Assembly (NCBI RefSeq): GCF_000829235.1
Contig: NZ_AP012549.1
Coordinates: 173,397 to 205,396 of the forward strand
Reading direction: 5' to 3'
DNA: 32,000 bases
From: a cyanobacterium endosymbiont of Epithemia turgida isolate EtSB Lake Yunoko
GTDB lineage: Bacteria > Cyanobacteriota > Cyanobacteriia > Cyanobacteriales > Microcystaceae
Shown piece by piece: positions 1 through 32,000 of the stretch. The translations under genes and the position numbers were made by a program. Numbering within the stretch: the stretch's first letter is position 1; every line of letters starts with the position of its first letter. The notes under the pieces are model-generated. The model was not told the DNA's origin. It ran no database searches and was given only the letters and a program-made list of their open reading frames with translations.

Positions 1-98
1 ATCGTATTTTAGTGATGGATAAAGGAAAACCTGTTCAGATAGGAACCCATAAAACCTTGTGGCAACAACCTGGTTTGTATCGGTCTCTTTGGAATTAA
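1..98 (+). CDS. 3' end of an ABC-transporter ATP-binding (exporter-type) gene, cut by the window edge
   Basis: Frame 3 (from nt 3) reads RILVMDKGKPVQIGTHKTLWQQPGLYRSLWN, followed by TAA at 96-98. This matches the typical extreme C-terminus of ABC exporter ATPase domains (..ILVMDxGxxxxxGTHxxL...GLYxxLW). Confidence 0.6.
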   Translation, partial: RILVMDKGKPVQIGTHKTLWQQPGLYRSLWN

Positions 99-1130
99 CG
101 CCAATCATAGAAAGTCTACAAACAAATAAAATTCAACCCTTACTTACTTAAATTTGACTATGAATTGTTTAGTCCTATTATACCGATATAAGCTCTGAAT
201 ATAACTCAAAAATAAAAATATTTTGATAAATTTAATTTACAGTTTTACTTGATGAGGACTTCATAGAAATAAGAACTACTTTTAACTGTTAATTTCGTTT
301 TTGTTCCAACTCCGAAATTAATTTGAAATGAATTATATTAATATCAATATAAACAAGTTCTTATAAATTGTGCTATTGAGGAATCAAACTAACTTTACAA
401 CTGGCTTAGATTAGGAAATAACCCATTCTTCACAGTCTACTCAATAAATAATTTTAGGATAAATTTCTGCCGCTTCATAGATTTTGTAATCAGCCCAGCA
501 AAACTTACAGTGAATAACTTTTAAATAAAATTAATTGATTAATTTATCAACGTTAATGACTTATTTCTGGGTAAAGATAAAATTACTAGTAACCCCTAAA
601 GAAAAACTTTGCTTAAATAACTTAAGAGAAGTTCAAGAATGACCTTATGAATCTAAAATTGTAGATAATATGCTGCTGTACTTACTAAGAAATTAACGAT
701 TAGTTTTAGCTTTAGGATTAAGAATTCTTCTCTTAACATTAACAATATTTATTAAATAGATTAGGCCTTTTCTCCTTAATGCAGCTCCAATGCTCAAAGT
801 ATCTACCCAAGCTGACTATGACGCATAAATTTTAGGTGTACCAGTAAATTTTCTTTATTGGTTGGTTTTTAGGATAGAAATAAAATGGTAAAGTTTTCTT
901 TATGTACTAATTTTAGTACAATAATCGTAACAAATCTCTTAACCCCAAATACTATGTTGTTACATATATTTTACTTTGGAAATGTATTGAATTAATGGAT
1001 TAATTTTGTCACCGAATCTTTAGGTGTTAAGGTATAAATTTTAAAGAAAAAGTAGCTAAACAAGACTTACCTCCTCTATGAAAACTGACAAGAATAATTG
1101 CTTTAAGTGTAAAACTAATATCAGCTATAG

Positions 1131-1277
1131 CTTTTACCTGTACTAGGATTTACTTCAATTGTCTTTATTTTAGATGGCTATTCTCTGGGACTAGCTGAAG
1201 GAGTAATTTCACGTAATACAGCTTTGATTTATATTTTTTTGGGTTTATTCCTTGAACTATTATTACTTGACAGTTAA
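1131..1277 (+). pseudogene. Possible relic of the C-terminus of a membrane protein (no start codon in frame)
   Basis: An open frame with no ATG reads LLPVLGFTSIVFILDGYSLGLAEGVISRNTALIYIFLGLFLELLLLDS, then TAA at 1275-1277. A neighbouring frame just upstream reads IIALSVKLISAIAFT. The composition is hydrophobic and helix-like, unlike the surrounding AT desert. The family is not identified. Confidence 0.2.
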
Positions 1278-1387
1278 ATAATAATGACTTATTACAATTA
1301 ACTCTATCTTACTTTATGATACTCAGAGCTATTTTACTCAGTTCATAAATTACTCAAAGTATTAAAAAGGCAAAATTTTTATTTATA

Positions 1388-3736
1388 ATGAATATCTTGC
1401 AAGATAAATGGCAAATAGCACCATCTCCATTAATTCCTCAGTGGTTTCTAACAATTGTTAAATTATATACTCCTAATTCTGAAGGAAAACATGTTGCTAA
1501 AATTCTATGGCAACGAGGAATTCAACACAAAGATCAACTGATGTCTTTCATTGATGCTGATGCCTATCATCCAACTAGTCCTTTTGCTTTTGGAGAAGAA
1601 ATGAAATGGGCAGTTAAACGCCTTAAAAGAGCTTATGAAAATCGAGAAAAAGTAACTATATGGGGGGACTTTGATGCTGATGGAATTACCTCAACTAGCG
1701 TTCTTTGGGAAGGATTAGGACAATTTTTTCTTCCTCATCTTCAACTTGACTATTATATCCCTAATCGTATCACAGAATCACACGGATTAAATTGTCAAGG
1801 AATAAAAAAATTAGCAATATCAGGAACTCGGTTAGTTGTGACTTGTGATACAGGCAGTACTAACTTAACTGAAATTGACTATGCTAATGAGTTAGGTATT
1901 GATATAATTGTCACCGATCATCATGTTTTACCAGATACTCGGCCCCCTGTTACTGCTATTATCAACCCTCGCTACTTTAGCACTAATCATTCTCTATTTA
2001 ATCTATCAGGAGTGGCAGTAGCCTATAAATTAATTGAAGCATTTTATCAGGAATTACCTAATATTCCTCAAGAACCACTAGAACAATTATTAGACTTAGT
2101 TGCTATCGGGCTAATTGCTGACTTAGTTGAGTTAAAAGGAGATTGTCGTTATTTAGCACAAAAAGGTATTCGATGCTTGCACAAACAGCAACAATTTAAA
2201 ACTCGTCCAGGAATTGCTAAATTATTAGAGTTATGTAAGAAAAATGGTGATCGACCTACTGATATTTCCTATGGTATTGGACCTAGAATTAATGCTATTA
2301 GTCGCATTTATGGAGATGCAACATTTGGAGTTGAATTATTAACTAGTCGCGATATAAAACTTTGCCACGAACTTGCTTTTAAAACCGAATTAGCAAACAC
2401 AAGACGTAAAGAAATACAACAAAGAGTTTATAAAGATGTTAAAAATAAACTATCTAAAATTGACTTGTCAACTGTGAAAGCTATTGTCTTAAAAGATACT
2501 CAATGGGATAGCGGAGTTCTAGGGTTAGTTGCAGGAAAAATTGCTCAAGAATATAGTCGTCCAACAATTTTATTAACCATAATAGAAACAGATAATGAAG
2601 ACGAAGTTAAAGGCATAAAAATGCTCAGAGGTTCAGCGCGCTCAGTTAATCAAATAGATTTATATAAATTACTGGATTATCATAAAAATTTGTTACATCG
2701 TTTTGGAGGACATCCTTTTGCTGTAGGGTTAAGTTTACCTCTAAAAAATTTAACTTTATTTAGAGAAGGGATTAATCAACAATTACGACAAAAACTCGAT
2801 CATATTACTTATTTAAAAGCAACGATTGAAGTAGATTTAATTGTTACTGTTGTTGACTTAGGACAAGATTTATTTCGAGAACTAAAATTATTAGAACCCT
2901 GTGGAATTGGTAATTCTATTCCTAAAATTTTAATACAAAATTGCTGGTTTGATAATGTTTTCAGCAATAATATTGAGGACAGAACAAAAAATAAAATACA
3001 GTATATAAAGACAACTTTTGAGATTCATGATTTTTCTACTGACAAAGGATTTCCTGGAGTTTGGTGGGAACATTATAAAGATGAGCTTCCTTTTGATAAA
3101 CTCCAAGATACTATTGTTGAATTATATTTTAATTCTTATTATAAACGTTATGAAGTTAGATTAATTGCTATTAGAGACTGTGTAGATAATGTTGAACTTA
3201 ATCAAAATACTAATAATAATAACTATTTGTTAGATTGGCGAAACAAAAAATATAAAGAAGACTTTCAAAAAGTAAATACTCAAATTCAAATATTACAAGA
3301 ATGTCCTAATAGCTGGGATGAACTATTAACAATATATCATCAAACTCAACAAAAAAAAATTAAACTTGCTCTTGCTTATGATTCACCAAAATATATAAAT
3401 TCCATAGAAGTTTGGCAACAATTATTAGGAATTGCAAAATATTACAGTCGTACTAATGAAGTTGTCAATATAAAACAAATAAAGACAAGATTAGAACTTA
3501 GTAATTATACCCTAAAAATTGGATTAGAAACCTTGTATGAATTAGGATTTAATTACAATAAAATAGAAGAAAAGTTCCAATTTAGATGGATCAAAAAGAT
3601 TGCTAATAATGCTCAAAAACAAGTGAGTAAATTTCTAGAAATAGTGGACGAAGAACAATTTCAGCATAAATATTTTTCTGAAGTTTCGCTTGAGTATATC
3701 AACAAAAAAATATATATAAACAATAAAAAAGAATAA
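1388..3736 (+). CDS. recJ: Single-stranded-DNA-specific exonuclease RecJ (DHH/DHHA1 family)
   Basis: The ORF is 782 aa. DHH-family motifs are present: VTIWGDFDADGITSTSVL, VVTCDTGS and IVTDHHV. The DHHA1 motif RFGGHPFAVG is also present. The length fits the long cyanobacterial RecJ form. The C-terminal third is N/K-rich. Confidence 0.9.
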   Translation: MNILQDKWQIAPSPLIPQWFLTIVKLYTPNSEGKHVAKILWQRGIQHKDQLMSFIDADAYHPTSPFAFGEEMKWAVKRLKRAYENREKVTIWGDFDADGITSTSVLWEGLGQFFLPHLQLDYYIPNRITESHGLNCQGIKKLAISGTRLVVTCDTGSTNLTEIDYANELGIDIIVTDHHVLPDTRPPVTAIINPRYFSTNHSLFNLSGVAVAYKLIEAFYQELPNIPQEPLEQLLDLVAIGLIADLVELKGDCRYLAQKGIRCLHKQQQFKTRPGIAKLLELCKKNGDRPTDISYGIGPRINAISRIYGDATFGVELLTSRDIKLCHELAFKTELANTRRKEIQQRVYKDVKNKLSKIDLSTVKAIVLKDTQWDSGVLGLVAGKIAQEYSRPTILLTIIETDNEDEVKGIKMLRGSARSVNQIDLYKLLDYHKNLLHRFGGHPFAVGLSLPLKNLTLFREGINQQLRQKLDHITYLKATIEVDLIVTVVDLGQDLFRELKLLEPCGIGNSIPKILIQNCWFDNVFSNNIEDRTKNKIQYIKTTFEIHDFSTDKGFPGVWWEHYKDELPFDKLQDTIVELYFNSYYKRYEVRLIAIRDCVDNVELNQNTNNNNYLLDWRNKKYKEDFQKVNTQIQILQECPNSWDELLTIYHQTQQKKIKLALAYDSPKYINSIEVWQQLLGIAKYYSRTNEVVNIKQIKTRLELSNYTLKIGLETLYELGFNYNKIEEKFQFRWIKKIANNAQKQVSKFLEIVDEEQFQHKYFSEVSLEYINKKIYINNKKE

Positions 3737-3797
3737 ATATAATTTATTCTTTAAGCTAGAATAGATAAGGTGCTATTGCAAAAGTACGTATAAAATT

Positions 3798-4064
3798 ATG
3801 AAATCTTTAACCTATCTAATTATCACAATAATGATTGCTTTCTGGTTTGGAGTAATCGCTATTTTTTCTATTCAAAACATTACTGAAATTTCTTTAAAAT
3901 TTTTAATGTTGGAATCTATCAAATTTCCCATTGGAGTATTATTATCTTTCTGTATAGGGGGGGGAATGGTTTTGGGATCACTAATGACTATATTGTGGGA
4001 ATGTTCAAAATATTTACCTCAAAGAGATTCAAGGAAAATTTCTAAAGAAGTTGATAATTTTTGA
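3798..4064 (+). CDS. Small membrane protein with a LapA-type domain (DUF1049-like)
   Basis: The ORF is 88 aa with two predicted TM helices. The pattern IAIFSIQNITEISLKFLMLESIKFPIGVLLSFCIGGGMVLGSL resembles the LapA domain (xQNxxxVxLxFLxW...). The start lies 61 nt after the recJ stop. Confidence 0.6.
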   Translation: MKSLTYLIITIMIAFWFGVIAIFSIQNITEISLKFLMLESIKFPIGVLLSFCIGGGMVLGSLMTILWECSKYLPQRDSRKISKEVDNF

Positions 4065-4341
4065 TTTAAATTGAATCAATGTATATGTTAGGTTAATGTT
4101 AAATTACAAGTCGTAAAATTACGTCGAACAATTGATGCGTAAATTCTAATAGCCATAGAAAAATTAGTTATTTAGTTGCTGATGATTTAATTAAAATATA
4201 AACAATAAAAATAAGAAAAAAATTAATTTAAAATTGTAAAAATTATATAAAAATTTTTACAAATAAAGTCAATAAAAGAGTAAATAAGAAGACTTTAATA
4301 AAAGCAAAATAAATAAAGTGATAGAAAATTTTAGAACAGAA

Positions 4342-4399
4342 AAACCTCTGTTTTAAGTTAATTTTTTTAATCATAAAAATTAACTTAAAATAGAGGTTT
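4342..4399. repeat. Long hairpin / inverted repeat (25-nt arms, 8-nt loop)
   Basis: The left arm is AAACCTCTGTTTTAAGTTAATTTTT (4342-4366) and the right arm is AAAAATTAACTTAAAATAGAGGTTT (4375-4399). 24 of 25 positions are complementary. The single exception is a G:T, which would be a G:U wobble in RNA. Confidence 0.85.
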
Positions 4400-4912
4400 A
4401 AAAATATTGCTTAAAAACTTAATTAAAAAATAAATAAAAAAGTTAAGATAATATTTTCAATGAAAACTATTAGTTGGTGACTAGAGTCTTGTTAACTAAT
4501 TTAGTTGAACTAGCTCCAGTAGGTTTAATTTATTGAGATTTATAAATAATAAATTTGCTAAGTGTTAGTGTTTATATAATCCCTTATAAAGAATAGTAGA
4601 TTAAAATAATAATGGTAATTTTAATAAAATAAAAGTTAAAATAATTGCAAATAAAAGCAGTAAATTTACTTCGATTAAAAACCAAATTAAATTAGACTTA
4701 TACTATTAATTAATTAATAGTTTATTCACTTAGTAGAATTGATGAAATTGATAATATAGAATTTATTAGAGATAAAATATTTGTACTAGTTAAATAATAG
4801 CGACATTTCGATTTTGAAAATTAAAGTAAGTAGGAATTTTTAAAAAATAACTATGACAAGCATAATTTATATTAGAGTTAACAAATTTTTTTTGCTTTCT
4901 GATTTTCTTCTT

Positions 4913-5455
4913 TTAACTCGATTGAAATACATACAATGTTATAGCACTATTTCCATAATATTTTTTCTGACGAATTTCTAATCCATTGATTGTCATTGCT
5001 TGCCATAATTTAGGATTATGTTCTACTGCAATTTCTCCGCCTTTTTTTAAAAGTTTGTGAGCTGCTATTTTTTCTAAAACAGGTTGATACAACATACTAG
5101 TATAAGGCGGATCAAAATAGATATAATGAAATTGTTGTCCTTCTAGAGTTTTTAGGATGTTTAAAACATCACCTTTAATCACTTTAAAAGTCTGATTTGT
5201 CGTGGAAAATTTTTGCCAATTTTGCTTAATAATTTTACACGCTTTCCCATAGCTTTCAATACCTATTACTTCCCTTGCACCACGAGATAAAGCTTCTGCA
5301 CCCATTGAACCATTTCCTGCACATAAATCTAGCCAACGACATTCGACAATTGAACCTTGCCAAATATTAAACAAAGCCTCCCTAACTTTAGCAGATGTAG
5401 GACGAATTAATTGTCCAGGTAAAGTGGTTAATAATCGATTTCCATAAATCCGCAT
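4913..5455 (-). CDS. rsmD: 16S rRNA (guanine966-N2)-methyltransferase RsmD
   Basis: The ORF is 180 aa. It has the SAM-binding motif LDLCAGNGSMGAEALSRGA and the motif IV sequence FDPPY. Size and layout are typical of RsmD. Confidence 0.85.
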   Translation of the reverse strand: MRIYGNRLLTTLPGQLIRPTSAKVREALFNIWQGSIVECRWLDLCAGNGSMGAEALSRGAREVIGIESYGKACKIIKQNWQKFSTTNQTFKVIKGDVLNILKTLEGQQFHYIYFDPPYTSMLYQPVLEKIAAHKLLKKGGEIAVEHNPKLWQAMTINGLEIRQKKYYGNSAITLYVFQSS

Positions 5456-5772
5456 TCTGGTTAATAGTTAATTATAGGGATATTGATTAGGAACTACTGA
5501 CAAATACAAAAGTCTAGCCAAACTCAAACACGTAATAGTGATCAGTCAATGCAACACGACTAATAAACTCTTGAGTATCTAAACTATCCATTGTTTTTTC
5601 TAATTGTACTTGTCTTAGTTACCAACTACTAAAATAGTAATCTATCCTAAATACAATTTTATCCAAAAAAACTATTGATAGGTTTTTAGATATCTCTAAG
5701 TGAATAAGTAACTGCAATTGAAGTCTAACTTAACTAATCTTAATTATCTAAGCAGACAATTAAAAATTCTAG

Positions 5773-6411
5773 TTATTTATAGAGTTGTACTGATTTAAGT
5801 AAACTCACAAAATTAGATAGGCTTTTTAAGCCATAATTGGAGGATTTTTCAGGGTGAAATTGTACTGCCATTAAATTATCAAAAGCAATTGCTGCTGTTA
5901 CTGTTTGACTGCCATGAGTAACGGTTGCTGCGGTAACACTTATATCAAGTGGATCAACATAATAAGAGTGAACAAAATACATGTAAGGATTAGGGGGTAA
6001 GCCTTGCCATAAACTTAAATTAGATTGAGTAAATTCCAATTGATTCCAACCCATGTGAGGAATAGTAAGATAAGGTTCAGAACGAAAACGACGGACCTTT
6101 CCAGGAATAATTCCTAACCCTGGTTCTTTCCCTTCTTCAGAAGTATCAAAAAGAATTTGTAAACCTAAACAAATTCCTAAAAAAGGTTTTTTATCAGCAA
6201 TTGCCTGTTTAATAGGATTAACTAAATGGCGCGCCCGTAAATTTTGAACTGCCGGATCAAAAGATCCTACTCCAGGTAAAATAATTCCAGCAGCTTTAGC
6301 AATTTCGTTAGGAGAATCAGTGATTTTTGGGGTTATCCCTGCTCTTTCGATTCCCTTACAAACAGAATGTAGATTTCCCATATCATAGTCGATAACTGCA
6401 ATAAAATTCAT
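5773..6411 (-). CDS. hisH: Imidazole glycerol phosphate synthase, glutamine amidotransferase subunit HisH
   Basis: The ORF is 212 aa. It shows a class-I GATase catalytic Cys context (PFLGICLGLQIL), a His/Glu context (VQFHPEKS) and the N-terminal IAVIDYDMGNLHSV typical of HisH. Confidence 0.92.
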   Translation of the reverse strand: MNFIAVIDYDMGNLHSVCKGIERAGITPKITDSPNEIAKAAGIILPGVGSFDPAVQNLRARHLVNPIKQAIADKKPFLGICLGLQILFDTSEEGKEPGLGIIPGKVRRFRSEPYLTIPHMGWNQLEFTQSNLSLWQGLPPNPYMYFVHSYYVDPLDISVTAATVTHGSQTVTAAIAFDNLMAVQFHPEKSSNYGLKSLSNFVSLLKSVQLYK

Positions 6412-6556
6412 GTTGTAAGATTTAATATAATAAATGCTTTGATCCTATTCTAGAGTATAAGAAACCATGACTAGCATTGTTTTAACTTTACTTGATTTCA
6501 AATTTAGATACCCTATCAACTCTCTAGTTCCTTGAAGGTTATTTGAAGATATATTT

Positions 6557-6612
6557 AAAATAAAGCTATCGAAGGAGTATTTATTTAAACACTCCTTCGA
6601 TAGCTTTATTTT
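6557..6612. terminator. Orphan intrinsic-terminator-like hairpin (perfect 22-bp stem, A-tract 5', T-tract 3')
   Basis: AAAATAAAGCTATCGAAGGAGT (6557-6578), a 12-nt loop, then ACTCCTTCGATAGCTTTATTTT (6591-6612) followed by T. The arms are perfectly complementary. The A-run and T-run flanks give a bidirectional terminator architecture. No intact gene ends next to it. Confidence 0.45.
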
Positions 6613-7339
6613 TGTCATAATGACTAGATTGTATCGATTATTAATTATAAACTTGAATATTAGGAGAGAATGGGATAAACTTAAAAGCACAATTAACCTA
6701 AAAAAATAGTTTTATAATTGCTTAATATATCTATTGGTTACGATGAATGAAAATTAATTTATTTATAAAAAATTTTATTATAAAGTAATATAATATTTGC
6801 GACAATTTAATTGTATCTATATCTTGATCCTGATTCTATATTTTTATTTATTTTTAAAAAATTTATCTAGTTGAATTTATAATAACTTATTTAGAGATAC
6901 ATAAAGTAAAAAAAATATCTATGATTAGATTAAAATATAATCATTTACTTATAGAAAAAATAATGTTAATTAATTGTGATAAAAAAGAGAATTAGTTTAG
7001 AAAATAATTATTAAATGGCTTTAAATAAGTGATTAACAAGTCATCAATTTTTTACCAACTACTTGAATAATCTAAGCAAAGACTGGAACAATTATGACAA
7101 GAAGGCCTCAGCTAGATAAAAGTCTAACTATTCGACAATTAACATAGATTTTTACAAAATTTAATTATAGGTAAAGTTCTTATTATTATCCATAATGGAA
7201 CAATTAATATGCTTGTCTTTATAAGAATTAGTATTAAACTATTTCTAATAATACTGCTATTTTATGAATTTTAAAATAAAAAGTAATTTAATCATTGAAT
7301 AACCAAGAGTAGATTTACAATATTAGAAGTGTTATGTTA

Positions 7340-7386
7340 AGGTTTTATATATAATATAATTATAATGTCTATTATATATAAAACCT
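7340..7386. repeat. Perfect 17-bp inverted repeat with 13-nt loop
   Basis: AGGTTTTATATATAATA (7340-7356) is the exact reverse complement of TATTATATATAAAACCT (7370-7386). Confidence 0.8.
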
Positions 7387-8616
7387 AATTATTTTAAAGA
7401 ATTTTATTTTAATTTTTTAAAAAAAATATTAATTTTTATAACTTAAAAACTTGAACTATGCCCTTATATAAAAATACTTTAAATATAATTTATAACCTAT
7501 TACAAAGATAATAAAAAAAACAGATGATCTCTATCGTAAAAATATACAGTATTATATTTCATTTTTTATCATTGCTGTCACTCCATCGGCTATTCCTCTT
7601 TTTTTTGTAAATAAGAAATTTTTAATAGCTTGACAAGTTTTTCAGACAAGAGTAATTGTTAGTAGCCATTACAGGTTATTTTTTAAACAAATAGTACGTG
7701 ATACGAAAATCAATCAAGTCTATACTAGGATTTTATAGTACAATATCAGCATCTTGGGTAAGGGCTGATACGTTAACATTAGGATAAAATACTTCTGTTT
7801 ATCTTTGAAGTTTAATGGAAGGAAAAAAATTGATCAGTAAATTTATATATTATACAGGAGATATTTTAAAAAGCATAGGAACAATTTGTTGAGAAAGTTA
7901 GTAACAGAAAGAAAATATATAATTGGAGTTTTTATCTATTGGTATAAAAATTTTCCTTTCTGAGAAAACTTAAACTTTAAGATAAATTATTATTTACCAA
8001 AAACCTATTACAGCAATCAAATAAAAACATGTTATTATTTAATTGATAAGACTAAAAAGTGCAGACTAAAGTAGTTTAATTAATACTATTTTTAATACAA
8101 AACTAGCTGAGGTTAGTGTTTTGTCTAGTACTAAAAAAATTAACTTTTTGAAATACTGCTGGTTATGAATAAGTCAATCGCCCTTAATTTCATAAACAAC
8201 TTCCAAATTCTTGTATGAAAGCTTACTTATTATTAATTACTCCTATTCTTAGCCTGCCTTTATAAATAAACGTTATTTTTTTTATGCTGTCAAATCTGAG
8301 GGAATAGACTTACCATCATGAGTTTACTTTCGATTCAGAGACTGTTTTGAACGAAACTTTAAGTAAGTGACATATAAGAAAATAAAATTTTTTAGGTAAT
8401 TTTTTTTTCTTTAAGCCATTTAGATGATTCTTTTGGAATGTTAGTTCAGCGAAATACATCATATAGTTATCTTAAGATAACTATTATAAATAGTCTCCTA
8501 TGAGTTCTTTTAGATGAAGAACAAATTGACCAATTTTCTGCTCTTATTATTCTTTTAAAATTTAGATAAAAATTGATTACACCTAAAAATCTAGAATGAT
8601 TTACTTAATTGATCGT

Positions 8617-9858
8617 TTATTTAAGCAATTGAGGCATTTTCCCTAGTAATCCTGTCATTAATTGCAAAGAAACCCGTTTAAATAAAGGAACAGTATTAAT
8701 CAACCACAATCCCAACCGACGCAATATCATTAATAACCACCACTGATTAGAAAATAAGCGATTTAAAAAGTCAGTAAACCCCAATATTACCCAATTCTCG
8801 CTTCTGCGCCAGTGTTCGTAACGTTTCAAGACCTTTAAACTTCCGATATCTTCTCCTTGTTGATGAGCTTTTTGTAAAACTTCTGCTAAAGCCGCCACAT
8901 CTCGAATTCCCAAATTTAACCCCTGTCCCCCCAAAGGATGACAGCAATGTGCAGCATCCCCGACCAGAACAAGTCTGTGCTTTGTATAGCGCTCACTTTG
9001 CATTAACTGAATCGGAAATATAAAACGATCACTGACCAATTCTAATTTTCCTAAAATTCCTCCAGTCCGTTGCTGTAACTGACTTAAAAATTTTGTTTCG
9101 TCTAATTCTCTAATTGCTTTCGCTTGGGAATGAGGAGCTGTCCAAACAATTTGACAACGATTTCCTGGAAGGGGTAAAATCCCCATAGGTCCCGAATACC
9201 AAAATCGTTCAAATGCTATGTTATTGCTCGGGGCGTTATGTTTAACTGTGAAAGTAACACAAGACTGCCAATATTTCCATCCTTGAGTTTTAATACCTAC
9301 TTTTAAACGTATTGGCGACTGTGAGCCGTCGGCTCCTATAACTAATTTACTACGGATTTGCTGTAATTGTCCCTCCACTTTGACCTTGACTACAGCCTCT
9401 GTATCTTGATAGTCCACGGCTATCACTTCAGCCGGACATAACCATCGAATTTCCGGCTCCTCTAAAATCGCTGTTTGTAGTGTTTCTAAGAGCATTTTAT
9501 GTTCTCCCACGTAGCCTAGATAATCTGTTCCAATATCGGTAGTTTGGAACTCAACTACCTGTGGATAATCAGCATCAGAAAGGCGAATAGAGTGAAACTT
9601 TCCAACTTTAGGAAATATTTTTTCCCAGATCCCAATTGCGTCTAAAATACGCGCAGACAGTAGTGAGAGAGCATAAGCTTGAGGTTTGCTTGCAACCTTT
9701 ATCTGAACCTGAGTCTCAACAATAACGATTTTCAATCCGGATTTTTTGAGGGCTGTAGCTAAAATCATACCAACAATTCCTCCCCCCACAATAGTAAGAT
9801 CGTAGTCTGCAGTATGTTTAGAGAGTGCAATAGAGGCGTTTAGCTGATCGACAGTCAT
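8617..9858 (-). CDS. FAD-dependent aromatic hydroxylase, UbiH/UbiF/Coq6 family (prenylquinone biosynthesis)
   Basis: The ORF is 413 aa. It has an N-terminal Rossmann motif DLTIVGGGIVGM, the DG motif IGADGSQSPIR and the GD motif LVGDAAHCCHPLGGQGLNLGIRD. Confidence 0.85.
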   Translation of the reverse strand: MTVDQLNASIALSKHTADYDLTIVGGGIVGMILATALKKSGLKIVIVETQVQIKVASKPQAYALSLLSARILDAIGIWEKIFPKVGKFHSIRLSDADYPQVVEFQTTDIGTDYLGYVGEHKMLLETLQTAILEEPEIRWLCPAEVIAVDYQDTEAVVKVKVEGQLQQIRSKLVIGADGSQSPIRLKVGIKTQGWKYWQSCVTFTVKHNAPSNNIAFERFWYSGPMGILPLPGNRCQIVWTAPHSQAKAIRELDETKFLSQLQQRTGGILGKLELVSDRFIFPIQLMQSERYTKHRLVLVGDAAHCCHPLGGQGLNLGIRDVAALAEVLQKAHQQGEDIGSLKVLKRYEHWRRSENWVILGFTDFLNRLFSNQWWLLMILRRLGLWLINTVPLFKRVSLQLMTGLLGKMPQLLK

Positions 9859-10030
9859 TTTAAATTATTTCTTCAAAAAAGGTTTAAAAAACATACACTT
9901 TTTAATTGTGACGTGAATTTTTTGAGTATGCAAGGTCATTAATCTAGATCCTTACTTTAGGATGAAGTATTTTGGCATTATGGCTCTCAGGTTAAAATTT
10001 AACTGCCCATGAGGAGTTAAAGTCTGATTT

Positions 10031-10499
10031 TTAACTCCTGATTTTTACCAGATTAGCTACTACAATTCCTATGAAATAGCCCCACAATAGTCCCTAAACT
10101 AACATTTTGTACTAATTTCAAAACAGTAGAGTTTTTTCCACTTCAGGGGGAATAATCAACTGCAAAGGATCTATTTGGGGGTTAACAGATTCTATCTGCA
10201 CCTTTTGGAAAGTGTTTAAGAGATGAGTTAAGACTATTGTTAGTTATAGTTAATTTTTGCTGCCAATGATCATAAATATTGCGTACAACAATAGATATTT
10301 TGTATATTTCGTGCTGAATACTTTATATTTCTTTGCGAATATCTATCTTAATCGCTCGTAAAACCTCAATTTAATTTATGGTCTCAATAAGTTACTAATG
10401 AAAGGAAAAACGTAAGTTACTAAGAGATATTCTCGAATGATATGAATTAATATTTTGGCTTTCCAAAGCTTTTGAAGCTTCCTGTCGTAAAAGTTTCAT
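10031..10499 (-). pseudogene. Frameshifted relic of a small coiled-coil, tail-anchored-like protein gene
   Basis: Consecutive minus-strand fragments lie in shifting frames. Fragment 1 is MKLLRQEASKALESQNINSYHSRISLSNLRFSFH* (10499-10395). Fragment 2 is SIQHEIYKISIVVRNIYDHWQQKLTITNNSLNSSLKHFPKGADRIC* (10322-10182). Fragment 3 is VNPQIDPLQLIIPPEVEKTLLF* (10186-10118). Fragment 4 is GLLWGYFIGIVVANLVKIRS* (10093-10031). The amino-acid composition is protein-like, unlike random AT-rich DNA. The family is not identified. Confidence 0.35.
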
Positions 10500-10515
10500 T
10501 AAATTAATTTTTATG

Positions 10516-10571
10516 TTTCTAAGTAATCTCAATTATTAGACAAAAGTCTAATAATTGAGATTACTTAGAAA
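10516..10571. repeat. Perfect 26-bp inverted repeat with 4-nt loop
   Basis: TTTCTAAGTAATCTCAATTATTAGAC (10516-10541), AAAA, then GTCTAATAATTGAGATTACTTAGAAA (10546-10571). The arms are exact reverse complements. The hairpin lies 17 nt 5' of the relic ATG at 10499 (minus strand). Confidence 0.9.
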
Positions 10572-11506
10572 GTTGAATGTCCAGTATCTGAAGTTTATGT
10601 ATAAGATCTTGATAATAGGAGTAATCACTCAATATACTGACTTTAATCATCTCTTAAAGAGATTATTTTCGATAATTTTCTAAAAAATTGTATAATACAT
10701 TATTTTTTGTGATTTTTATTTATTTATTGTAATCTAAACTCCTTAACCAGTTAAATTATCGAGAAAGCTTTTGGTATTTTTATTGAAGCTCTATCAAATA
10801 AGATTGCTGGCACAACCGTTGTAGTTGCTGTTGATTTTAACTTACTGCCTAACGTAATTTAAAAATTTGCTCAGTTACAAACTTTATTCCTTATTTAACC
10901 CAAATATTTTTGTATTTATTGTCTTAATCGATATAGGATTAAGCTAAATGAGCTAAGACAAATTTTTTGAGTATCCTCATGTTGCAAAGTCACCTCCATC
11001 ATGTTCTTCATTTTTAAGGGTTTAATGATCAGAGAAGCTTTTTTCCTTGAACTAGACTGTGATACCCTAGGGCAGGATTTTCCCAAGTAATTTATGAAAT
11101 AATTAGTCTCAATGTACCATAACTTGATTTTTTAAAACTTTAATTTTTATCTTTAAATCAATTGGTGTTTTAGGGTAATTTTTTTAGTGTTAAAAGTTTA
11201 TAAAAATATTTGAAAATGCCCTCTATAAATAAGAGCTTATTTCATCAATTAAATGGCTACTGTTATTATAATCGCTAAAATTAGGGAAACAATTAATGTT
11301 TAATCGTATCCTTAAATATACTACTAATCGTCCTATTTTTTATCTCAATTGAGCGCTTAATTCTCTTTTCTAAATAAAAATCTCTTCAGTTATCTTTATC
11401 TCCTCAGGGAATAATTAAATTTTTATTACTATCGTTTGTACATAAGAGATTTCCTCACAATACACTCACATTTCACATTAATATAAAACACAATATTCAG
11501 TTCAGG

Positions 11507-11542
11507 CGTTTGCTCCAATGATTATAATCATTGGAGCAAACG
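11507..11542. repeat. Perfect 36-bp palindrome
   Basis: CGTTTGCTCCAATGATTATAATCATTGGAGCAAACG equals its own reverse complement. Confidence 0.9.
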
Positions 11543-11877
11543 ATTTAGTCTATCATAGTAAATAGACTCCTAAAAATAACCTATGCTTTCTTGATTGTCA
11601 TTAAGTCAATCTATACTTAATGAATATTGTCTATATAAATTCATGGACAAGAAACAAAGAATATACAGATGATGATAATTTCATGTTGTCAATCGCAAAG
11701 ATTGAGAGAAATAGATGTTTGCAGAAATAATTACTTTTTGCAGTCCCCAAATCTGTTTTTGAATTAATGTTAAACAATTAAAGAATTAAGCTCTTTGGCA
11801 AGGTGGATGGCACACTCCAGAAAAAATAGATTATCAAGAAGCATACATAGAGATTTCGTCAATAAGTAGCATAAATT

Positions 11878-12798
11878 TTAACTATGGTTCATAATAATTT
11901 TTAACATCTTCTCCCCTAATATCTTTGGTTGTTCTATCATAGACATATGACCACAATTAGACAGTTCAATAACATTACTCCCCTGACCCTCAAAAAGAGG
12001 ATGAAAACTAGCTAAATAGCGAACATATTTAGTTTCCATTACCGTGTCTTTGTCCCCAGCCAAAAAATAAACAGGTTGTTGTAAACGAGATACTATCTGG
12101 GGGAGTAAGTGAACCTTAGTTTCTGTTGTAGAATCAAGTAAAAATCCCAACGCAGCTTGAGTATCTGCTTTAAGCAAATCTAGGACCCGTTGTCGTCCCC
12201 AACGTCGTTCTAAAGAACAAGCCATTATAAGTCGAGAGAAAAGTACATCAATTAGAGCCACAGAGAGTAGCCAGCTTGGTCGGCGCCTGATTAACCGTTC
12301 TCCGACTGAGCGGAATTGTTCGAATTCTTCCTTGAGATAAATTCCGCCTCCTGAATTCAGGCAAATAACTCCCTGAACAGTTTCAGGACAAACATCAGCC
12401 CCCCACAAAGCAATACTACCCCCCAAAGAATGGCCTATAAGCCAAGCTTTCTTAATAGCCAATTTTTGTAGTAGAACACTTAAGTCTTGAGCATAAGCCC
12501 CTAAACCGTAAGGAGAGATGTTATTAGTTGAACTGGGATTGGCTCGTTGAAATGAAGTTCTCCAGTTGATTACTTTGTCTTGATTTAAAGCTTCTCGAAC
12601 TTGCTGAGAGTCACCAAACCCTCGGAGATCATAAATTAGACAAGGATAGTTAGGTGTTAATTGTTCAATTAACGGAAGCCAGTATTGACGACTCAATAAC
12701 CATCCATGAATAAAAATAAGTACAGGGGTAGATGCTTGAAAAGACGTGGATGTTAGCTCATAGGCGTGAGGAACTCCCAAAATGTCGATAGTTGGCAT
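11878..12798 (-). CDS. Alpha/beta-fold hydrolase
   Basis: The ORF is 306 aa. It has the nucleophile elbow LIGHSLGGSIAL (GxSxG), an oxyanion region IFIHGW and a C-terminal catalytic His context CGHMSMIEQP. Confidence 0.8.
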   Translation of the reverse strand: MPTIDILGVPHAYELTSTSFQASTPVLIFIHGWLLSRQYWLPLIEQLTPNYPCLIYDLRGFGDSQQVREALNQDKVINWRTSFQRANPSSTNNISPYGLGAYAQDLSVLLQKLAIKKAWLIGHSLGGSIALWGADVCPETVQGVICLNSGGGIYLKEEFEQFRSVGERLIRRRPSWLLSVALIDVLFSRLIMACSLERRWGRQRVLDLLKADTQAALGFLLDSTTETKVHLLPQIVSRLQQPVYFLAGDKDTVMETKYVRYLASFHPLFEGQGSNVIELSNCGHMSMIEQPKILGEKMLKIIMNHS

Positions 12799-12944
12799 AT
12801 ATTTATCCTAACCTGATAAGAAGGCTTTTTAGTCGATATAATGATTTAAGGAAAACCTTGCAATTTGGTGTCTACTTAAAACCCACCCAAATAGCCTAAA
12901 TACAGTATAAATTAAATAAAACATCAAAGCTTAGCCGTGTCGGC

Positions 12945-13472
12945 ATGGTCTTTTGGAAACGATTGTTTAGTAACCCTTCTGATTCAGTCACCTCTGCTCT
13001 AACTTCGAAATTCAACGGAGAACCCCTAGACATAAAAGGCGAGACAAACAGTCAACGGCGCATTTTCTTAAGTACCGAACGAGATATTAATCTCTACGAA
13101 CTCGAAGAATTATGTAATGCTGTTGGCTGGGCGCGTCGTCCCCTACGGAAGGTTAAGCAAGCCTTACATCATAGTTTTATCGTAGTCTCTATGTGGGAAG
13201 TTGAGAAAAATCAGAGGCGTTTGGTTGGATTTGCCCGTGCAACTTCCGATCACGCTTTTAACGCTACGGTTTGGGACGTGGTCGTCCACCCAAGTTGCCA
13301 AAATAAAGGACTTGGGAAAGCTTTAATCAAATATATGATTCATAAACTTAGGAATAAGAATATTAGTAATATTACTCTGTTTGCTGATCCTCAGGTAATA
13401 GATTTTTATCGTCGTCTGGGATTTGTTTTAGAGCCTGAAGGCATCAAAGGGATGTTTTGGTACCCCAATTAG
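12945..13472 (+). CDS. GNAT-family N-acetyltransferase (cyanobacterial/plastid NSI-SNAT-like subgroup)
   Basis: The ORF is 175 aa. It has the acetyl-CoA binding motif [18 protein letters not shown]. The conserved stretches [19 protein letters not shown] and [18 protein letters not shown] are typical of this subgroup. Confidence 0.8.
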
Positions 13473-13541
13473 ACATCTCCAAAAATTAAGATGCAACCCT
13501 GATGATATAAAAGTTTTAGGTTAATCTTTGACAAAGGTGTA

Positions 13542-13571
13542 TTGATGATTTGTGAGTATTTAGGCTACAAT
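13542..13571 (+). promoter_or_regulatory. Candidate sigma70-type promoter for tRNA-Pro
   Basis: TTGATG (13542-13547) and TACAAT (13566-13571) are separated by 18 nt. The -10 element ends 18 nt before the tRNA 5' end. This is pattern matching only. Confidence 0.3.
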
Positions 13572-13589
13572 AAATAAGTAAGCGCGATA

Positions 13590-13663
13590 CGGGATGTAGC
13601 GCAGCTTGGTAGCGCGCCTGCTTTGGGAGCAGGATGTCGCAGGTTCGAATCCTGTCATCCCGA
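13590..13663 (+). tRNA. tRNA-Pro (anticodon UGG)
   Basis: The 74-nt sequence was folded by hand into a cloverleaf. The acceptor stem is CGGGATG/CATCCCG. The D stem is GCGC/GCGC. The anticodon stem is CCTGC/GCAGG with loop TTTGGGA (anticodon TGG, G37). The T stem is GCAGG/CCTGT with loop TTCGAAT. The discriminator is A and no CCA is encoded. Confidence 0.92.
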
Positions 13664-13982
13664 CTTTAACTGGATTACCCACAACTTTACTGCCTTTGAT
13701 GTTTCATCAGCTCTATGAGTATGAGTTTGTTATGATGAGATAAAATTGCGTAGGAACTTGGTTTTAGCGAATTTCGTCCGACTCCAAGTAAAGGTCTGGT
13801 CACGTATCGAAAAAATTCTGAATCTTAACTACCTCAGGTAGTAAAATTACTATGAAAACAATAGATTTGTAAGAGATAAATTTTCTAAACTTAAACTTGT
13901 GCCCAAAAAATTAGTTCATTTTTGTCGGCTATTAAGTATAAATAAAGTCAATCATAGTCATAGAATGTGAGGTTAACTTCTT

Positions 13983-14738
13983 ATGAAATCATTCATCCGT
14001 AGCAGTATTACTCTAGGATTAGCTAGAAGTTCTGTTATGATTTATTCTTTGTTAAATTATGATTTGAGTGTTTTGGCATTAACTCCAGAACAAATTGTAC
14101 AGAAACTTAATCAAGTGCCTGTATTTACTATTGGCAACAGTAAAGAAATATTATTGTCTACTGACAATAATAAAAAAACATTTGTCACTTATCTGAGTCA
14201 TCAGGATGCTCAGCAGGTTGTTGAGCAAATTACTAAAGACAATCCTCAAAGTCAGCTAGAAGTAATTACTATTCCTTTAGGTAAGGTTTATGAATTACTA
14301 AAAAGCAAGGAAAAAAGTCAATCCCAAGAACCTCCTGATTTATTTACTTTTATTCCTTTAAAAAAACAACTTCCATCAGCTTTATCAATTCTTAAACAAG
14401 AAGATCCTAGTGCTAAAGATTTTCCTGGAATTCCTTTATTTTACGGAATGATCAAGGTCAATGAACAAGAGACTTTTTTGTCTGTAAAAGACGGAGAGAA
14501 AAATTTTACTCCTTTTTATTTTGAAAGAGAGTCTCTACAGAAATTAATTGAAAATATCAGACTACAACAACCTAAATTTGCTTCATCTATAGAAGTCAAA
14601 GTAACTCCATTAGGTGGAATTGTTTCAGCCTTTGAAAGTGACGATAAAAAACAAGAAGACTTCATAAAAAGTGTAGTACTTGTTCCTTCACAAGAGTCAG
14701 CAAAAAAGTTACTAGAAACATTCAAACAAAATCAGTAA
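13983..14738 (+). CDS. Tic22-like periplasmic protein (paralog 1)
   Basis: The ORF is 251 aa. It has a signal-peptide-like N-terminus and the hallmark LNQVPVFTI motif shortly after it. A second conserved block is GIPLFYG...TPFYFERESL. It is colinear with the downstream paralog. Confidence 0.72.
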   Translation: MKSFIRSSITLGLARSSVMIYSLLNYDLSVLALTPEQIVQKLNQVPVFTIGNSKEILLSTDNNKKTFVTYLSHQDAQQVVEQITKDNPQSQLEVITIPLGKVYELLKSKEKSQSQEPPDLFTFIPLKKQLPSALSILKQEDPSAKDFPGIPLFYGMIKVNEQETFLSVKDGEKNFTPFYFERESLQKLIENIRLQQPKFASSIEVKVTPLGGIVSAFESDDKKQEDFIKSVVLVPSQESAKKLLETFKQNQ

Positions 14739-14844
14739 GTAAAGTAGGAAATTCAGGATGGAAAAGCTAGTAATGTCATCAATTTATTGACATAAAAAAT
14801 GATTTTTCATCAAATGTTAAAAAATATTAAATTCTTATAAAAAT

Positions 14845-15573
14845 ATGAAAACTTTGATTCGTTGGGGTGCCACTCTAGGATTAGTTGCTAGTACAATTTT
14901 ATGTTCTGGCTTGTATCAGTCGCGTTCAGCTTTTGCCTTGCCTCAAGAAGAAATTTTTAAGTTACTCCGTGGAATTCCCGTTTTCATGTTGGTAAACGAT
15001 AAAAATGTCCCGTTGGGAGGTAAAATAGATGAACAAACAATGTTTACTAACGTTTTTATGAGCAAACAGAATGCTCATGAATTTTTGATCCAACTTAAAA
15101 AAGATAAACCCTCTATTGCTGATCAATATAAAGTAGAACTTATCTCTTTAGGTGCAATTTATGAGGTTTCTCAAAAGAATTCTAATGAATCCCAACGATT
15201 GGCACTTCAATATATTCCCACTAAAACTGAAGTTGAGTCTGCTAAGCCTATTCTAAGTGAAGATGGAAAGGAATATAGAGGAGGTGTTCCCTTATACATA
15301 CTTAAAGGAGGACCTGAACAAAATTATTTAACAATCAAACAAGATGGGGAAACTATTATTCCTATATTTTTTGAAAACCAGACAATTCAACAAGTTATTA
15401 ATAACCTAAAACAACAGGAATCTGACCAAGCTACTAATCTCAAAATAGAAGTAATTTTACTGGGAAATTTAATTGGTACTTTGGAAAAAGAAGATAATGA
15501 GTTTTTTCGAAAAATTCGGTTATGGCCATCTCAGGAAATGATGAAAATCATCCAAGAAAATCGCCAAAATTAA
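14845..15573 (+). CDS. Tic22-like periplasmic protein (paralog 2)
   Basis: The ORF is 242 aa. It has a signal-peptide-like N-terminus, LRGIPVFML, and GVPLYIL...IPIFFENQTI. It aligns end-to-end by eye with the upstream gene. Confidence 0.72.
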   Translation: MKTLIRWGATLGLVASTILCSGLYQSRSAFALPQEEIFKLLRGIPVFMLVNDKNVPLGGKIDEQTMFTNVFMSKQNAHEFLIQLKKDKPSIADQYKVELISLGAIYEVSQKNSNESQRLALQYIPTKTEVESAKPILSEDGKEYRGGVPLYILKGGPEQNYLTIKQDGETIIPIFFENQTIQQVINNLKQQESDQATNLKIEVILLGNLIGTLEKEDNEFFRKIRLWPSQEMMKIIQENRQN

Positions 15574-15581
15574 CAACGCTA

Positions 15582-16505
15582 ATGGAAAATTTAACAGAAG
15601 ATAGTCAAAGAACTGCTGTATCGGGATCGGACCTAGAAACTTGGCGAAGTTGGGCTATAAGTGAATCAATCGCCGCCAATGTCCTTCCTCAAGAAGTAGA
15701 CTGGGTACTTCAGGAAGTAGCAGAGTTAGATCGACTTTCATTGAAGTTAGAGTTATTTCGGCAGCGATCAAAAATTTACCTAAAATTTCCCCTATCTTAC
15801 TTAGAGCAATTATGGCGGCATCGTCTCAAAGATAGGGTTCCTATTCAATATCTTGTAGGTGTAACTCCTTGGCGTAATTTTTTACTGAAAGTTGCTCCTG
15901 GAGTTTTTATTCCTCGCCCTGAAACCGAGTTGATCATTGATTTAGCTGTTCAAGCAGTTCAGAAGAGTTCCATTCTTAACTTAAACTCAGGACATTGGGT
16001 GGACTTGGGGACTGGTAGTGGAGCAATTTCAATTGGATTAGGTATTATATTTCCCAAAGCAAAAATCCATGCTGTTGACTATAGTGAAGTCGCCCTAGCT
16101 ATTGCTAAAGAAAATGCTAAAAACTTAGGACTCTCTTCAAAAATTCAATTTCATGAAGGATCATGGTGGACTCCCCTAGAAAATTTGAAAGGTAAAATTA
16201 GTGGGTTGGTCTCTAATCCCCCTTATATTCCCACAGAAATACTGTCTCAACTCCAACCAGAAGTCAAATACCATGAACCATATTTAGCTTTAGATGGAGG
16301 TAAAGACGGTTTAGAGGCAATTCGCTATCTAGTAGATAGTGCTCCTAATTATCTTCAGTCTGGGGGAATTTGGTTGATTGAAATGATGGCCGGACAGGGA
16401 AAAAATGTAGCTCAATTGTTAGAAAATTCTTCTAATTATCATTCAATCAAAATATTGTCAGATCTAGCAGGAATTCAACGTTTTGCTTTAGCTTATCGTA
16501 CTTAA
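15582..16505 (+). CDS. prmC: Peptide chain release factor N5-glutamine methyltransferase PrmC (HemK)
   Basis: The SAM motif VDLGTGSGAISIGL and the catalytic SNPPYIP (NPPY) are present, along with FIPRPETE. The start is placed at the in-frame ATG at 15582 (MENLTEDS...). The tracked ORF start at 15522 would overlap the Tic22-like gene. Confidence 0.88.
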   Translation: MENLTEDSQRTAVSGSDLETWRSWAISESIAANVLPQEVDWVLQEVAELDRLSLKLELFRQRSKIYLKFPLSYLEQLWRHRLKDRVPIQYLVGVTPWRNFLLKVAPGVFIPRPETELIIDLAVQAVQKSSILNLNSGHWVDLGTGSGAISIGLGIIFPKAKIHAVDYSEVALAIAKENAKNLGLSSKIQFHEGSWWTPLENLKGKISGLVSNPPYIPTEILSQLQPEVKYHEPYLALDGGKDGLEAIRYLVDSAPNYLQSGGIWLIEMMAGQGKNVAQLLENSSNYHSIKILSDLAGIQRFALAYRT

Positions 16506-18400
16506 TTAAACTGTTTGATTAATGCTTCTCTATCCAAAATTGTTTGTATTTTTACCCGAATTAATTGATAAGCAATACTTTCCCCAATAACTTGATAATC
16601 AGATGATTTTAAGGCTAACTGTTCAAAATATTTAGGTTTAGCTACTATCAAGATAGTTGATGACATATTTTGCTGATTAGCTTGCTCGTTAAAATAGTCA
16701 ATTACTCTACCATTATAGATATCAGTTTCAGTAATAGAATCAACGGTTTGTTGAGTGTAATAAGTTATACTCGGACGCATAAAACCAATAAAAACTAATT
16801 TTTCTCCTGGCTTCTGTTCTTGTTTTACCAAGGTTCCAAGTTCTCTCAGAGGAAGTTGCCGTTGACTGTCAACAATTGGAGCAATAGGAAGTGCAACCCA
16901 ACTAAAAAAAGCCATAAAACCTAATAAATTTGCTGCCCAAATCCAGCGTCGATGATGTTTCCAGAACAGTAAAATTAAAATACCTAAAGTGGAAAATGAC
17001 AAGATAATTCCACTATGGATGGGTACACCTGATTCCTTTAATAACTCGCTAAACTGGGGCATCATTGGATCGTAACCAATAAGTTTAGGGCTGATGAAAC
17101 TTGCAACAGCTAATCCACTTAAAATTCCTATATTAGCTAATCCACTAAGCCAAAATAAAATTATCCAAAATCCTGACGATTTTTCTCCTTTTGTTGCCAT
17201 TTGTTCGCTCCAAAACAGTGTAATCATAATGGCTGCAGCTGGTATTAAAGGAAGAACATAACCTGCTAATTTAGTGACTGAACTAGAAAAAAATGAAAAT
17301 ATAACAACAAACCAAACTAAAGCGAATAAACCTAGGTGGTTTGAACGATGGGAAGAAACCCAAAATCTCCGTTTCCAAAAACGTAAACGAGCAATAGCTA
17401 ATGGTAAGAAAATTGACCAAGGAAGTAATCCAACTAAGACCACAAAAAAATAATAATACCATGCCCCAGGATGGCGACTAACAACACTAGTAAATCTTTG
17501 TATATTGTGCAATCCAAAAAAAGTATTAATATATTCTTGACCGTATTTTAAAGTAATAAGAACAAACCAAGGAACAGTAATAGCAACAAAGCTCCCAATT
17601 CCCAATAACCAAGGAGTCTCTTTTATCACTTCACCTAAGCGATTAACAAATAACAGAAATACAATGACGATAATCCCTGGGAGAACAATTGCTACAGGAC
17701 CTTTAGCTAAAACACCTAAAGCCATAAATACCCAATATCCCACATACCACCAATTTGTAGAAAATAATTTTAATTGCTTAGTAGAATCTTTTAGGGGATG
17801 AGCATAACCAATAAAAAATGACAGTAATGCTAATCCAATATTACTAGATAAAAACATATCAGAAACCGCTGTTCTTCCCCATGCAATCCAAAAAGGATTA
17901 AAAGCAACAATAGCTGCTCCTAAATTAGCTGAAAACCAGGATTTACAAGAATCGGGTCTTATTTTCTCTTCTATGGAGGAGTGGAAAGGTTTAAGGCTAG
18001 AAAATCCAAAATTGTGTAAACTATAAAAACTCAAACCTACTAAAGCAATCGCAAATAAAGCCGAAGGAAAACGAGCCGCCCATTCACTCACTCCAAATAG
18101 TTTAAAAGATAACGAAACTAGCCAATAGGTCAAAGGCGGTTTATCAAAGCGAGTTTCGCTATTCCAATAAGGAGTTAACCAATCTCCTGTTATGTGCATA
18201 TGACGGGATGCTTCAACAAACATAGGTTCTGTTTTATCAATCAACCCAATAGTTCCTAAATCCCATAAAAAAGCGATCCAGCTAATTAGTACCAGCCATA
18301 AAACAGAAAAGAGCCATAGTATTTTGGGGGATTTTTTTAAAAAGTTATATTTGCTTATAATTTGTTTATGTGCGTCTATTTTATCCATAATAATATCCAA
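16502..18400 (-). CDS. Polytopic ArnT/PMT-type glycosyltransferase (GT39/GT83-like)
   Basis: The ORF is 632 aa with more than 10 hydrophobic helices. It has the first-loop motif ETRFDKPPLTYW characteristic of ArnT/PMT_2 enzymes, and a soluble C-terminal domain. Its stop overlaps the prmC stop by 4 nt (convergent). Confidence 0.8.
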   Translation of the reverse strand: MDIIMDKIDAHKQIISKYNFLKKSPKILWLFSVLWLVLISWIAFLWDLGTIGLIDKTEPMFVEASRHMHITGDWLTPYWNSETRFDKPPLTYWLVSLSFKLFGVSEWAARFPSALFAIALVGLSFYSLHNFGFSSLKPFHSSIEEKIRPDSCKSWFSANLGAAIVAFNPFWIAWGRTAVSDMFLSSNIGLALLSFFIGYAHPLKDSTKQLKLFSTNWWYVGYWVFMALGVLAKGPVAIVLPGIIVIVFLLFVNRLGEVIKETPWLLGIGSFVAITVPWFVLITLKYGQEYINTFFGLHNIQRFTSVVSRHPGAWYYYFFVVLVGLLPWSIFLPLAIARLRFWKRRFWVSSHRSNHLGLFALVWFVVIFSFFSSSVTKLAGYVLPLIPAAAIMITLFWSEQMATKGEKSSGFWIILFWLSGLANIGILSGLAVASFISPKLIGYDPMMPQFSELLKESGVPIHSGIILSFSTLGILILLFWKHHRRWIWAANLLGFMAFFSWVALPIAPIVDSQRQLPLRELGTLVKQEQKPGEKLVFIGFMRPSITYYTQQTVDSITETDIYNGRVIDYFNEQANQQNMSSTILIVAKPKYFEQLALKSSDYQVIGESIAYQLIRVKIQTILDREALIKQFN

Positions 18401-18427
18401 TTTAAATATTTTTAATAACTGAAATAA

Positions 18428-19096
18428 CTAGAAATTACGATATTTTGTGTCAATAGTTTTCAAAAGAAAAATAGATAAAGTAAAGGCTAGATAGCCAACG
18501 CAAAAACCGGCAATAATATCTGTTGCCCAATGAACTTGTAAATAAAGACTCGCCCAACCCATAAAACAAATCAAAATAATTGATATGCTATAGAAGTAAA
18601 CAGTTAGTTTAGGAAACTTGAATGAAATCAAATAAGAAATGTATAAATACAGCATAAAGTTACCAGAAATGTGACCACTAGGGTAACTGTTTCCCTGAAC
18701 ATCTATTAATCCTGGAGCGGGACGAATTCGATCAAATAAAGGCTTTAAAAACTTATCAGTTAAAATAAGAATTCCCAGAGAAGAAATTGCTAAAACTTGG
18801 GCTTCCTTTAAATAACGTTTCCAGAATAAAAAACTTAAACTGCCTAAAACAAAAAAAATAACAATTTCAGCTTCTCCCGAAATATAAGAGAATCGTGCAA
18901 ATTCCAATAAACCAGGTTGACAAAAGTGGCGAACCCATCGTATAAAAGTTTCATCCCAAGCATCAAGATTTCCCCGAACAACTTCTTGATTCAGCCATAA
19001 TAATAGTAATAAGACAATCACAAATGATGTTAAAGTCTTATTTGTTATTACTTGGCCAATCTTTTCCATCACACTCTTTCTTAGCTTTAGCTTCAT
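18428..19096 (-). CDS. PAP2-family (type 2 phosphatidic acid / polyprenyl-diphosphate) phosphatase
   Basis: The ORF is 222 aa and membrane-embedded. The PAP2 motifs are KPLFDRIRP (KX6RP), PSGH and VHWATD (HX3D). It ends 27 nt upstream of the glycosyltransferase start, so the two likely form an operon. Confidence 0.8.
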   Translation of the reverse strand: MKLKLRKSVMEKIGQVITNKTLTSFVIVLLLLLWLNQEVVRGNLDAWDETFIRWVRHFCQPGLLEFARFSYISGEAEIVIFFVLGSLSFLFWKRYLKEAQVLAISSLGILILTDKFLKPLFDRIRPAPGLIDVQGNSYPSGHISGNFMLYLYISYLISFKFPKLTVYFYSISIILICFMGWASLYLQVHWATDIIAGFCVGYLAFTLSIFLLKTIDTKYRNF

Positions 19097-20596
19097 ATCT
19101 AGTTAGATGTTAAAATTTAAGTAAGTATCACCATATAATAACACTCGGATTTATAAACGGCTTTACTCTGACTTAATCTGGGATAATTAGGATCCTTTCT
19201 GAGAACTAATCATCAATAATCCTATAAAAATCAGTTATTTTAAAGATAAGTTAAAAAAAATAAACATCTGACTCATCGGGTAAAAATTATTACTATCATT
19301 GGTTCTGTAGGCAATTTTTAAACAAATAGTTAATGACCGAATAAATGTAACGAGGTTTAACTTTTTACCTGTAAGCAATGAAACTCGCACTTTTATGAGA
19401 TCTCTATTATGTGATCTTTTCTGAAAGATTGGAAACTTCTATCAATTTACTATTAATACTTACAGTGTCTCAAAATTCAGGTGTAACAAATTTTGGTGGA
19501 TAAATTCTCTTCGACCAAGAGAAGTTATTCCCTCTTGTTGATAAATAAAGTAATCAAGCGAATACCGCCTTAATTACTTTGAACTTATGGTCAAAATCTT
19601 GCTATTCAATCAAATATTAAGGTTAATATTTAAAGAAATTCAAAAACAGTGGGTTATCTACAAAATTGCTGAAAAAACTAACCTATTAAATCTTGATTCA
19701 TGTATTATTTCCATAATAGACCGAGACAAAAAAGAGTTTAGATTCAACTTATTTTAATAAATTCACTTATCATCTCTAAATTTTACTGAAAATAAATAAT
19801 ATTTGTATATTAACGAAATTGAATTAGTGTTTCGATTATTACAAAAATCAAGAAACACTAATCAGTAAATAATTTTAGAATAGATTATAGAAGACTATGA
19901 TAGTGTTATATTGACAAGGAGAGATTTAGGAGTAAAAATAATTTATTAACTAATTCCCGTGCTAAAAAAATAGACTGTTCAGTTATGTAATTATAAAAGA
20001 ATGCCCGCCATTACCGCTACCTAAATACTAGACAGCACATTTCATAACTTCTATCGGACTCGTGCTTAAACTATTAATTTTGCTGATGTTAAAGACTGTA
20101 TCATTTTCACTAAAGTGGTAAAAATTCTAGCTGCAATTACCCTCTTTGAAAGGTATTAAATTTTTTAAGACACTTCTCTAGACAAGATTAATGATACCGA
20201 AGCCTAAAATTGCGCTCTTATTATTTTCAATAAATCTTCAACTTACGGCATACCGTCACCCTTACAGGATAAAATAATCCCTTTTTATTAGTTTTAAGAA
20301 ATTATCTTCATTGGTCCATAATTATTATTATTTTCTATGAAAAAGTTTATTAACGTCTTGATTTGATTTAGGAACTGATTTTTGCTTAATTAAAGAGGAG
20401 GTATATTTTTTTACAATATTAGTTAGTCAAACAAACTTAAATTTATTTTATTTGAGACAATTTAACTTTAAACCAGGAAAGCTAGAATAGCTTTTACATT
20501 TTAGTAATACTATTAATTAATAAGTAAAACAATAAATAAGATTAAATAAATCTAAAACATTAAAATGATTAAAAAGAGCAAATACGCCAATGTTTC

Positions 20597-20809
20597 TGAG
20601 AATCAATTCTTAAGTTTTCTTGATACAAATAACCGTATTAGGTGTATAAAGATGTTCTCTAAAAGTTTAGTTACCAATCGAGCTAAAAATCAATAAAAAT
20701 AGGGTATGTATTCAACTAAGGAACTCGATAAAAGTTTTCAATCTCTACTTTTCATCAACTCTCTAATATTCGATATTAATTTATTGAAGAATTTTAATGT
20801 CTAATGTTT
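20597..20809 (-). pseudogene. Degenerate tandem duplicate of the last ~70 codons of hemH
   Basis: Nucleotide similarity to 20810-21022 is visible by eye at an offset of 212-215 nt. One example is TTTAGTTACCAATCGAGCTAAAAATCAATAAAAATAGGGT against TTTAGTCACCAGTCGAGCTAAAGAATCAATAAAAATAGGGT. The minus-strand translation is riddled with stops and shifts: TLKFFNKLISNIRELMKSRD*KLLSSSLVEYIPYFY*FLARLVTKLLENIF... The intact copy reads [50 protein letters not shown]... Confidence 0.75.
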
Positions 20810-21838
20810 TTAGGGACAAATTTTTATTTTTTTTAAACGAATAACTGTATCAAAAGTACAAGGAGGTTCTTTAAGAGATTTAGTCACCAGTCGAGCTAAA
20901 GAATCAATAAAAATAGGGTGGGTATTTAACGCAGGCACTCGATAAAAGTTTTTAATCCCTGCTTTTTTAGCAATTTCTCGATATTCAATATCAATTTCTT
21001 GAAGAGTTTCAATATGTTCTGAAACAAAACTGATAGGAACTACTAATAAGTCTTTGACTCCTTTTTTCCCTAATTCTTTTAAAGAATCTTCTGTGTAAGG
21101 TTTGAGCCATTCTATCGGACCAACTCGACTTTGATAAGCCAGAGTGAAATCATTTGGCCGATTGAGGGTTTTCATGATTAAGTGAGTACAAGCTTCAATT
21201 TCTGCTTGATAGGGATCTCCGGCTTTGTCAACATAACTTTGAGGGACTCCATGAGCACTGAAGAAAATATGGATATGACAAGGATTTTCACATTTATCTA
21301 ATTCTTGAGTAATTAAATCGGCCATCGCTGTTAAATAATCAGGATGATCATACCATGAGGCAATCAAAGTATAGTTAATTTGTGTAAGATTACTATCAGA
21401 TTGCCACATTTTTTCAAGCACTTGAAAGCTGGATCCACTGGTGCTGATGGAATATTGAGGATACAAAGGAAAAATGACTAAACGCTCTATTCTGTCTCGT
21501 TTGATGTGATTGATTGCCTCTTCAGTAAAGGGGTGCCAATAACGCATCCCAATATAAATTTGAGCATCTTGACCAATTTCTGCTAATTTTTTCCCGAGAG
21601 CTTTTCCTTGAGCTTCAGTAATTCTTCTCAAAGGGGAACCTCCTCCAATTTTTTCATAATTTTTCTTAGATTTTTCACTTCTTAGTAGAGAAATTAACCA
21701 AGCTAAGGGCTTTTGTAACCAAGGGAAAGGTAATCGAATGATTTCTGGGTCAGAAAATAGATTGAACAAAAAGGGGCGAACATCTTGTAACTGTTCCGGA
21801 CCCCCTAAATTTAGTAATAAAACCCCGACGCGATCCAT
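20810..21838 (-). CDS. hemH: Ferrochelatase (catalytic core only; no C-terminal CAB helix)
   Basis: The conserved start is [38 protein letters not shown]. The motifs [17 protein letters not shown] and [18 protein letters not shown] are present. The start is placed at the ATG at 21838, because the 45 upstream codons of the tracked ORF have no ferrochelatase counterpart. This gives 342 aa ending ...[20 protein letters not shown]. Confidence 0.9.
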
Positions 21839-21965
21839 AATTTTATGTAGATAAATAACATTTTCGGATTCTTTGTTAAGTTTAACAATATATAGGCTCA
21901 ATATTGAGATTTCAATGACAAAATATTCATAATCTAGTGAGTTACATAAGTTAGGGGGTAACGAG

Positions 21966-22599
21966 TTGGTCACAATTTTAAAGACCTGGAGTCATCAATA
22001 TTCTTGGTTGCATAACACTATTTCCCGTTTAGTATCCCTAAGTGTCGAAGGTGAAAGGAAGTTTTTTTACCTTACCATTGAAAATGTTCCTCTGAAGTCT
22101 GATACTAAGATTTTAGATTTATGTTATGGCGGAGGTAAAGCCACTAACTTTTTTTCTACTAAAACAACCAGACTTAACGTTTTATTAACTCCTCTTTATC
22201 AAACAGTTAAAGCAGTTTTTGAGGCTAATTATTTTGGCGAGCGAGCTAAACAAATGCCTTTTGCTCAATTTAAATTTGGTTGAGTTAATACCAGATTTGC
22301 TTTTATTGTTCTCCACAAAATGTAAGCCAAGCAGCTTGAAGAAATTTTTAAAAGTTTATCAGGTTCTTAACACTGAAAGTTTTGTTGCTGTAACTGACTT
22401 ACATAAGCCGACTAACCGTTTCGTTTATTTTGTCCATCTCTAACTATTTTTATATGAATAGTGAATATTTGAAATGAAGACAGCCTAAAAGTTACTCAAC
22501 ACTTACTTAGTGACAAAGTTAACTTCAGTAGTTTTTCGAGCTTATCAACAACGACTTTATGGAGGAGGAAGTTTGCAAGTAATTCAAGTTAAGAAATAA
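21966..22599 (+). pseudogene. Class-I SAM-dependent methyltransferase pseudogene (in-frame stops plus frameshift)
   Basis: Fragment 1 (21966-22283) contains [20 protein letters not shown] and a degraded motif I, ILDLCYGGGKATNF. The same frame continues through stops: MPFAQFKFG*VNTRFAFIVLHKM*AKQLEEIF. Similarity then moves to another frame, KKFLKVYQVLNTESFVAVTDLHKPTN (a degraded RVLKPGG-type motif). A third frame ends QQRLYGGGSLQVIQVKK* at 22599. Confidence 0.65.
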
Positions 22600-22642
22600 G
22601 ATTGAAAATGATCCCTCCATTATCATTGAGGTAAATAAACGA

Positions 22643-23200
22643 ATGTCCAAGACCAAATTACTACAACCTGATTTAGTTTTGGGAGATACTATTCTCGGTC
22701 TAACACCAGAAATTCTTACCTATTATCACATTCAAGGATTAGTCTTGGATGTAGACGAAACTTTGGTTTCCCTCCAACAGAGCCAAGTGTCCCAAGAACT
22801 TGAGCAATGGATAAAAACTATTAGACAAATCACTCCCATTTGGCTAGTTAGTAATAATTTAAGTGAAGGTCGCATTAAGAGAATTGCTAATACTTTAACC
22901 TTGCCTTATCTATTAAGAGCGGTAAAGCCTTCTCGACGCAAATTACGGCAGGCTGTCCAGGCAATGCAACTCCCAGTTAATGGTGTAGCTATGGTAGGTG
23001 ATCGCTTATTTACTGATGTTTTAGCTGGTAATCGTTTAGGAATGTTTACCATCCTCGTCAAGCCTATAGCAGATACTGCTGTAGTTGATCGCTACTACCC
23101 AATTCACAATTTCGAAATCTGGCTGTCTCAAATTTTGGGGGTATCTCTGATAGTCCCAAAATTTGAATTTACTAAAAACGATCAATCTTTAAAACACTAG
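22643..23200 (+). CDS. YqeG-family HAD-IIIA phosphatase
   Basis: The ORF is 185 aa. HAD motif I is GLVLDVDETLV, motif II is WLVSNN, and motif IV is MVGDRLFTDVLAGNRLGMFTILVKP. Confidence 0.8.
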   Translation: MSKTKLLQPDLVLGDTILGLTPEILTYYHIQGLVLDVDETLVSLQQSQVSQELEQWIKTIRQITPIWLVSNNLSEGRIKRIANTLTLPYLLRAVKPSRRKLRQAVQAMQLPVNGVAMVGDRLFTDVLAGNRLGMFTILVKPIADTAVVDRYYPIHNFEIWLSQILGVSLIVPKFEFTKNDQSLKH

Positions 23201-23863
23201 GCTAATTCTGAATAACTTGATTTACTACTTTAGGTTAACTTTTTTGAGGAGAATTTAATCCTACCATCCTCAACAAATACTAGCCCTTACTTTAAAAGCT
23301 CCAACAATAGTTTGATATGATACAACCAATATCAAAGTCTATTGTTTGAGAAGCTGTTTTTTTCCAAAAAACATATCCTGTGAGATACAACATCTACATC
23401 TTTATTTATAGCGTAACCAGATTTCATCTACAATCAAGGTAAACAAATCAATATTTACTGCTAGCAGGTTAAATATTTTAAATCAAACGGATCAGTGTCT
23501 CAGTTTTGTTATATTTTTTATCAAAGTACCTTTTTTTGTTTCCTTAATATTTATGAGGCAATTTTCATGCTTATTTTCAAATATTAAGTAAAATTTAAAC
23601 ATTTTTCAAAATTTTTATGTATAAAATAAAATATTTTTTTACTCTCGTAATAGGTTCTGTTTTTTTGTTAATCAAACACGTCTGTTCAACAGAACATACT
23701 TATCATTAAGTTATTGTGATGTTTAGTGAAAGTCTTCTAATTAAGATTTTTAAGTTACGGCTGTCGCAGTATTTTTCGATTTAATTGACTTTGATAGCCT
23801 GTTGGTCTCTGTGTCAATATTTGAGGGTAACTCATTGCCATTCCCCAACAAATATGTATGCTC

Positions 23864-23911
23864 TAATCTCTTTAATGAGAACTTGTGGTCATGTTCTCAT
23901 TGAAGAGATTA
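23864..23911. repeat. 19-bp inverted repeat with one T:G position, 10-nt loop
   Basis: TAATCTCTTTAATGAGAAC (23864-23882) pairs with GTTCTCATTGAAGAGATTA (23893-23911). There is a single T:G opposition, which would be a wobble in RNA. Confidence 0.75.
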
Positions 23912-24205
23912 AAGTTGTGGGATTTATAGCATCACATTAAGCTAATTTTAACTGTTAGCATCTTCTTTCGAATATTTTGGTAATGATGTAGGCGTAGAAT
24001 AAATAAAGGACGAAGATTTATTTCCCGGATAGCCTTGATCATATTTATTGATGGATGGTTATCAGACTGTATATATATATTTCACATGATTATAGAAAGC
24101 CGATGTTGGTCATTTATAAAAGAGCTCTGTGATCAGAGATAAATTAAAACTTACAGAGACATTTAGTCAGATATCTCTATAGTAGATTGCTAACAGAAAA
24201 ATTTT

Positions 24206-25195
24206 TTAACTTGTTAGTAAAGATTTTAATTCCTCAGTAGTTAAACGAGGTCCATAACTAGTAACAATACGAGAAGAAGCCCGTGAAGCAAGATCGCCTG
24301 CCTGGACATAGGTCATTCCGTGGGTGATCCCATAAAGAAATGCTCCCGCATACATATCTCCTGCACCAACGGTATCAATAGCCCGAACAGGATAAGGAGC
24401 AATTTCAACTAATATTTGACCATCAAAAACTAATGATCCCTTCGATCCACGGGTGATAGCAAACCCCTTAGCTATAGTTTTTAAATAAGCGATCATCTCG
24501 GAAAAATCTTTTGTATTAGATATTTTTACAGCTTCTGCTTCATTAGTAAAAATAAAATCTAACCCAGAGCCAATAATCTCTAATAGCTCATTTTTAAAAA
24601 ACTCCACTATGTTTGGATCAGATAAGGAAAAAGTGGTTTTTACTCCTGAAGCTTCTGCAATTTCCCTAGCTTTCATAGCTGCTGCTTGAGCAGTTGAAGA
24701 AGTGACTAAATATCCTTCCAGGTAAAGATATTCAGAGTCAGAGATTGCTTCGAATACTAGTTCTTGTTCAGAAAAATTGCTCGAAATACCTAAAAATGTA
24801 TTCATAGTGCGATCAGCATCAGGAGTTACCATAACTATGCATTTTCCGGTAGTTCCCTCTTCGCCATCGCCATTGTGTTCATTTGTATCTAACCCACACT
24901 TGCGTAGGTCTTCTAAATAAAATTTTCCTGCTTTATCTGCCGCCACTTTACAAGAATAAAACCCGTTACCACCGAATTGATTAATAGCTATCATGGTATT
25001 AGTAGCAGAGCCTCCACTACTTTGTTTACACGGTTGTCCATTGAGCTTCTTTATCAACTCCTCTTGAAAGACTTCATCTACAAGAGTCATGACACCTTTA
25101 TCAATATTTAATCTCTGAAGTAATTCTGGTGAAACTTTAAATTCTATATCTACTAAAGCGTTACCAGCACCATAAACATGATATTTTTTCTGCAT
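24206..25195 (-). CDS. PfkB-family kinase, adenosine kinase-like
   Basis: The ORF is 329 aa. The N-terminal sequence is [12 protein letters not shown]. The PfkB signature 2 / anion-hole sequence is [16 protein letters not shown]. The overall layout matches cyanobacterial adenosine kinases. Confidence 0.78.
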
Positions 25196-25378
25196 GAATG
25201 CTTTCTTGTCTTATGACAAACCTCTAAAATGTTTAATTATATTTTAGTCCAACATAGAGTATTCGCATTATAATTTTGGTCAGTTTAGCAATAAACAAGA
25301 TTTAAGATAAACTACTAATTAAAGTAAAAAATAGCTATGTTTATAGAAAAAATTGATATAAATAGCTAAAATAATTAA

Positions 25379-25435
25379 ATTTTTTTGATTATAGATTTAT
25401 CAATATTTAAAGTTAATAAATCTATAATCAAAAAA
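25379..25435. repeat. Perfect 20-bp inverted repeat with 17-nt loop
   Basis: TTTTTTTGATTATAGATTTA (25379-25398) is the exact reverse complement of TAAATCTATAATCAAAAAAA (25416-25435). Confidence 0.85.
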
Positions 25436-26136
25436 ATCATAACTAAGTTTAAATAACTCAAGTAAAACTTGAATTTTAAGTGTAAATAGATTTCACTATT
25501 AGGTTTTTATTTTATTACTGTAAAAATGATCTGAAATAGTTTAAATTTAAAGCTTAGTTTGATCGATGATAACAATCAATGAATAAGAAGTATATATATA
25601 GCTAAACAATAATTGTTTTTAGTTTAAAGGCGGATAACATTTAAAAAATAATTAAGCTATCCAAAATTAATTAACGTGATATTTTTTATTATTTTAAACA
25701 AAAAATTATTCAAATTATATTTATTTAGATAATAAACAGCTTAACTTGTGCGTATATAGTGTTTCCTGATAATTACTAATTTAATAATTGTAGTTATTTT
25801 GTCCTAAATTTATTGTGTAATTAGTTGATAAGATTTTTAAAATCTATAACTGAATCAATTGAAATATCACTAAATTAGAAGGATTTAATAAAAATTAAAT
25901 ACTGTCAGCTATTTTTAGTTACAGAAATTGTTTGTTCTTTGATAAAATAGTTTATTTGTTTACGGAAACTACAGTCATTTAATAGACTTACATAATGCTT
26001 TCTCTTCTTTATCTATGATTCAAAAACAAAGGAGAAAAAACAAATACCAAAATCCCTGCCTTTTCTCCCTATTTAAGTCTTAAGTGACTTAAGGCAAAAT
26101 CCTGCTAATTTTAACTAGAAAATGCCTAAAATAATG

Positions 26137-27429
26137 TTATTGACTTATGGCCTGAACGTTGCTTTCTTTAGAGTTCGTTATTTGTTGTTTAAGTACTTCA
26201 AACGCTTTATTAAACTGGGGATCACCAAAACTTCCGATTCGCTCGCGATCTTGTTGAAGAGCTTTGCGTTCGTCGTTGCTCAATTCAAATATAACATCAG
26301 GGTCGATACCTTGTTTATTAATATCTCGACCATTGGGAGTGAGATACTTAGCGATGGTCACAGCTAACCCAGAACCATCTCCTAATCCCCGAACAGATTG
26401 CACTAAACCCTTACCAAAAGTCTGCGTTCCTACAATCATAGCGCGTCTATGATCTTGTAAAGCTCCTGACAAAATTTCACTGGCACTCGCTGAACCACCA
26501 TCCACTAGCACCACTAGGGGTTTATCTGTTAAGGCACGATTACTAGCTCGTTGTTGCTCTTCTTGTCCACCACGGTTAACTGTTGAGACAATTTTTCCTT
26601 CATCAAGCCACATCCGAGCAATTTCAATGCTTGAATATAACAGTCCTCCAGGGTTGGAACGAAGGTCTAAAATATAACCGTTAACCTGTTCGGCTTCTAA
26701 ATTTTTAATAGCCTCTCGCATTTCTTGACCAGCTTGACTACTAAATTGAGTCAGACGGATATAGCCAATTAACCCAATAGGAGTTTGTTGAGAACGAGAG
26801 CGAACAGGGTTTAGCTCTATGCGCGCCCTGACAAGGGAATAATCAGTTTCTTCAGCACTACGACGAATAGTTAAAGTTACTTCACTACCTGGTTTACCCC
26901 GAATTAACTTAACGGCATCTCCGACATCCATACCCTTAGTAATCTTGCCATTAATTTTTGTAATAACATCTTTAGATAAAATTCCGGCCTTAAATGCCGG
27001 AGTATTTTCAATTGGGGCAACTACCATCAATTCGTTAGTTTCTTCATCTTTAGTAATTTGAATACCTACTCCAGTTAATTCTCCTGAAGTATCAATTTGC
27101 ATATTCTTGAATTCTTCAGGATCCATAAATCGAGTATATGGATCTTCAAGCCTTTCGAGCATTTCTCTAATCGCCTTATAAGCCTCCTTTTTATCTCCAT
27201 AAGGACGCTTTAAATATTCCTGACGAATAGCTCGCCAATCTACCTGATTAAACGTTACGTCAACATAGGTCCGGTTAATTATCTGCCAGACTTCATCAAC
27301 TAATTCTTTTGGATTATCTTGAAAAAAGGCTTGACTCTGGGAGAAGCGTAGTCCTCCACCTGTGACTGCAACCGCAGTTAGGACAGCCACAGTCGCGCTG
27401 AGAATTAGTCCGCGTTTTTTATTAACCAT
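26137..27429 (-). CDS. Carboxyl-terminal processing protease, S41 family (Ctp)
   Basis: The ORF is 430 aa with an N-terminal signal/anchor and a PDZ region (GVGIQI...APIENTPAFKAGI). The catalytic Ser context is VDGGSASASEILSGAL and the catalytic Lys context is TFGKGLVQS. I cannot tell which Ctp paralog (A, B or C) this is from sequence alone. Confidence 0.9.
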   Translation of the reverse strand: MVNKKRGLILSATVAVLTAVAVTGGGLRFSQSQAFFQDNPKELVDEVWQIINRTYVDVTFNQVDWRAIRQEYLKRPYGDKKEAYKAIREMLERLEDPYTRFMDPEEFKNMQIDTSGELTGVGIQITKDEETNELMVVAPIENTPAFKAGILSKDVITKINGKITKGMDVGDAVKLIRGKPGSEVTLTIRRSAEETDYSLVRARIELNPVRSRSQQTPIGLIGYIRLTQFSSQAGQEMREAIKNLEAEQVNGYILDLRSNPGGLLYSSIEIARMWLDEGKIVSTVNRGGQEEQQRASNRALTDKPLVVLVDGGSASASEILSGALQDHRRAMIVGTQTFGKGLVQSVRGLGDGSGLAVTIAKYLTPNGRDINKQGIDPDVIFELSNDERKALQQDRERIGSFGDPQFNKAFEVLKQQITNSKESNVQAISQ

Positions 27430-27633
27430 AAGCCTAGAATTTATGCAAAGATAAAAGGGTAAAGAGATTTTTACTAACTGAGTGTCAATTGTGATACTTA
27501 AACCTGATAGTCCAACTTGATATATCTTCTACTATTAAGTTGTTTAGTTCATAGGAACATACAGTTGGTTATTTTAAAATTAGAGTACTTTCCTCTAGTT
27601 ATAACATTTTTTTAAAGCAGATACAGGCATCCT

Positions 27634-28413
27634 ATGATGAATAACATGCCCATTGATATGAATTCTTTGAAAAGTAAGCGACAAACTTTACGTGTTCAGC
27701 GAAGATTCAAGGCATGGCAAAGTGTATGGCGTTTTTTAGCCCTTTTGGGAATGATGGGAGGATTAATTTGGATGCTTAGTTGGCCTCATTGGGTCATCAA
27801 AGATAAATCACAAATTAAGATTGTAGGAAATCAACTATTGTCTTCAGAGAAAATTCGGCAGCTTCTTAAACTATCTTATCCTCAATCTATCTGGCAACTC
27901 CCCCTTCATGAATTGACCCAACAATTGAAGGCAGAACCCCCATTGAAAGATATTCATCTTACTCGTCAACTTTTTCCAACCCAGATAACTGTTACCGTCA
28001 AAGAACGACAACCTATTGCTATGGGGACTTCTTCTCAAGGAGATGGCTATCTCGATGCCGCGGGGGTCTGGATTCCTAAGAAGTTCTATAAAAAAGATAC
28101 GAAAATTGAAACAGAACAAGACCTCACGGTCCTCGGTTTTGAGCCTCAGTACCGTTCCTATTGGCTTGAAATATATCACCTAATTCTTCAGTCTCCTATC
28201 AACGTTATGGCAGTAGATTGGCGAGACCCAAGTAATCTGATTTTAAAAACTGAATTGGGAACTGTTTATTTTGGACCTTATGGCAATCGCTTTCGGGAAC
28301 AATTGCGGATTTTGGCTAAAATGAGAGAAATTTCCTCGCATATTCCTCCAAACCGGGGTTTTTACTTAGATGTGACCAATCCTCGGTCTCCTTCAGTTCG
28401 TCTAGTGCCTTAG
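27634..28413 (+). CDS. ftsQ: Cell division protein FtsQ/DivIB
   Basis: The ORF is 259 aa with a basic N-terminus and a single TM helix (FLALLGMMGGLIWMLSW). A POTRA-like segment (IKIVGNQLLSSEKIRQLL...HLTRQLFPTQITVTVKERQPIA) follows. It sits directly upstream of ftsZ, as is usual in cyanobacteria. Confidence 0.8.
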   Translation: MMNNMPIDMNSLKSKRQTLRVQRRFKAWQSVWRFLALLGMMGGLIWMLSWPHWVIKDKSQIKIVGNQLLSSEKIRQLLKLSYPQSIWQLPLHELTQQLKAEPPLKDIHLTRQLFPTQITVTVKERQPIAMGTSSQGDGYLDAAGVWIPKKFYKKDTKIETEQDLTVLGFEPQYRSYWLEIYHLILQSPINVMAVDWRDPSNLILKTELGTVYFGPYGNRFREQLRILAKMREISSHIPPNRGFYLDVTNPRSPSVRLVP

Positions 28414-28730
28414 TATAAATTTGCTGCATTAATTACGTTAATTTTGAACTATTTATTTACTATTTTAAACTGTATTATTAAAGATTTCTCACTTGACTTT
28501 TAACAAAAACAATTATGCTTGTAGTATATAAGGGTTGAAAACTTCAGATTTTTAGGATATGAGATAGTATAAATTTACGTGATATAGTAAGTTTTATATT
28601 ACATATAGGTGAATATTCAATTTATTATATATGTATACTAAATTATAATCTAATTAGCTATATTTGATAGTAATTAAACATACTGTTGTTTAATGATTTT
28701 TAATTATTCCTAATTACCCATTAATATAAA

Positions 28731-29990
28731 ATGGATTCTCGTAAAAAATTAATGTCTAACAATTCGAGTTTCAGTGACACTAAATCTTCCGAAATGTCCA
28801 ATACAGTAGACGATTGTGGTATTCATAATAATAATCTGTTCTTGTCTCAATTGAACGATCCTTCAGAATCCCTTATAGAAGACATCAGGAGCAACAGAAT
28901 AGTGCCAAATAATGTGGCTAAAATAAAGGTCATTGGCGTTGGTGGTGGCGGATGTAATGCGGTTAACCGTATGGTTGAAAGTTCCTTGACTGGAATTGAG
29001 TTTTGGGCTATCAACACTGATGCTCAAGCTCTTTCTCAATCAGCAGCACCTCAACGTTTACAAATCGGACAAAAATTGACTAGAGGTCTAGGAGCTGGTG
29101 GAAATCCATCTATTGGGACTCAAGCTGCTGAAGAGTCTAGAGACGAAATCGCTCACGCTTTAGAAAATACCGACCTTGCTTTTATTACAGCTGGTATGGG
29201 TGGGGGAACTGGCACAGGAGCAGCTCCTATCGTTGCCGAGGTAGCAAAAGAAATGGGCTGTCTAACGGTAGGGGTTGTCACCCGTCCTTTTACCTTTGAA
29301 GGACGACGGCGTACTACTCAGGCAGCCGAAGGAGTCAATAATCTGCAAAATAACGTTGATACTCTCATTGTTATTCCTAATAACCAGTTACTACAAGTCA
29401 TTCCTCCAGACACTCCTTTGCAAGAAGCATTTCTGACAGCCGATAATATTCTGCGACAGGGGGTACAAGGGATTTCGGATATTATTACAATTCCTGGTTT
29501 AGTTAATGTAGACTTCGCGGATGTTAGGGCAGTGATGGCTGACGCAGGATCAGCATTAATGGGACTAGGAACTGGTTCAGGGAAATCTCGTGCTAATGAT
29601 GCGGCAGTACAGGCAATTTCTTCTCCTCTATTGGAACATTCGATTAAGGGAGCTAAAGGAGTTGTCTTTAATATTACTGGAGGCAGTGATCTCACCCTTC
29701 ATGAAGTAACAACAGCTGCTGAAACTATTTTTGAGGTAGTTGATCCCGAGGCCAATATTATCTTTGGAGCGGTTATTGATTCAGTGTTACAAGGAGAAGT
29801 AATAATTACAGTCATTGCGACAGGTTTTAGTGGAGAATCTGACAATATAGCTTCAAAAACAGTAAAGAGTACTTCTGTGCGAAGAGTAAGCAACACTACA
29901 ACTACCAAAGTTCTTGAGTCAGAATCTCCTAAACCCACAGGGTTAGATATTCCAGACTTTCTTCAACAACGTCGTTTTCCAAAACACTAG
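28731..29990 (+). CDS. ftsZ: Cell division GTPase FtsZ
   Basis: [13 protein letters not shown] is present, as are the tubulin signature [10 protein letters not shown] and NTDAQAL. The conserved C-terminal peptide is [12 protein letters not shown]. The exact start is uncertain because in-frame ATGs also occur at codons 8 and 22. Confidence 0.95.
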
Positions 29991-31681
29991 TTGATTAATA
30001 AGTATACTCGAAATAATTTTTATTAAAATCAATCTTATGAATAAGAGACTTTTTAAAATTTTGGTTTTCCTCATAACTTGATTTGAATAAAACATTAATC
30101 TAAGTATTTTTTGTTCAAGAAACTTACTACTATTACTAATCATTTGGTGTTAATTTTCTTTACTTTGATGCGTATTAAGCTCGTTTCAGAAGAAACCGCA
30201 AAGTAAATTCATGATAAATTAAAGTTTATAAAAAAATAAGTTTATATATTTATAAATTTTGTCAATCTTCAACTATAAAGTTTGTTTACTTAGTATTCTA
30301 TAGGTTGATTTCACATCATATAGTTGGATACGGTTAAAAATTTTTTTGATAAAGAGAAAACATAAAATATATAATTATATTAATCTAAAATAAATAATAG
30401 TATTAAGTTGTCCAAATAGGAATATTCTGAAGTCCAGAGATATATAGGGTTTTATTTTAATTGGCTTCGATCTAAATAAAAGTTAATCAAAACCTATATA
30501 TCTATATTAACTTTTTTAAGTTACAATATACGTAGAAAGTATTTTTTATTCAAAACCCTCTTGTTTTCTATAATGTGTTTTAAACTCTGATAAGAGTATC
30601 TAAACTTTTTTAAAGTAATACCATTCTCGTTAAGTTTAATTTTTTTTTCTAGCTAATGAGCAACTCTCGGCCCTGTATATATTTGCTAATATACTGATAT
30701 ATATTTTAATATATGAGCTAATTATTAAATAATTTGATTGGTTAACAAGGTTTTTTCTTCTTTATTTTAAATTCTTATTATTAATATTTTTGTCTATCTC
30801 TTCTTTTAATTTACTAAATTTTTTTGTATTTTTTTACTATAATCATAATCTATTACTACAGTGAATAAAATATTTTTGGGATTCCTTTCTAAAAAATTTT
30901 TAGAAGAAAGTGTTATCTTTTCAATTAGACGAAATTTTAACTTCCCATGTATTTATATTTTATTTTAAACAAACTAAAATATGAAGCTAAATAAAATTTT
31001 TTAACAATTTTTTGTATAAATCATTTCTTTCTTACTAAGAGTTAATGTTTTTATGATTAAATTGAGTAAAATTTAGTATTTACATAATTTTTTTTGATAA
31101 TTATATTGTTATATATATAAGTTATATAAATAAACCTATTACTATCTTATTTAAGATATCAAGACCGGGAATGGTAATTTATCTAAATTGAGAGTCTCAT
31201 TTATTAAACTAAATCGAGTATTTGATACTATAGGTATAAATTAAATTAAAATATTGCAGATATGATAACATCATATACATTAAAAATATGTATTTTAACA
31301 ACTATATTATTGATAATAAAATTATGTGTATATATAAATATGTATATTAAGTATATCTAGAGAACTTAAAGTTTTAAAAATCTAAAATAGTGTAGTATTA
31401 TTTTACATATTTTACTACTTAAATAATATTAGTTCACAGAATAGTTTCTAAAGTAATTATGTAGAATAAATAAACTTTCAGTCACAGAATGATAGTTTTA
31501 ATCTCATTTTTTATTTATTAGGTTATTTTAGGTTAAAGTTAATAAAGACTAAAAATTTTATTTCTAATTAAGATAGAGTGTAAATATAATTATTTTTGCA
31601 ATTTGATTAGGTTTTTAGATTAAATTATTAAAGTTCAAATTTAGTTTTTAGTTATTATAATATCTATCGATAATTTTATTT

Positions 31682-31711
31682 ATATTAGATTTTATATATA
31701 AAATCTAATAT
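31682..31711. repeat. Perfect 30-bp AT-only palindrome
   Basis: ATATTAGATTTTATATATAAAATCTAATAT equals its own reverse complement. It lies in an extremely AT-rich tract, so chance occurrence is less unlikely here than for the other hairpins. Confidence 0.6.
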
Positions 31712-32000
31712 CTATCTATTAATTTTTTATATATAAATAGAAATATAAAAAAATATTGTAATTTATACTTATAAATATATTTTTTTATCAGAAAATTATA
31801 TACTTTACTATGTTTGTTTATTAACTTTTGATAAAAAATAGTAGCAATATTTATATTCAAAACTAATTTAAAATATCTAATTTACGCAATTTTAAATCTA
31901 AATTAAAACTAAAATATAAACTACCTAAATTAGTATTTAGGTAACAACTTATAACTATAATATACCTATTAATAGAGACTATTATATTAATAAATTACAA

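Follow-up and report, generated by a model that had tools for sequence, protein, structure and literature searches.

Structure of the hemH locus and the repeat at its 3′ end

The 32,000-nt stretch of DNA analysed here (the window, GC content 31%) carries a hemH gene on its reverse strand (Table 1), encoding a ferrochelatase that is 100% identical to BAP17015.1 of the Epithemia turgida spheroid body (SB) and to XLQ10891.1 of the E. adnata SB, both annotated 'ferrochelatase'. By this identity, the window belongs to a spheroid body (diazoplast) of the Epithemia sensu stricto clade, a cyanobacterial endosymbiont of rhopalodiacean diatoms that fixes nitrogen and does not photosynthesise. The ferrochelatase domain (Pfam PF00762, E=1.2e-121) extends over residues 3–320 and matches profile positions 2–316 of 317. 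The annotation of this gene as intact is correct, and some gene callers append a spurious 45-aa N-terminal extension to it. Two spacer ORFs upstream of hemH were searched against Pfam and gave no domain. Type II ferrochelatases of cyanobacteria and plastids consist of a catalytic domain, a region II linker and a chlorophyll a/b-binding (CAB) helix with an ExxNGR motif, and the enzymes of the free-living relatives are 386–387 aa in length, with the CAB helix formed by the last ~40 residues. The protein encoded in the window has the complete catalytic domain of this type and most of the linker, and does not have the C-terminal CAB TM helix (stop at residue 342), its terminal Pro-342 being the homologue of residue 345 in the 387-aa enzyme. 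Its linker tail reads RLKK-IKICP before the stop versus HPKKNMKMYPQERW, with a 3-nt (one-codon) deletion and the last residues gone, and most of the linker retained. HemH of the window is therefore a shortened descendant of the type II ferrochelatases and not a full member of that class.

Table 1. Coordinates of hemH and of the features at its 3′ end (positions in the window)
Feature	Position	Strand	Description
hemH CDS	20810..21838	(-)	ATG 21836-21838, TAA 20810-20812; 342 aa + stop
GAACAT hexamer	21014..21019	(-)	5′ edge of unit
Copy 1 of tandem unit	20803..21017	(-)	215 nt; boundaries from alignment with single-copy relatives
Termination region	20801..20812	(-)	TAA (20810-20812), AAA CAT, TAG (20801-20803), spanning the copy 1/copy 2 junction
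Copy 2 of tandem unit	20589..20802	(-)	214 nt; apparently a decaying non-coding relic
Post-unit stretch (GGCGTATTTGCTCTTTTTAATC...)	20469..20588	(-)	Downstream side of a probably older CAB deletion; not CAB-derived

Alignment of the 3′ end of hemH with the adjoining downstream DNA gave a local score of 175, compared with 20.8 ± 2.8 for 500 shuffles, with a core pairing positions 20819–21013 with 20605–20798, and a repeat search returned blocks of 68 nt and 22 nt at a spacing of 213–214. The two copies abut without a spacer and in the same orientation, with the junction between positions 20803 and 20802, and are 77.7% identical over 211 aligned positions. Copy 1 is the functional, in-frame 3′ end of hemH and begins with HIETLQEID; compared with the single copy of the 'E. 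clementina' SB (EcSB), it is 89% identical, and copy 2 is 79% identical. Tandem Repeats Finder did not report the repeat in the window, because there are just two copies, of <80% identity. The adjacency and common orientation of the copies, their similarity above chance, the existence of single-copy relatives and an insertion of exactly one unit together define a tandem segmental duplication, and confirm the head-to-tail duplication at the end of hemH. The initial annotation had recognised this repeat from the letters of the sequence, and pairwise alignment bears it out, with a similarity of the two segments far above that of the shuffles. Its by-eye identity of three quarters to four fifths agrees with the measured value, and its description of the distal copy as full of stops and frameshifts corresponds to 3 stops and 4 deleted nt in the ancestral frame. 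The segments that it delimited (20810–21022 and 20597–20809) lie in the right place, with their edges 5–8 nt off, and the pre-duplication state that it had hoped to see in relatives does exist, as a single 218-nt unit.

The repeat is genuine rather than a product of assembly, because the copies within a genome are 75–86% identical, depending on the lineage, and because an identical junction is found in four independent assemblies, one of which is a closed chromosome from Illumina and Nanopore reads. As the copies in the window differ at ~22% of positions, and both have orthologous, diverged counterparts across species, we regard the probability of an artefact as negligible.

Occurrence in related genomes and fate of the two copies

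The comparison set consisted of nine further lineages, obtained by a genome scan and exact-protein look-ups, while a scan of metagenome contigs for spheroid-body relatives gave none (best match 79%). The duplication is present, with an identical junction, in the window, in the sister metagenome contig P0001 and in the SBs of R. gibba and R. gibberula, with a common insertion point and one extra unit in each. It is absent from EcSB, the freshwater lineage P0003 (Logan SRR33436066), the E. pelagica SB, the marine-type SB P0005 and Crocosphaera. A different situation was found in P0004 (SRR31326945/47/48), the closest relative of the R. gibba SB (3.7% divergence), which contains a single, chimeric unit that is of copy 1 type at 42 consecutive diagnostic sites and then of copy 2 type at ~20, with one switch inside the shared TGCGGTTATT. 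Its protein ends with the copy 2-derived ...AVICYKKT, ~9 residues earlier than the protein of the window. The P0004-type protein has 338 aa, compared with 370 aa in EcSB and 375 aa in RgSB. The mosaic indicates that the duplication of P0004 has collapsed by recombination between the copies.

In a tree of 4.2 kb, EcSB branches off before the other freshwater lineages (86% bootstrap), and a quartet comparison favours the same position with 149 versus 75 and 65 sites. A 398-gene tree has the R. californica group as the earliest freshwater clade, with EcSB there renamed R. californica GazosCreek SB (bioRxiv 10.64898/2026.03.19.712447). The placement of P0003 in the 4.2-kb tree is split 49%/49%, and in the 49% of bootstraps in which it is the sister of the duplicated R. 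gibberula SB, that position would require one loss of the duplication.

The two copies have evolved very differently. Relative to EcSB, the window shows no second-codon-position change in copy 1 and 13 in copy 2, and over all lineages the corresponding ranges are 0–1 for copy 1 and 3–13, in addition to stops and indels, for copy 2. Identity between lineages is 87–91% for copy 1, 72–75% for copy 2 and 59–68% for the flanking intergenic DNA. This pattern of substitutions points to purifying selection on copy 1 and to its absence on copy 2, which has the hallmarks of a pseudogene relic, in that it carries stops and frameshifts and its substitutions are no longer biased by codon position, and which is probably neutral and without function.

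At 12 positions, derived states specific to copy 2 are common to several lineages, while all versions of copy 1 are ancestral there, and therefore the copies 2 have one origin and are orthologous. In addition, 6 of the 11 lineage-specific changes in copy 1 are mirrored only in the copy 2 of the same genome, where ~0.8 would be expected (binomial P~4e-5, in a small sample), and thus point to gene conversion after speciation. Such conversion from copy 1 to copy 2 accounts for the slower decay of copy 2 compared with the flanking intergenic DNA, which could otherwise be read, together with the persistence of copy 2 in three clades and the exchange between the copies itself, as a sign that copy 2 is kept for a function, be it as a 3′ UTR or terminator element, as an antisense or small-ORF locus, or as a repair template for copy 1. 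We consider such a function very unlikely, as copy 2 gave no match in Rfam, no terminator-like sites were found in or beside it, promoter-like matches were at chance level, and its ORFs are only trivial ones. Stops, indels and second-position changes are present in every lineage, and copy 2 is dispensable, being lost in P0004 and absent from EcSB and P0003.

Unit length, junction and stop codon

The unit is 218 nt long in every single-copy genome, and the two copies of the R. gibberula SB are 218 and 219 nt in length, from which an ancestral unit length of 218 nt is evident by comparison. As 218 leaves a remainder of 2 on division by 3, translation crossing the junction is shifted out of frame, as the initial annotation had anticipated for a unit that is not a multiple of three. 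This is seen in the R. gibberula SB, where the ORF reads through the junction and runs for ~30 codons out of frame (...TQKHY/[29 protein letters not shown], with the slash here and below marking the junction).

The stop codon of the window has a different source. The TAA lies inside copy 1, 7 nt 5′ of the junction, at a codon for which EcSB, the R. gibberula SB and the free-living relatives have CAA, encoding the Gln in YPQEHW, and for which the sister contig P0001 has TGA. A second in-frame stop of the window, TAG, straddles the junction. Comparison of these codons indicates that the window stop is a CAA to TAA nonsense substitution within copy 1 and not the product of a frameshift. The coincidence of junction and stop noted in the initial annotation therefore holds to within a few nt, while the stop itself belongs to copy 1, and the proposal that a frameshift at the junction supplied the truncating stop does not survive, since the substitution precedes the junction. 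The terminus of the R. gibba SB differs again: copy 1 has lost 13 nt by deletion, and translation stops soon after it enters copy 2.

Where it has decayed least, the duplication junction reads ...AACATT/ACATATTGAAAC.... In the ancestor, the GAACAT that marks the 5′ edge had a counterpart at the 3′ edge, 213 nt downstream, a spacing found in every single-copy genome; in the window, the 3′-edge sequence is now AAACAT, at 20804–20809 and at 20590–20595. The actual junction, CATT/ACAT, contains 5 extra nt beyond the hexamer spacing (213 to 218) and shows no clean microhomology, and simple slippage between the GAACAT hexamers is therefore an incomplete explanation.

These details also bear on recurrent, independent duplication in several lineages at a GAACAT-flanked hotspot. 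Hexamers at both edges of the unit, lineage-specific states common to copies 1 and 2, and the differing identity of the copies among lineages (75–86%) would all fit such recurrence. However, slippage between the hexamers predicts an in-frame unit of 213 nt, which was not observed, and does not predict the 5 extra nt of the unusual junction that four genomes share, nor would independent events be expected to leave the 12 derived states common to the copies 2 of different lineages, at which copy 1 is ancestral. We consider recurrence highly improbable; the duplication has a single origin.

Loss of the CAB helix and order of events

The initial annotation had gone further, and proposed that the C-terminal CAB domain had been cut off by the duplication, with the original 3′ end of the gene stranded behind copy 2. 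With a DNA profile built from 75 CAB-coding sequences, the match to each of the six freshwater tails breaks off at the Trp-347 codon, and pairwise comparison of the post-unit stretch with the CAB DNA of marine SBs gave no CAB similarity (z −1.7 to 1.3). By both tests, the stretch downstream of copy 2 is not CAB-derived. It is homologous among the six freshwater genomes irrespective of the duplication (z 2–20), including in comparisons of the unduplicated EcSB and P0003 with the duplicated genomes (z 4–12). Copy 2 is still 76–84% identical to the single copy across lineages, and therefore any CAB sequence left behind by the same event should have stayed as easy to recognise; none is present.

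The DNA following the Trp codon instead resembles intergenic DNA of P0005 that lies ~1.1 kb past the hemH stop of that genome, with z=8.4 for EcSB and 7.8 for the R. gibberula SB. This match to the distal intergenic DNA has an E-value of 1e-5 by blastn and a modest 0.03 with a profile, has TGGC(A) at both edges, and is strong in two of the six freshwater genomes, the stretch of the window itself being too decayed to match directly (z=0.5). Two other origins of the stretch were considered. A decayed CAB relic, altered by a 1-nt deletion (TGGC-GTGG) and a shortening of ~30 nt, was set aside because the shuffle tests and the 75-sequence profile gave no detectable CAB homology. A deletion of ~110 nt within the gene, which would make the stretch the extreme 3′ end of hemH with its flank, gave z=3.3 for R. 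gibberula versus E. pelagica and non-significant values for the others, and the match to P0005 is by far the stronger one (z~8). Since the post-Trp stretch is homologous to distal intergenic DNA, in unduplicated genomes as well, the loss of the CAB helix most likely goes back to a distinct deletion that all freshwater lineages have in common, and not to the duplication. The size of this deletion is uncertain, in the range of 0.1–1.2 kb. A severing of the domain by the duplication is thus improbable, given that unduplicated EcSB and P0003 have the same deletion, and the stranding of the original 3′ end is not supported by the profile and pairwise tests. In the marine-type SBs the ORF of 387 aa is kept, and the CAB motif is eroded (EVWNTRLAI, AKIWNTRLV and ADIWNAGLI); these degenerate motifs in open reading frames suggest that selection on the motif may already have been relaxed before the deletion.

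We propose that the locus probably arose in two steps. In the first, a deletion in the ancestor of the freshwater endosymbionts would have run from just after the Trp-347 codon into the downstream intergenic DNA, with loss of the CAB helix; its breakpoint is common to the freshwater genomes. In the second, a 218-bp segment comprising the last ~65 codons of the catalytic domain and linker, and ending 2 nt before the deletion junction, would have been duplicated head-to-tail in the ancestor of the R. gibberula-like, R. gibba-like and Epithemia s.str. clades. EcSB is both the earliest freshwater branch and single-copy, and parsimony therefore favours the deletion first and the duplication later, probably after the E. 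clementina split. The change would have affected nothing but a tail that had lost its meaning before, such that the duplication could be tolerated and fixed by drift. Copy 1 would thereafter have been kept by purifying selection as the sole in-frame end of an essential gene, while copy 2, probably functionless from then on, would decay as non-coding DNA, slowed by occasional gene conversion from copy 1. The terminus would then have taken a different course in each clade, by nonsense mutation in E. turgida and E. adnata, by deletion and a new stop in the R. gibba SB and by read-through in the R. gibberula SB, and one R. gibba-like lineage would have rid itself of the duplication by recombination between the copies.

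The order of these steps could also have been the reverse, with the duplication first in the freshwater ancestor, or with duplication and deletion in one complex rearrangement, followed by early loss of the repeat from EcSB and P0003, either through recombination between still-identical copies or through sorting of a duplicated/collapsed polymorphism during a rapid radiation. The right breakpoint of the duplication (CATT/GG) lies 2–6 nt from the deletion junction (TGGC), a proximity that two independent events leave unexplained. The collapse between copies 1 and 2 documented in P0004 means that EcSB and P0003 could have become single-copy secondarily, and the placement of P0003 is ambiguous. 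Incomplete lineage sorting and short internodes have been reported for these lineages (bioRxiv 10.64898/2026.03.19.712447). Both sets of unit-internal characters that would date the duplication relative to the EcSB split are empty, and no such character contradicts an early duplication. However, this order needs two additional losses, one each in EcSB and P0003, or else sorting that spans two nodes, the tail of EcSB has the ancestral KIYPQEHW and no copy 2-derived state, and no genome combines the duplication with a CAB helix. We therefore consider it unlikely that the duplication came first or together with the deletion. The narrower reading, in which duplication and deletion are a single complex rearrangement (for instance by template switching) and the unduplicated freshwater lineages are early collapses, is improbable to a slightly greater degree; if true, the repeat would be what is left of the rearrangement by which the chlorophyll-binding domain was lost. 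The CAB DNA would have been deleted and not stranded even if the duplication came first, and therefore the frameshift-and-stranding mechanism still fails.

Comparison with known systems

Each of the processes seen here (tandem duplication, decay of a relic, gene conversion and collapse) is already known, and the locus adds a well-resolved example of how a reductive genome ordinarily evolves, in a young endosymbiont. It traces in stages how an essential enzyme lost a domain once its cyanobacterial owner had ceased to photosynthesise, with a remaining tail that has since changed without constraint, be it by duplication, by a nonsense change, by read-through, by a small deletion or by collapse. 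As a rare genomic change, the duplication could mark clades, though collapse can erase it, and its history indicates that these genomes, noted as structurally stable, still undergo homologous recombination and gene conversion.

Loss of the chlorophyll-binding domain is to be expected in spheroid bodies, since these are without chlorophyll, with a chlorophyll a pathway that is dead in the E. turgida SB (EtSB) and dying in RgSB (Nakayama & Inagaki 2017, PMC5638926). Their genomes show relaxed selection on photosynthesis and chlorophyll genes, many pseudogenes, low coding density and a stochastic decay that is specific to the lineage (PMC5638926; bioRxiv 10.64898/2026.03.19.712447). Unlike the pseudogenisation of whole genes described in those studies, the case of hemH combines loss at the level of a domain with an internal duplication in a gene that is predicted to be functional; we found no mention of a truncation or duplication of hemH in the literature on these genomes, the SB genome studies included.

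Bacterial tandem duplications, as known from Salmonella and E. coli, are lost by homologous recombination and are usually transient, unstable variants. The repeat in hemH resembles these in being a direct repeat with little or no junction microhomology, in being reversible (P0004) and in the gene conversion between its copies. It differs from them in being tiny (218 bp), intragenic and fixed across several host species, and the divergence of copy 2 means that it is now protected from collapse. A further comparison is offered by the type I ferrochelatase of plants (FC1) and the ferrochelatases of non-photosynthetic bacteria, which are without a CAB domain by ancestry or ancient loss. The SB enzyme shares with these the restriction to a catalytic domain and a supply of haem that is uncoupled from chlorophyll synthesis, whereas the loss in the SBs is recent and staged, from an intact helix in the free-living relatives, through an eroded ORF in the marine SBs, to deletion in the freshwater SBs.

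The closest parallel is an engineered one. The FeCh-delta-347 (delta-H347) enzyme of Synechocystis PCC 6803, a truncation attributed in PMC3563542 to Sobotka et al. 2011, keeps the catalytic domain (1–324) and the linker, and lacks the CAB helix from about residue 347; it is soluble and active, so that the CAB domain is dispensable for catalysis, with a regulatory or dimerisation role ascribed to this domain, while the linker (~324–346) is needed for activity (Storm et al. 2013, PMC3563542). The natural truncation in the freshwater SBs falls at essentially the same residue, and may serve as a natural counterpart of delta-347 that, by analogy, supports a role of the CAB domain in chlorophyll-linked regulation rather than in catalysis. 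Unlike FeCh-delta-347, the SB form is natural and known from sequence alone, is fixed in a clade of non-photosynthetic endosymbionts, and probably arose by genomic deletion, after which the distal linker was scrambled.

Degradation and loss of the CAB region

In two marine-type spheroid bodies (SBs), the E. pelagica SB (L088) and P0005 (L087), the frame across the region encoding the C-terminal chlorophyll-binding helix (CAB, hemH codons 347–387) is still open, with the chlorophyll-binding motif degraded from EVWNGRLAM to EVWNTRLAI or AKIWNTRLV; the corresponding motif of P0006 is ADIWNAGLI. Judged from these sequences, the open but degraded CAB of the marine type looks like an intermediate stage preceding the freshwater deletion. 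In P0005, about 1.1 kb separates the hemH stop codon (5664) from the stretch homologous to the freshwater sequence behind Trp-347 (about locus position 6750), and this DNA downstream of hemH is missing from the freshwater genomes and apparently also from the E. pelagica SB. On it hinges the size of the ancestral CAB deletion, for which the two candidate values are about 0.1 and about 1.2 kb.

The hemH start and the flanking spacers

An in-frame GTG upstream of the hemH ATG opens a reading frame of 387 aa, by chance exactly as long as a complete ferrochelatase with its CAB helix. The resulting N-terminal extension of approximately 45 aa is present in the JGI and Logan gene calls of P0001 (a sister metagenome contig that carries the duplication), P0002 and P0004 (an R. 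gibba-like lineage), and is absent from free-living ferrochelatase homologues; the GTG start is probably a spurious call. Such an extended start could hide the C-terminal truncation of hemH wherever checks go by length.

Features at and around hemH (window coordinates)
Feature	Position	Strand	Remarks
In-frame GTG start	21973	minus	extension region 21839–21973
ORF from GTG	20810–21973	minus	387 aa
AT-rich spacer	19097–20588		GC 25–29%
Putative pyruvate kinase relic	about 19959–20135	plus
Spacer, hemH to divergent HAD-family hydrolase gene (22643–23200)	21839–22642		800 nt
Short ORF	21966–22283		105 aa
Short ORF	22219–22443		74 aa
Duplication/deletion breakpoints	20803/20802 and 20588		equivalent sites in L001 (R. 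gibba SB), L002 and L084

The entire 1.5-kb AT-rich spacer can be aligned to P0005 (about 67% identity), where the syntenic spacer carries an annotated fragment of a pyruvate kinase barrel domain (PF00224). Part of the spacer weakly resembles this fragment at the protein level (34% across 59 aa; E=3e-6, from a very small search space), and is probably the relic of a decayed pyruvate kinase pseudogene. The spacer on the other side of hemH contains only short ORFs, neither of which had a Pfam match, and small ORFs of 41 and 89 aa are called in the equivalent spacer of relatives; it may represent another decayed gene.

Breakpoints, collapse of the duplication and the distal linker

The right breakpoint of the duplication (CATT/GG) and the junction left by the older CAB deletion (TGGC) are 2–6 nt apart, and the duplication junction includes 5 nt (TACAT) which are not predicted by slippage between the flanking GAACAT hexamers, located 213 nt apart. 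In P0004 (L170, also L171 and L172) the hemH tail (gene positions about 820–1040) is a single chimeric unit, with its 5′ part from copy 1 and its 3′ tail from copy 2, joined by one crossover within TGCGGTTATT. This chimera is a collapsed duplication, and its HemH protein ends in ...FDAVICYKKT, about 9 residues before Trp-347. In the R. gibba SB, copy 1 has lost 13 nt of the linker region (gene positions about 1005–1025); this deletion, specific to the lineage, shifts the frame and thus lets the protein terminate within copy 2 as ...RPKKTPQNITY. Several freshwater lineages have evidently not conserved the distal linker (region II), which has been reported to be essential in Synechocystis (PMC3563542).
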